Below are positions 1 to 64,000 of a stretch of 64,000 nt of DNA, piece by piece. The DNA comes from a virus. Its lineage: Duplodnaviria; Caudoviricetes. How positions within the stretch are numbered: the stretch's first letter is position 1; every line of letters starts with the position of its first letter. Where the stretch lies: the IMG/VR virus record IMGVR_UViG_3300005611_001698, positions 130,409 to 194,408 of that record. One strand, written 5' to 3'. The notes under the pieces were generated by a model, which saw nothing but the letters and a program-made list of their open reading frames with translations, searched no databases and was not told where the DNA came from. The translations under genes were made by a program, and so were the position numbers.

Positions 1-3000
1 ATCCGTTGCATTAAGTTGTTTTGTTTCACTAGTTACAATAGTATTGTCAGTTGTTCTGGTCTCTCTACCAATAACATTATCTACCCATGATCCCCATTCA
101 ATCTCAGCAAAACCACTTGCCTCTTCGATACCAAGTCTTTGTGTTGATGCTATAAAATCTGGACCATCTGAATCAAATTCATTAGTTTTAATTACTTTTT
201 GATCAACCCAAATATCAGATGATGGATAAAGATTAAGAGTTCCAATCCAGTTAGTAACAAGAAATGGGTTTACAGATTCAACTCTTGATGCAAAAACATT
301 TTGCATATAAATGAGATCGGCATAATTAAGAGTGAGCAAGTCACCAGTCTTTCTAAGATTTGGATCAGTCAGTTGATCGTTGAATCGAGTATCTAAAGTA
401 TTTGGGGTAGAAACTCCAATTCCAGTTAAAGCAGCAGTTGCTAATACTAGATCAACAGAGGTTGTATAGTGAGATGGTCTCAACTCTCCGTTAAATGTGT
501 CAATGGAACAACCAAAATCTTCATTCGTTTGATCTTGGATTTGATGAGTTTTAAAGTTATCGACAAAGAATCCACTCTTGAATCTATCAAGACCCTTTGC
601 ATCTTGGATTGTAAGTGCTTCGGTTTCTTTTTCAAGTAAAGATAAAGCAGTATAATATTCTAAGTTGGTGATTCTATTGTCCAAATCACCAATATCCCTC
701 ATTGTGTATCTCTTGTGTTCAGTTCTCTTTATAGAAACTCCATCAAGAGAAAAGAGATATGGAGGAAGTTTGATAATAGCAACTTCTAAGTTGTCATCAA
801 GTCCAGCTGGAAGTTGTGGATTCTCAGATGGAGTTCCCTGAACCACATTAAATCTCCCATTAGAGTCTAAGAAAACTCTATCAATTCTTCCTAAGTAATA
901 ATCATAGTTGATGATAATATTTTCATCAGATACCAGAATATTTGGAACTGATTGTCCACTTTGAGTGAAGTTTCTTGAAGCAAAATCAAATGGAGATAAC
1001 GCAGAGGAAGTGTCATAATCACCAACTCTTGGTCTGATGTCGATAATGTCAGTATTTCTTAAACCATCAAATGATGGGATGTCATTACTATAAAGTTCAT
1101 TAGCATAACTTTCCGATGTAAATAGATCTCCTGTGTCCTGAGCACCAACAACAAAGTTTTGGAAAATTATTCTAAGTTTTCTTCTCGGACTTTGCCTTTC
1201 CTTTTTACGAATAATTCTTCCATAATCATAGAATGATCTTCTCTGACCATTATCTAAAGCAAAATCATTCGTTACATTTTTATCTGGTTGGCCAGTACCG
1301 ACTACTACTCCATTTACATTTGAGGTTTGTCCAGTTGCGTTTTCACCATCTGTAAATGTTTTCTCATTCAAATAAACAATCTCAATAGTTGTTCCAGATA
1401 TTACAGAAACAACCCTAGCAACAGATTTACTTTGATTACCGATAATCTTTTCACCGACAATAAAATCAGAAGTTGTCTGATTTGGACCACTAATCGAAGT
1501 AAGTGTTAAGGTTGGAATATTTGGATCATTTTGATCATCGGATTCATAAACAGCAAGAACTCTAAGAACATCAGGTTTATTCAAAGAAATTTCTTTATCT
1601 TGAACTCTCGTTCCATAAACATTACTAAATGTTAAACCATCATTAAGAGTTGTTGATCCGATTCCAGATGCAGAATTACTTGATCTAGTAATTAAGATTG
1701 AAGATACATTATTCAGAGTTTTTTGTTTTTCAACAACTTTGTTCTTGTTGAGAGTCGCAGATACTCTAATATCTGTTTCCGATTCTCTTGATAAACCACT
1801 GATTGTAACGGTTTTGAGGTTGGATGCAAAAGCAAACATATCCTCCGTCAGAGGTTGAATCGTTCCATCTCTATAAGCAACGTGATATCTCTCTTCATCA
1901 AATGGGAGATAATACTCATTGTCTATTGCAGTTGGAAGAGTTAAAGAACTTGAGGCAGAAGAAACGTTAGTAAATGTTTTTTTAATTACTAACTGTGCTG
2001 TTCCAAGATCTACATTATCAATATTTTTACTTCCGAGTCTAGTATAAAGAGTGTTGTCTTCAACGTTTATAAGATCACCAGAAACTACCTCAAGATCTGT
2101 GATTTGTTGGACATTTTGAGGTGGAGCTCCGTCAAAAAGATTAGTTACAGTTTGAATGCCAGACAATGTAAGTTGAGAACCATCATTACTGATACTCTTA
2201 ACTTTCAATAGAACTGGATCAGAGATAGTGATATCAGTAGAAATAAATCTAACGAGATCATTAGTGGTTACGATACCAACAAATGTATTTTGACCCGCAG
2301 TGATTGTACTGAGACCAGCTGGTGATGCGTCAGCACCATTTCCACTTCTACCACTAATGGTAAACGAAGTTCCAAACTTTCTTTTAGTGGTGAGTTTTAA
2401 ATCTGCATTGAAAGTTTGGATTCCAACTGTGGTTCCTTGATAGATTGACTTAATGTTTGAAATATCGTAGTTAGTTGAAATAGCAACAGTTGTGTTATAA
2501 TTTACTCCATCTACGGAGATCTTTTCCCCCTTGTGGAAAACTCCTTTAACTTGTCTAAGACTAAACGTTGAGATTCCAGAAGAATCTTCCACAACAAAAC
2601 CTGATGCACCACTATATTGACCTGAAATAAAAGCGCCTGGTCTAAGTGAAGTAAATGGTTGAGTGATTTCTAATTTAGTATATGGAGAAATATCAAAAAG
2701 TCTAAGACTATACTCAGATTCTGGACCTTCAAAAATCTGAGATTCTAAGTTGTAATCATAAATCCTACATTCACCAATGGCGTTTCCTGCTGGTGAAGTA
2801 GAAGCCAAACCAACTCTTTCATCCCTTAGACTTGCAGCAATAGTTGTACCAAATCCAACTCTTGGCGCTCCATGAACATTATTGATTCTAATTTTTGGTC
2901 CTATTGAAATAGGAACGGCTTCTTGACTTACTTCTCTTGTGGTTCTTGGTTTCGATATATCGATTACAGTATCAGTTTGTTTTTCTACTTCAAATCCTCT

Positions 3001-4080
3001 AACGTATGCCTTTCCAGAAGAAATAACATATTCGATCAAGTTTTCAGATGGAGTATTTCCTTGATATGTTACTGAATCTGCATCATAGATTCCATCATTA
3101 CCAAGATAGTTATTTAAAGTGTTCTTAACCGAAATGTCAAATGGTTTGATATAATAATCACCCGATTCATCATAAGTTCTTCTAGCAAACTCTGCTTTGA
3201 TAAAGTTATAATCGGTATTTTTTACAAACGTCTCGATTTCACCATTTTGAATCCTCATCAATTCAACAAAACTTGGATCATCACTATCTACGATAAGTTT
3301 TGAAGTTAAAGTTGCAGTTATTTTTAATCTATCAGCACCAGGAGCAGTGTAATTGCTAAATCCCTGAGCATTATCATTTAGAGTTGGGTCTTCATCAGCA
3401 TTAATAATCTCTTCGACCACAGTCAATCCAACTTTTACAGTTGGCATTGATGCATATTGCCCTAAAAGTATTGTTTGAGGATTTACTGTTACAAAATTTC
3501 CTCTAAGAAAATATACACCTTCTTGAATATTAGCAGCAGATCCAACAATGTTGGCATTATTTGATATTACCGAGGCAAAACCTTGATTTGTCGAAATTAC
3601 AGTATTACCATATGATAAGTTATCAAGAAGAATGAGATTCTCTCCCTCTACAAAATCTCCCGTGGAAAAATTGGTTCCAGATTTTGTGATTGTAAAATAT
3701 AAAGTATCTAAACTTCTTTCAGAATCTCTTGATCTGAGGACATATTCAACTCTTGCCTCAATACCAGAAGTTTCACCTCTGAACTTTTTCCCGACAAGTT
3801 GATCAATATAAAGACTTATAGGAATCCCCGCAAAATCTGGATTTACACAGATTCCTGTAAAAACGTCCTGATATGAAAGTTGCCCAGGAATTACTTTTGC
3901 ACCCTCTTTAAAAAAGTGTGTGCCAAATTTTTCAATCTGATCTTGAAGAATCGACTGTAAACCGGTTAATTCTCTAGCTTGAACAGGAGTTCCTGCCTTA
4001 AAAAGAACTCTATGAAAATTATTTGTTGGATCAAAATCGTCATAATATGGAGTGATGTTGAGGTTAGTTTCCTGGGGCAT
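1..4080 (-). CDS. VrlC/DUF4815-like large virion structural protein (3' end runs off window)
   Basis: ATG at 4080; reads MPQETNLNITPYYDDFDPTNNFHRVLFKAGTPVQARELTGLQSILQDQIEKFG, the typical N-terminus of this cyanomyophage protein; directly downstream of gp8; probably missing from the ORF track because its stop lies outside the window. Confidence 0.8.
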   Translation of the reverse strand, partial: MPQETNLNITPYYDDFDPTNNFHRVLFKAGTPVQARELTGLQSILQDQIEKFGTHFFKEGAKVIPGQLSYQDVFTGICVNPDFAGIPISLYIDQLVGKKFRGETSGIEARVEYVLRSRDSERSLDTLYFTITKSGTNFSTGDFVEGENLILLDNLSYGNTVISTNQGFASVISNNANIVGSAANIQEGVYFLRGNFVTVNPQTILLGQYASMPTVKVGLTVVEEIINADEDPTLNDNAQGFSNYTAPGADRLKITATLTSKLIVDSDDPSFVELMRIQNGEIETFVKNTDYNFIKAEFARRTYDESGDYYIKPFDISVKNTLNNYLGNDGIYDADSVTYQGNTPSENLIEYVISSGKAYVRGFEVEKQTDTVIDISKPRTTREVSQEAVPISIGPKIRINNVHGAPRVGFGTTIAASLRDERVGLASTSPAGNAIGECRIYDYNLESQIFEGPESEYSLRLFDISPYTKLEITQPFTSLRPGAFISGQYSGASGFVVEDSSGISTFSLRQVKGVFHKGEKISVDGVNYNTTVAISTNYDISNIKSIYQGTTVGIQTFNADLKLTTKRKFGTSFTISGRSGNGADASPAGLSTITAGQNTFVGIVTTNDLVRFISTDITISDPVLLKVKSISNDGSQLTLSGIQTVTNLFDGAPPQNVQQITDLEVVSGDLINVEDNTLYTRLGSKNIDNVDLGTAQLVIKKTFTNVSSASSSLTLPTAIDNEYYLPFDEERYHVAYRDGTIQPLTEDMFAFASNLKTVTISGLSRESETDIRVSATLNKNKVVEKQKTLNNVSSILITRSSNSASGIGSTTLNDGLTFSNVYGTRVQDKEISLNKPDVLRVLAVYESDDQNDPNIPTLTLTSISGPNQTTSDFIVGEKIIGNQSKSVARVVSVISGTTIEIVYLNEKTFTDGENATGQTSNVNGVVVGTGQPDKNVTNDFALDNGQRRSFYDYGRIIRKKERQSPRRKLRIIFQNFVVGAQDTGDLFTSESYANELYSNDIPSFDGLRNTDIIDIRPRVGDYDTSSALSPFDFASRNFTQSGQSVPNILVSDENIIINYDYYLGRIDRVFLDSNGRFNVVQGTPSENPQLPAGLDDNLEVAIIKLPPYLFSLDGVSIKRTEHKRYTMRDIGDLDNRITNLEYYTALSLLEKETEALTIQDAKGLDRFKSGFFVDNFKTHQIQDQTNEDFGCSIDTFNGELRPSHYTTSVDLVLATAALTGIGVSTPNTLDTRFNDQLTDPNLRKTGDLLTLNYADLIYMQNVFASRVESVNPFLVTNWIGTLNLYPSSDIWVDQKVIKTNEFDSDGPDFIASTQRLGIEEASGFAEIEWGSWVDNVIGRETRTTDNTIVTSETKQLNATD

Positions 4081-4084
4081 TTTT

Positions 4085-5641
4085 TTAGAATTCTAAAACG
4101 ATTTTAATATCTTCTTTTTGGTTTGACGATCTTAAAACAGATGGTCTATTATCTACATAGATTATCTGTCCACTTTGAGGTTTTACCTCTGGGTTTGCTA
4201 CACCTTTGTCAAACGTCTGGCCTAGGAAGTAGGTCCTATTATTTAGAACGGTAGATATACCTGTAAAGGAAGTATCGATAGCAACTGTTGCTGTTCCTCC
4301 TGCAATATTGAAAGACGCGCTTAGATCACCATCTGGAAGAGTGTTTTGGAATCGCAAAAGTTTATATCCGTAAAGAGGAGCAGTTCCGACAGTAGAAGAA
4401 GTCGCAACACGATCATCTTGCCAATATTTTAAAACACCAGTATTTGAATCCCAAGATACAACTCTACCAATCGCAGTTGATCCAAATCCAATTGTTTGTG
4501 TTATCACATCATCTGGTGTAAACTCTATTTGATCAAGTTGAGAACCAGTAACTCTTAATGCATAAACTGCGCTTGCTTTATCCGATGAAAGTTTTGTTGT
4601 AGATCCATAAACAAGAGGATCTTTTACAACTCCAATTCTTGCAAACTCATTTCCAGTGATAAAATCTGGATTAGTACTATCATTTTCAAGTCTGGAATAG
4701 ACCATAACTTTACGAGCACCCAATTCAGAGTAAATATCGGAACCATGACCACCATTTGGAGGAATCACAACACTTGTTACTGCATCAGTGCTTGCATTTG
4801 AGTTAGTGATTCCAGCACCTTCCAAATCAAGAGTACCAAAAGAATATCCAGATCCACCAGAGGAAACATCTACGGATTCTATTTTCCCATCAGCATTAAC
4901 TGTAACACTAGCTTTTGCACCATCACCATCTCCTAAAATATCTACATTGCTATAAGTTGTTGCAGTTCCATATCCAGTGCCTCTATTACTAATAGTTACG
5001 ATTTTAATCTGACCACTAGTTGCAGCATTATCTCTGACTGCTGCATTTGCACTTCCAGTTTTCCAATCTTCTGGAACTGGAATGAAGTTAGTTGATTCAA
5101 ATCTCAAAATATCAGATGGAGTAAGAGTGTAGAGATATTTCCACACATAACCATCACCACTGCTTCCAGCAGCTCTTGGTTCCAAATCAGTGAATACCGG
5201 TTCATCGAGAGATGGCTTACCAGTTGGATTTTCTGGAGAAAATCCATTATCTAAACAAATATAAACTCTATAATCTCTATTGATTATGTAATATTTTGAA
5301 CTATAAAGTGTAGTAGAGTTTGAGACCGGAGCAAGATTATTTCTACTATAATCATGTCTATACATATCATATTTTTCACCAGAAGCCCATACATATTTTT
5401 CAACAACCCTCCTTATATCGGAAGCGTTAATTTTTTTCAAAGCAATCATCGTATCCCAATAACGATTCTCTTGATTTAAAGAATCAATCGGTGCAGGTGG
5501 ACTGGTATTCCAAGTTGGAGATAAGTCAGTTGCATTTGGTAGTCCAACCCAAACGTAGTATGAACTGCCAGTTGACGCAATTCCTGCACGAAAGTTTTCA
5601 GCACTAAGTATACGAAACTGATCAGTAATGATTGCGGACAT
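4085..5641 (-). CDS. gp8: T4-like baseplate wedge subunit gp8
   Basis: MSAIITDQFRI, YDMYRHDYS, VYICLDNG, DGYVWKYLYT and C-terminal YVDNRP..R..NQKEDIKIVLEF; gp25-gp6-gp7-gp8 synteny. Confidence 0.9.
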   Translation of the reverse strand: MSAIITDQFRILSAENFRAGIASTGSSYYVWVGLPNATDLSPTWNTSPPAPIDSLNQENRYWDTMIALKKINASDIRRVVEKYVWASGEKYDMYRHDYSRNNLAPVSNSTTLYSSKYYIINRDYRVYICLDNGFSPENPTGKPSLDEPVFTDLEPRAAGSSGDGYVWKYLYTLTPSDILRFESTNFIPVPEDWKTGSANAAVRDNAATSGQIKIVTISNRGTGYGTATTYSNVDILGDGDGAKASVTVNADGKIESVDVSSGGSGYSFGTLDLEGAGITNSNASTDAVTSVVIPPNGGHGSDIYSELGARKVMVYSRLENDSTNPDFITGNEFARIGVVKDPLVYGSTTKLSSDKASAVYALRVTGSQLDQIEFTPDDVITQTIGFGSTAIGRVVSWDSNTGVLKYWQDDRVATSSTVGTAPLYGYKLLRFQNTLPDGDLSASFNIAGGTATVAIDTSFTGISTVLNNRTYFLGQTFDKGVANPEVKPQSGQIIYVDNRPSVLRSSNQKEDIKIVLEF

Positions 5642-5658
5642 TTTAAACTTTTTCTAGT

Positions 5659-5666
5659 TATTTATG
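5659..5666 (-). promoter_or_regulatory. T4-type late promoter (CATAAATA)
   Basis: NATAAATA box about 18 nt upstream of the gp8 ATG. Confidence 0.55.
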
Positions 5667-8600
5667 TTAGGTATCCAACTGATTTCAGAGGAGTTTTTCT
5701 AAGAACAACAGGACCAGTTGATATTCCGGTAAACCCATCATTTAACTCTGGTGTAAATGATTTAGCAACCCCAGCTCTAGTAAAGTTTCTAAGTTTGCCC
5801 CAACTATATCTACCAAAGAAATCGCTATAACCAAGTCCTGTTAGGGAATTATAATCTTGAACACTTACGGTTACCTTTGCAACATATGTTGCTCCAAATC
5901 CAACTGCCTCAGTTGTTGCAATGGAGACAGAAACTGCCTCATAGACATTATCCAAGAAAGTAGTTCCTATTCCAAGAACAGATCCACCAAGATCAAGAGA
6001 TGTTACTCCATTTCCAATATTTGAATCAAATACAACAAATGGATATCCAGCAGCAATATTTGTAATCGTTTGGATTCCGGAAGGACCAACATATGCTGAA
6101 CTTCTTAACGGAGAATCATTTGGAATCAATAAATCAAATACTATTCCAGTAGATGCTAAACCAACTGAAGTAGTTGCGATCCCTGTAATAACTCCAAAAT
6201 CGCCAGAATACTCAACTCCAGTCATCTCCTCTTTATCAAATATTGGTGGAGATATGAGAACGACTGGTGGATTTGTAAATGTATATCCTGCACCAGCATT
6301 AGTAACTGTTATTGAAGTAACGGCAGTTCCGGTGATTGATGCGGATGCTGTTGCTCTTGTATCCGATCCAAATCCAACACTATTGGCAATGGATACCAGA
6401 GGAGTTGCTGTGTATCCAAGACCACTATTTGTAACTGATATTGAGAGAACAGTTCCAAACCCAGAAATCACAGCCGTGGCAGCTGCCGCAATTTTACTTC
6501 CTTGTTCAAATATATCAATTATCTGCTTCGCATCTTCAAGAGATTCATTATAAGAATCAAAAAATGGAAGAACATTGTCAACCCAAATCTCAGTTGAACC
6601 AAGACCAACAGGTTTGATAATATGAGTTTCTGGGAAGATATTTGCTTCATAGAGGATTCTATCTTTGGTAACTGACTGCCCATCAAAGAAAAGATCCTCT
6701 TGTTGTTTGCACCATATCATTGGTCTTTGAATAGTAATATCTGTTGTAAGACCAACACCAGAGTATAGATTTGTATTGAATCTGTCGGAGGTATTAATAC
6801 CAGTTACAAATCTGGATTCTTGTTCAAATGCGAATGAATTTAAATCATCGCCAGAAGTAATTCTAACTGTATCTCCAACCTTTATAGTTTCAATAATATC
6901 TTTACTGACAACATCAATATCACCAGTTCCTTTATAGAAAAGAATAGAACATGTATCGCCAACTTTTGGTGCCTCAGCGAAAGTAATATTTGATCCACCA
7001 GAGAACTGATATGCAATACCAGGTTCTTGTAATACATTGTTAAAGAAAACGAGAATTGTTTGTTCGATGTCAATTAATGATCCTCTTGCTGCTCTGATTG
7101 AAACAGAAACCTCTTCTTTTTTGAGAGTAAATACCTTGGTTTCTCCATCAAAGAAAGGATCTAACTTATCAAGTACATCAAGATCACCAAATCTCCATCC
7201 AGTAAACTTATCAGAATCAACTCTATCAATATTAATTCTAAATTCACTGAATCCTGCCCCAACAGTTGAATCGGTTGGGATACCAGTTATACCACCTGAT
7301 GGGATTGTGAGGATTTCTCCATCTTTATATCCATATCCACTGTTGATGATTTCAAAGTTTGTGACACTTGAACCAAGTGAAACTTGAATATCGACATAAG
7401 CATTTGTTCCAATTTGAGTTCCAGGAGAATCTGGATGATAAATCAGAGGAATGCGAGTATATGGAGTTGGGTTATCAAATACAACAATAGGTGGATTGCT
7501 AAACGTATATCCAGTTCCTGGATTAGTAATCGATACTCCAACAACATTTCCGTTAGAAATAGTTGCGGTTCCAATCGAAACTACATCAACTGTATCAAGA
7601 TCAGTAGTTCTCAGACCAACATTGTAAGTAAGTTCCTGAACAATGCCGTTTAAAGTTGCGATACCAGACCTATATCCAGAACCACTATTTCCAATACTAA
7701 TAGAGGTTACTGTTCCAAATCCAGAAATATTAGCCGTACCACCAGCAGCAACTAAAGGTTGGTATCCAAAACCTTGTGTTGATCCAACAGAAACTATAAC
7801 ACCACCAACAGGAACTGATCCTGTATTGACATCATTACTTACAGAAGCACCAAAACCACTGAATACAATTGATGTAATTCCAGCATTCTCAGTAAACGCA
7901 AAATCATTAATTCTGGATCCTTGAGAGGGAATCTGAGCGATATCATTTATTAGAATGAAAGCATGGTTTGTGCTAAATCCAGAGACATTTGCTTCATCTT
8001 GTTTGATCGCAAATGTTTTTCCGACACCAGTTAGCTGTGGAGAAATCGAATCAAAAAGATAGTTCGTTGCATAAGTATGGGTACTTGATCCAACAACACC
8101 ATTTCTGAGGAAAGTTCTTCCTTGGAAAGTTGATGATGTTTGAATACCAGTCCAATCAATCTCATCTGGATCAGTTGCATCTTCTGGCGGTTGAATACCA
8201 TTTGGTGCAGTATAGAAATTAATAGTATTATCAACAATATTATAAGAACCTTCATATTTTTCAACTAATGTCCCACTTGGATGAGTAGAAAGTCCAGTGC
8301 CCATCCACGCTCTCTTTACAAGGAGAACGTTAGTGCTGCCAAATCCAACTTGATCAACTCGCATAAACTCATCTTCAACCTTTAATAAGTCACCACCAAA
8401 GAATGAAGAAACTCCAGAAAGTCTTATAAACTGACCACCAAAACTCATATCCTCGATAAGAGTATGTTCAATGTTTCCTGGAATTACAGGATCTTGAATA
8501 TTATTATCAAGTGCGATTATACATTTGGTATTTTGATCCTGAGCAGTAAATGTATGAGAAGTTCCAATACCAACTGTTGTTAGGTCAAGATAGTTTCCTG

Positions 8601-11600
8601 ATGCAGATGCTAGAGCATCTTCAGGAGTTGCTGCGAGACGAATTGATTTATCATCTATTTTAATAGCATAGACATAATCTGGAAGTTTATCCGTAGATCC
8701 ATATCCAGAAATAGTTGTAGTGGCAATTCCAATAGCAGAGGTATTACCAGTTCCAGTTGGATTATATGTCAATCTCTCTCCAGAAGTGAAGAAGTGATTT
8801 GGTAAAACAACCAAATCATTATTTGTATCGACAATCAATGAATCACTGGCATCAAATGATTTAACAAATATTGGATCACCACCATGAAAAAGACCAAATG
8901 CTCTTCTGACATCTGCTTGAGTATTTGTATAGGTTCCCTCAATACCTTCAATTCTAGTATCCTGGATGTCAATATAATTGATTTGTTCCACACCACCTTT
9001 AACATGAGCAGCTGAAGTTACAAATGTTTTTGCGATTACATTTGTAGATACTGGTGGTGTGTAAACAACATTATATTTTCCGCCAACGGAGTTACTGCCA
9101 ATAGTTCCAATTCCTGTATTTAAATTATCACTATCATCATCGACAGAACCAAATAAAGTTTGATACGTAATGCCATCAGTGTCGGATAAGAAAATACCTT
9201 CAACTAACTCATACCGGTCATTGGTAACATCATGAAGATGAATAATAACATAAGCACCGTCCTCATCAACAGTTGTATTATTTCCAAAATTGGCGATTGT
9301 GGTAATACCAGGAGAACCAGAAGATGGCACATTAGTATATTGTGCTCGTAAATCTCCATTAGTAAGTGAGATTGTTGCAACTCCTACTGTTGAAACTCCA
9401 CTTAGGAAAGATGTTTTAAGAATATTAAAAGTAACTGCTGCTCCGACATAATCAGACGAAGGAGTAAAGTTAATATAAAGAACTCCGCCACTAATGTTTG
9501 ATCCGAATGTGCCAATATTTGGGGATGAGGTGATGTTTAAATCAGCATCTCCAATGTTTCCATATTCAACACCATAGACTTCATTATTATTATGAAGAAT
9601 ATTTAAATCAACAACCTCATGTGTATGATTAGTGTCCATCTGAATCATGAACTTATGTGAGGCATCAAAGGACGCAGTTGGGAAACCAACAATATTAACA
9701 GCAGTGGAACCTGCTGATATTTGACAACCCCTTGCACTTATCTCAACGATATCTCCAATAGTTGTAACTCCTACGAGAGTTGAAAGACCAACAGCAGAGT
9801 GAGTATCTCTATCGATATTATAAACTAACCCATGAATGTCATAGTTATTTGTATCATATTTTTGTGGGTAGAATAAAAGTTGACCTTCACTTCCAAGAGC
9901 TTGGAAATCAAAATATCCATTAAGATCCGATGGTCCATTAACGATTGCATATTCTTGAATATACCCATTAATGCCATCATCAAGAAGAAGTTCAACAATT
10001 TGCATTCTTCTTTCGCCAAGGAACTGAGTATCCTCAGTCATCAAGAAGTATTTTCTATATCGAGTTCCAGCAAGAGGGAATGTATCGATTATAGAATATC
10101 TTGTTGCTCTTGGAGTATTATTAAATTCATCTGAAAAATTATCGATACTTAATACTCTATTTCCAACTGACTCTTCGTAATCTGTCAGTGCAATAGTACT
10201 TGTTAGGATCTCGTCAGAGAAAAATGATCCAGATATAAATTTGTTTGTTTCAGAAACTAGATCAAAATCATATCTACAATATGTTTCTACCTCTGAAATG
10301 AGATCAAGTAACAACTCTATGTTACTTGAAGAAATGCCAACGGATTTGAATGTTTCATCACGAGATTCAATTTGTAGATCTGAGAATTTTTTGAATCCAA
10401 TAGTGTGATCCATAGACGACACAATATCATTCCAAGTGTCATACGCAATTTTTGATTTTAATGAGTATGAAAAATATTGATAATAATCACTGTCAATCAA
10501 TCTTTGCTCATTAGTACTTGGTTTGCCAGTGTCTTTTTCCCATCCCTTTATGACAGGTGGAGCAGCTTCAATATCGTACAGAGAATCTACATTGATCTTA
10601 TCAGAAACTTTTGCAATGGTCCCAGAACCAAGACCTTTAATATCATCGCCGGTTAAAATTTCTTTATTGCAGTTGATTTTTAAGATCTTGTTCGCGTTAT
10701 CCCAAGTAGAAACCTTTCCATATTTTTGCTCATTTATATTTGTTATAACAACTTCTTCACCAATAGAAAAATCATTTTTCTTGAGAACTGGATTGAAAAC
10801 TGGAAAATCCTCAAATGGAATGACCCTACCAGAAGATCTAACAGTTGAATATGTTCCTGGATTAGAAACATTTGCATCAAGTTTATAAGTAACCGATCCA
10901 ATACCACCAATATTTGCGTCAATGTTAGTAATTTCAAAGAACTTGTAGTTATAGTCTACTGAGTTATATCCAGATCCAGTAGATGCTATTCCAACACCTT
11001 CAACAAAAATTTTGTTCCCAACAGAAAATGGAAATGATCCTACTGTTGAAAATCCAACGTTCAACTGAAGTGTTACTTCTTTTGTAATAGTATTAAAACC
11101 AACTGTATTAATTCCGACACCATTTGAGTTGTTGATCGTAATAATCGATGGATTAGTGTCAGAGAGATTTTTTGCGTTTTCTTTTATGTTTACCTTTGAT
11201 ACAGATCCATTTCTTACTTCTGCTTGAAGAATGACATTTTCAATCTTTTTATTTGTTATGGTGTCAATAACTACAAGATTTGGGGCAATATTGTATCCAT
11301 TACCACCAGAACTAATCCCAATACTTTCAAAAGAACTTAATTCCTCAACACGCAAAATTTCTGGTGTATTTGCAATAACTTTTAAAGTTGGATCAAAAGA
11401 GTAGTTATAACCATTATTTTTTGTTCTAGTTCTACTGATAGAACCCATAGTTCCATTCAATCTAATCAAAGCATTGGAACCAGTGGTTGATGCAATAGAG
11501 GTAATCCCTGGAAGATTTTCGTAATTTACATTACTATTTTTTATATTGATTGAATCAATAGGTCCAGTTGCATTTTCTGATTTATGAGTGTAATAAAACT

Positions 11601-14600
11601 CTCCATCAGAAGATGTATATGATGTTGATTCTGGTTTTTCTGTAAGATTAAATTTGAATATCGTCGTACCGATACCAGTTGGGTATTCATCCACTTGATA
11701 TGAACTGTTGATAACTCCGATATTGTTAGCAGAGTCTTGCTCAGTATCAATCAATATTTCAGTTTTTGATGTTGGTGCAATATCAACATTAATAGGTGTA
11801 AACTTATAATACAAGTTGTTCGGAACGAGAGAATTAGTTCTCAAACTAATGACAGCTGGATCTGTAACTCCAATCGTTCCTATCCCACTTACTTCAAAAT
11901 TTCTTGATAGTCCAGTAGTTTTAAACTCATTTCTAAAATATGGGTCAGTATAGAAGTTCAACTTAAAAGCTGAAAATGTTGATCCAGAGGAAGTAACTGA
12001 TAGAGATGTGTCCGTAACAGCAAAAGATACTGTATTACCTCTTACAACTTCAATTTTTGGATTTATTTTTGAGATAAAGTGTTCTCCAGATCCAGTGCCA
12101 CCAATAGAGATTGGTGTTGGATTTGGTCCAAGCGAATCAACTTTGTTTGCTGCTAGTTTAATATTATTTGAATCAATTTCAATGGCATAATACATCCTTT
12201 GATCGGTTAAACCAGTTGGAGCAGATCCTCCTGTTGTATAAACAATCTTATCACCACTTATCAAATCATGATTCTGAATATTAATCGTGTCAGTGGATGT
12301 TGTGATTGCAGATGGTTCGAACTTCTTTCTATCAAATACGATTCTTCTGTTATAATCATTAAATTGAACAAACACGGTTTGCGTGTTATTTGGAAGTGGG
12401 ACAAGTCTAATATTATCTTGGAAACTTAGTCCATGAGGTTCTTCTGTGGTCAGAGTTGCTTCATATACATTTACATCAGCAGTAATTGGTCTATTTACTT
12501 TTTTAAAGCTATGTGTTACACCAGAACCAACAGATGTAAATGAAAGTTGGATTGCTGTTGATCCTAAACCAACAAAAGAACCTGTAGATCCTAACCCAAC
12601 CTTAGTTGTTGAAATACCAAGAAGATCAGTAGAGTTTTTAATTGCATATACAGTTAACTGATCAGAGAGTACAAAAGTTCCAATACCGTCAGATACTTCA
12701 ATCGAAGTTCCTCCACCATTAGAATAAATCAACTCATCACCAGTATTAAATGAGTGATTAGGAATTAAAATAGTATTGATTGGTATGATCTTACTTGTAT
12801 AAGCAGTTCCTGGTTGATAGTTAGTATTTTCTTGAAGGTGTGGAGGAGCAATATTATTAATCTTATGATATGAAATCGTAGTTCCAACACCAACAACAGC
12901 GGTGGTTCCAAGTCCAACTACTTCTGATGGATCAAAATATCTCTGGAAAGTTGGTGGATTACCAATATACGTATTAAATCCAACTCTGAAACTAAAGGTG
13001 CTTTGAAATTCAATGGCAATTGTTCCCGCAGAATAAGCAGTTCCGACAGTTCCGTTGTGATTTCTTTGAACTCTCATTACAGAGTTAAGAGGATCAACAT
13101 TCAAAACTTTCAATTGCTCAAGGTTTTCAGCAGAAACTCCAATACCAATGATTGTATTTTCTCTTACATAAAGAGGATCATATGGACCAGAAAGCGCGAT
13201 GTTGGTTGTTAATCCAGTATTTGCTGGTGTATCCAGATACTGCTCTAAAGTCCAAATTCTTTGAGGATTGAAAATATTTTTAGTGCCATTTAAGTTGGCA
13301 TATGATTGCGTGGATAATCCAGAAACAACTACTCTGTTCTTGTTTTCAAAATTGTGTGGAGAGGTGCAATATCCAATAGCAAGACCACCACCAACAAATA
13401 ATTCTGCATTCTCAGATGTTATCGTCGATGAAGCTATTGAAACTATTTCTTTACCTCTAATTCTACCTACACTTATTCTAGATTGTCTTCCATATTTTGG
13501 TTGACCATCCAAATATACAATATCACCACTCTTATAACTGGTTCCAGCAGAAACAATATCAAAATCAGTAATCTCACCTCTTCTTGTAGATTCAATTACA
13601 GAAATCTGCCTTTCATCTTTTAAAGAACTATTGATGTATTCATTAAACCCATAAACATCACTTGTTTTTGATGGCTTAGTATTTCTGATCAACGTCGAAT
13701 ATTCATAATCAATTTGATTGATCTGTCTATTGTAGTTAAAAGTATCTGGTTTTGATTTAAAAGTATCTCCGATTACATATGGGAACTGTGGCCTCTTATA
13801 GTTTTTAAAACTACCATCACTATCAACTTGTCCAGGATTTACTGTGGTAAAATATGCATAAACACCATCTGGATAATCTGGGGTCTTTGTAAATCTTCCA
13901 TTGTGTTCATCAAGATCTCCATTGTCAGTAAATGAATAGTCCTCGACAAAAAATCCATTTGAAAAACCTGGTGGTCTATCTGGACTTGGATTTAACTCAT
14001 ATCCAGATTCCATCGCCTTAATAGGACCACCTTCAATATTGTTATAACCATATGGACCATAAATCGGATGTCCATCAAAGGACCATCCAATGATTGGTGA
14101 GTGATTTTTTGAATCTACTTCAAGACCATTTTGTTTGATCAAATCGAAAGTGTCTACACCATAATTTGGATTTCCACTCTCATTTCTACTATAAATGATC
14201 TCTCTAAGCGCCCTGGGAGCACTTAGAGACGAATAAGAACCCTTTGAGTATTGATTTGTGCTTCTAGACAAAATACCATCATCTACACTCAATTTTCTTC
14301 TCTTTTTCTCAAATTCGTTTACATTCCATCTTCTAATCGAAACTCTTGCTTTTGCTCCAATTCCCGTTGGAATAACCTCGACAAAAGTTGTGCTGGTTGT
14401 AAATCCAGATCCACCATTATTTACTTTAACTGAAGTTATAGATCCATTTGTTATAACAGGAGTTAAACTTGCATCTTTACCAGATCCAGATATTTTTAAA
14501 GTTGGGGATGAGTTGTAACCATATCCACCATTTAGAACAAAGACTTCTGATATCCTACCACCCTGAATAATAGGTTTGAGTTGTGCAGAACTTCCATTCT

Positions 14601-17600
14601 CAAATGTTATTAAAGATTGACGCTCAAAATTTAAAATATCGGAACATCCATATCCAATACCACCCTTTTCCAGATTAATCTTATAAATGCTTCCTCTAAA
14701 GTTCGGTTTAACAGTTGATTGGAAGGCAATATTGTTAGTGGTTCCAATACCAATATTGCCAGAAATATTAACTGCTATTTGTGGATAGTTAAAGATGTGA
14801 GTTCCACCAGTTCCAACACTTTGTAGATCAACAAATATTTTGTTATCAAAGTTATAATAAGATGCTGTTGTGCCAATACCGGCGGATGATAACTTAAAGG
14901 ATCCATCATCAACTTTGGTAACCAAATAGTTCTGGTCAGTTGTTAACCCACTGATTTGAGATCCTTCATATTGATATTTGATGATTTCTCCTGTGGAAAA
15001 CCCATGATCAATAAAATTAATCTGATCTTTACTTGTATTAATACCAGAAGAGGACACTCTAATTTGATTATTTGAATATCCAGATCCACCAGACTCTACT
15101 GATATTGATGAAAGTATGTTTTTCTTTTTAACCGAAGTGAAATATTGATTACCTGATCCAAATGTAGTAATATTAATCGTACCAACTCCTGCCAAAGCAG
15201 ATTTTTGATCACGGTGTAAAGTAATCTCAGTAAGAGATTTAGCATTTACATAATAGATAGAGTTATTTGAAAGATATGCATCTCTTATTTGAGATCCAAC
15301 TGTACTACCAATACCAATAGGTGTTTGTGAATTTGAGTTATAAACAACTCCATCGCCATCTCTAAGGCGATGATATGTGCTGAATCCAATTACATTTGTA
15401 GATGTGGAAATATAACTTGCTCCTGCACTCACATCAGTAAAAACTACCGTGTTTTCTGATCTAAGATTTGCTTTTGCCTTTGCACCTTTTCCATTTCCAC
15501 CAGATATAGTGATTATTGGTTCAGAAATAAAATCATATCCACTATCAATAACCTCAATAGAATCCAGAGAACCACGCACAGAAGCAGTTGCTGTTGCACC
15601 AGTTCCAACAGAATCTGAGATTATAATATTCGGTGGATTAATAATATCGTAATTTGATCCACCAGATAAAACTTTTACACCAGTTAAGTTGCCATAATAA
15701 CAGTAATCATTTGATTTATAACTTAAAATATCAACACCATTAATAAAAACTCCAACATTTCCAGGATTCGTTTTTACTTTATTTTCTGGAGTTTCAATGA
15801 AAACTGGAATTTTTCTAACTCCATATGAAGAATCTAGTTGATATTCATAAGAGTTGATCGGATATATTACTTGATTACTTGCAATACCACTAACATTAAC
15901 AAAGGCATTATTAAAAATATCTGCTTTGGATTCGGATAATTTAAAATTACTTGGATCAACTCTTTTCACAAAATATCTACCCTCAATCAAATCTCCAAGA
16001 TTTCTGACTGTGGTAATGGCAACCGGTTCTCCATATCCAGTTAATAACTCTACAAATTTGTCTGGCTGATAATAAACCTCATCACCAGTGTAAAGACCAT
16101 GATCTGGATAGTTAATGGTATCTCCACTTACAATGTAAGGTGAGGTTGCACTATTTCCATTATCCGTAAGGACAATATTTTCACTTTTAACATTAATTGG
16201 ATTCTGATATGACGGTAAAGAGTGTGACGCAAAATAAACAGAGTCGTTCTCATCATAAAAAGATTTAATGACATTAGATGGCAAATAGTTTACACCATCA
16301 TTTTGAGAACTTACCTTTCTGATAAGTCTTCGTACATCTCCACCAAGTTGCGGATCAAATCCAGATAAACCAGAAACATCAAAAATAAAATCAGAGATAA
16401 TATTATTGACCACACCACTTGTTTCTAATCCTCTTGTTGTTATAACTTGAATAGAATCTCCAATTTGAAATCCATGAGGTTCAAAACTTTCAATCTGATA
16501 AAGGGAGATAATATTTGGGTTTTGTCCAAGTTGATTTTGATTTAAAATACGTGATGTTTTGATTTTAAATCTACATGTCTCATTATGAATCAAAGAGTCC
16601 ATAACTTTGTTGGACTTTGCATAACCGAGAGATTGGTTTTTGATTACATCACCAGGCGTAAAATATGGCGTATCAATATCCGTTGCCTTTATTTTATATC
16701 TACCAAGAGAACCTTTGATTTTAAATTCATATTCTGTATCATCATCGAGAACTACATACGAACTCGTATTTTCAAATACCTCTTGCTGATCAATGATAAT
16801 ATCTGTAACACCGTCAATATCTAAAAACTGAGTTGTATTTTTAGAGGAATATGTTACAATACCAGACTCTCCAGATTGATATCTTACTAAAAGTTCCCCA
16901 GTCTTAGGAAACCCAATTGTTGACTCAACATCAAAAAATGTAGATCCAGAACCAATGTTTCCAACTATTTTGGTTTGTTTGTCTATCTTGAAATCCCCGT
17001 AAACAGATCCAAATGTATTTGTATCTTTATTTTCGACAAAATCAATATCAATCAGATAAAAAGTTTTATCTTCTCTAAAAATTCTTTCAATATCTACAAT
17101 CGAACCATATGATGTAATATTACCATTTCCATCTCTTTGATAAAGGGTTCTTGCAATAAGACCAGACAAATATTGTTGTGATATATCAACTTGACCTGGA
17201 AGAGGTTCTGCACATAGTCTAATAACTCTTCTATAAGAAGCATCAGATGGAATGAACAGATTATCTTGTGGTTTTAAAACTTCAACCTCATCATTATATA
17301 AAGCTCTAAAAAGAATCTCAAAAGAATCTGGTGTTCCCTTTGATTTGTAAAAATCTACTGCTTGTTTTATAAAATTAGATGGTCTTAAACCTTTATATAA
17401 ATCTACTTCTTCAAGACCAGGTAAAAACTGTGCTTTGATTTTTTTGAAAAACTCTTTTAAAAATAAAGATGAAAGATTAAGTACCTGATCATCTTCAAAA
17501 TGCTCACTTGCATTTGTATCTTCAAAGATTAGTTCATCGGGACCATTGTTGCTATGATAACTTGTGATGCCACTAAAACCCCTGATACATCCAGTAAAAG

Positions 17601-17931
17601 ATGTATTTGTTTTTCCAGTATATGAAATAATCTCATTATTGATCTTTAAAAGTCCATATTGATCTGGCCAACCAGAAGTATCGCCAACATTAATTGTCGT
17701 ATCACTAAAACTGACGTTAGAAGTTGCAGTTGTAGACCCAATGATTGAGGTGTAAGTTCCTACCTTAACATATTGATCAATGTTTTCCAGAATATTTACT
17801 GGACCACCTTGATACTCTTGTGACTTATAATATGTTTTAAGAAAATCCCCTGCTCCCTGAAGTTCAGAACCAAGAAAAATAGGAAGTTGATTTTCAACAA
17901 CCGACTGGATTTTAACTCTTTTTTCTAACAT
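5662..17931 (-). CDS. gp7: Giant baseplate wedge initiator gp7 (4089 aa)
   Basis: N-terminal NQLP..FLKTYY, FYKSKGT..SFEILFRALY; many GxGY..P repeats; DLDEHNGRF motif; located between gp6 and gp8. Confidence 0.8.
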   Translation of the reverse strand: MLEKRVKIQSVVENQLPIFLGSELQGAGDFLKTYYKSQEYQGGPVNILENIDQYVKVGTYTSIIGSTTATSNVSFSDTTINVGDTSGWPDQYGLLKINNEIISYTGKTNTSFTGCIRGFSGITSYHSNNGPDELIFEDTNASEHFEDDQVLNLSSLFLKEFFKKIKAQFLPGLEEVDLYKGLRPSNFIKQAVDFYKSKGTPDSFEILFRALYNDEVEVLKPQDNLFIPSDASYRRVIRLCAEPLPGQVDISQQYLSGLIARTLYQRDGNGNITSYGSIVDIERIFREDKTFYLIDIDFVENKDTNTFGSVYGDFKIDKQTKIVGNIGSGSTFFDVESTIGFPKTGELLVRYQSGESGIVTYSSKNTTQFLDIDGVTDIIIDQQEVFENTSSYVVLDDDTEYEFKIKGSLGRYKIKATDIDTPYFTPGDVIKNQSLGYAKSNKVMDSLIHNETCRFKIKTSRILNQNQLGQNPNIISLYQIESFEPHGFQIGDSIQVITTRGLETSGVVNNIISDFIFDVSGLSGFDPQLGGDVRRLIRKVSSQNDGVNYLPSNVIKSFYDENDSVYFASHSLPSYQNPINVKSENIVLTDNGNSATSPYIVSGDTINYPDHGLYTGDEVYYQPDKFVELLTGYGEPVAITTVRNLGDLIEGRYFVKRVDPSNFKLSESKADIFNNAFVNVSGIASNQVIYPINSYEYQLDSSYGVRKIPVFIETPENKVKTNPGNVGVFINGVDILSYKSNDYCYYGNLTGVKVLSGGSNYDIINPPNIIISDSVGTGATATASVRGSLDSIEVIDSGYDFISEPIITISGGNGKGAKAKANLRSENTVVFTDVSAGASYISTSTNVIGFSTYHRLRDGDGVVYNSNSQTPIGIGSTVGSQIRDAYLSNNSIYYVNAKSLTEITLHRDQKSALAGVGTINITTFGSGNQYFTSVKKKNILSSISVESGGSGYSNNQIRVSSSGINTSKDQINFIDHGFSTGEIIKYQYEGSQISGLTTDQNYLVTKVDDGSFKLSSAGIGTTASYYNFDNKIFVDLQSVGTGGTHIFNYPQIAVNISGNIGIGTTNNIAFQSTVKPNFRGSIYKINLEKGGIGYGCSDILNFERQSLITFENGSSAQLKPIIQGGRISEVFVLNGGYGYNSSPTLKISGSGKDASLTPVITNGSITSVKVNNGGSGFTTSTTFVEVIPTGIGAKARVSIRRWNVNEFEKKRRKLSVDDGILSRSTNQYSKGSYSSLSAPRALREIIYSRNESGNPNYGVDTFDLIKQNGLEVDSKNHSPIIGWSFDGHPIYGPYGYNNIEGGPIKAMESGYELNPSPDRPPGFSNGFFVEDYSFTDNGDLDEHNGRFTKTPDYPDGVYAYFTTVNPGQVDSDGSFKNYKRPQFPYVIGDTFKSKPDTFNYNRQINQIDYEYSTLIRNTKPSKTSDVYGFNEYINSSLKDERQISVIESTRRGEITDFDIVSAGTSYKSGDIVYLDGQPKYGRQSRISVGRIRGKEIVSIASSTITSENAELFVGGGLAIGYCTSPHNFENKNRVVVSGLSTQSYANLNGTKNIFNPQRIWTLEQYLDTPANTGLTTNIALSGPYDPLYVRENTIIGIGVSAENLEQLKVLNVDPLNSVMRVQRNHNGTVGTAYSAGTIAIEFQSTFSFRVGFNTYIGNPPTFQRYFDPSEVVGLGTTAVVGVGTTISYHKINNIAPPHLQENTNYQPGTAYTSKIIPINTILIPNHSFNTGDELIYSNGGGTSIEVSDGIGTFVLSDQLTVYAIKNSTDLLGISTTKVGLGSTGSFVGLGSTAIQLSFTSVGSGVTHSFKKVNRPITADVNVYEATLTTEEPHGLSFQDNIRLVPLPNNTQTVFVQFNDYNRRIVFDRKKFEPSAITTSTDTINIQNHDLISGDKIVYTTGGSAPTGLTDQRMYYAIEIDSNNIKLAANKVDSLGPNPTPISIGGTGSGEHFISKINPKIEVVRGNTVSFAVTDTSLSVTSSGSTFSAFKLNFYTDPYFRNEFKTTGLSRNFEVSGIGTIGVTDPAVISLRTNSLVPNNLYYKFTPINVDIAPTSKTEILIDTEQDSANNIGVINSSYQVDEYPTGIGTTIFKFNLTEKPESTSYTSSDGEFYYTHKSENATGPIDSINIKNSNVNYENLPGITSIASTTGSNALIRLNGTMGSISRTRTKNNGYNYSFDPTLKVIANTPEILRVEELSSFESIGISSGGNGYNIAPNLVVIDTITNKKIENVILQAEVRNGSVSKVNIKENAKNLSDTNPSIITINNSNGVGINTVGFNTITKEVTLQLNVGFSTVGSFPFSVGNKIFVEGVGIASTGSGYNSVDYNYKFFEITNIDANIGGIGSVTYKLDANVSNPGTYSTVRSSGRVIPFEDFPVFNPVLKKNDFSIGEEVVITNINEQKYGKVSTWDNANKILKINCNKEILTGDDIKGLGSGTIAKVSDKINVDSLYDIEAAPPVIKGWEKDTGKPSTNEQRLIDSDYYQYFSYSLKSKIAYDTWNDIVSSMDHTIGFKKFSDLQIESRDETFKSVGISSSNIELLLDLISEVETYCRYDFDLVSETNKFISGSFFSDEILTSTIALTDYEESVGNRVLSIDNFSDEFNNTPRATRYSIIDTFPLAGTRYRKYFLMTEDTQFLGERRMQIVELLLDDGINGYIQEYAIVNGPSDLNGYFDFQALGSEGQLLFYPQKYDTNNYDIHGLVYNIDRDTHSAVGLSTLVGVTTIGDIVEISARGCQISAGSTAVNIVGFPTASFDASHKFMIQMDTNHTHEVVDLNILHNNNEVYGVEYGNIGDADLNITSSPNIGTFGSNISGGVLYINFTPSSDYVGAAVTFNILKTSFLSGVSTVGVATISLTNGDLRAQYTNVPSSGSPGITTIANFGNNTTVDEDGAYVIIHLHDVTNDRYELVEGIFLSDTDGITYQTLFGSVDDDSDNLNTGIGTIGSNSVGGKYNVVYTPPVSTNVIAKTFVTSAAHVKGGVEQINYIDIQDTRIEGIEGTYTNTQADVRRAFGLFHGGDPIFVKSFDASDSLIVDTNNDLVVLPNHFFTSGERLTYNPTGTGNTSAIGIATTTISGYGSTDKLPDYVYAIKIDDKSIRLAATPEDALASASGNYLDLTTVGIGTSHTFTAQDQNTKCIIALDNNIQDPVIPGNIEHTLIEDMSFGGQFIRLSGVSSFFGGDLLKVEDEFMRVDQVGFGSTNVLLVKRAWMGTGLSTHPSGTLVEKYEGSYNIVDNTINFYTAPNGIQPPEDATDPDEIDWTGIQTSSTFQGRTFLRNGVVGSSTHTYATNYLFDSISPQLTGVGKTFAIKQDEANVSGFSTNHAFILINDIAQIPSQGSRINDFAFTENAGITSIVFSGFGASVSNDVNTGSVPVGGVIVSVGSTQGFGYQPLVAAGGTANISGFGTVTSISIGNSGSGYRSGIATLNGIVQELTYNVGLRTTDLDTVDVVSIGTATISNGNVVGVSITNPGTGYTFSNPPIVVFDNPTPYTRIPLIYHPDSPGTQIGTNAYVDIQVSLGSSVTNFEIINSGYGYKDGEILTIPSGGITGIPTDSTVGAGFSEFRINIDRVDSDKFTGWRFGDLDVLDKLDPFFDGETKVFTLKKEEVSVSIRAARGSLIDIEQTILVFFNNVLQEPGIAYQFSGGSNITFAEAPKVGDTCSILFYKGTGDIDVVSKDIIETIKVGDTVRITSGDDLNSFAFEQESRFVTGINTSDRFNTNLYSGVGLTTDITIQRPMIWCKQQEDLFFDGQSVTKDRILYEANIFPETHIIKPVGLGSTEIWVDNVLPFFDSYNESLEDAKQIIDIFEQGSKIAAAATAVISGFGTVLSISVTNSGLGYTATPLVSIANSVGFGSDTRATASASITGTAVTSITVTNAGAGYTFTNPPVVLISPPIFDKEEMTGVEYSGDFGVITGIATTSVGLASTGIVFDLLIPNDSPLRSSAYVGPSGIQTITNIAAGYPFVVFDSNIGNGVTSLDLGGSVLGIGTTFLDNVYEAVSVSIATTEAVGFGATYVAKVTVSVQDYNSLTGLGYSDFFGRYSWGKLRNFTRAGVAKSFTPELNDGFTGISTGPVVLRKTPLKSVGYLT

Positions 17932-19829
17932 TATCGCGTAATTTTATTATTGGAGAAACTGGAAGAAACAGTGTATCTCGATCCAGATACGTCAGCGCCA
18001 GAGGATATGGTGTCTGAAATGACACTTATGTTACTCTTACTTATATCTAGTTGCAAAAATAAATCCTGTAATCCGATAACATCATTTGAATATGGAACTG
18101 CCTGAACCTCAATGATTGGGAAATCAGATTCAAATTTTGATGTACCAATGATCTTAATTGGATTTAAAAGTATCTCTCCTCGCTCATAATCAACTGTTCC
18201 GACATTTCTTCTTAAAACTTGCATTTCAGTTTCAGAAAGAGATCTTATAAGATTAATAACACCGGTTTTCATATTTGCATCTGGGACATCTGAAAAGAAT
18301 ACCTCTCCAGAATAACCCTCTACATAAAATCCACTAGTTTTAATATTCACACCATCACCAATGTAAAATCTATTACCAAAACAAAGTTCATAATCTGCAA
18401 AAGAGTTAATGACTGGCCTTAAATCTCTTCTCATCACAATACTTGTAATATTTGATGTGATTGAAGAATCGCAATCATCAATAACTCTTAAAAGTTTGCT
18501 ATATTTCAATCTTGCGCCATAACTATTCAGTTCAGTTGTTTTTGAATAAGTTTCAAGACACTCAGTTACCTTAGTCTTGAGTGATGATGCTGATGGAAAC
18601 TGATTTGAGTTATAATATACATTTGAAGTGAGTTCAACATAAAGATATTTCAAATCAATAATTTGAGGAACAATTCCAGCAACTGTATGTCTTTTTAATT
18701 TCGCAATAATATCAGATTTTACAAAGTTTGAAAGATATGCACCATTTTTTGGTTTGATTGCAATAAAAACTCTTCCATATTGTGGTGGATTAAGTTCTTC
18801 ACCACCAAAAGCAGATACAGATTCAGATTCTGGAAAAACTTGTTTCGTCAAAACTTCATAATCCTGAGATGTAACTGCTCTATTCTGCGATGCATACTTT
18901 AATGGAGCATATTTTCTTACAGAATCAACACTTTCAATATTACCACCACCCGTAGATGGATTAGTTAACGAAATTGCTGAAACACCAGTTGTTACAACAC
19001 GATCATCATTATCCACAAGTCTTCCTGCAAATGAAAAGTTTCTGACACCATTTGCATCTGGACCATTTGTGATAATATAAGTTGCTGTAACGACATTTCC
19101 GTTTTCTAAACGATTACCAAAAACTCCATCTCCAAAAAGAAGTTCATATTTTTCATCTGCTGCTTCTTGTAACAGATAGATTTTTGAAGTTCCTGTTACA
19201 TCAATGATACTTTGAGCTAATTCATACTTAACTGAGGAAAGATCAAACTCACTCTCTTTAACTTGAACAACTAATGTTGAAGTATCAGTATTTGCATTTG
19301 GAATGACAAATCTTTGATCAATATTTGACGTATCTACTGTAAATGTCTTTGATAAAAATGTTCCTTCATAAATCTCAATATCATTAAAGAATGCTGCGTC
19401 ATTTACAACAGGAACAGTGATATTTTCTGGGATGCAGAAAGTATAGTTAGATCCTCCAAAACTGTCTGAGACCGCCACCAGACCCGCTCTAAGGGTCATT
19501 GTCGTTGGGTTAGTAGTCAGAGTACTGGTGTCAACAAAAAAACTTACCGTTGCCTTTGATGCTTTTTTAGATGATGGTAAATATCCAATATTTCGTGCAA
19601 GAGATACCACATTCTCTCTTAATGTGGCACTATCAATAAACACTTCATTTGCCACCATGTTGGCATTGTATGAAGTGATATATGTGTTATATGCTAAGAT
19701 ATCAATCAGAACTGATAGGTTTGATCCTTCAAAATCAAAATCCGTGAAATTAGAATTTGAACGTAGATAATCTTTTATCTGCGTCTTAATTTGATCAAAA
19801 TCTAAATTGGAGAACTTTGTAAGTGGCAT
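17931..19829 (-). CDS. gp6: Baseplate wedge subunit gp6
   Basis: LDFDQIK..FTDFDFEGSNLSVLIDILAYNT..LRENVVSLARNIGY, FGDGVFG, QNRAVT..DYE. Confidence 0.93.
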   Translation of the reverse strand: MPLTKFSNLDFDQIKTQIKDYLRSNSNFTDFDFEGSNLSVLIDILAYNTYITSYNANMVANEVFIDSATLRENVVSLARNIGYLPSSKKASKATVSFFVDTSTLTTNPTTMTLRAGLVAVSDSFGGSNYTFCIPENITVPVVNDAAFFNDIEIYEGTFLSKTFTVDTSNIDQRFVIPNANTDTSTLVVQVKESEFDLSSVKYELAQSIIDVTGTSKIYLLQEAADEKYELLFGDGVFGNRLENGNVVTATYIITNGPDANGVRNFSFAGRLVDNDDRVVTTGVSAISLTNPSTGGGNIESVDSVRKYAPLKYASQNRAVTSQDYEVLTKQVFPESESVSAFGGEELNPPQYGRVFIAIKPKNGAYLSNFVKSDIIAKLKRHTVAGIVPQIIDLKYLYVELTSNVYYNSNQFPSASSLKTKVTECLETYSKTTELNSYGARLKYSKLLRVIDDCDSSITSNITSIVMRRDLRPVINSFADYELCFGNRFYIGDGVNIKTSGFYVEGYSGEVFFSDVPDANMKTGVINLIRSLSETEMQVLRRNVGTVDYERGEILLNPIKIIGTSKFESDFPIIEVQAVPYSNDVIGLQDLFLQLDISKSNISVISDTISSGADVSGSRYTVSSSFSNNKITR

Positions 19830-20227
19830 TATCTTGTTGATTGAAGAACAAACTCTAATACTTTGGGAGTTCTAGGTTGACCAACAATAAAATACGAAAT
19901 TAAGACGTTATATCCATTATTATCATACTCAGGGGTTACTTCAACTGTATTAATTTCAACTCTTGGTTCAAAATTTTTAATCGTAAGTTCAATATCTTTT
20001 CTGATAATGGTTGCAGTACCAAAATCAAGCAATTCAAAGAGGCTTCTTGATACCCTAGAACCCAAATTTGGTTGAAATGGCCTCTCTCCTAATGATGTTA
20101 ATACTAAATTTCGTATAGAACGCGAAATTGCAGTCTCATTGGACAGCGTGATCACATCATTTGTGATCGGATGCTTCTGAAAAGACAAAGAAATGTCTTT
20201 AAATGCCCGTGAGATCGGCTGCGGCAC
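19829..20227 (-). CDS. gp25: Baseplate wedge subunit gp25 (GPW/gp25 family)
   Basis: FKDISLSF, GERPFQPNLGS, FEPRV; GTG start. Confidence 0.92.
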   Translation of the reverse strand: MPQPISRAFKDISLSFQKHPITNDVITLSNETAISRSIRNLVLTSLGERPFQPNLGSRVSRSLFELLDFGTATIIRKDIELTIKNFEPRVEINTVEVTPEYDNNGYNVLISYFIVGQPRTPKVLEFVLQSTR

Positions 20228-20251
20228 TAGTTATGACTAAAACTTCTGTGT

Positions 20252-20259
20252 TATTTAGA
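20252..20259 (-). promoter_or_regulatory. Late promoter variant (TCTAAATA) upstream of gp25
   Basis: CTAAATA box 25 nt upstream of the gp25 start. Confidence 0.5.
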
Positions 20260-20319
20260 CAGAATTCTGAAGGAATACCGTATGGACTGTAACCATGACT
20301 AAAATGTGAAGGTCCACAT

Positions 20320-20997
20320 TCAAAAATCGGTGCTTCTAATGCCAGAATTTCCTCTTTCGTTGCCAGTTTCCCAAAAATATTCGTCGGTATCGCCCAATCT
20401 ACCCCATCTGACTCCATTTTCAACCTGATAATACCGTGTAGAGACCTTGAAATCGGGCGTAAGAGGCGTTTCGGGAGTGAGTGATAAGTCATAAATTCTC
20501 ATTCTATTGTTTGGATACAGTGCAAATTGCCCATTTTCAAGTTCAATACAGTTATGTGACTTGTGTTCATCGGGAATTTCACTGACATTACAGTTTGTTG
20601 TATCAATATCAGGGTGAAAGTTATCCAAAGTGAACAAATATTCGCCTTTGATATTACCAAAGTTACGTGTTCGAAGTTCAAAATCCATTGATCCAATGAA
20701 TTGTTTCTTAATACATCGAACTCCATAGTCCATACAGTTCCAAAATTGTAGATTTGGTAAATCTAAATCAGGATCTGGTGTCTCTGGACGCGAGAGAAAC
20801 GCGCTAATGGGTAGTTTATCATACATTGCCCCATACTTAGGCAAATAAGTCTCAAAATAAAAAGCACGTCCAGGTATGGACTTTGCCGATACCCAGACGC
20901 CCTCTACAAATTCCCCATAGCCGTCTTGTAAATCTCTCAAATATTCTTTACGAACCCACACTTTTTGTGGTGGGAGATTGACGACTAATTGACTCAT
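20320..20997 (-). CDS. Conserved cyanophage hypothetical protein
   Basis: 225-aa ORF (NLPP..VWVRKEYL, YDKLPISAF, EHKSHN, YPNNR) recognisable as a cyanomyophage family found next to gp25. Confidence 0.7.
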   Translation of the reverse strand: MSQLVVNLPPQKVWVRKEYLRDLQDGYGEFVEGVWVSAKSIPGRAFYFETYLPKYGAMYDKLPISAFLSRPETPDPDLDLPNLQFWNCMDYGVRCIKKQFIGSMDFELRTRNFGNIKGEYLFTLDNFHPDIDTTNCNVSEIPDEHKSHNCIELENGQFALYPNNRMRIYDLSLTPETPLTPDFKVSTRYYQVENGVRWGRLGDTDEYFWETGNERGNSGIRSTDF

Positions 20998-21143
20998 CCT
21001 TTGCCTTGTCCGCGATATTTCTTACGAGCAGAGTTACGAGAGCTCGCAGCATATTTAGTATTTTGTCCATCACCTTGACGAGTCTTTTTTGGATGAGACT
21101 CAATCATGGCTTTACCAGTGAGTGAAGATTTAAGTTTTGCCAT
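20994..21143 (-). CDS. Small basic conserved phage protein (49 aa)
   Basis: MAKLKSSLTGKAMIESHPKKTRQGDGQNTKYAASSRNSARKKYRGQGKG; ATGA overlap with the next gene; below the ORF-track cutoff. Confidence 0.7.
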   Translation of the reverse strand: MAKLKSSLTGKAMIESHPKKTRQGDGQNTKYAASSRNSARKKYRGQGKG

Positions 21144-21145
21144 AA

Positions 21146-21922
21146 TCAGATAATACGAGTTTTTTCATGACCAACGCGAATCCGAGGATCCACCCAAATA
21201 TCAAAACCAGCAGCAATTGCATCAAGACAGAATGAAACATCCTCTCCACACATATCTTGAACCTCACCAGATTCAAACTGCTGCATCTTTGGTGCAAACC
21301 ATGGATACTTCATCTCAGAATGCTCAAATACTCCATTCTTGATCATCACCCAACCAAATCCAATATAATCAACTGTGAAAGGTTTGCGACGTTTTGAGAT
21401 CGATTCCAGAGTTTCATGATTCATCACACCACCGTTCTTACGGAAGTCACCTTCCTCTAACCAGTGAGCACAGGAAGTTGTCTTCCCATCTTCGGTACAA
21501 TACCATCCAGATACAATCTCTTTCTCTGTACCATCCTCTGCAATCGCAAGATCACACAGTTGCCAGAACTTGTTCGTGTCAAATACAATGTCACTATCAA
21601 TCCACAACTGATAGTCATACTTCAACTTACCATCCCAGGGAATCTGATCAGGTCCACGAAGTACATTTGCACCAAGACACTTACAACGTGCAAAGTTAAC
21701 CATGGATGAGTAATCTTGTGAAATCTGAATACTCATTCCATTCTGAACCATGTCGAAACAAAGTTGAACAAAGTTCTTCAAGAACACATATGAAACACCA
21801 CGACCAGGTAAACAGAACACAATGCTCTTTCCACGCATCCGTTGCTTAATTGCTTCAATATCAAACTCCTCTTTCCTTTGTGCAGGAGGAGTTTTTGCTT
21901 TTACAGTAAATCCTTTTGCCAT
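21146..21922 (-). CDS. Glycosyltransferase-like (GT-A fold) conserved protein
   Basis: WIDSD (DxD), GFGWVMI, GEDVSFC, VGHEK motifs; start placed at MAKGF. Confidence 0.7.
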   Translation of the reverse strand: MAKGFTVKAKTPPAQRKEEFDIEAIKQRMRGKSIVFCLPGRGVSYVFLKNFVQLCFDMVQNGMSIQISQDYSSMVNFARCKCLGANVLRGPDQIPWDGKLKYDYQLWIDSDIVFDTNKFWQLCDLAIAEDGTEKEIVSGWYCTEDGKTTSCAHWLEEGDFRKNGGVMNHETLESISKRRKPFTVDYIGFGWVMIKNGVFEHSEMKYPWFAPKMQQFESGEVQDMCGEDVSFCLDAIAAGFDIWVDPRIRVGHEKTRII

Positions 21923-21957
21923 AAGTTTGAATGACCTACAAATCAATTCTAAGTGAT

Positions 21958-21965
21958 TATTTAGA
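21958..21965 (-). promoter_or_regulatory. Late promoter variant (TCTAAATA)
   Basis: In the short intergenic gap upstream of the GT-like gene. Confidence 0.4.
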
Positions 21966-21970
21966 GTTTG

Positions 21971-22162
21971 TCAATATGACCCCTCTATATTGTTGAGTTC
22001 AACTTGTTCATATGAAAGATCCTCAACTTTATATTCAGTCTTCATGAGACCTACCATACCCTTTAACGTTTTCCATTTATTTGTAAAATCTTCCTGTTGA
22101 AGATTATGAAATAAACATTTATCCTTTGCGTAGATGTGAAATCTATACTCTTGAATAGTCAT
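21971..22162 (-). CDS. Hypothetical protein
   Basis: 63-aa ORF tiling the operon. Confidence 0.55.
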   Translation of the reverse strand: MTIQEYRFHIYAKDKCLFHNLQQEDFTNKWKTLKGMVGLMKTEYKVEDLSYEQVELNNIEGSY

Positions 22163-22496
22163 CTTTTAATCGTACAATGTCATCTTCCTCGCAACGAGAT
22201 CCTAATTGAACCTCTATAATAGTTATACCATTTTCACCTCCCTTTAACCTATGATGTTCCTTTACAGCAATCTTGAAATGACTATGAGGTGATGCATGAT
22301 AACAGTTATCCCCAATAGTAACATAACCATCACCCTCGACCACAGTCCAATACTCTGATCGATGATAATGGTATTGTAAACTTAATTGTTGGTCAGGATT
22401 TACAACAATCCTCTTGACCTTATACGTAGACTCCTCTAAAAGATTCTCATAATAACCCCATGGGCGCTCAAATTTCTCCGAAGATTTTTTTTCCAT
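22143..22496 (-). CDS. Cupin, mannose-6-phosphate isomerase type II (ManC C-terminal-like)
   Basis: ERPWGYY, KVKRIVV.P...LSLQYH.HRSEYW.VV.G, HRL, IEVQ.G..EDDIVR..DDY.R. Confidence 0.85.
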   Translation of the reverse strand: MEKKSSEKFERPWGYYENLLEESTYKVKRIVVNPDQQLSLQYHYHRSEYWTVVEGDGYVTIGDNCYHASPHSHFKIAVKEHHRLKGGENGITIIEVQLGSRCEEDDIVRLKDDYSRV

Positions 22497-22682
22497 AAGT
22501 CCAACCTATGAGGCATTTTTATATACCTCAGAATTTTTTTGAGACTTCGATATTTATCTCGCTTTTTGGGTTCGTTGTAGGTTAGGGTAGTTTGCTTTTT
22601 TATATACGCCCCATCGCCGCCGCGAACGCATCAACGCCCGCCGCAATAACTGCCAATAAGTCACAGCAACTGTCCTGCACCT
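22497..22682 (-). ncRNA. Candidate non-coding transcript or structured leader
   Basis: ORF-free ~185 nt directly downstream of a strong promoter; GC-rich hairpin, then an A/C-rich tract, then a TGAGG..CCTCA hairpin. Confidence 0.35.
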
Positions 22683-22712
22683 ATTCTATCATAACCACTG
22701 TCAAACTGTCAA
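22683..22712 (-). promoter_or_regulatory. sigma70-type promoter TTGACA-N18-TAGAAT
   Basis: Consensus -35 (a second TTGACA at 22699-22704) and near-consensus -10. Confidence 0.7.
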
Positions 22713-22716
22713 GTGT

Positions 22717-22905
22717 TTAGTGATACGCTGCTTCCCAGAGGTTCTCTACACTTTCTGACATATCTTCCACAGTGACTGTCAAGTTCTCCCCACCTTGAAT
22801 ATCAAAGACCTTGTGAAAATCAATCTGATGAACATCAAAATCCTCAAAGACTTCAAAGTCTAATGTAACACGAATCTGCTGTTTTTGTGCGTGACTGGTG
22901 TGCAT
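22717..22905 (-). CDS. Small hypothetical protein
   Basis: 62-aa ORF directly downstream of the promoter at 22931-22960. Confidence 0.6.
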   Translation of the reverse strand: MHTSHAQKQQIRVTLDFEVFEDFDVHQIDFHKVFDIQGGENLTVTVEDMSESVENLWEAAYH

Positions 22906-22930
22906 CAGTTCAGGAGTGATTGACCTTAGT

Positions 22931-22960
22931 ATTATATAACAACCCTCTAAGGATTGTCAA
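22931..22960 (-). promoter_or_regulatory. Consensus sigma70 promoter TTGACA-N18-TATAAT
   Basis: Exact consensus hexamers. Confidence 0.8.
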
Positions 22961-22999
22961 GGTTTTGTGTGGGTCTGATGATGAGAATCGGGGTGGGGG

Positions 23000-23028
23000 T
23001 TGACAGAATCGTCGTGTTATGTTATGCT
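23000..23028 (+). promoter_or_regulatory. Plus-strand sigma70 promoter TTGACA-N17-TATGCT with extended -10 (TGn)
   Basis: Divergent from the 22931-22960 promoter; points into the repeat/DnaA-box array with no credible ORF downstream. Confidence 0.65.
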
Positions 23029-23066
23029 CGCTTAGATCACAAGACCTGGACACATTTCCAGAAGAA

Positions 23067-23152
23067 TAACAACAGTTTTCCACAAGTATTAGAGGGACAT
23101 TAACAACAGTTTTCCACAAGTATTAGAGGGACATTAACAACAGTTTTCCACA
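23067..23152. repeat. 34-bp tandem repeat x2.5 (TAACAACAGTTTTCCACAAGTATTAGAGGGACAT)
   Basis: Exact copies at 23067-23100 and 23101-23134, partial copy at 23135-23152. Confidence 0.95.
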
Positions 23153-23282
23153 GGATTAAACACTGCAAAGTAACTGCTTAGATACCACAAATACACTGCA
23201 AAGTAACTCTTTCTGTGGAATTGTGGAAAACTCTTTAACAAACTCAAATACATTTTTTAATACGTTTTTAATACATTTTTAA
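23067..23282. other. Candidate replication origin or DnaA-box cluster
   Basis: TTTTCCACA at 23076, 23110, 23144 (+) and 23222-23230 (-); 16-bp direct repeat ACACTGCAAAGTAACT at 23160 and 23193; AT-rich AATACRTTTTT x3 at 23247-23280. Confidence 0.5.
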
Positions 23283-23283
23283 C

Positions 23284-23493
23284 TCAAAACATGCTATTTA
23301 TTGATGTTTTTGGGGTGTAATCTACGTCATTCCAATGTCTCACAGCATTAGCAACAATTGCTACATTAGTGATAAGATAGGTAGCAAAGATAACCGTTCT
23401 GATGATTGCTACTGTATCTGCTTCCTTATCATCTTTCCCTTGTTTTTCACCCAGAGCTTTACACCATAATCTCCATACAGTTTTAATCATCAT
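23284..23493 (-). CDS. Small membrane protein, conserved cyanophage hypothetical
   Basis: WRLWCKALGEK..AIIRT..hydrophobic segment..RHW. Confidence 0.6.
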   Translation of the reverse strand: MMIKTVWRLWCKALGEKQGKDDKEADTVAIIRTVIFATYLITNVAIVANAVRHWNDVDYTPKTSINSMF

Positions 23494-23716
23494 GTTTCGA
23501 TTCTCTTGATTTAATGTAAGTTAATTCATGCCAACAATGACGTGGGCAAACAACAAGAACATGATCTTTTTGATGTCTGATTTGATTCACATAAACAGGA
23601 CGTTTTTTGGGGTAAGTGTTAATCTCGATTGAGAGTGTATCTTGGTCAATGTAATAAACCCAACCTTGTATGTGTTTCCATGAGACAAAATCATTGAGTT
23701 TAGGATGATACGTCAT
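23483..23716 (-). CDS. Hypothetical early protein
   Basis: 77-aa ORF overlapping both neighbours. Confidence 0.55.
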   Translation of the reverse strand: MTYHPKLNDFVSWKHIQGWVYYIDQDTLSIEINTYPKKRPVYVNQIRHQKDHVLVVCPRHCWHELTYIKSRESKHDD

Positions 23717-23999
23717 AGAGCAAACTTTCTAGGGGATTGAGTTTAATCTGCATAGAAGTGTAACATCTAGTATCAGAAATGTCAACCTTTTTTCCTACTG
23801 TTTTATGATTGATTGGGGCATGATATGTTTGAGATTTTGTATTAAAAAACCCCCAGATTGATTTGGGAGTTTTTGTTGTGTAGGAAAAGTTTTGATGATT
23901 TACGATCCAAATAGCAATGAGATTACGTTTGAATTGTGTAACCTCATAAGAATAACCTTTGGGAGGTTTGTGTGTAAAACTTGTGGGTAGTTCAATCAT
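23700..23999 (-). CDS. Conserved cyanophage hypothetical protein
   Basis: 99 aa; F.HKPPKGYSYEV, SIWGFF, PINHKTVGK.V. Confidence 0.65.
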   Translation of the reverse strand: MIELPTSFTHKPPKGYSYEVTQFKRNLIAIWIVNHQNFSYTTKTPKSIWGFFNTKSQTYHAPINHKTVGKKVDISDTRCYTSMQIKLNPLESLLYDVSS

Positions 24000-24529
24000 C
24001 AGAACTCAGTGAACTCCTCCAAATAATACTCAGCAGAGACATTGAGTTTCTGACATTCTGTCATGATAGTATCCACTTGTTCACCATTAAGTTCACAAAC
24101 TTCATACAGAAAGTGAAGATCTTGTTCGATAGTTGTAATCATTTACGCAGTGGAGAATTAAAGTAACGAGAGAAAGCAGTGAACAAAATAATGGCAGTGG
24201 AGATGATACCAATCATCCCCAAAATTGTAACACCATCACCAGTGAAGTTGTAAGTTTCAGGCATCATTCAAACAGTGTAATTATCCTGGGCAAATTCATC
24301 ACATTGGACATTCATTTTCTCCTCATGAATAAACTCTTCAATCGTTTCATCATTTAACCAATGGTCATGGATTTCAGCATAATCTTTCTCCATTGAAAGT
24401 GCAATTGTGCAGGGATCAGTGTAACTCATTTGATGTGTGATTTGTTGATGATTGTAATCCATTCGGTCGGAGGTGAGAGTTTGTTGAATACTTTCACCCA
24501 CCGACCTTGAAACTTAACTAACGTATATT

Positions 24530-24874
24530 TCATGCAAACAAATAACCAGAAACGAAATCATCAGTTTGATAAACATTTTGACCGTTCACACATCCAACAA
24601 ACTTACGAACATACCAAAGAAAATCTTTCTGAAATACACCTTCACCAGCAATACAAAACTCCTGGCAAAGTGCATTAAGACGAGATTTTGTAGTGACAGA
24701 CTGATAACCACCATCAAAGATTGTCATGCTAGTGTCATCAATAGTAGCAATCAGATGACCATGAAGATACACATTAGAAACATCTTCACCAATATACTTA
24801 ACCTCAGTGTTTGCACATTTCCAGTTTTGATTGTTCTTGACGGCAGCAATCATTTGAGATTCGATCTTACGCAT
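24530..24874 (-). CDS. Conserved cyanophage early hypothetical protein
   Basis: MRKIESQM..VYLHGHLIA..TTKSRLNAL..VFQKDF.WYV. Confidence 0.7.
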   Translation of the reverse strand: MRKIESQMIAAVKNNQNWKCANTEVKYIGEDVSNVYLHGHLIATIDDTSMTIFDGGYQSVTTKSRLNALCQEFCIAGEGVFQKDFLWYVRKFVGCVNGQNVYQTDDFVSGYLFA

Positions 24875-24907
24875 GAGAGACGATTTGAGAGAGGTTAGTG
24901 TAAAGAA

Positions 24908-25144
24908 TCAGGCGAAGTTGTATTCAGTTTGGTTACGATTGTCTGCTGCTTCCCAATAAGTGTAGAAGTCATTCCATGCTGCTTCGTTATCAACAAAGGA
25001 GTCGATTCCGAGTTGCTCGCAAACAAAATCGTATGCCATATCTACATCGGCATTTGTGTCATCGACAAAGGACAACATTTGTCCCATAACATAATCCCAG
25101 GACTGTTGCATTTCAGGAGAGAGAGTGAAGATCGGTTGTGCCAT
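24908..25144 (-). CDS. Hypothetical early protein
   Basis: Start MAQPIF directly after the SD of cassette 1; the track's longer N-terminus reads through the promoter. Confidence 0.6.
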   Translation of the reverse strand: MAQPIFTLSPEMQQSWDYVMGQMLSFVDDTNADVDMAYDFVCEQLGIDSFVDNEAAWNDFYTYWEAADNRNQTEYNFA

Positions 25145-25155
25145 GTCGGTTGTGT

Positions 25156-25229
25156 TCCTTTGACTCTTATAGAATACACGATTCTGGGGGTCGTGCCCAT
25201 TTTGTGTGACACTTATCCAACTGGCACAC
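25156..25229 (-). promoter_or_regulatory. Early promoter cassette 1 (palindrome, -10, AAGAGTCAAAGGAA leader/SD)
   Basis: GACACTT-atcc-AACTGGC palindrome; -10 TATTCT; repeat family member. Confidence 0.75.
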
Positions 25230-25235
25230 CTCAGA

Positions 25236-25625
25236 TTAAAGATAAAGGAAAGAACCGTAAGCATCACAAATATGAGGATTATCTGCCAACTGAGTGATCA
25301 GATAGCGGACACCTTTTGCAGGTGCTTTGTAACTAGCAGGTTTGTAACATTCACCAGTATTCTTATCAACGAACATCCAGCAAGAACGTCCACGAATCTT
25401 ATCACCAGCATCAGAAAGATAAGACCAAACTTTGATATACTTTCGACCTTCCTCAATTTCCAGTTGAGTATAAACAGAATGACCAGATTCAATAGAATTA
25501 ACTTTCCACTCATTGTTCAGCACTTCGATAAGTGCTTCAGTCAGAAATTGTGGTTTGGTTTGTGTGATCGTCATGTCAAGGTTGTCAGTCATTTTAGTGT
25601 GAAGATAAGATTTGATAAGTGACAT
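25236..25625 (-). CDS. GRKYIK/VDK.TG.YKPAS.KAPAK family protein, paralog 1
   Basis: Nearly identical C-terminal half to 29486..29869; related to 38013..38429. Confidence 0.75.
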   Translation of the reverse strand: MSLIKSYLHTKMTDNLDMTITQTKPQFLTEALIEVLNNEWKVNSIESGHSVYTQLEIEEGRKYIKVWSYLSDAGDKIRGRSCWMFVDKNTGECYKPASYKAPAKGVRYLITQLADNPHICDAYGSFLYL

Positions 25626-25629
25626 AAAC

Positions 25630-25857
25630 TCAGCAAGATGCGGGCATGTATTGTTGTGGTTCAGTCAGGAAATCTGTCACCTGATAACCATGAATGTCCA
25701 GACGAGAATTGCACGTTTCAATCATCTCTTTTTTGTTGAACAATCGCATGGACTGAGTTTCACCTTTGAACTTCAAAGTGTAGACAAACTTATCAGTCAG
25801 GATAGCATGAGGGCGAAACTCGACAACCATAGAATGACGTTTGGAAGTAAGTTGCAT
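25630..25857 (-). CDS. Hypothetical early protein
   Basis: First ORF after cassette 2. Confidence 0.6.
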   Translation of the reverse strand: MQLTSKRHSMVVEFRPHAILTDKFVYTLKFKGETQSMRLFNKKEMIETCNSRLDIHGYQVTDFLTEPQQYMPASC

Positions 25858-25867
25858 GAGGTGAAAT

Positions 25868-25941
25868 CCCTTTGACTCTTTAATAATACATGGGATCGGA
25901 CCCTATGGGGAAAATAGTGGGCACCTTGCCAACTGTCACAC
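25868..25941 (-). promoter_or_regulatory. Early promoter cassette 2
   Basis: Nearly identical to cassette 8 over about 50 bp; -10 TATTAT. Confidence 0.8.
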
Positions 25942-25943
25942 CA

Positions 25944-26288
25944 TCAATAAGTATTCTGAAACTGACGAAATAAAATGATTTCCTGTTGCTCAGCAGCAGA
26001 TTCTCTCTCCTCAGTATCAGTCAACCCACAAAGATCCTGAGAGACATGCACTAACTCATGAAGTAAAGTAACAATGAAATCCCGTTTTGTAAGGTCATTA
26101 TGTAACTCAATCAGAAACTCATTGTCCTCATTGTGTGAGCAGAATCCAACTGCATAATCTTCACTCAAATCAGTGCAATTTACCTCAATCTCAATATCAG
26201 GTAACTGATGCTCTTTTGCATACCACTCAACAACTTCCGCAGCAAGATTGCGACGTTGATTGTCACCAGAAAAGAAAAGTTTCATCAA
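25944..26288 (-). CDS. Small HExxH zinc-metallopeptidase-like protein
   Basis: TLLHELVHVSQ followed by E..A. Confidence 0.6.
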   Translation of the reverse strand: MMKLFFSGDNQRRNLAAEVVEWYAKEHQLPDIEIEVNCTDLSEDYAVGFCSHNEDNEFLIELHNDLTKRDFIVTLLHELVHVSQDLCGLTDTEERESAAEQQEIILFRQFQNTY

Positions 26289-26654
26289 TCGTTGATAGGT
26301 TCGGGATACTTGAAAGATTTTAGAATCTCTTGATAATCACGTTGCTCAACTTCATCAAACTCATATTCTTGTTGTTCGAGACAATAAGAAATCAGATCAA
26401 TTTGGTCGGGAGAAAGTGTAACTTTGAACATTGATTTTGCAAGTGTTGACTTCATTATTTTACCATATTACGTTGCTTTTTGCATATCGTATCAATGTAA
26501 GTTCTTGCTGTGATGCAACTACGAAACTTACGAAATTCGTTCTTTGTTCCTAACTCTGTTAGTGCAATGTAACCCTTATTCTTGAAAGGCATTGCGACAT
26601 GATTACCACATTTACATACAATCGGAGGATGAGGATCAAAGATCTGAGTGTTCA

Positions 26655-26939
26655 TTAGTCCTCCGTTAATTCTTGTTGAAGCAGCATAAATTGTTCTTCC
26701 GTAAATTCATCTACGCACTCCTGAATCACCTGATAGATGTAATCATTGTTTCCTACATCATTAAAGATTCTTTCAGCAAGTTCAGGATGTTTGTCGCAGA
26801 CATAATCATGCTCTCCATCATTATCAACGATAGCACAATCCTCAGCAGTGTAAATCCATGCTGCACAAGGTGCATTTTCACCCTGCAATTCGATCATCTT
26901 GGTGATACGATCTTTGACTTGTTGAAGAGTGTAGTTCAT
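26655..26939 (-). CDS. Hypothetical early protein
   Basis: 94-aa ORF. Confidence 0.6.
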   Translation of the reverse strand: MNYTLQQVKDRITKMIELQGENAPCAAWIYTAEDCAIVDNDGEHDYVCDKHPELAERIFNDVGNNDYIYQVIQECVDEFTEEQFMLLQQELTED

Positions 26940-27286
26940 GATTCAGACAGAGAGAGTAACAGAAACTTCTTTAATGTTCAGTCCACAAAGTTGATTGTAG
27001 ACCCGATTATTGATGAGATCGCAGGCACGTTTTGCCTTGCTTTTTTCATGCCAGATGGTAACACATCCGTCATTAGTTTCAACCCGAACGCGATAGTTTT
27101 TCATCAGTTTTCCTCCCGAACAGTGATAATGTGAAAGTGAGGATTGTTACGGCGACAAGTAGCAATCGCATCCTCTCTTGTAGGAGCAATGTAACCTAAA
27201 AGATCATAGTTTTGATAACCATTAGGTCGGATAAATTCTCCGTAAATTAGAAACTTAGGTTCGTTCATCAGTCGAGTCGGTTGCTG

Positions 27287-27358
27287 TTCCTTTGACTCTC
27301 TTAATATACACGGAATCGGGGTCCGTGGGGAGAATAGTGGACACTTCTAAAACTGGAC
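27287..27358 (-). promoter_or_regulatory. Early promoter cassette 3
   Basis: GGACACTT-ctaa-AACTGGA; -10 TATATT; conserved leader. Confidence 0.8.
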
Positions 27359-27562
27359 CAATTTTGTTGTGCTGATGCAGAGCAAAAATGCTAACATGAT
27401 AACAACATCCCATGACTTAGTTCGGATGAAGAATGGGATTGAAATCATGTCAGCAATTAAGTGCATCATCACTCCAAATGTTACATTTACATGCAACACA
27501 ACAAAATAGGCAGAAACAACTAGAAATGATCCGATGATTCTGCCTAAAATGTCAATCTTCAT
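27347..27562 (-). CDS. Small membrane protein
   Basis: Hydrophobic 71 aa; stop codon inside cassette 3. Confidence 0.6.
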   Translation of the reverse strand: MKIDILGRIIGSFLVVSAYFVVLHVNVTFGVMMHLIADMISIPFFIRTKSWDVVIMLAFLLCISTTKLVQF

Positions 27563-27987
27563 ACGGCAAGAGCTCCATCAGGAATCGGCACTTCCATGAC
27601 ATTATTAACAGTGTATGGATTAGGGCGAAGATCATGACACACCCATTCACCATTTACAAAGTGATAGGCATATTCACCACCACAATTATTATCCGAATAA
27701 ATCAGAAACTCATTGAGGTCTTTATGAAGAACAGGCGGGCAATCTTCACCTCGTTGAGAATAGTATTGGGGACCATAAACACCCTTCACGCCAGTATCAT
27801 CCCAGCGTTCATCTGTCCAGCAACAGGACATATCACCACCATCAATCAGTTCCTCAACAAGTGATTTAGAGTTGTAATGTGTGGTGAGAATACGACCCAA
27901 CCACTCAGGATAACCATCCCAATGATGATAAACAGACAGAATAGATCCGTCTTGAAGTTGAAGACCAATGCGTGAACGAGTTGCCAT
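27559..27987 (-). CDS. Conserved phage hypothetical protein
   Basis: MATRSRIG..SVYHHWDGYPEWLG..L..HY, EYAY. Confidence 0.7.
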   Translation of the reverse strand: MATRSRIGLQLQDGSILSVYHHWDGYPEWLGRILTTHYNSKSLVEELIDGGDMSCCWTDERWDDTGVKGVYGPQYYSQRGEDCPPVLHKDLNEFLIYSDNNCGGEYAYHFVNGEWVCHDLRPNPYTVNNVMEVPIPDGALAV

Positions 27988-27989
27988 AA

Positions 27990-28130
27990 TCAGAAAAGGG
28001 AGAGTTGTTGAAAGTTAATATGGTCACAGCAAGAGTCATCGTCTTGCAAATCTATCATGTCGGTATCAACATGCTTCAAGAGTTTGTCAAAGAGATCATT
28101 AACAAACTCTCGGTCTTCGTTAGTAATCAT
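27990..28130 (-). CDS. Mini-gene family B copy 1
   Basis: MITNEDREFVNDLFDKLLKHVDTDMIDLQDDDSCCDHINFQQLSLF; paralog at 38966..39115. Confidence 0.7.
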   Translation of the reverse strand: MITNEDREFVNDLFDKLLKHVDTDMIDLQDDDSCCDHINFQQLSLF

Positions 28131-28304
28131 CCGCCGAACATTTCATCAAAGAGAGGAGTTTCCTGAAGACGTTGCTGGTCATAAGCATCACGAACAGCAA
28201 AGATTTCTTGCTCAACCATACGAACCTCAGCACGTTTCATTTCAAGTTTGTGACGCAATTCGTAGAGTTTCTGATTACGTTCGGTGATGGTCATTTGAGG
28301 TCGA

Positions 28305-28379
28305 TTCCTTTGACTCTCTTAATATACACGGGATTGGACCCCGTGGGGAGAATGGTGGACACTTTGACCAACTGGCACA
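28305..28379 (-). promoter_or_regulatory. Early promoter cassette 4
   Basis: GGACACTT-tgacc-AACTGGC; nearly identical to cassette 5. Confidence 0.8.
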
Positions 28380-29127
28380 GGGGCAGAGTCAGGGGCAGGG
28401 TGGTGAGACTCAAACTAGACTCAAACCGCCCCAGTGATAGCAAGGGTTCTCAAATTATAAACAATGGATTTTCTTGCATTTTGGTTCGGGACGGGTGCTA
28501 GGTCATCAGCAACGCTCCCGATGCAGGAAAAAACAAAGTTATCAATCAAGGCAGTATTCTTCGTAATTTTCAATACTACCAAACTCTTCCAAAAAGTAAT
28601 CCAAAGTAAGATTTTGCTCCTTACAAAATGATACTATTTCATCATAATCTTCCTTGCAATGAAATACTGCTTCGTGCCAATCTGTCTCAACTGTGAATAA
28701 CTCAGAAGAGCGGTCTTCAGTGATAATGCCGAAACGGGGAAAGTCCATCATTTAACCTCCAACAATAGGGTTGACACCAATCACTTTTGCCTTAGGATTG
28801 CGGACACAGGCTGTCTCTCTTGCATCCTTATAATTGCTGGCATAAACTTCTTCGGTGAAGACTTTGCCACCAACGTATAACTTAACTTCCCATTTCATTT
28901 TTGATAATACTCCCCGATTGCTTTACTCATTGCGATAAGTTGTTCATGAATCTGATCAACTTCTAGGCGGAGATTCTCATCTTCACCCAGTAAACTCATC
29001 AGATCAACTTCACTCCAGTCCTGCGTTTCAATGCCTCCACCGATATACATTGGGGTGTAATATAGTGTGCCCTCACTATCAATGGAATAGGCACAACCTT
29101 GCTTGTCAGATGTAAGAATGATCATGA

Positions 29128-29295
29128 TTACCAGATGTTAGTCCAACGAGTGTGATTTGCTTTGGTGATTCTACCTTCTGCCAACATATTGTCGCAGACA
29201 TTAACAAATACTTGAAACTTTTCCTCTCTAGTAAGAACATGTGGTGCCGCAGTAGTTGCAATCACCTTGAGCATTTGTGCTTTAGAACGAATCAT
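29128..29295 (-). CDS. Mini-gene family A copy 1
   Basis: MIRSKAQMLKVIATTAAPHVLTREEKFQVFVNVCDNMLAEGRITKANHTRWTNIW; paralog at 39267..39434. Confidence 0.75.
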   Translation of the reverse strand: MIRSKAQMLKVIATTAAPHVLTREEKFQVFVNVCDNMLAEGRITKANHTRWTNIW

Positions 29296-29429
29296 TTTTT
29301 GTTCAGAAAGTGTGCTTCAATAATGTCTAAAATCTCACCACATTCATCTGCGGCATCTTCATCAATCAGAAGAGCATAATCCTCAACAGCATCAGCAATC
29401 AGTTCTAATTGTCGGTCAGTAAATGTCAT
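29292..29429 (-). CDS. Mini-gene family C copy 1 (acidic)
   Basis: MTFTDRQLELIADAVEDY..CGEILDIIEAH; paralog at 38850..38987; start could be further upstream at 29486. Confidence 0.65.
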   Translation of the reverse strand: MTFTDRQLELIADAVEDYALLIDEDAADECGEILDIIEAHFLNKK

Positions 29430-29485
29430 CTTACGGATTGAAAGATTGTTGAGTTGGTTGATAGTGTCAGTGAAAAGATCAGTCA

Positions 29486-29869
29486 TCAGAGATACAGGAA
29501 AGAACCGTAAGCATCACAAATGTGAGGATTATCTGCCAACTGAGTGATCAGATAGCGGACACCTTTTGCAGGTGCTTTGTATGATGCAGGTTTGTAAACT
29601 TCACCAGAGTTCTTGTCAACGAACATCCAGCAAGAACGTCCGTTAAGTCTCTCACCACCGACAAGATAAGACCAAACTTTGATATATTTGCGACCAATTT
29701 CCATCTCAAGTTGAGTATAAACAGAGCGACTGGATTCAATCGCATCAACCTTCCACTGATTGTTAAGAACTTCAATCAAACATTCGGTGAGATATGTTGC
29801 TTTAAGTTCAGGAGCACAGAAAGTCATAATGTTGCGAATGTGAGTGGGGTTTGAGTAAACTGCTGTCAT
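29486..29869 (-). CDS. GRKYIK/KAPAK family protein, paralog 2
   Basis: See 25236..25625; first gene after cassette 5. Confidence 0.75.
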   Translation of the reverse strand: MTAVYSNPTHIRNIMTFCAPELKATYLTECLIEVLNNQWKVDAIESSRSVYTQLEMEIGRKYIKVWSYLVGGERLNGRSCWMFVDKNSGEVYKPASYKAPAKGVRYLITQLADNPHICDAYGSFLYL

Positions 29870-29875
29870 GGTGCG

Positions 29876-29950
29876 TTCCCTTGACTCTCTTAATATACAC
29901 GGGATTGGACCCTGTGGGGAGAATGGTGGACAGTTCTCTCAACCGTCCAC
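29876..29950 (-). promoter_or_regulatory. Early promoter cassette 5
   Basis: GTGGACAGTT-ctctc-AACCGTCCAC near-perfect palindrome. Confidence 0.8.
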
Positions 29951-30141
29951 CCCCTCCCGCATTTGTTTAACAATTTTGCTCAAATCGTTTGCTACATCAG
30001 TCATCGCAGATCGAGAATATCCTGTAGCATAAGGATAACCTTGATCCTCATTTTCAGGTGCTTCATAACAAACATTGATCGCACTATTCAGACGGTCAAT
30101 GATCATTACCAGTTGATCATCAATGGAGAAAAAAGTATTCA

Positions 30142-30330
30142 TCAGAAAGGATTTGTCCAGTTGTTGTACTGATTTTCGGTAATGTAACCTTCTTTGCAGA
30201 GCATGTCAGTGAAGTTATTCCACTTCTCACGCTTAGCAACAACATCACCTTTCCATTGTGGTTCTTGCTTCACAAAAACTTTCCAGTTGTAACGAAACTG
30301 CTGGAGAATTGCTGCTTTGGTGTGACGCAT
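30142..30330 (-). CDS. Mini-gene, distant relative of family A
   Basis: MRHTKAAILQQF..REKW..F.DMLCKEGYIT..YNNWTNPF; start after the SD of cassette 6. Confidence 0.6.
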   Translation of the reverse strand: MRHTKAAILQQFRYNWKVFVKQEPQWKGDVVAKREKWNNFTDMLCKEGYITENQYNNWTNPF

Positions 30331-30338
30331 GGCGCGAA

Positions 30339-30413
30339 TCCCTTTGACTCTTTTAATATACACGAAACCAAACCCCATGGGGGGAATGGTGGACACTTCA
30401 ATCAACTGGCACA
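30339..30413 (-). promoter_or_regulatory. Early promoter cassette 6
   Basis: GGACACTT-caatc-AACTGGC; -10 TATATT. Confidence 0.8.
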
Positions 30414-31304
30414 AGCAAAGCGACCATTGTTAAAGTTTGCGTGAGAGAATTGCATACGATCAACTAACTTAAACATGCCATAATTGTTGGTTCTCACATA
30501 ACCTTCGCCACCACATTGACGATTGCCGATATATGCTTTCGGTCCATTGTTGCGGCAGAGAGACAACATCTGCATCTTGATTGACTCCACTAGCTTCCAC
30601 AAACGCAGCACATTTACATCGATTTGATTAGCAAATGCCAGTGCATCTAGCGTGATGTCATCAATATCGAGACCAGCACGAATGATGCTATTAAGTTGTT
30701 GCTGAACCTGACGTGATTGCTTGTCAGTCATGAACTCGCAAGTCGTGGACATTTGACGTGCAAATGCAATGACCCCAGTAGGATCAGCATCAAGTTCCCA
30801 ACAACGTGGCATGACAAATTTGCAGGTGTCAGTGTCACTAGGAGCAGAATCTAGCGGGCGAGCAATAGCATCGCGCAGGTCATTCTCTGCGGTGTAAAGT
30901 GTATGTGGAGCAACAATAATCGTCTGCTCAATTATCTCATCAAAGATGTAAGTGATCGTGTTGGGAGTATAAGTATCGTCACCACCAAACCCAATAAAAT
31001 CACCTTGCACGATAGAATCTGTGCGAGGAAGATTAGCAAAACAAGCATGAAGAATAAGCGCAACTTCACCTTCATGGTTCGCATCAATTTCTTCATGAGA
31101 ATGATTGATCTTGATCTTTACTTTGTTGAAGACAGATTTGGTTCCGACGAAGAACTTTCCGTTGGCAGGATTCGTCCCCCATACAATAGCGGGACAACCG
31201 TCAATTTTAACGCTAAGAGTGCTAGAATCAGTGAACCAATCGAGCACAGTAAGATCACCCGAAAGGATAGAATCTTCTGGATGTTGGAGATGAGTGTTTT
31301 TCAT
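30402..31304 (-). CDS. Conserved T4-like phage protein (DUF6267-like) with ligase/nucleotidyltransferase-type motifs
   Basis: MKNTHL.HPED, KIDG.PAIVWG, GTKSVFNK, QGDF, GEGYV, FKLVDR..FS.ANF. Confidence 0.65.
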   Translation of the reverse strand: MKNTHLQHPEDSILSGDLTVLDWFTDSSTLSVKIDGCPAIVWGTNPANGKFFVGTKSVFNKVKIKINHSHEEIDANHEGEVALILHACFANLPRTDSIVQGDFIGFGGDDTYTPNTITYIFDEIIEQTIIVAPHTLYTAENDLRDAIARPLDSAPSDTDTCKFVMPRCWELDADPTGVIAFARQMSTTCEFMTDKQSRQVQQQLNSIIRAGLDIDDITLDALAFANQIDVNVLRLWKLVESIKMQMLSLCRNNGPKAYIGNRQCGGEGYVRTNNYGMFKLVDRMQFSHANFNNGRFACAS

Positions 31305-31307
31305 GCT

Positions 31308-31371
31308 TTAATAATGACACAGAATCAGGTCAAAGTCAAGAGGTAGTGGACACTTCATACCACTGTCACAC
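31308..31371 (-). promoter_or_regulatory. Early promoter cassette 7 (TTGACT-N17-CATTAT plus palindrome)
   Basis: Shows the palindrome lies just upstream of a -35 hexamer. Confidence 0.75.
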
Positions 31372-32209
31372 GGTTTGTTTTGTAAAGTAAGATTTCTCTT
31401 GCTTTTTTGGCAGCAAATCCGTCTTCTGTTTTCTTCCTACGACCAGCAGTATAGGTGATGTCGAAGTAATGAACCTGCATTGATCTTGATTGATCCTCAA
31501 ACCAGTCATCATCAGCACGGTTAGCAACAAAAACTAATTTTTGTGCATCGGCAAAGTCTAGAAGGTCCATTAGTGCATCATCCCCAAAACCGTTGCCATA
31601 ATCTGCAAAACTATCACGATATGGTGGATCAAAGAAGAAAAAACCGTTAGGATCGTTGGTTACAGCATCCTTCCAATCTCCTGATTTGATGGTAACATTC
31701 TGAAGTGCATGATGCCACCAGTTGAGCACATCACGATCATAAACTTTGTCCTTCTGGTTCAACAATCCAGCAGGAGTTCCATACCTTCCGTTGGTATTTT
31801 TATTCAGTTGGTAGATACCATTGAACCCAGTCTTCATCAAAAAATATAGAGTTGCTGCCTCATATGTCTTGCTCCATTCTTGATACTCCCAGGCATGAAG
31901 ATGACGGGTATCAAAGTAAAACTTTTTACGATCAACTTTGCTCAGTGGCAGATACTGAGATTCAAGACTGTCCAGACGTTGTTGAAACTCATCTAGGTCA
32001 GTTTTGATTGCTTTGTAGATATTCATGACATCAGAGTTGATGTCATTGATCACCACATTCTTTGGTTGGTAAGTGTTCATCACATGGACAAACATTGCCC
32101 CACCACCAAAGAACGGTTCGTAGTAATTTTCAAAGGAAGATGGCATAAAAGGTGCATAATGTTTCAGCACCTTTGTCTTACCACCTGCCCAAATAAAGAT
32201 AGGTTTCAT
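31355..32209 (-). CDS. D12/Dam-family N6-adenine DNA methyltransferase
   Basis: WAGGK, EPFFGGGA, INDIN, GFNG, FFDPPY (alpha class). Confidence 0.9.
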   Translation of the reverse strand: MKPIFIWAGGKTKVLKHYAPFMPSSFENYYEPFFGGGAMFVHVMNTYQPKNVVINDINSDVMNIYKAIKTDLDEFQQRLDSLESQYLPLSKVDRKKFYFDTRHLHAWEYQEWSKTYEAATLYFLMKTGFNGIYQLNKNTNGRYGTPAGLLNQKDKVYDRDVLNWWHHALQNVTIKSGDWKDAVTNDPNGFFFFDPPYRDSFADYGNGFGDDALMDLLDFADAQKLVFVANRADDDWFEDQSRSMQVHYFDITYTAGRRKKTEDGFAAKKAREILLYKTNRVTVV

Positions 32210-32745
32210 GCAGGGAAAAGAGTATTGATACGCTCGGTGATTACTTCAACCATTATATCATTGATTTCCTCTTTAGTGAAGCAATCGGTGTTGAGGTATG
32301 CACTATTCTCACCAGGATTGTATTGATTAAACCCTTGCAGGTGAGCAACATTTAATGCCTTGCCAATCGTACCATCTTCATATGCACCTTCACCAGTGCA
32401 GAACGTAACGTAACTCACCTCAGGGTTAATCTTGCGGCAGATGTAGTTGTTTTTGAACCAACGCTCGATGGCATTACCTGCATCCTGCTGTTTCTTACCT
32501 TCAAAGACTGCAATCAGCACACCGTTGTAGAACCAAGCACCACCATCAGGTTCGCAAGCACCTTTACCACCAGGAATCTGTTCCTTAGTGAGTTTCTTTT
32601 GCAGAGTAAGTTCAGGATATTGTTGCTTCAGTTCAGCAAACACATCCTGCTTCAGATGCTTACATTGCTCATCAAGTTTGCGAGCACGGGCATCAGTGGC
32701 AACAGTACCGTTCTGAATACCACCGTTGAAACGATAGATCGTCAT
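32206..32745 (-). CDS. EcoRI-fold type II restriction endonuclease-like protein
   Basis: PDGG..FEGKKQ..AGNAIERWFKN matches EcoRI PDGG..EAKHQ..AGNAIERSHKN; ATGA overlap with the MTase. Confidence 0.75.
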   Translation of the reverse strand: MTIYRFNGGIQNGTVATDARARKLDEQCKHLKQDVFAELKQQYPELTLQKKLTKEQIPGGKGACEPDGGAWFYNGVLIAVFEGKKQQDAGNAIERWFKNNYICRKINPEVSYVTFCTGEGAYEDGTIGKALNVAHLQGFNQYNPGENSAYLNTDCFTKEEINDIMVEVITERINTLFPA

Positions 32746-32747
32746 AA

Positions 32748-32927
32748 TCAATAAGAATAGGTAGAAAGATTGCGAGCAGGAACATAATAACCATCATCAG
32801 GTTTGTTCACATCATAAACCCAGATGATTTCATCTTCTTGTGCTTCGTAAGTCTTGAATCCAAACATTGGAACTAATTTGACCATCAGAGCACCCCAATG
32901 ATACTCTGTTTCAAAATCAAAAATCAT
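32748..32927 (-). CDS. Small hypothetical protein (59 aa)
   Basis: MIFDFETEYHWGALMVKLVPMFG..; first gene after cassette 8. Confidence 0.55.
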   Translation of the reverse strand: MIFDFETEYHWGALMVKLVPMFGFKTYEAQEDEIIWVYDVNKPDDGYYVPARNLSTYSY

Positions 32928-32931
32928 GTGG

Positions 32932-33007
32932 TTTCCTTTGACTCTTTAATAATACATGGGATCGGACCCTATGGGGAGAATAGTGGACACTTCAACCAAC
33001 TGGCACA
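32932..33007 (-). promoter_or_regulatory. Early promoter cassette 8
   Basis: GGACACTT-caacc-AACTGGC; nearly identical to cassette 2. Confidence 0.8.
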
Positions 33008-33008
33008 G

Positions 33009-33452
33009 TCATCGACGAGTATATGTTAGTGTGATTGTGTCTTTCAGATTGCTGATGTTTGTGAGATTGTAACCCTTCAAAAGTTGTGCATTGTCATGAT
33101 TTGCTCTGGTTTTGATGCGATGACACTCTTTGCATAGTAACTGACATTTATCAACTTCTGGTAGTATTCTTGACAAATCCCAATCAATTATTTTCCCAAT
33201 AGTGTATAGTTTATCTGCTCTGTTTATGTGGTCAAATTGCAAATTCTCTGTCACACCACAACCTACACATTTCCCACCCAAATGCTCAACAAGTTGTTGT
33301 CTCTTTCTTCTGCGTAGTTCTCTAAGTTTTTCTGTCTTATGCTCTCTATTTTGTTTAGACCATTCACTATTCCTTTTAAGTTTTTCTTTCCTGTAAGTTT
33401 CATCAGTTTGATATTTGTCTCGGTGCCATTCTGCACCAGTATTTTTATTCAT
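33009..33452 (-). CDS. Free-standing HNH endonuclease (homing-endonuclease-like)
   Basis: CVGCG..LQFDHI..CQLLCKECH..KT; basic N-terminus. Confidence 0.85.
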   Translation of the reverse strand: MNKNTGAEWHRDKYQTDETYRKEKLKRNSEWSKQNREHKTEKLRELRRRKRQQLVEHLGGKCVGCGVTENLQFDHINRADKLYTIGKIIDWDLSRILPEVDKCQLLCKECHRIKTRANHDNAQLLKGYNLTNISNLKDTITLTYTRR

Positions 33453-33471
33453 AGAAATGACACAACTAACT

Positions 33472-33479
33472 TATTTATA
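33472..33479 (-). promoter_or_regulatory. Perfect T4 late promoter TATAAATA
   Basis: 20 nt upstream of the HNH ATG. Confidence 0.7.
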
Positions 33480-33496
33480 CAGTTGGGTGTTTTCAA

Positions 33497-34687
33497 TTAT
33501 CTCCTGACAACAGAATCAAGCAGTTCACCTTTCTCAAAAACAGTATTCACAACATTACGAAGTGCACGTTCGGTAGCAACACCAACCTGAGAATAAACAG
33601 GGACAACACAAAGCCCAAACGTCTTGGATTCTGCACCCAGACGCAACACTCGACCGATGGTTTGAGTGAGTTCAATCACATCCATGTTACGCAGGAAGAT
33701 GACAGTTTCCAGTTCGCTGACGTTGATACCCTCAGAGAGAATAGAGCGATGGAGAACAACAAACTTTTTCTCAGGATCTTTGCCCCATGCGTTCAGAGTG
33801 TTGAAGAACTCCTCACGATTGACCTTACGACCATCAACAACTGCACCCGTCTTGGATGTAATGTAGAGGCAGGAATAACCACGCTGAGCAAGTTGAATCG
33901 CAAAGTCAGTTGTTGACATCAGATTCATAAGTTGACGGGAAGTCTTGACACAAACCAGAATCTTCTTGGTGTCAGTCTCTTCAATCGTATCAATCACATT
34001 CTCAGCATCAGTCTCACACGAAATCATTCGCGTATTCTTGTGCATGGAGAACTGTTTTGCTTGAATACGAGGAGGGATAATGTATCCACCTTCGACTAAC
34101 TCAGGAGCAGAAACACGAGCAATGATTTGACCATAAACTGCCTCATCATTCATTCCTGGTTTATTGATAGTGACCGAAGTCTTGCGCGTTGCAGTGAAGA
34201 AGTAGCAACGATCTGCCTCGTTAGAGAAGAACTCAGTGGCAGGGAAAAAGTTACGCTTGACACTGTTGTGTGCCTCATCAAAGTAGATCGTATTGACCTC
34301 AATATCTGACTGCTGAATACGATCAAGCGAATTGTAGGTGGTGAAGATCAATACGTTCTCACCAGCAGTCCGCGCAGTGTTAGCGAACAGGTGAATCTGT
34401 GCTGGTTTGGTAGTAGAATAGTGATGCGTCTCACCACTATGAACGTGCATCACATGAGTGTTGGAAGTATCAATCAGTTCCAGAAACTCACTGCACAGTT
34501 GTTCTGCCAGCAGAATACGCGGAGCAACAACAACTGTGGTGGTGCCATTGTTGACAGAATCGTGACGATTCTTGGTATCAACAATCATGCACATGGTTTT
34601 ACCACCACCAGTGGGCACAATCACCTGACCTTTATCATATGCAAGCATACGATCAGTGATGCGCTGTTGATGTGGACGGAGTTGCAT
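33497..34687 (-). CDS. SF2 helicase (ResIII/DEAH-type)
   Basis: LRPHQ, PTGGGKT, DEAH, TAT, LSEGINV, QTIGRVLR; start MQLRP after cassette 9. Confidence 0.88.
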   Translation of the reverse strand: MQLRPHQQRITDRMLAYDKGQVIVPTGGGKTMCMIVDTKNRHDSVNNGTTTVVVAPRILLAEQLCSEFLELIDTSNTHVMHVHSGETHHYSTTKPAQIHLFANTARTAGENVLIFTTYNSLDRIQQSDIEVNTIYFDEAHNSVKRNFFPATEFFSNEADRCYFFTATRKTSVTINKPGMNDEAVYGQIIARVSAPELVEGGYIIPPRIQAKQFSMHKNTRMISCETDAENVIDTIEETDTKKILVCVKTSRQLMNLMSTTDFAIQLAQRGYSCLYITSKTGAVVDGRKVNREEFFNTLNAWGKDPEKKFVVLHRSILSEGINVSELETVIFLRNMDVIELTQTIGRVLRLGAESKTFGLCVVPVYSQVGVATERALRNVVNTVFEKGELLDSVVRR

Positions 34688-34690
34688 TGA

Positions 34691-34768
34691 TTTCCTATCG
34701 ATGAATGTAATATAGAACAAAAAAAGACCCCTTGCAAGTGGGTGTGTGCCACTACATTAACTGTCGCA
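34691..34768 (-). promoter_or_regulatory. Early promoter cassette 9 (TTGCAA-N17-TATATT plus degenerate palindrome)
   Basis: GCCACT-acatt-AACTGTC. Confidence 0.65.
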
Positions 34769-35123
34769 GGTCAGTTTCACTATCACATTCATTCTTGTAT
34801 TGCAACTCATAGGGTGTGAGTGCTTCATTCAATGCTTCAAGTACATTCTCTTTGAATGAACGATACGGAATGAAGATGTCATCATCATCAGTCTTGTAGT
34901 CCTGGTGTGTCTCTTTGAACTGACGCTCACATTCATACACAAGATTGGATACAATATCGTTGATCACTTCCATCGTTTGTGGTTGAAGTTGATCCCAGTT
35001 GTATCCAGGGAGCATATCATCCTTGACACGATCTAGCAATGCTTTCTTACAATGCCATTGACTATCAAAGATGTGGGTAAATGCTTCCCAGTCGTGTTGG
35101 GACTTAAAATTAGGGATGCTCAT
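34752..35123 (-). CDS. Hypothetical early protein
   Basis: 123 aa; stop codon inside cassette 9. Confidence 0.6.
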   Translation of the reverse strand: MSIPNFKSQHDWEAFTHIFDSQWHCKKALLDRVKDDMLPGYNWDQLQPQTMEVINDIVSNLVYECERQFKETHQDYKTDDDDIFIPYRSFKENVLEALNEALTPYELQYKNECDSETDLRQLM

Positions 35124-35703
35124 TTGTTCTTCTCACAATACATGAAATACTTGTATGTTGCTGCCTGATTGGGAGCATATCTTACTATATCACACTCTTT
35201 GTATTTGTCAACCACCTCAAATGATGATTCATCGATTGGTGTGTTGTTCATTGATAATGCTCCAATGATTAGTATAGCAATACCAACAACACCAAGAGTG
35301 AGTGCTACACCATTACGAAACTCTTTAAATCCTATCTCATGTTCAGTCATTGAGTTTTGCCTCTAGTTTCTCAATTCTACCACATAATTCTGTGATAATG
35401 TGGATCAAAGAACGATAGTCAATACTCTCAACATCATCTCCATTCTCCATATCATTATAATATGTGTATAGGAGTTCTTTGGTAAAGTTTCGTTCAGTCA
35501 TGCTTTGTCTGCCTCCTCACAGGATTTCCAAATGTCATCATATGGGTAGATATACATGTGATACCAACCATTATTAATCTCTTCAAAGAAGGCACAACGA
35601 TCTATATTGTCGTTATAATGAACAAATCTAAAAGAGATTCCGTTATGCCATGCCCACAACGAGTTATCAATCCAACTTAGTATATTCTTCATCACCCCAC
35701 CAG

Positions 35704-36156
35704 TCAGCTACACTGATGTTCACGCTCTTCATCAGTCATTTGCTCCCAGTCACCTTTGATCTTGGGTTCACTACCAAAGGTCTTCTTATAATGAATATTC
35801 ATTTTAGTCCATTCAGCATCGCGCTCTTTATACTCCTGGTATTTTTTCTCCAGGTCCTCATCCATGGTCAGTTCATACTCAGCACATACTTTACGCTGAT
35901 CTTCCTCACGCACACAATCATTGAAGACCAATGACATAGCACCAGAGCGGATAGATGCAGGATCCATGCCTACACAGAGCATGAACTTCTCAAATAGTTT
36001 GAAATACTGTTTGGCATTGAGATCAGCAGCAGGTGCTGTGATCAGGTAATGCTCTTCAGGGATAAAATCATCACTAGTCCAGGATGATGACCCATATGTG
36101 GGAGTGAACGTAGCATCAAATTTAAATTGTACTTCTGCTTCGTAGGTCATGTCCAT
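35704..36156 (-). CDS. Hypothetical early protein
   Basis: 150-aa ORF. Confidence 0.6.
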   Translation of the reverse strand: MDMTYEAEVQFKFDATFTPTYGSSSWTSDDFIPEEHYLITAPAADLNAKQYFKLFEKFMLCVGMDPASIRSGAMSLVFNDCVREEDQRKVCAEYELTMDEDLEKKYQEYKERDAEWTKMNIHYKKTFGSEPKIKGDWEQMTDEEREHQCS

Positions 36157-36346
36157 GCTCTCATGAATAGGTCAAGGGTGAAGAAATCATCAGTCTGGGT
36201 CTCTTCTACAAGTTCATCATAGGATAGATCCTTGATGCTGTCAAGGTATTCTTCTGGTGTGGGATCAGTGTCTGGGTCAAAGTCATCATGGCAGAGATGC
36301 TCATACTCTTTGACCAATGCAGCAATCAATTGTTCATTAGTGTAGG

Positions 36347-37069
36347 TCATTTGATGTAACCTTCTTCCTCTAACCATTGGCGCGTGAGAGGGGTTGGCTC
36401 ATAGACCTCCCACATATTACCCTTGGCACACGCTTCAAGCGCCTCCTGGGTCATTCCAGCGGTCTTTCCTGCCCATGTTGCCTCTGCCTCCCATGGCACT
36501 GCTGACGCTGGATAGGTTCGCTCTACCATTTCTCTCCACAGTGGTGGCACGTCCTCTTCAGGTAAAATGATAGCAATCATGCTATTCTTGATGCTACCTG
36601 CCATACAATCTTGTGCTGCATGCCATCCTTCATGACGCATTACGCTCATCAATACATGTGGGCGATGCATAAATGCTTTGTTCAAGAAGAACGCATTGCT
36701 CACAGTATGGTAGACACCACGATGACCAACTGGAAAGTATCTCTCATCAGCAAGATATACTTTGACACCAATTTGATTGAGTGTCATGAGCATAGTGTTG
36801 AACTCTTGTGCCACTGGTGTGAATGCTTCCATGTTCTCATAGTTAGAACTGATGTCTAACATGCTGAACACTTCTTCTACATCTTTTGTACACTCACGCA
36901 GTAGCATACAACCCATGGCATCATAAGAATAATAACCATGAGTGATCTTATTCTCATGAGCAGATGCAGTGTTACCCATCAATAGGGTCATTGTCATCAG
37001 GGTTTTTAGGATTAGCGAACGTGCCATAGTTGTAAGTGTAATAGAGGAAATTGTTGATGCTACGCTCAA
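36347..37069 (-). CDS. HExxH metalloprotease-like protein with N-terminal hydrophobic/signal segment
   Basis: VMRHEGWHAAQDC, WEAEA; true start probably MARSL or later. Confidence 0.65.
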   Translation of the reverse strand: MSVASTISSITLTTMARSLILKTLMTMTLLMGNTASAHENKITHGYYSYDAMGCMLLRECTKDVEEVFSMLDISSNYENMEAFTPVAQEFNTMLMTLNQIGVKVYLADERYFPVGHRGVYHTVSNAFFLNKAFMHRPHVLMSVMRHEGWHAAQDCMAGSIKNSMIAIILPEEDVPPLWREMVERTYPASAVPWEAEATWAGKTAGMTQEALEACAKGNMWEVYEPTPLTRQWLEEEGYIK

Positions 37070-37987
37070 TGCCTAGCGATTCTTTCACATCCAACCATGA
37101 CTGATACTCTAGTTGGAGATCTGGACCGAGTTCAATGCTGACTTTCATAATCAATGATACCTTGCTGTTTAATAGCGTGGAGAAGTTCTGCTTCTTTGCT
37201 ATGATCGCCACTATTACATGCTTCCATGTATCTGACAATCAGATCACGCAACTCGTCACTGATCTGATGAGAGTTGGAGATAGAGTTCGAAGAGTTCTTC
37301 TTCGTTGTAGTAGTGCGTTTCTTCATCTTCTAATTGATTGGGGTCCATCCATTCATAGAATTCATCCGCAAGTGCCATAGCACTATCAATATCATCATTC
37401 GCCATATGATGACGAAACTGTTCTACAACATAATCATAGACAAGATCACGTTGATAGGAGAGGCGTTGAACGTCGGTACTCATAGTTTGTTAGCGAAGAG
37501 GATGTTTGCGAGGTGATCGTACTGAATGAATTCTACATCATCAGGGAGCAGAGAGACTGCTGCTGCCGCGAAGTCGTTAGGAAACTTCTTGAACAGACGC
37601 CAGAACTTCTCTACGCCATCATCATCTAGATCTTCATGCGGAAGAACACGAATCTCCCACTGCCCACGAGTGTATCGGTTAGGATACGGATTGATGAAAC
37701 CGCAAATGTATTCTTGTAGCATGTTCATTTGACAAATACCTCGTTGAGTTGGCGGTGTTCTTCAGTCAGTTTAGCAATTTGTTGAAGGTGATAAGCGACA
37801 TGAGCAACATATTCTTGCTCTTCTTCATCAAGTTTATCATAAGCGATGTCGAAACAGTCGTCAACATCAACAGTTTGGTCATCGTAACACGTCATGCCAT
37901 ACATGGTATCATTCGAATGATCCATCGCATACGCATTACCAGCAGCAACGAGATAGAACATGGGAGTGTGGTGAATGAACTACAAGT

Positions 37988-38016
37988 AATTTAGCAAAGA
38001 AAACGCGGAATGTCAA
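37988..38016 (-). promoter_or_regulatory. sigma70 promoter TTGACA-N17-TAAATT
   Basis: Consensus -35 and 17-nt spacer; no upstream palindrome seen. Confidence 0.65.
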
Positions 38017-38429
38017 CGCTTGTAGAGATAACCACCCGCCCAATCTGCGTTCTCAAGCAACCACTCGCGGTCTTTGATCAGCAGAAGGTTGAAACGCACA
38101 TGCTTAGCAGGTGCTTTGAATGATGCTGGCTTATACACTTCACCAGTCTTCTTGTCAACAAAGGCATGAACACTGCGGGAAGCAGGACGATTGTTGTTGG
38201 GAACTTCCATGATGATCTTGTGATACTTGCGACCAGATTCGATCACAAACTTATACACAGGAGCATCATAACCACCGACTTTGCCATGGTTACGATCCTT
38301 GAAGTTCTGCTCCAGGGCATCACACAGCATGAGAATATACTTGCGAATGTTCAACTCGATAGTGTTACGAGCATCAGCGGTGGCGCAGAACTCAGCGAAG
38401 GATTCGGACTTGGTGATGGTGGTGGTCAT
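38013..38429 (-). CDS. GRKY/KAPAK family protein, paralog 3
   Basis: GRKYHKI..HAFVDKKTGEVYKPASFKAPAKHVRFNL..GGYLY; start MTTT after cassette 10. Confidence 0.75.
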   Translation of the reverse strand: MTTTITKSESFAEFCATADARNTIELNIRKYILMLCDALEQNFKDRNHGKVGGYDAPVYKFVIESGRKYHKIIMEVPNNNRPASRSVHAFVDKKTGEVYKPASFKAPAKHVRFNLLLIKDREWLLENADWAGGYLYKR

Positions 38430-38450
38430 GTCGTTGTCTGAACTGATGTC

Positions 38451-38510
38451 AGTATAAAGGGTCTTGGTGGGGTTTGGGAGACTGATCATGCCACTTCGCT
38501 CGCTGGCACA
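38451..38510 (-). promoter_or_regulatory. Early promoter cassette 10
   Basis: GCCACTT-cgct-CGCTGGC; -10 TATACT. Confidence 0.6.
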
Positions 38511-38698
38511 CGGGACACGGTGAGACGCTTGAAGTTATACTGTCTCCAGGAATCACATGCCTCATTCACCATACGATTGTGCTGACGATCCATGCCCTTG
38601 GCAGTCTTGCACTTGCGCTCCTTGCGGAAATAGATGATGGGGATCTCGGTCTCGGGCATGTCGATCTCGATCTTGTAGTGAGAGTAGGTCATGGGTGG

Positions 38699-38776
38699 TT
38701 CCCTTGTCGATGTCCTTAGTATAGGGCTCAGGAGAGCATTTCCATTGCCTCGTAGGACAGTTCCTCAACTGGCATA
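38699..38776 (-). promoter_or_regulatory. Early promoter cassette 11
   Basis: GGACAGTT-cctc-AACTGGC; -10 TATACT; CAAGGGAA SD leader. Confidence 0.7.
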
Positions 38777-38849
38777 TCCTTCTCGATCTCGATCACGTCG
38801 TATTCTTCTTCGATCTGATCCAGGAGCCAGCGGTCGAGCATTACTTCAT

Positions 38850-38987
38850 TCATTGTTTGTTGTTAGTAAGGTGTGCTTCAATAATGTCAAGGATCTCGCC
38901 ACATTTGTCTGCGAGATCTTCATCAACGAGGACACCATAGTCCTCTACTGCTTCAGCAATAATGTCTAGTTGTTCATCGGTAAACAT
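38850..38987 (-). CDS. Mini-gene family C copy 2
   Basis: MFTDEQLDIIAEAVEDYGVLVDEDLADKCGEILDIIEAHLTNNKQ. Confidence 0.7.
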   Translation of the reverse strand: MFTDEQLDIIAEAVEDYGVLVDEDLADKCGEILDIIEAHLTNNKQ

Positions 38988-39115
38988 AATTGCTCGAAAT
39001 TAATGTGGTCACAGCAAGAGTCATCATCCTGCAGATCTAGCATGTCAGTGTCAACATGCTTGAGGAGTTTGCCGAAGAGAAAGTCAACAAACTCTCTATC
39101 TTCTTGAGTAATCAT
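38966..39115 (-). CDS. Mini-gene family B copy 2
   Basis: MITQEDREFVDFLFGKLLKHVDTDMLDLQDDDSCCDHINFEQL.. Confidence 0.7.
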   Translation of the reverse strand: MITQEDREFVDFLFGKLLKHVDTDMLDLQDDDSCCDHINFEQLCLPMNN

Positions 39116-39266
39116 TTGGCGTAGCGACAATCAGGATGAGGTTGAGGTAGAGCAGCACACGCTTGATCGTATGCTTCAAACAGTTTGTAATCGCGTTGTG
39201 CTAGAAATACATTGTAGGATGTAATACCAGCAAAAGCGAGAATGATCCAGAAAGCGTAAGTCTTCA

Positions 39267-39434
39267 TCAGAACACGTTAGTCCAGCGAGTGTGGTTTGCT
39301 TTGGTGATACGTCCTTCTGCTAACATGTTATCACACACATTACAGAAGACTTGGAACTTCTCTTCACGGGTGAGCACATGCGGTTGAGCACATGTGGCAA
39401 TCACCTTGAGCATTTGTGCTTTGGAAGTGATCAT
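39267..39434 (-). CDS. Mini-gene family A copy 2
   Basis: MITSKAQMLKVIATCAQPHVLTREEKFQVFCNVCDNMLAEGRITKANHTRWTNVF. Confidence 0.75.
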   Translation of the reverse strand: MITSKAQMLKVIATCAQPHVLTREEKFQVFCNVCDNMLAEGRITKANHTRWTNVF

Positions 39435-39440
39435 GGGTCG

Positions 39441-39517
39441 TTCCCTTGACTACCTTAGTAGTATAGCGTCTCAACCCTCGTCGTCGAAGGACTTGAGACA
39501 GTTCTCCAACTGGCACA
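39441..39517 (-). promoter_or_regulatory. Early promoter cassette 12
   Basis: GACAGTT-ctcc-AACTGGC; -10 TATACT; GTCAAGGGAA leader. Confidence 0.7.
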
Positions 39518-39656
39518 TCATCTGAATGTCGTCCATCTGGTTCAGTTGAGCAAGTTTGGTGGTAAGTTCGATGGGAGCATCCATCATGAGATCGATCAAG
39601 AAATTGACCTGAAAGGTGGTCAGATCAAGCGAACGGGTTTCCATAGGTCTAAGGGG

Positions 39657-40532
39657 TTAGAGGGGTGTTACAGGCGATCCTAGAGGGGTCTCAGGACATG
39701 CTGATCTTAGACGATCAGCAGCGATTTGGCAATAGTGCTCATCCGAGTCAATTCCAACAAAGTTTCTATCAATTCCCAAAGCAGCAACACCAGTGCTGCC
39801 ACTACCACAGAATGGGTCAAGCACCGTAGAATTGACAGGAGAATAGATTTTGATAAGATACTCCATCAAACTTACTGGTTTGACTGTAGGATGATCGTTG
39901 TTTTCTCCTTTCTCTTTGCGTGTGGCACGAGGGGCATAGAAATACTTTTGATGCTCATGTTGCACCTCGCCAATAATATTTGATGGGTAGCGTCCATCAG
40001 GATTTGCGTCTACAGTTCCATACTCTTTCTGTGTGCCTGTAGTTTTACCATCCTTACCAAATGTGCGACGTTTAGCACCTTGAGCAACCCAACCAGTTGG
40101 TGGTTTCTTATCCCACGGAATACGAGTGTTAGTTGTATCAATCATTCCGCATCCCCACTCCTCAAAGTTATCCTTGAGCGTACCAGTGTATGGTTTTTGT
40201 GCTACAACAATGGGTTCATGTGCTGGTTTGAGTTTATTATACTTTGGCATCTTAGTGGTGGTCATCCACATAATCTGATCCTTGATCATAAATCCCGCAT
40301 CTTCTACATTACATGCGAGACGATGATACAATTCAGGAGAGCAGAATGCCAAGCAAAATGCTCCAGGACGCAAAGTTCTATAAACTTCACGCCATACTTC
40401 TACACTAGGAACAGAATGATCCCAGTGTTCCATACCCATACCATAGGGAGGATCAGTAATACATGCATGAAAAAAGTTCTCCCCGTAAGTGGGGAGAACA
40501 GATTGACAATCACCAGCTAGGATATTAAACAT
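39657..40532 (-). CDS. Beta-class N4/N6 DNA methyltransferase
   Basis: N-terminal ITDPPY, HPTVKP, C-terminal LDPFCGSGSTGVAA..GID. Confidence 0.9.
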   Translation of the reverse strand: MFNILAGDCQSVLPTYGENFFHACITDPPYGMGMEHWDHSVPSVEVWREVYRTLRPGAFCLAFCSPELYHRLACNVEDAGFMIKDQIMWMTTTKMPKYNKLKPAHEPIVVAQKPYTGTLKDNFEEWGCGMIDTTNTRIPWDKKPPTGWVAQGAKRRTFGKDGKTTGTQKEYGTVDANPDGRYPSNIIGEVQHEHQKYFYAPRATRKEKGENNDHPTVKPVSLMEYLIKIYSPVNSTVLDPFCGSGSTGVAALGIDRNFVGIDSDEHYCQIAADRLRSACPETPLGSPVTPL

Positions 40533-41689
40533 CAGTACATCTTAATCATTTTGGTTTCACCAGCAAATTCAGGAAACGCTTCATACATGGGCAAAGTACC
40601 AGTATTATTAATATAGATTTTGTGGTATGCTTCACCCATCATTTTCATGTAGTCACCAACTTTACAGATGAACATGCGACGTATCTCGTCTGCTTGCTTA
40701 GAATCAATCTTACCAGATTTCTTCAAAGAAAACAAGACCTTCATGGGACCATTTTCATTAAGAACATGTTGTGCCCACTTAGTCGCTACTTCAGAGGCAC
40801 CACGACCTTCATCTTGAGCAAGAATAACTGGAACATCATTGTTACCAATGTAATCATAGATGTCGCTAGAAGATGTAACCCACTCTTGGAAAGTAGAATC
40901 TACATATTCTTTCATAAAATCAGCATCCCATTTCTTACGCTCAGGTGTAAACCCACCTTTGTGTGCTAAACGACGAACGATAGCATCACGGGTTTTAGAA
41001 TGAACGTGATATGATTCAACCTCATCACGAATAGCATTCTCTTCCTTTTCAGGAGTAGCAGCATTAGCAATGGCAACAGAAATGTCAGAGTTTTCATCAC
41101 TGAGATCAAACAAAATGCTCTCAGTGATGTCGATCAAATCATTACGAGGATTAGATGCGTAACGCTTACGATTAGCTTCAGCATTAGCCCACTTACGAAG
41201 TTTGCTAAGACTGATGTCAATAACCCAAGCAATAATATGGGTTTGACCAGCAAGACGAGCAGCGTAAAGGCGATGAGTTAAATTAGCAATGCCATAGATT
41301 CGCTCTACGCCATCAGAAGAAATACTCATGCCTTTAAACTCTTTGGGAAGACGGAATACCGCTCCTTGCATTAGAAGAGGGTCCCAATTCTTGTCACACA
41401 TATCCTTGGCGATCTCATCAACAGTGTCTCTGTCAAGATCTTCAGCAGCGCGAGTTTGGAATCCGCGAGGATGAAAGTTGCCGTAAATATCTGTAATACC
41501 AGAAAGATCGTGGATCTGACGAATATCAATCAAGACAGGATGTTTTGAAACTGCCTTACCGTAACCATTAAGAATGGTATTGATATGAGGACCTTTCTTA
41601 CATGCTTCAAACAACGCAGTGTTGAAACAAAGGTTTTCGTTTACCTCAATGTCAGTGTTCAAATTGAGAATCTCTTCTAAAGTTTCCAT
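40532..41689 (-). CDS. ParB/Srx-like N-terminal domain protein
   Basis: FQTR..VDEIAKDM..WDP..YGIANLTHRLYAA..G..I.AWV; one-base overlap with both neighbours. Confidence 0.5.
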   Translation of the reverse strand: METLEEILNLNTDIEVNENLCFNTALFEACKKGPHINTILNGYGKAVSKHPVLIDIRQIHDLSGITDIYGNFHPRGFQTRAAEDLDRDTVDEIAKDMCDKNWDPLLMQGAVFRLPKEFKGMSISSDGVERIYGIANLTHRLYAARLAGQTHIIAWVIDISLSKLRKWANAEANRKRYASNPRNDLIDITESILFDLSDENSDISVAIANAATPEKEENAIRDEVESYHVHSKTRDAIVRRLAHKGGFTPERKKWDADFMKEYVDSTFQEWVTSSSDIYDYIGNNDVPVILAQDEGRGASEVATKWAQHVLNENGPMKVLFSLKKSGKIDSKQADEIRRMFICKVGDYMKMMGEAYHKIYINNTGTLPMYEAFPEFAGETKMIKMY

Positions 41690-42222
41690 TACCAGTTATA
41701 ATTAAGAACGTTGGATTCGCACATCTGACGGTCAGAGTGCTTGAAGTAGTTGGTGCGCTTCCAACCACCAGACTGAGTGAACATGTTGCGGATGTAGAAG
41801 TTAAATCCACGGTTGTCATCTTGCCACTCAGGCATTGCCTGATACTTATCAAGAACTGCGCGAAGTTCTTCAATCAGACAAGCAAACAGTTCACGCTTGC
41901 GGTTAGAAACAACATCTTCAGCAAAATAAATGGTGGTCTCGTTATACTTGGCAGAACTGAAAACATACACAGTACCTTTCTCAGGAAGACCACCGTTGTA
42001 AGTTGGATGCGCTTGCTTAGAAGACTTACACTCAATGTCAACAGTCTTGCCGCTGTCAAGTGTAACACGAAAGTCGGGAGAGTTTTGAATACCGTTAGGT
42101 TGTGCCTCGTATTTGATGTTATGCTTGATCAGCAGTTCTTCAACTTGCTGCTCATGGAGAGGATTATCTTGAGAGTTGGTCTTGTAAGGGAGACGGAGAA
42201 TGTCTTGGAAAAATTGTTGCAT
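41689..42222 (-). CDS. PD-(D/E)xK nuclease, restriction-endonuclease-like
   Basis: E..V..QPNG.QNSPDF..DIECKSSK. Confidence 0.65.
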   Translation of the reverse strand: MQQFFQDILRLPYKTNSQDNPLHEQQVEELLIKHNIKYEAQPNGIQNSPDFRVTLDSGKTVDIECKSSKQAHPTYNGGLPEKGTVYVFSSAKYNETTIYFAEDVVSNRKRELFACLIEELRAVLDKYQAMPEWQDDNRGFNFYIRNMFTQSGGWKRTNYFKHSDRQMCESNVLNYNW

Positions 42223-42304
42223 TGTTTTTTACCTTTGAATGTCTCGGACTTAATTGCCCGTTGTACAGTGGAGTCTTTAAGGGCGCTGCCTTTCCCATGA
42301 ACTT

Positions 42305-42361
42305 AATATACATGAGTTGGGGGTCTGTGTCAACCCCCTAGTCCAGTCTGTCAACTGTCAC
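42305..42361 (-). promoter_or_regulatory. Early promoter cassette 13 (TTGACA-N17-TATATT plus palindrome)
   Basis: TCCAGTC-tgtc-AACTGTC about 8 bp upstream of the -35. Confidence 0.75.
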
Positions 42362-42509
42362 TAAAGATTGGGATGATGTCCGTCTTTGCGTGTTCAGTTT
42401 TGTTAATGTGTTGTTCCCACATTGCGGCGTCTTCCAAATTGTAAAAGATCGCTTCTTGGCGGGCAGTTCCCTTTTTCTTGTTCTTCATCCAAACAACTGC
42501 GTATTTCAT
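42351..42509 (-). CDS. Small hypothetical protein (52 aa)
   Basis: MKYAVVWMKNKKKGTARQEAIFYNLEDA..; stop codon inside cassette 13. Confidence 0.55.
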   Translation of the reverse strand: MKYAVVWMKNKKKGTARQEAIFYNLEDAAMWEQHINKTEHAKTDIIPIFSDS

Positions 42510-42877
42510 GCCAAAAACTAGGATAAACAATGAGTGTAGAGTAATGACGACCCCACCGCGAGTTTGCTGACTCTGGCAGTGGAATGTCTTTGAATACTAT
42601 ACTAACGTAGTATTCACTGATGAAAGAAATATAACCTGTAGTACCTCGATATTCTACAGGTTGTAACATTTCAAAATCAATCGACTTCATCAAATGCTTT
42701 GCGATTCTTGTTCTCTGGTTTAGGAAGACGGAACATCTCTTTGAGATCGTTCAGATCATTTAATTGTTTTTGAAGATTGTCAATTTGTGCTTGTAAGATC
42801 TGGAAGTTATGATCATTATTGTTTTGCATCATCAACATATTGTTGATTGCTGTTTTAAAATCTTCTTCAGTCATGAT

Positions 42878-43183
42878 TCAATAGCGGTGAGGTATTTTAT
42901 CTAGTTGCCATTTTTCAGCAAGTTCGGGGTCAATGTCATCAACAACGCGATGACCCATCATGAGTGATCTGAGACCAGTGGCACGATTAAGAGCAGTTTG
43001 ATGATACTCAATCACATCATCAATACATGATAACATCTCCTCATACACTTGTCTAGAATCAACTCCGTCATCTTGGAGGTAATCGTCGATAGCATCCTGC
43101 ATACGATCTTTACGTTGCTTTGAATATTCTTTTTGCCAGTGATCATCTGACAATTTAAATTCTGGGCGTCCTTCAATAGTCAT
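42878..43183 (-). CDS. Hypothetical early protein
   Basis: 101-aa ORF. Confidence 0.6.
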   Translation of the reverse strand: MTIEGRPEFKLSDDHWQKEYSKQRKDRMQDAIDDYLQDDGVDSRQVYEEMLSCIDDVIEYHQTALNRATGLRSLMMGHRVVDDIDPELAEKWQLDKIPHRY

Positions 43184-43648
43184 TAGTATTGTTCTCCATC
43201 ACGAACTTTGGCGGGGGCATGAGCAAGGTCAACAAAAGTCATAGCAAATTCAGAGTATATGCTGGGATATGTAGTAAAACACAATCCTACAATCGCAACA
43301 AAAAAAGATATCGTCCAGAAATGCCTCATAATAACTGGGTATTGAGTACAGAGACATTATACCATTTTCTGGATTCTTTTTTCAAGTATGTGACAGTTCA
43401 ATCACTGTCCACAGCATCAACCGATTCAATGTCGCATACAGGAACCTCATGCTCACCAGCAATGATGTACCAGTGCATTAACTGTCCATGATACTCTGGA
43501 TGAGCAGGATAGTCTTCTGTATACTCTCTTTCGCCAACATATACTAATTCAGACTCTGGAATTGAAAAATCTCGCAACATAGCTTGTAATTGCATATGCT
43601 GTAATTCTACTTTGGTTGGTACTTTCATGTTTTGGTGGCATCTTAGCA

Positions 43649-43677
43649 ACCATAACAGAAGGTCAGGAAGTTGTCAA
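43649..43677 (-). promoter_or_regulatory. sigma70 promoter TTGACA-N17-TATGGT at the upstream boundary of the early region
   Basis: Consensus -35 and 17-nt spacer. Confidence 0.55.
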
Positions 43678-44550
43678 GTCCTTAAACTTTTCAACTTTAA
43701 AGTGTAAAAATGTTGTATTATTTACTACTCCAGTTTCATCAATATCAAAATCTAATGTAAAGTATGAATTACCAGTACAAACAGATCTAATAAATGCTGC
43801 TTGTTCTGATGTGATAATATGAAAATCAGTATTGTCAGTATATGGTTGAGAGTAAAAGTTCAAATACATATCAACCATTGAATTCCTATCATCAAAGATT
43901 TTCACCATTCCTTTACCAAGATAATTCCTATCAGCACAAAGGTCATATCTTGACGTTAAATGATAATTAATATCATTAGAGTCAGGACGAAATGCTACTT
44001 CCCCTCTAAAGTTATCATGCATTTTGCTTGGTATTTCATTAATATTGTTCAAAAATTCATTATCATTGTATTCTGAAAGATTGTATGTTTTATCACATAC
44101 TCGGACAGAATATAATGACATGTCTTCATTATAAACCAAACCAGTAATATAAGTATCTGGTTCAGCAGTAACATCAGTCATTCTTTCAATATGACTTTTA
44201 CAATTATTTAATTCTGGTACTTTTATTTCATCAATAAATTTATTCCACAAGTGATAGTTGCTAATTGTATTATATCTAATCTCTTTTCTTGCGAAGAAAG
44301 AAATAATCTCTCCAGCATTATGTTCCACATACAATTCATGCATCCAATTGTAATTAGGATCAGTAGTATTGACTTGTTCAAAGTCAAAATATAAATTCAA
44401 TTTTTCTTTTTGAATATCACTCAACGAAGGAAGATACCTAGAATTTTCTAGAGAAGTAAATCTCCTAGGCATCATCTCAATGGTAGAGATCTTAGTCTCT
44501 GTGTTGAGATCATACCTATCAGCAGTAAAGTAATTTTCAGAAAATATCAT
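43663..44550 (-). CDS. Hypothetical protein (tail island)
   Basis: 295 aa, AT-rich, coupled to the upstream gene. Confidence 0.6.
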   Translation of the reverse strand: MIFSENYFTADRYDLNTETKISTIEMMPRRFTSLENSRYLPSLSDIQKEKLNLYFDFEQVNTTDPNYNWMHELYVEHNAGEIISFFARKEIRYNTISNYHLWNKFIDEIKVPELNNCKSHIERMTDVTAEPDTYITGLVYNEDMSLYSVRVCDKTYNLSEYNDNEFLNNINEIPSKMHDNFRGEVAFRPDSNDINYHLTSRYDLCADRNYLGKGMVKIFDDRNSMVDMYLNFYSQPYTDNTDFHIITSEQAAFIRSVCTGNSYFTLDFDIDETGVVNNTTFLHFKVEKFKDLTTS

Positions 44551-44897
44551 TATTCGTTATTTCCGATAATTTGCCCAGAACTATTTACCAGTGACCAGTA
44601 AATATAATTTTCTGGTGTTGTCGTTGTTGCTTGACTTGCTGGTAGCGATGATTCTACAAAATTTAAAGTATCCTGAATATCATCAATTTCTAAAAATACA
44701 TGTTCAGATTGCTTAAGAGCAGTCCACATGTCTAATGGAAGAATATTCTCATAAGCATCATATGAAGCATTAATAGCATCAACATTTGTGCTATTGTTCC
44801 ACCCATAAGATCTTAAATAGAGAATTGCTTTGCCCTTCAAGGCAGCATATCTCTCTATAAAGTTATCAAAGTAGAATAAGTCGTAGTTAGTGTTCAT
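44550..44897 (-). CDS. Hypothetical protein
   Basis: 115 aa, coupled to neighbours. Confidence 0.6.
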   Translation of the reverse strand: MNTNYDLFYFDNFIERYAALKGKAILYLRSYGWNNSTNVDAINASYDAYENILPLDMWTALKQSEHVFLEIDDIQDTLNFVESSLPASQATTTTPENYIYWSLVNSSGQIIGNNE

Positions 44898-45415
44898 TTT
44901 AGTAGCAATTTCCAGGCAATAGTTACACGAAGACCAGTGAATAATCTCGATACTCCTTCAGCCATATGAGATATTTCACCAGGGAAACAAATAGCTGTGT
45001 TGGGGTATGGATCATAATATTCGTATTGATTATTTAAATTGAATATAGTTTTTCCACCCCATTCTGGCATCCACCTCTCATTAGCATAATAAAGAAATGT
45101 TCTTTCACTAGAGTCATACCAATCAACATGAAAGTTACCCTGCGTTCCAAATGTATGCCCATTAGCATACACATGATATAGTTTATATTCTCGCTGAGTT
45201 AACTCCTGTATCATATTTAGAAGATGTTCAGTATAGAAAGAGTCATCACTTAAATCTTTCATCCAGAATGGATAACCACGTCGTTTATCTCCAGGTGGAT
45301 AAGAACCATGACCAAATTGCCAACCCTTATCTGCCATGTCTTCATGTATTTTCTTCACAACATTAGAAGAAAAAACATTATTATATCTTTTTATGGGTTT
45401 CATTTTTCCATCCAT
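44894..45415 (-). CDS. 2OG-Fe(II) oxygenase
   Basis: HVD..W..EWGGKT.F..H..R.TIAWK. Confidence 0.85.
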   Translation of the reverse strand: MDGKMKPIKRYNNVFSSNVVKKIHEDMADKGWQFGHGSYPPGDKRRGYPFWMKDLSDDSFYTEHLLNMIQELTQREYKLYHVYANGHTFGTQGNFHVDWYDSSERTFLYYANERWMPEWGGKTIFNLNNQYEYYDPYPNTAICFPGEISHMAEGVSRLFTGLRVTIAWKLLLK

Positions 45416-45882
45416 ACTATAAACACATCTCTTCTCCCAGATTTTACTTCATTTACTCTATGAAGTAAATCCCCTGGATATATAATCGCTTTCCCTTTTT
45501 GCAGTTTTATTGGTATCTCTTCACCATCATTAGTTATTACTAATTCACCACCATCATAGTTATCACTCAAAAAACAAGTCATACTATAATCTGGTCTCAC
45601 ACCACCACATGGATTGGCATCATAATGATCATCATATTTACCACCAATATCATACTTGACAAAATATATCTGTGATATTTTTGATACAAATGAAATCTTA
45701 TCAAGTATGATCTCCCTACAATACATGTTCAAGTCATAATTACCCGAACCATCAAACACGGTTTGACATACTTTTTCTACAGTAAGATTACTCTTCTTAC
45801 CATCTTCGAATTTTAGATACTTAAAATACTTTGTAATATATTCTAATTGTTCATTATCTAAAAGATCAATCTCACAGATCAT
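45400..45882 (-). CDS. 2OG-Fe(II) oxygenase (PKHD/prolyl-hydroxylase-like)
   Basis: HYD, FLSDNYDGGEL, HRVNEVKSGRR. Confidence 0.88.
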   Translation of the reverse strand: MICEIDLLDNEQLEYITKYFKYLKFEDGKKSNLTVEKVCQTVFDGSGNYDLNMYCREIILDKISFVSKISQIYFVKYDIGGKYDDHYDANPCGGVRPDYSMTCFLSDNYDGGELVITNDGEEIPIKLQKGKAIIYPGDLLHRVNEVKSGRRDVFIVWMEK

Positions 45883-46814
45883 AATTCAGATTCATCGGTA
45901 TGATATTTACTCCAATTGACTGGTATCTCTTCATCTACTCTTAGAAGTCTCATTAGATCAATAAGTTCTTGAGAGATTTTCTTTCTATTAACAACACCAC
46001 GCTTAGAAAGATTATAGATATTTTCTTCTCTACTTCTCATGAAATCTGATGATGCTTCAGAATCATGTCTTACCCATTGTTGGGTATCATTTTCATCCAT
46101 GAATGCTGGTGCTGGTGTTACACCATCTTCCAACATATCATTTGGATATAATTTTCTATAATTTTTAGGATCTAAAGGAAATAACAATTCATGAGTATAC
46201 TTGAAATATTCTAATCCAGATCCATTAAATCTTTCATCTGTTGGAGCAGGAACAGTATTCTCACGAATCCAAGATCTCCACGCAATCCATCTATCTCTTT
46301 CTCCATCATAACTTTCTGTGACATCAGGGAGAACTCTCCAATCAGTCATTTGAAGCAATGCTTCCTTTTGTCTCCTGAGTTTATACCACCTCTGATCAAG
46401 TAATACAATATTTTGATCTATTGATTCTACTTTTGCTTCAACTTTTAAGTCTTTAACTTCTTCAACTACTTCGAAAAATCTTTGTAATAATTGATAGAAC
46501 TCCTCTGCTTGAGCAGTAGTTCCTCCCTTGTACTGATATGATTTGTAAAAATATGTTTCTGTTTCAAAATTATAAGTTTTCTCAGATCTCTGGCAAAAAT
46601 AATTACCGTCACTAAAGTATTGAAAAAACTCTATTCTATCTTTATCAGTGTGCCAAAATTCGGGTACTTGTTCATTTAGAAACTTATTCTTCAAAGTTTC
46701 ATCCATTTTATACTTTTTTGCGCCTGGAGCGAGAAAATCAACACCACCGTCTGGTAGTGGTAAAATGGCATTATTAATAAAATCTATCTCTAGAAGTAGT
46801 TTTCTTGCTTCCAT
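45879..46814 (-). CDS. Tail-fibre assembly chaperone-like protein
   Basis: LRRQKEALLQMTDWRVLPDV..WIAWRSWIRE..FP.DP motif. Confidence 0.6.
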   Translation of the reverse strand: MEARKLLLEIDFINNAILPLPDGGVDFLAPGAKKYKMDETLKNKFLNEQVPEFWHTDKDRIEFFQYFSDGNYFCQRSEKTYNFETETYFYKSYQYKGGTTAQAEEFYQLLQRFFEVVEEVKDLKVEAKVESIDQNIVLLDQRWYKLRRQKEALLQMTDWRVLPDVTESYDGERDRWIAWRSWIRENTVPAPTDERFNGSGLEYFKYTHELLFPLDPKNYRKLYPNDMLEDGVTPAPAFMDENDTQQWVRHDSEASSDFMRSREENIYNLSKRGVVNRKKISQELIDLMRLLRVDEEIPVNWSKYHTDESEL

Positions 46815-46819
46815 GGTTG

Positions 46820-47533
46820 TTACTTACCTTTAATGTACCATCCTGTCAAAATATATTTATCCTGAGTAAACACGGTATTACCTTTGTGAGTGTGAGTAAA
46901 ACCACCTGGCCAAATAACAATCGTCCCTGCTGTAGGTCTAATTCTTCTTTTTTGATACAAAAACTCAGTCTCTGCTTCACCTTCTGGCATGTCATTTAGA
47001 TAAATCATCCATGTCAACTCTCTCGCCGCATGTGCAAGATCAGCATTTTCATGATGCCATAAATGATATCCACCACCAGGAGGAGTTTTTTGTGCTTTGA
47101 TGTCTGTAGAAATTAAAGCAGATCTTATTAATGCCTGATACTTATTAACATAGTGTCTAACACAGGATTTTAGAACTGAATTGATTTGAGTGACAAGTTC
47201 TCTATTTGCATAATTAAGCAAAAATGACTTATCATCTCTATTCATTTTCCCATTGTAATACATATACGACTCATGAACTGGTGTTTCATCTTCTAGTATA
47301 TCTTTACTATCTTTCTGTAGGATTGCTTCTTCAGTATATTCACTATCGACAATATTTAAATGACAACCAATGTCCATCATCGAGTCCATATAGTTGATGA
47401 TAGTATCACATAGTGGTTTTGGCATAAAATTGTGCCAGACCCCAATAAAATCATCAAACTCAAACTTTGTAATTTTTGGGTCGAGCATCAATTCAAGGGG
47501 ACGATAATCAGGAAGTGATGACATAAAATTCAA
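46820..47533 (-). CDS. 2OG-Fe(II) oxygenase
   Basis: QKTPPGGGYHLWHHE, WMIYLND..ETEF, WPGGFTHTHKGN..KYILTGW. Confidence 0.88.
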   Translation of the reverse strand: MNFMSSLPDYRPLELMLDPKITKFEFDDFIGVWHNFMPKPLCDTIINYMDSMMDIGCHLNIVDSEYTEEAILQKDSKDILEDETPVHESYMYYNGKMNRDDKSFLLNYANRELVTQINSVLKSCVRHYVNKYQALIRSALISTDIKAQKTPPGGGYHLWHHENADLAHAARELTWMIYLNDMPEGEAETEFLYQKRRIRPTAGTIVIWPGGFTHTHKGNTVFTQDKYILTGWYIKGK

Positions 47534-50500
47534 TATGCTTTAATGATATATTTAGTCTTGTGGAATGGGTTGATAATAGGAACTTGTCTCTGTGGTCTCA
47601 TAGTAACAATAGGAGTTGGTTTCTTAAAACTACTCGTAAACTCAAATAATCCATCAGTCATGTCCATAAAAATATCATTTTGTGTAAATGTAACTTGAAT
47701 ATTTGTAGCAGCACCTCCTTCCCCTGCTTGACCGACAGCAGTAACTTCAAACATTCTATCACCAGTACCGTCAAGATTATTCCACCATTCTACAGTAAGT
47801 TTATCACCAACTTGATAATTTTGACCAGAACTAAGAATTAAATCAACTTTATATCTTGTATCTCCATATGGAAAATTACCATTTATAGATGGCCATGGAG
47901 TTGCTGTCCATCGTATCCTCGCTCCAGATCCATTTTGTGGTCCTGTTTGATCAGCAGAATAAATCAAATCATCCTCTCTCGTAATTGTATCATCTGGACT
48001 CGTCCAATAACCATTTGGATCTCCAGTATCAGGTCCACCAGCAATACGATATGCCCAATCACCAATGCCACGGTTTACATATGCTCCACCATCATCCCTA
48101 GCACCAAATTCATCTCGTTTTGTCCATAATCTAAATGTTTGAATTGATCCCTCAACACCAGCACCAAGACCACTACCAAACGGATCTGCTTGTGATCCAG
48201 CACCAGATAAATTACCACCAGTAAAATCAGTTTGTGGATTTGGAACAGAATTTTCAGTAATTAAATGGGAGTGAGATAAAGTATTACCAGTCGCTGGGGT
48301 ATAATTATCAATTCTAAAATTGACTGGTTCTGTGTCTATAACAGCACATTGCTCTGGTCCACCGCCACTACCTACATCTTGTAAACTTGCTGAATCTAAT
48401 TCAGATACAGGAGATGTCCACCAAACTAAAAATTCAATTGCGGGCACTTGATAATCATTTTGTGGTTCACCCCAACTTGTGTCCCCATTAAAAGGATTAT
48501 TTTGATTTCTTTGATCACCAGTGGGTAAATTCTGTATAATCCAGGTTCGTAAATCAAAATCTCCTCCATAATATACTTGTAGTTCCTGAGCAAAATTAGT
48601 AATAGTACCAAGCCAGGTTTGCCATGCTCCAATCGTCATCTCAACATCTTCTGCTCTATAATCTCCTGATCTACTATCTGAATTTCCTCCAGGTACTCTT
48701 GATCCAGTTCCAAACATAGCTTTTTGGGGGTTCCATGGAATGAGAGGTTCCCCGCCGTCACTTTCAACAACAGCACTTATAAAAGCATGGTTGTGATTGG
48801 GTGCTGCGACAATAACATCATTTAAAGGTCCAATTTGTGCTGTAACAAGACCATTAATACTAAATGTAACACTATCAGTAATAGTTTCAAGACCTTCAAG
48901 TCTTACTGTTCCAAGAGAGAAGAATTGAGAATTCAATCCACTAGTTGAGGTTGGTGGTCCTTGAATTTGTTCCAAAGGTTGAACACCAAATGAGTCTACT
49001 TTATCAAAATACCAATATCCACCCTGTGCTCCAACATCAGTAATTCCTTTCCCTGATGTTGAAACTGGTAAGAATGCCGAATTGCCCCTAGAAGAATCTA
49101 CAACACCAACTCCACACAATCTTCTATTTCTGTAATCTGGTAAATTAAAAGATCCTGTATATGTTATAACTCCTTCTTCTGTTTCATTTCTAATACCATT
49201 ACCACCATAATTATTTCCTATAACATCAAATAAAGGACCGTATTGAGCTGCGTCTAATGATTGTCCCTCGCAAACAATAAATCCAGGATATCTAGATGCC
49301 AAAGTTCCTTGCAGGTTTCCATAGTCAGCAACACCTTCTTTCAAGATTGGTAAGACAGTTCCTACCTGATATCCATCAAATTTCTCAGTTTTTTTACTAT
49401 ACCAAACACCTAATTGTGCGGCACTTGGAGGTACTGCAGCATATGTTCTAACAGTCCATGTAAATGGATTATTGGAAGATCCTGTGCCAACACTAACTTC
49501 TGTAAATTCAGGAGTATTTAATTGTGTAGCTGATTTAATGACCAGATAAAAACTACTATTTACTCTAGGATCAAATGTTCTAGGACCAGCAACAGGAGTA
49601 TCATAATCTATCGATATTAATGCATCATATCCACTAAGAACTTCAATAGTAATTGGTCTATTGATGCCACTCACTGTTATAGGAGCACTACTTACAAATG
49701 TATTTGGGATTTGATTGTTTCTATCAGTTGGTGGTGTAAATACTGCTGTAGTGTCGGGACCAGTATTTGTTACAACTGTCCATGTAGCTATCTGTCTAGA
49801 ACCAACTTTAATAGTAGCAGTAACATTATCACCAAATGTAGCAGATGATCGTGCGTAAAGTGTAATTATATCACCATTATCAACCGTTGCTGGAAACACA
49901 CCAATAGAACCATCATTAATTTTAATCTTTACTTCAGATGCTGTTGTTTGATCATCAACCAATTCAACCTGAACAGGAATTCCCAATCCTGTTAATCCAC
50001 CAACTGGTCTTGGATCTGATGGTTGTAAAAAATCTTCAATCGCAGCAGGTATATCAGGAAAACTAAAAGAATTTGGTGTTGTAGATGGATTAGCATCAGT
50101 TGTCACTGACCATGTATCTCCTCCAGAAACATCAGCGATTGACAAATCTGTTGCTGTTGGAGTAAGACCTGTGCCAGCACTAAGAATTCTTAATTGTAAA
50201 TAATCACCATTTTGAATAGTTCCTTGAGTACCAGTAAATAGAGTATCTGATAGAACAGTAAATCCATCATTATTTGTAAATGTGTTACCAGTAGTACTTA
50301 TCCCATACTGACCACCATTTGTCATGCTAATTGGTCCTGGTGAATTTAATCCCTGAATTCGTATGACTTCACTATAACAATAAGTATTTGATGGTTGATC
50401 AATTAAATCTGTATAATCTGGAAATGGTTCTGGTTTATTCTGTGGTACTGCTTTGGTAGTTATTCTCCATGTTTCGTTCGACGTACCAACAGCAAGAGTT

Positions 50501-50982
50501 AAACGTAATGGAGTATTGTTAAATGGAGATGTTGTTCCACGAATTTGTATCTTCGCACCGTTTACAACGGTTTGTGATCCATCAGTATGAATCCACCCCG
50601 TATCCCAAGTGCCATCACCATCATAATCAAAACGAATAGAATAATCAGCAGTTGTAGATCCAATATTAGAAGTTAATGAAACCGCTGCTTGAGTAGTATC
50701 AGTAAGACCAGTGATCGTAGTTATTGTCTCTGCAGAACGAGTACCATCAGCCCAAACATACATTGTTGAAAGTTCTGCATCTTCAACATTAGTAAAAGGA
50801 AAAGGATCTGGAGTAAAGTCCTGAGGAACTGTTATGATACTCCAATATTGTGTTAAATCACCAATCTGAATGGTAACTGTCTGCGTGGTAGCCCACGTAG
50901 AAGGTGCCTTAAATTTAAACTGAACATAATCACCCTCTGACACATAAAGCGGGTCATTAGCAGCAGCATATGAATAAACCAT
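47530..50982 (-). CDS. Tail-collar-domain tail-fibre protein
   Basis: VGTVLP..PGFIVCEGQSL..Y..LFDVIGNNYGG..FNLPDYR, HNH/HSH motifs, C-terminal YIIKAY. Confidence 0.8.
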   Translation of the reverse strand: MVYSYAAANDPLYVSEGDYVQFKFKAPSTWATTQTVTIQIGDLTQYWSIITVPQDFTPDPFPFTNVEDAELSTMYVWADGTRSAETITTITGLTDTTQAAVSLTSNIGSTTADYSIRFDYDGDGTWDTGWIHTDGSQTVVNGAKIQIRGTTSPFNNTPLRLTLAVGTSNETWRITTKAVPQNKPEPFPDYTDLIDQPSNTYCYSEVIRIQGLNSPGPISMTNGGQYGISTTGNTFTNNDGFTVLSDTLFTGTQGTIQNGDYLQLRILSAGTGLTPTATDLSIADVSGGDTWSVTTDANPSTTPNSFSFPDIPAAIEDFLQPSDPRPVGGLTGLGIPVQVELVDDQTTASEVKIKINDGSIGVFPATVDNGDIITLYARSSATFGDNVTATIKVGSRQIATWTVVTNTGPDTTAVFTPPTDRNNQIPNTFVSSAPITVSGINRPITIEVLSGYDALISIDYDTPVAGPRTFDPRVNSSFYLVIKSATQLNTPEFTEVSVGTGSSNNPFTWTVRTYAAVPPSAAQLGVWYSKKTEKFDGYQVGTVLPILKEGVADYGNLQGTLASRYPGFIVCEGQSLDAAQYGPLFDVIGNNYGGNGIRNETEEGVITYTGSFNLPDYRNRRLCGVGVVDSSRGNSAFLPVSTSGKGITDVGAQGGYWYFDKVDSFGVQPLEQIQGPPTSTSGLNSQFFSLGTVRLEGLETITDSVTFSINGLVTAQIGPLNDVIVAAPNHNHAFISAVVESDGGEPLIPWNPQKAMFGTGSRVPGGNSDSRSGDYRAEDVEMTIGAWQTWLGTITNFAQELQVYYGGDFDLRTWIIQNLPTGDQRNQNNPFNGDTSWGEPQNDYQVPAIEFLVWWTSPVSELDSASLQDVGSGGGPEQCAVIDTEPVNFRIDNYTPATGNTLSHSHLITENSVPNPQTDFTGGNLSGAGSQADPFGSGLGAGVEGSIQTFRLWTKRDEFGARDDGGAYVNRGIGDWAYRIAGGPDTGDPNGYWTSPDDTITREDDLIYSADQTGPQNGSGARIRWTATPWPSINGNFPYGDTRYKVDLILSSGQNYQVGDKLTVEWWNNLDGTGDRMFEVTAVGQAGEGGAATNIQVTFTQNDIFMDMTDGLFEFTSSFKKPTPIVTMRPQRQVPIINPFHKTKYIIKAY

Positions 50983-51011
50983 TCGTTCCTACAAAGGCGT
51001 CCAGTATTAGT

Positions 51012-51019
51012 TATTTATT
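51012..51019 (-). promoter_or_regulatory. Late promoter (AATAAATA)
   Basis: NATAAATA 30 nt upstream of the 50982 ATG. Confidence 0.55.
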
Positions 51020-52748
51020 ATAACTGTCGAACATTCTCCCAGACACCCTCATCATTTACTTGTACTTGAATCGGGAAATTGGCTTTAATTTCCACATCAA
51101 TATCAATATCATCGACTAATAATTTTTCACTTAAAACATCAGTCTCTGGTGTTATAACAGGTTCCTGATTTGCTATCAAATCATCGCTATCTGGGGGATT
51201 TAAATTTTCTGGTGTATCATCGATATTAATAACGACAACATCTGAAGAATTTACTGTACCTCCATTACCAGTTCCTTCAATGGTGTAACCAACAGTGAGT
51301 GGTCCCCTATTTGTATAGGGTATTGTAGTAGTATAAGTGGAAGTAACCTCAGTTGTTCCAACATTCTGTTCTGCTGAATTTGGACGAGATAGTTGTACAG
51401 GATCTCCAACAACTGTAACTCCTTCGAGATAATAATAAGTTGGTGTTAAAGTTAACGAAGTATTTGTATAAGTAGCCGTATATTCAATTGTTCCTTGTGT
51501 TCCATAATCTAAAGAAGTAGGATAATCAACACTTAAAATTGGTAATTGATAAACAGTTACCGTTATTGATGCTACAGGACTAGTACCACCCAATCCAGAA
51601 ACTCTACCAGAATATGTTGTTGACACGGTTGGTGTTAAAACTACAGAACTATTCAAATTTGTATTAGTAATTCCACCCGTTATCCAAGTAATCGTATTAG
51701 CATCACCAGTAGTATTCCAACTCAATGTAACTGATTGTCCGACAACAATTGAAGTTCTAGATAAAGTAAGATATAAAACAGGAGGAATATAAACAGTTAC
51801 CGTTAATTGTGCATCAACCGCAGTTACACCATCCAATCCAACAACGGACAAAATATATGTTGTATCATCAGCAGGAGATACTGTTAGACTACCATTTGGC
51901 ATGGTAACACTAACATTTCCAGGATTTATTACTCCTGTTGTAGTAAATGAAGTTGTCCAAGACAATGTTGTTGTATCACCAGAAATAATTGGATTTGGAG
52001 AAACAGTGAAACTATTAATTACTGGATTTGCCAAATCATATTGTACTGTAACGTAACCATTTCCAGATATCGTATCACTGTTTGTGTAACTTATGTAACT
52101 AGAATTATACCAACTAGAACCACCACTGCCACCACCAGAAGGATAACGTCCTGCGCGATCATCTGCGCCTTCTCTACCGCCGCCACCACCAGGAGATCCA
52201 GCGCCACCACCGCCACCGCCACCACCATCAAAACCTTGAGATGCTCCTGTGCCACCACCAGATAAGGATCCATTTCCACTGTTCATACCTCCAGCATTAC
52301 CACCATTCCCTCCTCTAAGAAAACCATCGGGATGAGATCCACCACCAGCTCCTCCGCCACCTCCTAAAATAGCTATACGACCACCAGCAATACTATCAGA
52401 TAGAGTAGTAGCACCGCCACCTCCACCGCCTCCACCAGAGCATCCCTGTGGTCCTGTATTACCGCCTCTACCACCAGAAGCAGCTCCAGACCCACCATTT
52501 CCTGCGCCACTTCCACTTACACAACCAAATCCATTTTGTCCTTGATTTCCAATAACCCAACTAACTGTTCTTGAGGTATAATTGGGAAATATAAATGTTG
52601 TTCGACGACCGCGACCACCAGTTCCGCCTGGGTTACTATCATTTCCACCATTCCCACCACCACCAGCAGCTGCTGTAATTCTGATATTCTGAGCATTAGA
52701 AGGAATAAACTTACTACCATTGCCACTATAAGTTTGATTGAAAGACAT
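51018..52748 (-). CDS. Ig-like-repeat virion protein, paralog C (Gly-rich head)
   Basis: Start MSFNQ via TAATG overlap; poly-Gly N-terminus, Ig-like TLSW repeats, shared C-terminus WENVRQL. Confidence 0.75.
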   Translation of the reverse strand: MSFNQTYSGNGSKFIPSNAQNIRITAAAGGGGNGGNDSNPGGTGGRGRRTTFIFPNYTSRTVSWVIGNQGQNGFGCVSGSGAGNGGSGAASGGRGGNTGPQGCSGGGGGGGGATTLSDSIAGGRIAILGGGGGAGGGSHPDGFLRGGNGGNAGGMNSGNGSLSGGGTGASQGFDGGGGGGGGAGSPGGGGGREGADDRAGRYPSGGGSGGSSWYNSSYISYTNSDTISGNGYVTVQYDLANPVINSFTVSPNPIISGDTTTLSWTTSFTTTGVINPGNVSVTMPNGSLTVSPADDTTYILSVVGLDGVTAVDAQLTVTVYIPPVLYLTLSRTSIVVGQSVTLSWNTTGDANTITWITGGITNTNLNSSVVLTPTVSTTYSGRVSGLGGTSPVASITVTVYQLPILSVDYPTSLDYGTQGTIEYTATYTNTSLTLTPTYYYLEGVTVVGDPVQLSRPNSAEQNVGTTEVTSTYTTTIPYTNRGPLTVGYTIEGTGNGGTVNSSDVVVINIDDTPENLNPPDSDDLIANQEPVITPETDVLSEKLLVDDIDIDVEIKANFPIQVQVNDEGVWENVRQL

Positions 52749-55504
52749 TATAGCTCCCTCACATTTTCCCAAGTACCACTGTTATTTAACTGTACTTGTA
52801 TTGGATAATCAGCTTTAACTTCAACATCAATGTCTATATCGTCAATCAAATACTGTTCAGTTAAAACGTCAGTATCTGGTGTTACAACAGGTTCTTGATC
52901 TGCAAGTAAATCTTCACTATCTATTATATTAAGATTTTCTGGGGTTAAGTCAATAATAATTGGTACAGTAGCACTAGATGCTACAGGTCCACCATCACCA
53001 GAACCAGAGATAACAAAAGCAACAGAAATTGGTCCCCTATCAGTATAGGGTATAGTCGTAGTATAAGTATCAGTAACTTCAGTTGTTCCAACACCAGACT
53101 CAGCTGAGTCACCTTTGCTTAAATTAACAGTATCACCAGTCACTTCAACATCATCTAAGTAATAATATGTTGGCGTTAAAGTTAAACTGCTATTGACATA
53201 ATTACTAGTGTATTCAATAATTCCTTGTGTATTATAAGCAATACTAGTTGGATAATCAACAGTTAGAGTTGGTATTTGAGAAACTCTAACTGTCACTGAA
53301 GCTGTATCACTAGTGCCTCCTAATCCAGTCGCATAACCAGAATATGTTGTGGTAACTGTAGGTTCCTCTTCACTTTCACTAGTCAAATTTGTATTGCTAA
53401 TGCCTCCCTGAGTCCACACAAAGTTATCTGCATCACCAGAAGTTGACCATTCTATCGTGACTGAATTCCCAACAATAATTGATGTTCCAGGATTAGCACT
53501 AATTGTAACTGAAGGTCTAGTGTAAACAACAATTTCCACACTATCCTGATTACTACCACCAGCATTGGTCGCTTCGAAAGTATATGTTTGTGTTGATGTA
53601 GGACATACTGTTGCTGTTCCACTAGATCCTGGATTATTAACATCAGTTAAAGTAAAAGTATCTCCACCAGAAGAACTCCATGTTAATGTAGAGCATCTAT
53701 CGTCTTGATCACCACCAACAATAACAGTTGTTGGATTGGCGTCGAGACTTACTGTAGGTTTATCTGGAACTGTTACAGTAACAGTAACATTTGCTGAAGC
53801 GGATATTCCTTCAGCAGTTGTTACTGTATATGTGTATTTTGTGGTTTGACTGGGAGTAACTTTAAATCCATTTGCGGGACTATTAGCACCTGGACTAGCA
53901 ACAATAACATTATTAGCGCCATCCGTTAAAGTATATGTTGATCCATTAGAAGAACTCCACGTCAATGTAGAACCGTTTGGATCACCCAATACAAATGACG
54001 TTGGCGAAGCACTGATACTAGCAGTTGGTTGAGCTGGTGGAGGAGATCCTATAGAAATAGTAACTGAATCTTCAGCAGTTGTACCGTCTGCAGCAGTTAC
54101 TATGTAAGTATATGTGGTTTCTACAGTCGGACAAACTTGATAACCTGTTGTGTTACTGGCACCTGGATCAGAATTAATAACAACTCCATTAGCTTCCAAA
54201 CTATAGGTGCTTCCGTCAGTAGAAGACCAAGTTAAAAGAGCACATCCTGGTGGTATAACGCTAGAAACATCTGAACTAATAGATGCGGTTGGATTGCCTG
54301 GCTCTGCTATTGTTACTTTTATATCAGAATTAACAGTTCCTCCTGGTCCTGTTACTTTATAATTGTAAGTTGTAGTTTGTGTTGGTGTAATAGCATAAGA
54401 CCCACTACTACCTGGATTTGTGTATATAGAATCTCCACCTTTGACTTTTAATTCATATGAATATTGAGGTTCTTCTGTAACCTCAGTAATTTTAATTATT
54501 CTATCAGCAGACTGAAAAAAATCATTATTCCATATAGCAGGAGAAAGAATATCACCAACAGAATATCCAGTGCCACTTTTCGTAACTCTATTAATTACAA
54601 TTTTAGTATTTCTTGCTTTAGGTGGACTATCATCATTCGTCAAAGGGTAGAATGATATATTCATCTTTATATTGGAACCATTTCCACCATCCATATCATA
54701 AGTGCCAGAAATAGGATTAGCACCAAAACCATCAAATTGTGTACCACCTTGCCTGAGTTGCCACCCTGTAAAATCACTATCAGATCCATTATAAGTAGAG
54801 TCTGGTGTAGCGGCACGACCCATAGGTTCTAAACAGTAATTAGTATCCCATATACCACTGCCGTCACCAATGGGACTACCACTATTAAGATCAACTTTAT
54901 ATCTTCCATCCCATCCACGAAGTTTTCCAGCAGGTGGGTGATTATCGATTTTAGCATCACCTTCCCAACTCAAAGTAACTTCTGTTCCTGCAAAAACAGT
55001 AATATCATTAGTGCCATTATTTACTTTAAGAAGCGCAGTAGGTTCTTCAGTAACTTCCTTTATTCTAAAAATGCGGTCAGCAGAATCAATAAAATCATCA
55101 TCCCATATATCACAAGAAATAACATCACCAACAGAATATCCAGTGCCATAATTTAGAATTTCATTAAGTATAATTTGTGTATTTCCTGCTTTGGTATTAT
55201 CTGAATTTCTAAGAGGAGCAAATGTCAAATTCATCCTCAATCCAGTTCCAGTTCCACCAGTCATATCATAAGTGCCAGTAATAGGTTCAGCATCAAAACC
55301 ATTACTAGATGGATCTATAGTTTCCCAACCATCATTAGGTGAACTAGATCCACCTAAACTTGGTCCTGGTGTAGCGGCACGACCCATTGCCTCCCCGACT
55401 TGATTCAGATCCCATAGTTCATCAGAAGTGTTACCAAGAGAATCTCCACTATTAATACCAACTTTATATCTCCCCTCCCATTCAAGAACTTTTCCGATTG
55501 CCAT
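52748..55504 (-). CDS. Ig-like-repeat virion protein, paralog B (duplicated head domain)
   Basis: Start MAIGK via TAATG overlap; two copies of a head domain; shared C-terminus WENVREL. Confidence 0.75.
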   Translation of the reverse strand: MAIGKVLEWEGRYKVGINSGDSLGNTSDELWDLNQVGEAMGRAATPGPSLGGSSSPNDGWETIDPSSNGFDAEPITGTYDMTGGTGTGLRMNLTFAPLRNSDNTKAGNTQIILNEILNYGTGYSVGDVISCDIWDDDFIDSADRIFRIKEVTEEPTALLKVNNGTNDITVFAGTEVTLSWEGDAKIDNHPPAGKLRGWDGRYKVDLNSGSPIGDGSGIWDTNYCLEPMGRAATPDSTYNGSDSDFTGWQLRQGGTQFDGFGANPISGTYDMDGGNGSNIKMNISFYPLTNDDSPPKARNTKIVINRVTKSGTGYSVGDILSPAIWNNDFFQSADRIIKITEVTEEPQYSYELKVKGGDSIYTNPGSSGSYAITPTQTTTYNYKVTGPGGTVNSDIKVTIAEPGNPTASISSDVSSVIPPGCALLTWSSTDGSTYSLEANGVVINSDPGASNTTGYQVCPTVETTYTYIVTAADGTTAEDSVTISIGSPPPAQPTASISASPTSFVLGDPNGSTLTWSSSNGSTYTLTDGANNVIVASPGANSPANGFKVTPSQTTKYTYTVTTAEGISASANVTVTVTVPDKPTVSLDANPTTVIVGGDQDDRCSTLTWSSSGGDTFTLTDVNNPGSSGTATVCPTSTQTYTFEATNAGGSNQDSVEIVVYTRPSVTISANPGTSIIVGNSVTIEWSTSGDADNFVWTQGGISNTNLTSESEEEPTVTTTYSGYATGLGGTSDTASVTVRVSQIPTLTVDYPTSIAYNTQGIIEYTSNYVNSSLTLTPTYYYLDDVEVTGDTVNLSKGDSAESGVGTTEVTDTYTTTIPYTDRGPISVAFVISGSGDGGPVASSATVPIIIDLTPENLNIIDSEDLLADQEPVVTPDTDVLTEQYLIDDIDIDVEVKADYPIQVQLNNSGTWENVREL

Positions 55505-58500
55505 TATAGTTCCCTCACGTTTTCCCAAGTACCATTATTATTTACTTGTACTTGTATTGGATAATCTGATTTTATTTCTACATCAACATCAATATCATCA
55601 ATCAAATATTGATCTGTAAGTTGATCAGATCCAGGTGTTATAACAGGTTCTTGATCTGCAAGTAAATCGTCGCTATCTTGTATATCAATATTGACGGGTG
55701 TTATATCAACGTTTGCTACAAGTGTATGAGTATCAGAAACTAATCCACCATTTCCAGTTGCTGTCATAGTATATACTATTGTCATGGCACCACGACTAGA
55801 CCATGGAATTTCTGTAGTATATTCATCAGTAACTTCCGTTACTCCAATGCCAAATTCTGCGGAACTTGGATTTGATAATGATACAGGAGTACCAGTAGTG
55901 GTAGTTCCATCTAAGAAATAATATGTCGCTGTTAGTATTACAGATGTATTAGCATACTCAGTTGTATACTCAATTAAAGCTTGATTTCCATAATCAACTA
56001 ATGCTGGCCAAGTTACACTTAAAGTTGGTAGTTGATAAACTGTAATTGTAACAGATTTTGTAGTACCAATTCCACCAAGTCCTGTAGGATAGGCACTATA
56101 TGTTGTTGTTACCGTTGGAGCAACTATTTCCGAACTGGTAAGATTAGTATTTGTGGGGTTATTACCACCTCCAGGTTGAGTCCAAACAATTCTATCACCA
56201 TCACCACTAACACTCCATGATAAAGTACGTTGCTCTCCAATAATCATAGTGCTAGTTGGACCAACAGTTAAAGTTAATTCTGGTATCTCATAAACTGTTA
56301 TGGATACACTATCACTTTCAGTATTTGTAGTTGTAGTAGTTGTACTTACGACTTGACAACACTTGTCAGCTAAAAGACCATTTGGATGTGGTAGATTACT
56401 TCCACACTTCCAATGTCCAGATGGACAAGGAACACCAGGGGAAACCCAACCAATTAATGTACTAATATTGGTATATGAAATACTAGTATAAGTTGTATCA
56501 ACTGTATATGTGTATGTCTTATCATCAGTAGGAGATACTGAGAAACCTGCTGGAGGACTACTAGATCCTGGATTATTAACATCAGTCAAAGTATATACAC
56601 TGTTGCTTCTATCTACAGCACTCCATTGAAGTGTTGTACTTTGACCTTCAATAATTGTTGTTGGATTAGCTGTAAGGAGAGGATTTGCTGATCCTGGAGG
56701 TGCTGGTAATACAGTAACTGTAAAAGTATCTGTTACTGTATTACAAGTTCCTACTGCTGTAAGAGTATATGTAGTGGTAGATGTTGGAGTAACAGTAGTA
56801 AATCCATTTTGATTAACAATACCAATATTATTATCAAGTGATACTGTAACTCCAGATCCCTGAACATACCAAGCTAATGTAACATTAGATCCACTATAAA
56901 CTGTAACGCCACTGCCAACTAAATCAGCAGTTATAGTTTCAAGTTGTGTTACACTTGCTGTATCAACTATATCATACGCTCCCATTCCATATCCAGCATA
57001 AACATTTAAAGTATAAGTTCCAGGTACAGAACTGGTAAAAGTATTAGTTTGTGCCGAATTAATAACTACTGCTTGAGTTCCATTAGGATTAAGCACTTCA
57101 GCAGACGAAAAATCACCAGTTACTGTATATGTAAAAGTTCTAGCAACACCAGGACATGTTGTGCTCTGATCAACACTCAATGAACCTGTTGGTGGTTGTA
57201 AAACTGTTACTGTTGCTGTTACCGCTGTTCCACTTCCAGCAGAATTTGAAGCATTACATGAATAAGTTGTAGTTGTTGTTGGATTAACACTTAATGTTCT
57301 CTCAGCACCATCAGTATAATCAAGACTTGTTTCTAGGTACGATAAAGTCATGGAAGTAATGTTTGTACCAGTAGCACCATAGGTTAAAGTAGAACTACCT
57401 CCATTAATAATAGTTGTTGGATTTGCAGAAATATATGGTAGTGGTGGATCCGAAATAACAGTTATTGTGCGAGTTACTGGTGTCGCATCAAGAATTGTCC
57501 CATATGATCCTAGTCCAGTTCCTCCTACAGTAACTGTCGTAGTTTGAGTTGGAGTTAGCGTTTGCTCATAAATCAGACCCAATGCCAAATCATCAGCATC
57601 ATAGTTAGTTGTAGTGCTTCCATTACCATCTGCCACAGTAATGTACATACTATTTTTATAAATGTTTAGAAAACCACTTAGGTAATATCTTACCACTACA
57701 CTCTCAGTAATATTAATAGTTACATCTTGCTGTAAATTATTTAAAAAAACTTTAGGGGTTGGAGCAGGTGGGTCATCAACATATACAGTCTTAAGTTTTG
57801 AAGTTGATGCACCCCCAGCATCTTCAACATAGACTTGATAAGTTGTAGTCTCTGTTGGCGAGAGCTCTTCCGTTTTGGTATAAGTTGTACTCTGAGTGGC
57901 ACTATAAGTTCTGATAGTGGTATTATCTGGCCATGGATATCTTAATTGAAGGTAATTAAGATTTTGACCTCCTAAAGCCGTACCAGTAAATGTTAAATTA
58001 TGACTATTTCCCAACAGAATACGATTTCTATTGCCACCTAGAGGAGCATCTGTAGATATTTCTAACGTAGGAGGACCTATAATGGTTATAGCGCAACTAT
58101 CAATTACAGTATTTCCGTCGCCATCAGTAATTTTAACGAAAAATTCTGTTTGATCTGTGGCTGGTATAAAGGCATAAGTACTGACACCCCATGTTTTATT
58201 GGTACTAGATGTAGATCTACTCCAATATAAGCTAGAAGAAACAGGAGTAGCATATCCTGGTGACGTAGCAGTATAATATGTAAGTGTTACAGAGTCTCCC
58301 TCAGAAATTGTTGTTGGAGATACAGAAATAAATGCCGTAATGTTTGGAGAGTATCTAACTAAATCAAAAGCATTGTTATTATCTCCACCAGGAGGTGCTT
58401 GATATGAGCAAGATTCATCATTATTATCCCACCCATAAGTACTACCTCTATATGTTCCAGGTTTGTAAATATATCCATCATAAAAAACAGTAAGTTCATC

Positions 58501-58719
58501 TTGTGCCGTATATCCATCATTAGGATTAGATGGAGATATAGGTGAAATTAAATTATTGTTTCTAATAATTCGTAATGATCTAACATCTTCATCAGGATTA
58601 GATCGTGCTTGCCCTGATCTTGTATACCATCCATTATTGGGGCGTGGCGAACAACCAGGATCTCTATTAATTCCATTTTGTGCTGTATAGCTAGTTCCGC
58701 TGCCGAGATGCGATGACAT
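55504..58719 (-). CDS. Ig-like-repeat virion protein, paralog A
   Basis: Repeated SANPTTI..G.S.TL.W..PT.TTTY units; shared C-terminus WENVREL. Confidence 0.75.
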   Translation of the reverse strand: MSSHLGSGTSYTAQNGINRDPGCSPRPNNGWYTRSGQARSNPDEDVRSLRIIRNNNLISPISPSNPNDGYTAQDELTVFYDGYIYKPGTYRGSTYGWDNNDESCSYQAPPGGDNNNAFDLVRYSPNITAFISVSPTTISEGDSVTLTYYTATSPGYATPVSSSLYWSRSTSSTNKTWGVSTYAFIPATDQTEFFVKITDGDGNTVIDSCAITIIGPPTLEISTDAPLGGNRNRILLGNSHNLTFTGTALGGQNLNYLQLRYPWPDNTTIRTYSATQSTTYTKTEELSPTETTTYQVYVEDAGGASTSKLKTVYVDDPPAPTPKVFLNNLQQDVTINITESVVVRYYLSGFLNIYKNSMYITVADGNGSTTTNYDADDLALGLIYEQTLTPTQTTTVTVGGTGLGSYGTILDATPVTRTITVISDPPLPYISANPTTIINGGSSTLTYGATGTNITSMTLSYLETSLDYTDGAERTLSVNPTTTTTYSCNASNSAGSGTAVTATVTVLQPPTGSLSVDQSTTCPGVARTFTYTVTGDFSSAEVLNPNGTQAVVINSAQTNTFTSSVPGTYTLNVYAGYGMGAYDIVDTASVTQLETITADLVGSGVTVYSGSNVTLAWYVQGSGVTVSLDNNIGIVNQNGFTTVTPTSTTTYTLTAVGTCNTVTDTFTVTVLPAPPGSANPLLTANPTTIIEGQSTTLQWSAVDRSNSVYTLTDVNNPGSSSPPAGFSVSPTDDKTYTYTVDTTYTSISYTNISTLIGWVSPGVPCPSGHWKCGSNLPHPNGLLADKCCQVVSTTTTTTNTESDSVSITVYEIPELTLTVGPTSTMIIGEQRTLSWSVSGDGDRIVWTQPGGGNNPTNTNLTSSEIVAPTVTTTYSAYPTGLGGIGTTKSVTITVYQLPTLSVTWPALVDYGNQALIEYTTEYANTSVILTATYYFLDGTTTTGTPVSLSNPSSAEFGIGVTEVTDEYTTEIPWSSRGAMTIVYTMTATGNGGLVSDTHTLVANVDITPVNIDIQDSDDLLADQEPVITPGSDQLTDQYLIDDIDVDVEIKSDYPIQVQVNNNGTWENVREL

Positions 58720-58721
58720 GG

Positions 58722-59609
58722 TTAGAACTTAATAATATATTCTACAAGAATAAAAGGAGTTACTAATTGATCTAGTTTTTCGTCATCAGAAATATCAACA
58801 TCGACAAAAGCACTGACACCAGACATGTCAATATCAACATTATCGTGTTCATATATGAAATTATGTGCGTATGTAATAGGTCTATCAATGTTGTGTTTAT
58901 GTATAGAATCAGCCTCCCAATCGCTAGAAAAATCTAACTGGTTATAAGATCCACTATTTGCCAATCTTTGACCCCGATCTTTTCCTCCAGTTTGTCCTAC
59001 GGCATGATTACCAGAGTAGTTTATAAATTTTTGAGTTGAATTATGAGCATGACCTTGGAAATTATCAATATTTAATTCAGTTTCACTAGTTTCTCTTTGA
59101 ACAATATATCTTGGATTTCCTAAAAATTGTAATTCTCCACTAGCAGCAACTTGAGCATTTCCAACAAAATTTGAAGTTATCCTATTACCAAAATTACTGA
59201 TAACTTCAATTTGAGGTCCAACTCTATTTGTTGGATTAGTAGTAACTACACCAGTATCTACAGTAGTTGCGTTATATATTCCTGTGCCTCTACCACCAAT
59301 AATAACTTTTGATCCAAGGTCAGGTAATTGAAATTGCCCTAGATCACCAGTTTCTTCATTTGGTTCTCTAATATTAGCATTATCTTTACGAAATCTAGAA
59401 GAATCACCCGACCCCAATACTCTCGATAACGCTACAAAATCTTTTGAATTTAAAATACTTCCATCACATCTCAAATAACCAGCAGGCAATGTATCTTTAA
59501 AATTAGCAGTTGTCGGATCATTAGCTACTCCTAATCCAGGAGTAGAATGGACTAAAATAGTCCCAACCATACCGCCAAATTTTGATCTTTCGTTCGTGTA
59601 ATTTGCCAT
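58722..59609 (-). CDS. Tail-collar-domain protein
   Basis: VGTI..LPAGYLRCDG..FQLPDL, HAH/HKH, EYIIKF. Confidence 0.8.
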   Translation of the reverse strand: MANYTNERSKFGGMVGTILVHSTPGLGVANDPTTANFKDTLPAGYLRCDGSILNSKDFVALSRVLGSGDSSRFRKDNANIREPNEETGDLGQFQLPDLGSKVIIGGRGTGIYNATTVDTGVVTTNPTNRVGPQIEVISNFGNRITSNFVGNAQVAASGELQFLGNPRYIVQRETSETELNIDNFQGHAHNSTQKFINYSGNHAVGQTGGKDRGQRLANSGSYNQLDFSSDWEADSIHKHNIDRPITYAHNFIYEHDNVDIDMSGVSAFVDVDISDDEKLDQLVTPFILVEYIIKF

Positions 59610-59610
59610 T

Positions 59611-60864
59611 TTAGTATGCCCTGATGATGTATACGCAAGTTAGAGAGGGTTGAGAAGTATTCATACTAATTTGTAACGCTGCCGTATTAGTAGCATTATC
59701 AAGAACTGTAGTGATTGGAATATTTACCTCAGATTGCAATCTAGATTGAGGTTTTAAACTATTTTGGTCATAAACTACCTGAAATGGATCATGCGCGTGT
59801 GCTTGGATAGAATCATCCAACCAAGCACTTCCAGTATTACTTACAAATGTTGTAAAATATCCAATAGAAGGAACATCAGGATAGTCATTCCTAAATCCAT
59901 CTGGAACTCCAAAAGGTTGACCCCCTGGACCATATTGAATACTACCACCGCCAGCCCATATTCTATAATCAAATTCTTCAAAATTAGCAATGGGAGTTGC
60001 GCTTACATTTTGAGCATATAAATTAACAGGAGGATTTTCTGATCTAACTTTAGCAAGAGTCCTACCATCAAATCCTTGACCTGCTCCACTAAACTGAAGT
60101 AATTGTGGATTATTCGTAAAACTTACTAAATCTATACCGTCTTTTTTCCACCCTAAACTAAATCTAGCTTCGTCTCTTGCGCCGTCACCACCATTAATGC
60201 CAGCTGTAATAGTAGCTTCATCATAGTTCGCATATGTAAAGTGTGCTTCTACATTACTATATGGAACAACACCTAGTCCTGGTCTATTACGAGAAAGTTC
60301 AGCAAGTGTTTCATATGAACCAGAGTGTGAATGAGTTCTGATATGTCCATGACCCAATTTTCTTCCACCAATGAATACATCCTTTGCTCCCTGTCCATCA
60401 ACAATAGTATTTCCAGAAATTTTACCACTGTAACCAAATCTATCATTTAATTCAAATTCGACATCAGTAGAAACATCATTAAAAACTTCAGGAACACCAT
60501 TATCAATATTTTCACCAATATATGGTCCAATCAAATTACCAGCATCGGGATCTTGATCAATATCATCTATTCTACCAGTAACCTGAAAGTACTCTTGCTC
60601 AATATCCATCAACATTCTACCATCAACTAAATTAGGTAAAACGAAATTACCAGTATATGCTGGAAATGCTCCACCTAAATTACTAGTTCCTTCATTATAC
60701 GTATCTCCAATTGCTTGTACTAATAGTGGATAATCTTTTGCCTCTGGTTGACCACCATCACAAATAATCCATCCCTTTGGAATCTCACTCAAAGGTCCAG
60801 ACCATGGCATAATGGTGCCGATAACGGCACCTTTCATAGTTTTTGATTCTTGATAAAACGGCAT
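59611..60864 (-). CDS. Tail-collar-domain protein
   Basis: IGTIMPWSG..IPKGWIICDG..YPLL..IGDTY..FVLPNL, HSH, YIIRAY; start MPFYQ. Confidence 0.82.
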   Translation of the reverse strand: MPFYQESKTMKGAVIGTIMPWSGPLSEIPKGWIICDGGQPEAKDYPLLVQAIGDTYNEGTSNLGGAFPAYTGNFVLPNLVDGRMLMDIEQEYFQVTGRIDDIDQDPDAGNLIGPYIGENIDNGVPEVFNDVSTDVEFELNDRFGYSGKISGNTIVDGQGAKDVFIGGRKLGHGHIRTHSHSGSYETLAELSRNRPGLGVVPYSNVEAHFTYANYDEATITAGINGGDGARDEARFSLGWKKDGIDLVSFTNNPQLLQFSGAGQGFDGRTLAKVRSENPPVNLYAQNVSATPIANFEEFDYRIWAGGGSIQYGPGGQPFGVPDGFRNDYPDVPSIGYFTTFVSNTGSAWLDDSIQAHAHDPFQVVYDQNSLKPQSRLQSEVNIPITTVLDNATNTAALQISMNTSQPSLTCVYIIRAY

Positions 60865-60866
60865 TT

Positions 60867-63800
60867 TTATATGTCCATTAGATACCAACCGACAAGAGAT
60901 GATGGTGCTCCTGGCAGTCCGTCTGGTGTAGATGGTCCAGCATAAACTAAACCAAATGCTGCGTTTGGTGTTTGTACAACTAATTCACCGCCACCATATC
61001 CAGCAAATGATGATGGTGGAATACCAGCTAACACAGAAGAACCAGTGTTAGATGTCTCTCCTTGTACTTTAACGTTATCAGCTGCTCTGATAACCATACT
61101 TAAGTTATATGTTAAACTACCACTAATATCTATAATGCGAATCATATCACCCATTAGAGCATTTTGAGGTAATTTAATTAAAGTATTACCAGTACAATTA
61201 ACAAAGTAATTAACATTTGCCTCTGCCTGGATAACAGAATCTGCTTGATACAACCACTTACGACCACCAGTTTGTGAGAAGTAATTTGATTGACCCGCAA
61301 TAGTAACAGATCCATCGTTATCTACACCAAAGATTTCATTACCTCCAGAATTGACAGTTAAATCACCACCTTGGACAAACAAATCACCAGCAATATCAAC
61401 ATTACCACCAAATGTAGAAGTGCCAGTTCCTAGAGCAGATAGAGAACCATATACAGTAAAGTCACCAGACGAATTGACAAGAGTTAGTCTTGGATCATTC
61501 CCATCAGCACTCCAGATGTTAAAGTTACCACCATAGATGTCAAGGTCACCAGTTGCCGTGTCAACTTGTAAAGTTGTTCTCGCCGCATTACTATCGTTAC
61601 CACCATCTGTAATGGTGAAGAACTCAGTATTTAAATTTCTAGAACCATTAATTGTTAATGTATTTTCAGTAGTTAGAGTACCAGCAATATTAGTATTACC
61701 AGTCTCAGAATTAACAGTAAATTTGTTAAAACCTACACCAGCAAGAATATCACCAAAGATGTAAGTGTCTCCAGTAGTAGACTCAACTTTAAATACATCA
61801 GCTGCTGGTGATCCACCATCATTAACAGTTAAAGACTGTGGAGATGTGCTAATTAATTGAGCAACTCCAACAAATTCAGATTGACTCAATCTTAATAAAT
61901 CTCTAGTAGTTAAAGTTCCACCAAACTCAGCAATACCGATATTGACATTACCAGCAGAACTGCCAATACCTGTCAATGGTTCATCTAATTGTCCATTACC
62001 ATCTAAGTCAGATCCAGTAATAAAACTTGCATTTGCTTGTTTAATTAATTTGGCAATGACGCAACCGTCAGGGTGATTGACATATGTTCCTGTTCCTTCC
62101 TGTCCTCTAGAAACAATTAATCGATAACCATTAGGATCAGATGGGTTTGCGATATTAGCAATACCAACAATACGAACAATTTCACTTTGTGCTTCATTTC
62201 TAAGTCCAGTAAGTTGATTTGGTGCTACGCCAACAGTGTCTGGAGAGGAAGAATTTCCTCTGTCAATCAACAATAGATCACCAACTTGGAAATCATCAAC
62301 ACCAGGAGTGGTAATAGGTAGATAATATGAAGTACCAGCAGAGTTAGTTCCATTTACCTGGAAGGTAAAGTCTCCTCCTCCACCACCACCTAACTGATCA
62401 TCAGTAATGGTTAGATTTTCATTATCAGCATAACCCTCACCAGGACTATCAATAGTAATATCAAACGTAAAGTCAAATCTAATAGTAATCGTAAATGAAG
62501 CATTAGTTCCAGATCCATCGCTTGTAGCAGATAGGAACCTATAAGTACCTGGAGTTCTGGAATTTGCTCCATTATTGACAACGTTGTCAATAGAAGCAAT
62601 TTGACCACCAGCAACTAAGAATGTATTTGAACCCCAAGCAGAAATACCAGCAGTATCAATCAATCTTCCAGTATCAAGATACTGATAGAAGTCAATATTT
62701 GGATTCTCAACACCACCAACTTGGTGACCGATTCTTGTAGTTCCAAACTTACCTCTTTCAATCTCAATAATACCAGCATTCAATCCACCATCTAGTCTGA
62801 TGTTACCCTCAACAATGTGAGAAGCAAGAACATTCAAAGTATTACGGATGAAAGTTGTGCCACCAGTTGAACCAAGAGTAAATGTAGTAGCGTTTGTAGC
62901 AAGATTAACTGTATTTGTTTGGTCACCATCAAATAGATTAGCGATTCTAGTTTGAGTAAACAATCTAGAAGAGCTAGTACCAGCACCATATCCAGTACCA
63001 ATCTCTAAATTACCAGCAACACCTGTATAGAATGTGCCAATCTTAAATGATGAGTTAGCATCTGATTGAGTTGCCCATGCTCCACCAATCGTAATGTCGC
63101 AAACTGAAGTAACGTCATTAGATACTGTACCAATTTCAATACTTGCGTTATCACTGTTTCTATGAATCTTCAAGGTAGAATTGGTTGCTGCTTCACCAAT
63201 TAATATTGTTTGTCTTGTAGAAGAGTTCGCAATATTTACTGTTTGATCGGTAGTAGTATTGTTAATAAGGTTCAGAATCTGACCTTCGCCAGCAAAGTTT
63301 AAAACATTTGCGTTTGTATTAATAAAGTTGAAAGCATTATTTGTAGTTGTGATATCACCACCATTTACCTGAAGATCTTGAGTAATCTCAAGATTATCAT
63401 GGATTCTAGCATCACCAACAACAACAAAAGTTCTATCAAGATTCTTGTATGGATTTACAGTATCTCCAAGTGAAGTATTGATGCCAACTCTACCATTATT
63501 GGTAGTCATTACTCTCAACACTGAAGGATCATCAGGAGAAGAACTATCACCGCCAACTAGGAAAGCATTATCTTGATTGGTTTCTGTCTTAGAAATAGTA
63601 TTCTCAGAGAGATAAGAATTAATGGTCTTACCACTAATAAAGGTTGTACCAACAACATCTAAGTTTGCTCTTGGTTCTGTCTCGGTTGAAACAAAAGCAT
63701 TTTGAGAAGCATCATGTGAAGAACGAGCAATCGTGTTGATTCCTAGTTTGTAATCACCAATAGATTCAGTATCTGTTCTGATTGCTTCAGCACCAATTAA

Positions 63801-64000
63801 ACCATATTCTTTGAAATTTGAATTGGAGAATTCAACTTTAACACCAGGATTTGCAGCGACAACCGCACTCCAGTTTAAAGTTTGAATGGTGATAGAGTCA
63901 TTAACTTGGAAATGTACATAATTGTTATTAGAAGAGAATGCATCACCGTTTGGACTGAATACAATCCAAGGAACAGTATTCAATCTGCTATCAGGATAAT
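60867..64000 (-). CDS. Long tail-fibre protein, C-terminal part (5' end outside window)
   Basis: Frame stays open to the window end; GRVGINT repeats and C-terminal LP..GD.IRIID..GGELVVQTPNAAFGLVY..GW domain. Confidence 0.75.
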   Translation of the reverse strand, partial: YPDSRLNTVPWIVFSPNGDAFSSNNNYVHFQVNDSITIQTLNWSAVVAANPGVKVEFSNSNFKEYGLIGAEAIRTDTESIGDYKLGINTIARSSHDASQNAFVSTETEPRANLDVVGTTFISGKTINSYLSENTISKTETNQDNAFLVGGDSSSPDDPSVLRVMTTNNGRVGINTSLGDTVNPYKNLDRTFVVVGDARIHDNLEITQDLQVNGGDITTTNNAFNFINTNANVLNFAGEGQILNLINNTTTDQTVNIANSSTRQTILIGEAATNSTLKIHRNSDNASIEIGTVSNDVTSVCDITIGGAWATQSDANSSFKIGTFYTGVAGNLEIGTGYGAGTSSSRLFTQTRIANLFDGDQTNTVNLATNATTFTLGSTGGTTFIRNTLNVLASHIVEGNIRLDGGLNAGIIEIERGKFGTTRIGHQVGGVENPNIDFYQYLDTGRLIDTAGISAWGSNTFLVAGGQIASIDNVVNNGANSRTPGTYRFLSATSDGSGTNASFTITIRFDFTFDITIDSPGEGYADNENLTITDDQLGGGGGGDFTFQVNGTNSAGTSYYLPITTPGVDDFQVGDLLLIDRGNSSSPDTVGVAPNQLTGLRNEAQSEIVRIVGIANIANPSDPNGYRLIVSRGQEGTGTYVNHPDGCVIAKLIKQANASFITGSDLDGNGQLDEPLTGIGSSAGNVNIGIAEFGGTLTTRDLLRLSQSEFVGVAQLISTSPQSLTVNDGGSPAADVFKVESTTGDTYIFGDILAGVGFNKFTVNSETGNTNIAGTLTTENTLTINGSRNLNTEFFTITDGGNDSNAARTTLQVDTATGDLDIYGGNFNIWSADGNDPRLTLVNSSGDFTVYGSLSALGTGTSTFGGNVDIAGDLFVQGGDLTVNSGGNEIFGVDNDGSVTIAGQSNYFSQTGGRKWLYQADSVIQAEANVNYFVNCTGNTLIKLPQNALMGDMIRIIDISGSLTYNLSMVIRAADNVKVQGETSNTGSSVLAGIPPSSFAGYGGGELVVQTPNAAFGLVYAGPSTPDGLPGAPSSLVGWYLMDI

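Follow-up and report, generated by a model that had tools for sequence, protein, structure and literature searches.

A conserved promoter, DnaA-box and AT-repeat module as a candidate replication locus of T4-like cyanomyoviruses

What does a tight cluster of host-type DnaA boxes do in a gene-free gap of a T4-like cyanophage? The window (the whole stretch of DNA that was analysed, 64,000 nt) belongs to the complete 194,408-bp genome of a T4-like cyanomyovirus, whose host group is the marine cyanobacteria; a sequence-only reading had proposed that the gap holds an oriC-like module of DnaA boxes beside an AT-rich repeat. The origins of T4 are thought to be independent of host initiators, and to our knowledge none of the T4-like cyanophages has a mapped replication origin. 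A full-text literature search on cyanophage DnaA boxes and origins found no description of the module; the only origin statement found is the prediction of a single theta origin in Syn9, given without a location (PMC2984593). The module is considered here as the best candidate locus for the start or the timing of DNA copying in these viruses.

Layout of the module and its neighbours

The minus strand carries all real genes of the 194,408-bp genome. The module is a 378-bp gap (22906-23283) between a 69-aa gene and a 62-aa gene; gp25 follows ~2.7 kb downstream, after six small or auxiliary genes. The features, in window coordinates, are:

17931-19829, minus strand: gp6 (Pfam and PHROGs)
19829-20227, minus strand: gp25 (Pfam and PHROGs)
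22717-22905, minus strand: 62-aa acidic early gene, phrog_12516 (PHROG match 2e-17)
22931-22960, minus strand: P1, consensus early promoter TTGACA-18-TATAAT for the 62-aa gene, 12 of 12 consensus positions
23000-23028, plus strand: P2, sigma-70-type promoter TTGACA-17-TGnTATGCT, antisense to every gene in the genome
23029-23054, plus strand: initial transcribed sequence CGCTTAGATCAC, then an iteron-like unit (ACAAGACC..ACATTT)
23067-23168, plus strand: three 34-bp tandem units with one exact box each
23076-23084, 23110-23118 and 23144-23152, plus strand: exact DnaA boxes TTTTCCACA, 34 bp apart
23160-23208, plus strand: 16-bp repeat ACACTGCAAAGTAACT, two copies (23160 and 23193) 33 bp apart, between the converging boxes
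23214-23230, minus strand: overlapping double box, degenerate AATTCCACA plus exact TTTTCCACA
23214-23222: degenerate box TGTGGAATT, part of the double box
23222-23230, minus strand: exact box TTTTCCACA
23247-23280: AT-rich element, three phased 11-12-bp units (AATACRTTTTT; A5-6 tracts)
23284-23493, minus strand: 69-aa gene, phrog_1679, the variable upstream neighbour, outside the module

The four exact 9-mers, the degenerate inverted copy, the 16-bp direct repeat and the three AATACRTTTTT units reported by the sequence-only reading are all present in these places; that reading recognized the boxes and the AT repeat and overlooked P2 with its conserved transcript start. P1 and P2 lie back to back on the gene-proximal side of the gap, and P2 points into the boxes and then into the AT-rich repeats, with no ORF before the first ATG at 23293. 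The P2 transcript is predicted to start near 23035, and the first box begins 41 nt past this position; promoter-like sites on the plus strand generally occur at chance level. The description of the segment as ORF-free holds in substance, apart from two mechanical ORFs (22910-23119 on the minus strand and 22954-23103 on the plus strand) that match no PHROG family and lie in a stretch replaced or changed in length in relatives. A tRNA scan found none.

Within the window TTTTCCACA occurs 6 times, against 1.31 ± 1.08 in shuffles, and none of 100 shuffles reached 6 copies; genome-wide there are 8 copies in 194,408 bp, half of them (4/8) within 155 bp, with no second cluster. The 155 bp hold four exact boxes and one degenerate box, a cluster of the type expected of a bacterial oriC. 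The earlier caveat that three of the boxes stem from a single tandem duplication is correct, as 34-bp units 1 and 2 are 100% identical and unit 3 is 68% identical; some boxes of relatives are not derived from this duplication. Neither three phased A5 tracts nor TTAAAAA-N4-6-TTAAAAA occur anywhere in the 194 kb except at the AT-rich element. The duplex there is of low stability (z = +2.8), with 35 regions of the genome less stable still.

The module travels with the 62-aa gene and not with the 69-aa gene, since homologues of the former keep the architecture and those of the latter mostly do not. Homologues of the 62-aa gene in IMG/VR have the same upstream architecture down to 50% identity, and they adjoin the module downstream at every examined locus with a readable downstream ORF; the box cluster is absent at nearly all of 80 loci with homologues of the 69-aa gene, and upstream of other modules this gene is replaced by different genes or a terminator. 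The AF2 model of the 62-aa protein (pLDDT 77) has no recognisable or regular fold, and apart from phrog_12516 the protein shows no DNA-binding features and no fold or family match. A further strong promoter (TTGACA-18-TAGAAT, 22712-22683, minus strand) directly follows the 62-aa gene. The minus-strand interval 22497-22716, with ~180 nt past this promoter, contains a G+C-rich island and as its sole ORF a 37-aa basic one with a GTG start (22560-22673 including the stop codon), which matches no PHROG family.

The module in related viruses

A 20-nt pattern from the P2 start region was used as search anchor; 45 IMG/VR loci gave 40 non-redundant modules, and at least 40 distinct cyanomyovirus contigs carry the module. 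It is single-copy in this genome. The constant parts are P2, the transcript start CGCTWAGATCAC, the iteron-like unit, the A-tract repeats (of the TTAAAAATGTA type) and a divergent promoter of TTGACA/TATAAT type at the place of P1. In the 40 modules P2 is constant at its -35 hexamer, at the TG and at the TAnnnT positions; its spacer varies, and its -10 element occurs as TATGCT, TACGCT, TAGAAT or TAGACT. This pattern is the one expected of a functional promoter. Across the 40 modules hardly any change affects CGCTWAGATCAC, the first 12 transcribed bases, and the iteron-like unit is present 2-5 times in L110, L122, L123 and L137. Judged from these comparisons, the constant core of the module is P2 with the conserved transcript start, not the boxes. 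The P2 core profile also has a second, weaker match in this genome (43627-43681, minus strand, E = 2e-4), which consists of TTGACA-17-TATGGT followed by TGCTAAGATGCC and lies on the gene strand at the end of a 295-aa gene.

At least one exact box is found in 29 of the 40 modules and at least two consensus boxes in 27 of them; neighbouring boxes in the same sense are mostly 20-21 bp apart (~two helical turns), sometimes 12 or 34 bp. The other 11 modules are box-less and carry AT-rich palindromes or other repeats instead, which makes the boxes an optional add-on to the module. In the box-less L098, L100, L126 and L131 (also L103 and L108) palindromes lie between the AT repeats and P2, the types being GATAA-N6-TTATC, GATACGAATTCGTATC and TTGAGAATCAAT; the exchange of boxes for palindromes may be a swap of host-factor sites. 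A reading of the palindromes as Fur boxes is only suggestive, as the best match has 5 mismatches in 19 positions and 8-9 of 300 shuffles do equally well. A motif related to ACACTGCAAAGTAACT occurs in L113, L139 and S-SCSM1.

Among isolates, the module occurs with boxes in S-SM2 and S-SCSM1 and in a box-less form in Bellamy; it is absent from S-CAM7. In S-PM2 (19231-19264) and Syn9 (52553-52597) there is one box cluster each. Beside it are a P2-like element and an AT repeat almost identical to the one described above (TTAAAAATGTATTAAAAAATATA in S-PM2), in permuted order: boxes, then AT repeat, then anchor. The co-occurrence of boxes, AT repeat and P2-like element despite this permutation favours a device that acts at the level of DNA. 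No box clusters are present in P-SSM2, P-SSM4 or P-HM2, and nhmmer with the core profile gave only a weak match in Syn9 and none in P-HM2 or P-SSM4. A blastn search of the region against 50,697 phage records returned the neighbouring gene only, the module being too short and too divergent for this method. Box enrichment at the syntenic place in relatives, on which the sequence-only reading had in part staked its proposal, was found, and the enrichment is conserved and under selection; the AT-rich repeat of the same proposal is likewise conserved in relatives and unique in the genome. Paired TGTGGAAAA is more widespread, occurring at 116 or more loci in IMG/VR contigs, many of them unrelated viral contigs. 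The cyanophage anchor or the 62-aa gene family was present in ~9 of 80 examined paired-box loci (L245-L323), and the remainder have the appearance of common DnaA-box origins that belong to other phages or to plasmids.

Selection on the boxes and the host initiator

Box density is 5.38 per kb in module segments and 0.011 per kb elsewhere in the same contigs (~490-fold). In a subfamily alignment the boxes stand out as invariant islands between spacers that diverge, and the arrays are extended in steps of 21 bp; no sequence information lies outside the 9-mer except weak flank preferences for A at -4 and -2 and for C or G at -1. By these comparative measures purifying selection acts on the boxes. 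Across modules both orientations of the box are found, and in a frequent head-to-head pair the left half varies (TTATCCACA, TTCTCCACA, TTTTCAACA) while the other side shows no change to compensate; both properties indicate a site read as double-stranded DNA rather than as an RNA hairpin. This weighs on the proposal that P2 makes a functional small RNA in which the boxes are RNA motifs. Conservation of the first ~45 nt of the transcript and a single-sequence fold of z = -2.8 speak for such an RNA; this modest fold stems from the inverted boxes, however, RNAalifold gives zero consensus pairs across 26 sequences, Rfam searches at gathering and E-value thresholds returned nothing relevant, and the transcript body is replaced wholesale between lineages. 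An RNA function for the boxes is considered highly improbable.

The 9-mers could also be bound by another phage or host protein, their agreement with the DnaA consensus being coincidental. The weak flank preferences and the further unexplained repeats of the module are compatible with such a binder; the core is nevertheless exactly the origin box of the host family, and the half-sites TTATCCACA and TTCTCCACA stay within the DnaA consensus at positions 3-4, while TTTTCAACA departs from it at position 6. The NtcA, CRP, RpaB, PhoB and LexA motifs, compared by eye, do not fit the 9-mer, and we know of no other cyanobacterial regulator motif that does. A different binding protein is thought unlikely, and the boxes are very probably genuine, selected sites for host DnaA.

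The identity of the 9-mer as a host-type DnaA box, as the sequence-only reading had it, is borne out by published and new comparisons. Synechococcus origins adjoin dnaN and use TTTTCCACA, according to the Ori-Finder authors (PMC2275245), and boxes are present in the dnaN-upstream regions of the host family. Sixteen such regions (Cyanobiaceae, L228-L243) were reached via one Cyanobium genome; a psbA-based scan for host genomes had returned mostly non-marine cyanobacteria. In most of the 16, 2-7 boxes with no more than one mismatch lie between -350 and -135, and most thrC-dnaN gaps terminate in a double box with 9-bp spacing and, after it, CTACTACTAC or one of its close variants, an arrangement that looks like a DnaA-trio element. 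DnaA is encoded in 40 of 41 host-family genomes. G014 (region L233) is the sole genome of the 41 without a match to the DnaA C-terminal domain, and its dnaN-upstream region is coding and has one box only. The phage genome encodes neither DnaA domain, as found by a domain search in which positive controls were detected.

Compared with the cyanobacterial oriC (the thrC-dnaN gap of Prochlorococcus, Synechococcus and Cyanobium), the module has the same 9-mer, likewise clustered in both orientations, and its overlapping double box (23214-23230) resembles the host terminal double box TTTTCCACAACTTCCACAG save for one base of spacing. The likeness of overall build claimed by the sequence-only reading is not upheld, as the host CTACTACTAC element is absent from 22906-23283 and from those modules of relatives that were inspected, and box order and spacing differ. 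Host clusters, which end in the DnaA-trio-like CTACTACTAC run, have 0-3 perfect boxes at irregular spacing, whereas the phage has four and phage arrays are spaced at 20-21 or 34 bp; the host origin also lacks a P2-like promoter.

The surplus of perfect boxes over the 16 host-family origins, in a phage without its own DnaA, is what would be expected of a DnaA sink, in which multiplying phage genomes titrate host DnaA and thereby keep the host chromosome from starting further rounds of replication. The E. coli locus datA is a DnaA-titration site of this kind; like the module it groups high-affinity DnaA boxes away from the chromosomal origin, and unlike the module it has no promoter or AT-repeat partner. 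A sink would leave P2, the AT repeat and the fixed position unexplained, and the boxes are optional. T4-like cyanophages degrade host DNA anyway, and a block of initiation would add little; titration is regarded as improbable.

A promoter-primed origin and a promoter hub

T4 oriF (uvsY) and oriG (gene 34) need only a promoter and an A+T-rich unwinding element, and in both the promoter reads into an ORF-free, easily unwound A+T-rich element within a few hundred bp (PMC3016281, Kreuzer and Brister 2010), a layout that the module would share. T4 oriE consists of an early promoter and iterons (PMC3016281); the combination of an early-type (host sigma-70) promoter with direct repeats is shared with the module. 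Both phages belong to the same phage family, and gp59 is present in cyanophages. A promoter reading into non-coding DNA, the mark of the T4 R-loop origins, seems to be provided by P2. Unlike the module, T4 origins are without host-initiator sites, and they share no sequence motifs; the oriF unwinding element is directly downstream of its promoter, whereas the AT-rich element is ~210 nt from the P2 start in this phage and adjacent, at ~30-55 nt, in S-PM2-type modules.

Theta-type origins of plasmids and phage-plasmids (P1 oriR, pSC101, RK2 oriV) are composed of iterons, DnaA boxes and an AT-rich region with an adjacent Rep initiator gene. The module likewise combines these three kinds of element within a few hundred bp; such origins need the adjacent Rep gene, however, and the neighbours of the module are small proteins with no Rep initiator gene among them, the only linked gene being that of the 62-aa acidic protein.

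Based on these likenesses, the module is tentatively interpreted as a T4-style origin of promoter and unwinding element at which host DnaA docks. The region 22906-23283, which is single-copy and conserved, would be a cis-acting module; host RNA polymerase would start at the antisense P2, near 23035, and transcribe ~250 nt of non-coding DNA that contains first the host-DnaA sites and then the phased A-tract AT-rich element. This would constitute an early origin of the oriF/oriG kind, with the promoter upstream of the unwinding element, in which the transcript stays annealed as an R-loop that is used by the phage gp59/gp41 machinery; a sigma-70 promoter would stand in place of the MotA-dependent promoter, which cyanophages lack. 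Host DnaA at the 4-5 boxes would be an accessory factor, which may help duplex opening or may gate or time firing. This origin reading draws on the box statistics, the uniqueness in the genome, the recovery in 40 contigs and the 490-fold box density; on the boxes as invariant double-stranded islands with ~two-turn spacing and information within the 9-mer; on the promoter-type conservation of P2 and on an AT repeat that is unique and recurs in S-PM2; on the modest requirements of T4 origins (PMC3016281) and the presence of gp59; on a phage without DnaA whose host family has DnaA and the same origin box; and on a P2 RNA without a conserved fold or an Rfam family.

Several observations argue against the origin reading. 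The AT-rich element is much further from the P2 start than in T4 oriF and is surpassed in ease of melting by the 35 regions noted above; the module lacks the host CTACTACTAC element, and boxes are absent from 11 of 40 modules; no type-A core was detected in P-HM2 or P-SSM4, and P-SSM2, P-SSM4 and P-HM2 lack box clusters; T4-type phages need no host initiator; and GC skew gives no replication sign. In this genome and in those of Syn9 and S-PM2 cumulative GC skew runs monotonically, and its detrended extremes do not fall at the module, so that it is uninformative as an origin marker.

The phage lambda region with pO (oop) and pR beside ori-lambda provides a second comparison, as it has a short antisense non-coding transcript with host DnaA boxes just downstream and lies in the replication-control region of a lytic-capable phage (PMC3985674). 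The lambda layout, in which DnaA boxes follow an antisense promoter within the stretch that it transcribes, appears to be reproduced here. Lambda differs in that it encodes an initiator of its own, O, with iterons, whereas no comparable protein is evident here; its boxes are two and degenerate as opposed to four and perfect.

This comparison can also be turned to a different account, that of a DnaA-gated promoter hub without origin function. DnaA bound downstream of P2, or other host factors in the box-less variants, would block or tune the antisense transcript, which would interfere with incoming early transcription or with P1 and couple early expression to the replication or cell-cycle state of the host. 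Host PhoB or NtcA sites in cyanophage promoters offer a parallel. The boxes are always within the P2-transcribed stretch beside the back-to-back promoters, and other repeats or palindromes can replace them at the same position; in lambda the DnaA boxes downstream of antisense pO have been footprinted, and interference between pO and pR is documented (PMC3985674). The hub leaves unexplained the conserved, genome-unique phased A-tract element and why boxes, AT repeat and promoter stay together in permuted order; moreover, many modules have a terminator just upstream, which leaves little to interfere with. A hub of this type is possible but rather doubtful.

If the T4-style origin with docked DnaA is taken as a basis, a broader hypothesis would be that cyanomyoviruses carry a transcription-primed origin gated by the host initiator, with the boxes swapped for other host-factor sites in some lineages; this generalisation is more speculative than likely. 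The module in cultured S-PM2, Syn9 and S-SM2 provides a precise, testable locus. If DnaA binds, the phage would couple its replication or its early transcription to the cell cycle of picocyanobacteria, which is tightly synchronised by light, with a bearing on the diel pattern of oceanic cyanophage infection; if a host-gated origin is true, the first round of phage replication would be plugged into the cell-cycle or physiological state of the host. It would then be the first T4-type phage origin with a cellular initiator, and the first mapped origin for cyanomyoviruses, an ecologically dominant phage group.

Some annotations across the module in isolates deserve comment. The small ORFs gp86 and gp87 of Syn9 (L365) and SSM2_085 to 087 of S-SM2 (L143) are probably spurious. 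In the S-PM2 RefSeq record several annotated tRNAs at 18506-19333 overlap CDSs and the box cluster; ARAGORN found no tRNA in 18000-20800, and the coordinates of these tRNA features look displaced. Downstream of the S-PM2 module (NC_006820.1, L366, 19430-19630) lie ~200 bp of short AT-rich direct and inverted repeats of the types AAATCTCA and TTAAGATTT, and similar arrays follow the S-PM2-type modules L244, L267, L307 and L316.

Follow-up and report, generated by a model that had tools for sequence, protein, structure and literature searches.

Organization of the Locus

The locus lies in a stretch of 64,000 nucleotides of a tailed phage (IMG/VR record IMGVR_UViG_3300005611_001698, positions 130,409 to 194,408), the whole of which is referred to here as the window. 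The ORF list and the sequence bear out the preliminary description of two overlapping minus-strand genes, one for a putative PD-(D/E)XK nuclease and the other for an adenine methyltransferase (MTase); their coordinates, together with those of the surrounding elements, are given in Table 1. Judging from its sequence, the ATGA shared by the two genes is a translational coupling element. An alternative nuclease start (TTG at 32751) would give a protein of 181 aa, while the ATG listed in the table is the start in the homologues. The short ORF preceding the nuclease gene is probably included in the same transcription unit.

The repeat-bearing cassettes said to bound the pair are genuine, with a full intergenic repeat upstream and a partial copy downstream; other copies of the 81-nt repeat lie in the window at 28300, 29871, and 30334. 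Beyond the partial copy, ahead of the gene for a DUF6267 protein, there is a promoter-like TTGACT-17-CATTAT sequence. The HNH gene is assigned by PHROG HNH families (E-values down to 5.5e-26), the Pfam HNH match being sub-threshold. A scan for promoters and terminators returned 9 and 2 sites, compared with 9.1 and 2.7 in shuffled sequences, and is uninformative on the timing of expression; the early expression proposed for the pair gains no support from it.

Table 1. Genes and sequence elements of the nuclease–methyltransferase locus (window coordinates).
Feature	Coordinates	Strand	Remarks
Mini EcoRI-family PD-(D/E)XK nuclease ORF (predicted)	32206..32745	minus	179 aa + stop from ATG
D12/Dam-family N6-adenine methyltransferase (MTase) ORF	31355..32209	minus	284 aa + stop
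ATGA stop/start overlap, nuclease/MTase	32206..32209	minus	plus strand 'tcat'
59-aa ORF, phrog_12800	32748..32927	minus	first gene behind the upstream repeat, precedes the nuclease
Full 81-nt intergenic repeat copy	32928..33008	minus	directly upstream of the 59-aa ORF
Partial repeat copy region	31311..31370	minus	27 nt (31344-31370), just past the MTase stop
HNH endonuclease gene, 147 aa	33009..33452	minus	variable slot, between helicase and repeat

A Predicted Minimal Member of the EcoRI Lineage

The motifs by which the nuclease was initially recognized are present as claimed, its translation containing PDGGAWFYNGVLIAVFEGKKQQDAGNAIERWFKN. The landmarks comprise the catalytic P66-D67 and E82-x-K84, followed by Q86 and by the segment G90-N91-A92-I93-E94-R95. 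An AF2 model of the protein (pLDDT 81) was compared with known structures, and the best five Foldseek matches were all EcoRI (E 5.9e-7 to 1.3e-5); against EcoRI 2oxv, 154 of the 179 residues could be aligned with a VIA Z-score of 14.7 and an rmsd of 2.4, the next chain scoring 9.4. When PDB sequences were searched with the single protein or with a close-family profile (A1), no nuclease was found, while a broad family profile (A2) retrieved five EcoRI sequences with E-values from 3.4e-10 to 6.9e-9. The profile alignment places PDGG..EAKxQ onto EcoRI residues 90-115 and GNAIER onto residues 140-145, with D67, E82, and K84 in register with EcoRI D91, E111, and K113, and it jumps from EcoRI 117 to 138, so that there are no query residues for the segment 118-137, the inner arm of EcoRI and one of the arms by which it wraps the DNA. 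Fold match and profile homology agree in supporting the earlier assignment to a minimal EcoRI fold; on the strength of both sequence and model, the phage protein, at 179 aa, is a pared-down homologue of EcoRI.

The nuclease family comprises 272 cluster representatives at E-values up to 0.001, i.e., hundreds of environmental variants are found in lytic phages of the main photosynthetic bacteria of the ocean. Patterns derived from the cyanophage proteins, when run against bacterial and archaeal genomes, yielded one weak Bacteroidota fragment without the motif. P66, D67, and R95 are invariant in all 85 alignment rows, and E82, K84, Q86, N91, and E94 are found in 84 of them, the lone exception being a distant bacterial fragment. 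The fourth residue of GNAIER is His instead of Ile in ten rows, and the residue preceding GNA is variable (A, R, K, V, and others).

According to a review (PMC4081073), Ala142 of EcoRI wedges the central step of its site, and Arg145, Asn141, and Ala142 form bonds with the AT/TA pairs; titles in its reference list point to Gln115 as a determinant for the inner T and to Glu111, Glu144, and Arg145 as essential residues. The same review gives N/AATTN as the star activity of EcoRI. The phage nuclease retains the equivalents of the AATT readers Gln115, Asn141, Ala142, Glu144, and Arg145.

Despite this likeness, the nuclease scores only 14 bits with the Pfam EcoRI model PF02963, where 22 are required (E 0.027). 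None of 96 relatives reached the cut-off in a scan with the same model, five being sub-threshold, and of 120 close relatives, 2 bear a precomputed PF02963 label. As the nuclease is missed by Pfam and has no PADLOC model either, a tool of this kind would label the MTase and overlook the nuclease next to it. In GenBank, the homologue from S-CREM2 is labelled EcoRI-like.

The Partner Methyltransferase

The MTase was proposed to be a Dam-family enzyme, and profile searches confirm this: it scores 115.5 bits with the Pfam D12 model PF02086 (4.6e-33, cut-off 22) and 144.4 bits with TIGR00571 dam (cut-off 114.85), while with the EcoDam equivalog NF008152 it obtains 54 bits, the cut-off of that model being 441. 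The best solved relative is DpnM (2.9e-26, ~30% identity). The DPPY motif is intact and is present in all 63 partner copies (MTases found together with the nuclease) that cover it. The recognition hairpin has the form FNGIYQ...PAGLL.

The specificity of EcoDam is described in PMC4417163: the G in the fourth pair is read by R124, a discrimination that is lost in R124A, and the first pair by K9 and Y138. At the positions of Arg124, Lys9, and Tyr138, the window's MTase bears Gln, Ile, and Leu. The position of Arg124 is occupied by Gln in 64/64 partner copies, that of Arg137-Tyr138 by Leu-Leu in 63 of them and by Leu-Met in one, and that of Lys9 by Ile, Met, Val, or Thr in 53, while Tyr119 (as Phe), Asn120, and Pro134 of EcoDam are retained. 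Since the G-reading Arg of Dam is replaced throughout, the partner MTase does not look like a plain GATC Dam, a specificity that, according to the preliminary description, would have spoken against a functional pair; the outcome of this check favours the pair.

It is extremely unlikely that the MTase is an ordinary orphan GATC Dam brought next to the nuclease by chance. Such a reading would be consistent with its Pfam and TIGR00571 assignment and with the GenBank name of the S-RIM2 homologue, 'DNA adenine methylase', but besides the missing Arg it is opposed by the overlap of the two genes, by the co-occurrence of the MTase subfamily with the nuclease (see below), and by the presence of a second, different D12 methylase elsewhere in the genome. 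Instead, the coupled MTase keeps the residues for the central A-T step and for adenine flipping, with the outer G:C readers of GATC replaced, and most likely methylates AATT, protecting the phage DNA.

Linkage and Possible Mobility of the Pair

Of the 80 nuclease loci taken from IMG/VR, 62 also contain the partner MTase. The two genes are adjacent or overlapping in 45 of these loci and separated by an insert of 0.9-1.4 kb in 15; of the remaining two, one has nuclease and MTase in one open frame and the other has the reversed order. Both genes are also found in 64 isolate records (S-RIM2, S-BM1). In the phage collection, MTase identity is 79% and then drops straight to ~30% outside those 64 records, and among 50,697 phage records no member of the MTase subfamily occurs without the nuclease. 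In one podovirus-like locus, an MT-A70 methylase takes the position of the partner MTase. In the complete record G003, the partner MTase is 18 kb away from the nuclease, so the absence of an MTase from a fragment is weak evidence. Contigs from RNA libraries (two runs) contain relatives of the MTase and parts of the nuclease with 85-95% likeness, which is no proof of transcription.

Full-text literature searches found no paper on an AATT-specific or EcoRI-like R-M pair of cyanophages. The parts of the S-CREM2 paper available to us (PMC10665884) mention only its Dam gene, and those of the review PMC10452541 only count methylases.

Only the cassette itself (window 31344-32733) matches S-RIM2 and S-BM1, with ~81% nucleotide identity, while the flanks have no match; in these phages, the pair sits on the opposite side of the helicase gene relative to the window. 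L108, the closest relative by helicase (92% nucleotide identity), has a different pair of nuclease-fold protein and methylase in the same slot. Together with the flanking repeats, the neighbouring HNH gene, and the optional genes between nuclease and MTase in the 15 loci with an insert, these features would suit a mainly selfish mobile R-M cassette that punishes its own loss or cuts cassette-free relatives in co-infection and brings little benefit against the host. We consider this rather unlikely as the main explanation: the nuclease gene persists, its catalytic residues complete, in lineages whose identity falls to 36%, and it is also retained where the MTase has been dropped, suggesting that the nuclease is useful by itself. 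A selfish cassette would, moreover, be compatible with the main reading, a phage R-M module, because both require the same enzymology.

AATT as the Likely Target

The frequency of AATT is associated with the nuclease gene. Its observed/expected ratio (O/E) is 0.43 in 77 unique nuclease loci, compared with 0.84 in 80 loci that were anchored on the helicase and lack the gene (Mann-Whitney p 5.2e-21, a value that overstates independence in view of the kinship among the loci); a second control set, with 75 loci, lies at 0.80. No four-base palindrome other than AATT, out of the 16, is specifically depleted around the nuclease gene, the next most different between the sets being GTAC (p 3.7e-4), which deviates in the opposite direction. 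The extreme is represented by G001 and G002, two nuclease records without an MTase homologue, where AATT is missing altogether, from 111,864 bp with 340 sites expected and from 73,883 bp with 233 expected. In the other nuclease-bearing records, the O/E ranges from 0.12 to 0.69. The window's genome is only mildly depleted, with 990 AATT observed vs 1432 expected (O/E 0.69; baseline 0.80-0.84); five other palindromes are lower in it, so that statistics from this genome alone are not decisive.

Two further fragments, G004 (62 kb, 391 sites) and G005 (23 kb, 170 sites), combine the nuclease with many AATT sites and no MTase, their completeness being only 29% and 11%. PF01555 is absent from G001, G002, G004, and G005; an MT-A70 search of these four records gave no match, and its control matched nowhere either.

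It had been stated that GAATTC is not avoided in the window. The copies cited, at 4088 and 20262, are real, yet the window contains only 11 GAATTC vs 26.9 +/- 5.2 in dinucleotide shuffles, each of the 100 shuffles having at least 11, so the site is depleted. On another reading, recognition would require more than four bases (GAATTC, CAATTG, or RAATTY), contrary to the 4-bp assignment. Sites of 6 bp are indeed read by EcoRI and MunI, the relatives with solved structures, and K129, present in 65 of 85 rows, may match, by an alignment made by eye, the position of the outer-base Arg200 of EcoRI. Such a requirement is nevertheless improbable: all ten NAATTN contexts are depleted, G001 and G002 are free of AATT whatever the flank, and the residue before GNA varies.

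Site loss may also have an external cause. CCGG is likewise absent from G001-G003, and the cyanophage genomes compared show strong depletion of GGCC and AGCT, i.e., these genomes avoid palindromes in a way unexplained by the genes in view, and complete loss of a site can thus stem from host restriction. If AATT had been lost in this manner, to an AATT-specific restriction system of the hosts, the small protein might be a repair or recombination nuclease or a cutter of some other site, and the MTase an anti-restriction enzyme. This combination seems very improbable, because among the 16 palindromes AATT alone tracks the nuclease gene (the controls without it staying at 0.80-0.84), the nuclease retains exactly those residues by which EcoRI reads AATT, and the MTase subfamily is not encountered without the nuclease among the 50,697 phage records.

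The target of the nuclease is, therefore, likely to be AATT, the 4-bp core rather than GAATTC. The suggestion of a possibly new specificity does not find support, as AATT is already a known one, being that of MluCI (PMC8919816). On the whole, the idea of a phage type II R-M pair is supported by fold, homology, co-occurrence of the MTase, and site statistics, without GAATTC as its likely target and without the novelty of the site.

Comparison with Known Systems

The EcoRI methylase belongs to a family other than D12, so the mini nuclease differs from EcoRI in having a D12-class partner. EcoRI itself (type IIP, G^AATTC; PDB 1ERI, 1CKQ, 2OXV; PF02963) has the fold in common with it, and PD(91)...E(111)-x-K(113), Gln115, and G140-N141-A142-I143-E144-R145 are identical in both proteins. 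The overall identity is 18%; the phage protein has 179 residues vs 277 in EcoRI, lacks the equivalent of 118-137, has shorter N- and C-terminal parts, and its predicted site is 4 bp long instead of 6. MunI (C^AATTG; PDB 1D02) represents the same PD-(D/E)XK branch and is likewise small (a 200-residue chain) with an AATT core, but its structural match to the nuclease model is weak (Z 6.8, rank 21), and no sequence match to it appeared in the PDB searches. MluCI, Tsp509I, TspEI, and Sse9I would share the predicted AATT target with the mini nuclease; they are bacterial, while the mini nuclease is phage-borne. In the above review (PMC4081073), EcoRI, MunI, and MluCI are grouped as possible mosaics.

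With the GATC-specific D12 enzymes Dam, DpnM (M.DpnIIA), and T4 Dam, the partner MTase has in common the family, DPPY, the intercalating aromatic residue with the Asn, and the Pro of the hairpin, and it differs from them by the replaced outer G:C readers (R124 to Q, Y138 to L, K9 to mostly hydrophobic residues).

Chloroviruses use R-M against host DNA, and we know of no methylase-free, site-free variants of their systems. These systems, for example CviAI/M.CviAI of PBCV-1, combine a site-specific nuclease with a matching methylase in a lytic virus, as predicted for the cyanophage pair. Chloroviruses, however, infect eukaryotic algae, and their enzymes are unrelated to the cyanophage pair.

A Possible Weapon of Lytic Cyanophages

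Taken as a whole, the locus quite probably represents a type IIP R-M module of a lytic T4-like cyanomyovirus, composed of a mini-EcoRI nuclease and a D12 MTase, both predicted to act on AATT. The nuclease, presumably a homodimer, would cut the 4-bp palindrome, whereas phage DNA would be shielded by AATT methylation, so that unmethylated DNA in the infected cell, the host chromosome and the DNA of co-infecting phages, would be cut. The role of the module would then be host-DNA degradation or the exclusion of co-infecting phages; in other words, restriction probably serves this lytic phage for attack. For a wider generalization, the chances appear evenly balanced: marine T4-like cyanophages may employ the mini AATT-cutter against host or rival DNA, with self-protection achieved either by AATT methylation or by AATT erasure accompanied by MTase loss, and the site flanked by the genes for the helicase and the DUF6267 protein may serve as a hot spot of interchanging nuclease-methylase cassettes.

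R-M is a textbook defence of bacteria. T4-like cyanophages do not, to our knowledge, possess the modified cytosine of T4, and the pair, if the reading given here is true, would partially answer how they attack host DNA without harming themselves, as well as provide a mechanism for phage–phage exclusion. The nuclease, as a very small (~180 aa) EcoRI-type enzyme, may be of value for structural and engineering work, and the partner MTase would show how the scaffold of a GATC Dam can be retargeted. Finally, in the relatives that lack both the sites and the methylase, nature would provide a clean case of a phage made immune to its own nuclease by erasure of the target.

Organization of the Locus

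According to the ORF reading of the window (positions 130,409–194,408 of a virus record of 194,408 bp in total), every gene of interest is carried on the minus strand (Table). The preliminary description placed here an R-M operon made of an EcoRI-like nuclease and a Dam-family methyltransferase; its coordinates and nuclease motifs are correct, as is the ATGA in which the nuclease stop codon overlaps the methyltransferase start, and the bounding "cassettes" are indeed there, one a full copy of an 81-nt intergenic repeat and the other a 27-nt partial copy. Three other copies of the repeat sit upstream of other small genes. On the minus strand, its core reads GTGTCCACCATTCTCCCC...GTATATTAA.AGAGTCAAAGGAA, then ATG, and the repeat resembles the mobile regulatory cassettes of T4-type phages. 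Metatranscriptome contigs from two libraries cover methylase relatives and parts of the nuclease gene (window 31371–32604, 85–95% alike), which does not amount to proof of transcription.

Features of the nuclease–methyltransferase locus and of related regions
Feature	Position	Strand	Remarks
Helicase	34720..33497	-	First in transcription order
HNH endonuclease	33452..33009	-	PHROG HNH families
81-nt repeat	33008..32928	-	Between HNH gene and 59-aa ORF
59-aa ORF	32927..32748	-	Precedes nuclease
Nuclease-like ORF, 179 aa	32745..32206	-	Precedes methyltransferase
Methyltransferase, 284 aa	32209..31355	-	D12/Dam class
Partial repeat copy, 27-nt	31370..31344	-	Between methyltransferase and DUF6267 gene
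DUF6267 gene	31304..30402	-	Pfam 6.4e-80
81-nt intergenic repeat copies	28300-28380, 29871-29951, 30334-30414, 32928-33008; partial 31344-31370	-	Several precede small genes
Second D12 methyltransferase, other subfamily (hairpin FSGLTE...)	91081-91977 of the window's whole genome (G000), outside window		Also in records G003 and G010
L108 67-aa ORF	L108:2829-4485 slot		
L108 195-aa protein, phrog_21547, no known family	L108:2829-4485 slot		Confident PD-(D/E)XK nuclease fold, pLDDT 92
L108 beta-class N6_N4 methylase (PF01555), 260 aa	L108:2829-4485 slot		Abuts 195-aa protein

A Reduced Relative of EcoRI

The resemblance to EcoRI as such is already on record, since GenBank annotates gp11 of phage S-CREM2 as "restriction endonuclease EcoRI". 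The window nuclease stays below the Pfam EcoRI cut-off (14 bits vs. 22), which is reached by none of the 96 relatives scanned; it has no match in NCBIfam or PADLOC and belongs to phrog_2400, of "unknown function" in PHROGs, while the S-RIM2 copy is "uncharacterized" in the UniProt-derived BFVD.

An AlphaFold2 model built with 31 relatives as input (mean pLDDT 81) retrieved EcoRI entries at Foldseek ranks 1–5 (E 5.9e-7 to 1.3e-5), rank 6 being at 1.8e-2, and in an all-against-representatives alignment it matched EcoRI with Z 14.7 and rmsd 2.4 over 154 residues, followed by the next chain with Z 9.4; MunI gave Z 6.8. In terms of the predicted structure, EcoRI is the best match by a wide margin. 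Homology to EcoRI is also confirmed at the sequence level once the family is widely sampled: profile A2, made from 50 diverse members down to 31% identity, matched five EcoRI sequences in the PDB (3.4e-10 to 6.9e-9). It aligns in two blocks, PDGG...EAKxQGK on EcoRI 90–117 and GNAIERxxKN on 140–149, and EcoRI 118–137 has no counterpart in the alignment.

In EcoRI numbering, the window nuclease retains D91, E111, K113, Q115, G140, N141, A142, I143, E144, and R145, which are conserved in 84 or 85 of 85 aligned copies, except for I143 (His in 10); only one row deviates, that of a distant fragment of bacterial origin. The review PMC4081073 describes Ala142 as wedging the central step of AATT, with Arg145, Asn141, and Ala142 bonding its A:T pairs, the arms as making backbone contacts only, outside the site, and relaxed "star" cutting as N/AATTN; going by titles cited there, Gln115 is the residue for the inner thymidine, and Glu111, Glu144, and Arg145 are essential. 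Because these residues are conserved and have such roles in EcoRI, the nuclease can be regarded as EcoRI cut down to the catalytic centre and the AATT reader.

Distribution and Linkage to the Methyltransferase

Among ~5.8 billion clustered proteins, there are 391 nuclease relatives of like length; identity is 69% or more throughout the best 120, one of which is titled "restriction endonuclease [Synechococcus phage S-CREM2]". When 1.84 billion representatives were searched exhaustively with a profile, there were 272 matches at E ≤0.001 and 202 at ≤1e-10, mostly of 165–200 aa, and ten distant relatives are metagenome proteins, all without a name. Only 65 of 50,697 phage records encode the nuclease, namely 64 of S-RIM2 and S-BM1, plus S-CREM2.

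The METHYLTRANSFERASE of the pair belongs to the D12/Dam class, and among solved structures DpnM is its closest relative (2.9e-26). Homologues in the phage collection appear in 64 records at ~79% identity, with none thereafter above ~34%, and these 64 are exactly the S-RIM2 and S-BM1 records with the nuclease. IMG/VR loci were retrieved by the nuclease profile, the best 80 of 107 confirmed relatives being kept. The partner methyltransferase is present in 62 of the 80 (E 3.8e-54 or better); for two copies truncated at the end of a contig, the values are 6e-34 and 9e-83. The two genes are adjacent or overlapping in 45 of these loci and separated by a 0.9–1.4 kb insertion before the methyltransferase in 15; one locus has them in the same open frame and one in reversed order.

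Several variants are worth recording. The optional ~1 kb gene between nuclease and methylase (15 of 62 paired IMG/VR loci and S-RIM2 KX349264, L001:3875-4918), not present in the window, encodes 347 aa in S-RIM2 and belongs to phrog_2558, with weak ParB-like and DUF6551 matches. One open frame spans both genes at L052:1878-3296, the nuclease is split over two ORFs at L045:1566-2137, likely by a frameshift, and the methylase precedes the nuclease at L068:1-1141. At L067:3441-4501, an MT-A70 methylase follows the nuclease; this contig is podovirus-like and encodes a T7-type RNA polymerase.

As for the 18 loci without the partner, one contig stops 71 bases past the nuclease, and in L067 the partner's position is taken by the MT-A70 methylase; in the remaining ones, the neighbours of the nuclease are DUF6267, a 2OG-Fe(II) oxygenase, or small ORFs. 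The "adjacent methylase" state changes at least 4 times on the nuclease tree. Absence from the locus does not mean absence from the genome, since G003 (189,882 bp), the only "solitary" record that is complete, has a partner-type methyltransferase 18 kb away. The phage of the window has two Dam-class enzymes, given the second D12 gene outside the window (Table).

AATT as the Probable Target

Observed counts of the 16 four-base palindromes were compared with those expected from a maximal-order Markov model. Across 77 distinct loci with the nuclease (455 kb), the observed/expected ratio of AATT is 0.43 (median 0.39), vs. 0.84 (median 0.81) in 80 loci anchored on the neighbouring helicase gene (702 kb), none with the nuclease; the Mann–Whitney p of 5.2e-21 overstates independence, the loci being related. 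A third set of 75 nuclease-free loci anchored on another gene gave 0.80. The next palindrome, GTAC, differs in the opposite direction (p 3.7e-4), and none other comes near AATT. All ten NAATTN contexts are depleted, leftover sites being enriched for AAATTN.

Two nuclease-carrying records, G001 (111,864 bp) and G002 (73,883 bp), have no AATT at all against 340 and 233 expected, and no methyltransferase homologue whatever was found in them; the zero was verified in one stretch with a separate tool, against 36.7 +/- 5.6 sites in dinucleotide shuffles. On the tree, this pair adjoins nearly AATT-free methylase-bearing lineages (0.03, 0.08), with node support of only 84/85. G003 has 186 AATT sites of 1156 expected (0.16), and five other pair-bearing records have ratios of 0.12, 0.16, 0.19, 0.41, and 0.62. 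Two mutually independent findings, the conservation of the residues that read AATT and the depletion of AATT in linkage with the gene, together make AATT the best estimate of the nuclease site.

Some observations speak against this reading. CCGG is likewise missing from G001–G003, so host restriction can also erase sites. Two incomplete records with the nuclease and without the methyltransferase, G004 (62 kb, 29% complete) and G005 (23 kb, 11% complete), keep many AATT sites (0.66 and 0.73); if the methyltransferase is missing from the rest of these genomes too, the simple model fails for them. The window's genome is near the AATT baseline (990 observed, 1432 expected, 0.69), which is expected with good methylation protection, yet "no effect" would look alike.

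Other palindromes are scarce as well. CCGG counts 0 vs. 99–154 expected in the cyanophage records G001, G002, and G003; strong depletion of GGCC, AGCT, and GTAC is seen in most records, including the window's genome, which has CCGG 43/137, GGCC 46/134, and AGCT 187/436. With no explaining gene in view, host restriction is the likely cause of these depletions.

Specificity Residues of the Methyltransferase

In alignment with EcoDam, the GATC-specific reference, the window methyltransferase has Gln134 for Arg124, Ile6 for Lys9, and Leu149-Leu150 for Arg137-Tyr138, while Phe129, Asn130, Ile132, and Pro146 correspond to Tyr119, Asn120, Leu122, and Pro134. According to PMC4417163, R124 forms bonds with the fourth-pair guanine (R124A is faster on GATT and GATG than on GATC), the first pair is read by K9 and Y138 and the third by L122 and P134, and Y119 intercalates. 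Among 64 partner methylases (50 distinct), Gln at the R124 position is invariant, R137-Y138 is Leu-Leu in 63 and Leu-Met in one, and Phe, Asn, and Pro are invariant, with DPPY intact. By this pattern, the enzyme is no GATC Dam; it retains the parts that handle the central A-T step and has lost the outer G:C readers, as expected for an xATx enzyme, e.g., an AATT methylase.

In S-CREM2 (OR473000, L085:5001-7379), a pyrimidine-dimer glycosylase and a small ORF lie between nuclease gp11 and a diverged D12 methylase, gp8 (32% identity). At the R124 position gp8 likewise carries Gln, whereas Lys is retained at the K9 position.

Apparent Exchange of Cassettes

The match to S-RIM2 and S-BM1 is confined to window 31344–32733, which extends from the partial repeat as far as the start of the nuclease (~81% nucleotide identity), and the flanks have no match to these phages; there, the pair is upstream of the helicase, whereas in the window it is downstream. 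Judged by its helicase gene (92% nucleotide identity), the IMG/VR contig L108 is the closest relative; its helicase and DUF6267 genes can be aligned with those of the window, but other genes occupy the slot between them (equivalent to window 31355–33452; Table). The model of the 195-aa protein has BstEII, NucS/EndoMS, Can2 nuclease domains, and EcoRI as its best structural matches, and, judging from this predicted fold, the slot genes constitute a second R-M-like cassette. Since L108 holds a different nuclease–methylase pair there, the helicase–DUF6267 slot looks like an exchange place for such cassettes.

The 195-aa family occurs in 84 loci, of which 2 belong to the 80 retrieved with the nuclease, 5 to the 80 anchored on the helicase, and 77 were retrieved by its own profile; in L009 and L010, its gene lies upstream of that for the EcoRI-like nuclease, at a distance of ~850 bp. 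CTATAG is a candidate target of this family because it is observed 8 times vs. 55 expected in its loci and 90 vs. 77 in controls.

Proposed Role

A full-text literature search found no paper on a cyanophage AATT or EcoRI-like R-M pair. In the proposed mechanism, AATT sites of the packaged phage DNA would bear m6A. Once this DNA has been injected, expression of the coupled genes would produce a nuclease that cleaves AATT wherever it is unmethylated, be it in the chromosome of the host or in any co-infecting phage; methylation of hemimethylated daughter DNA would be restored. Cassette-free relatives have ~6 AATT sites per kb. In AATT-purged lineages, the methylase would no longer be needed and has seemingly been lost. 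The benefit may lie chiefly in nucleotide scavenging, in shutting off the host, in excluding rivals, or in no more than the spread of the cassette itself.

As an R-M system, the pair represents a known type in an unusual carrier, and its specificity is probably one already known; what is unusual is the miniature nuclease, the seemingly retargeted Dam scaffold, and the existence of relatives that have neither the methylase nor the sites.
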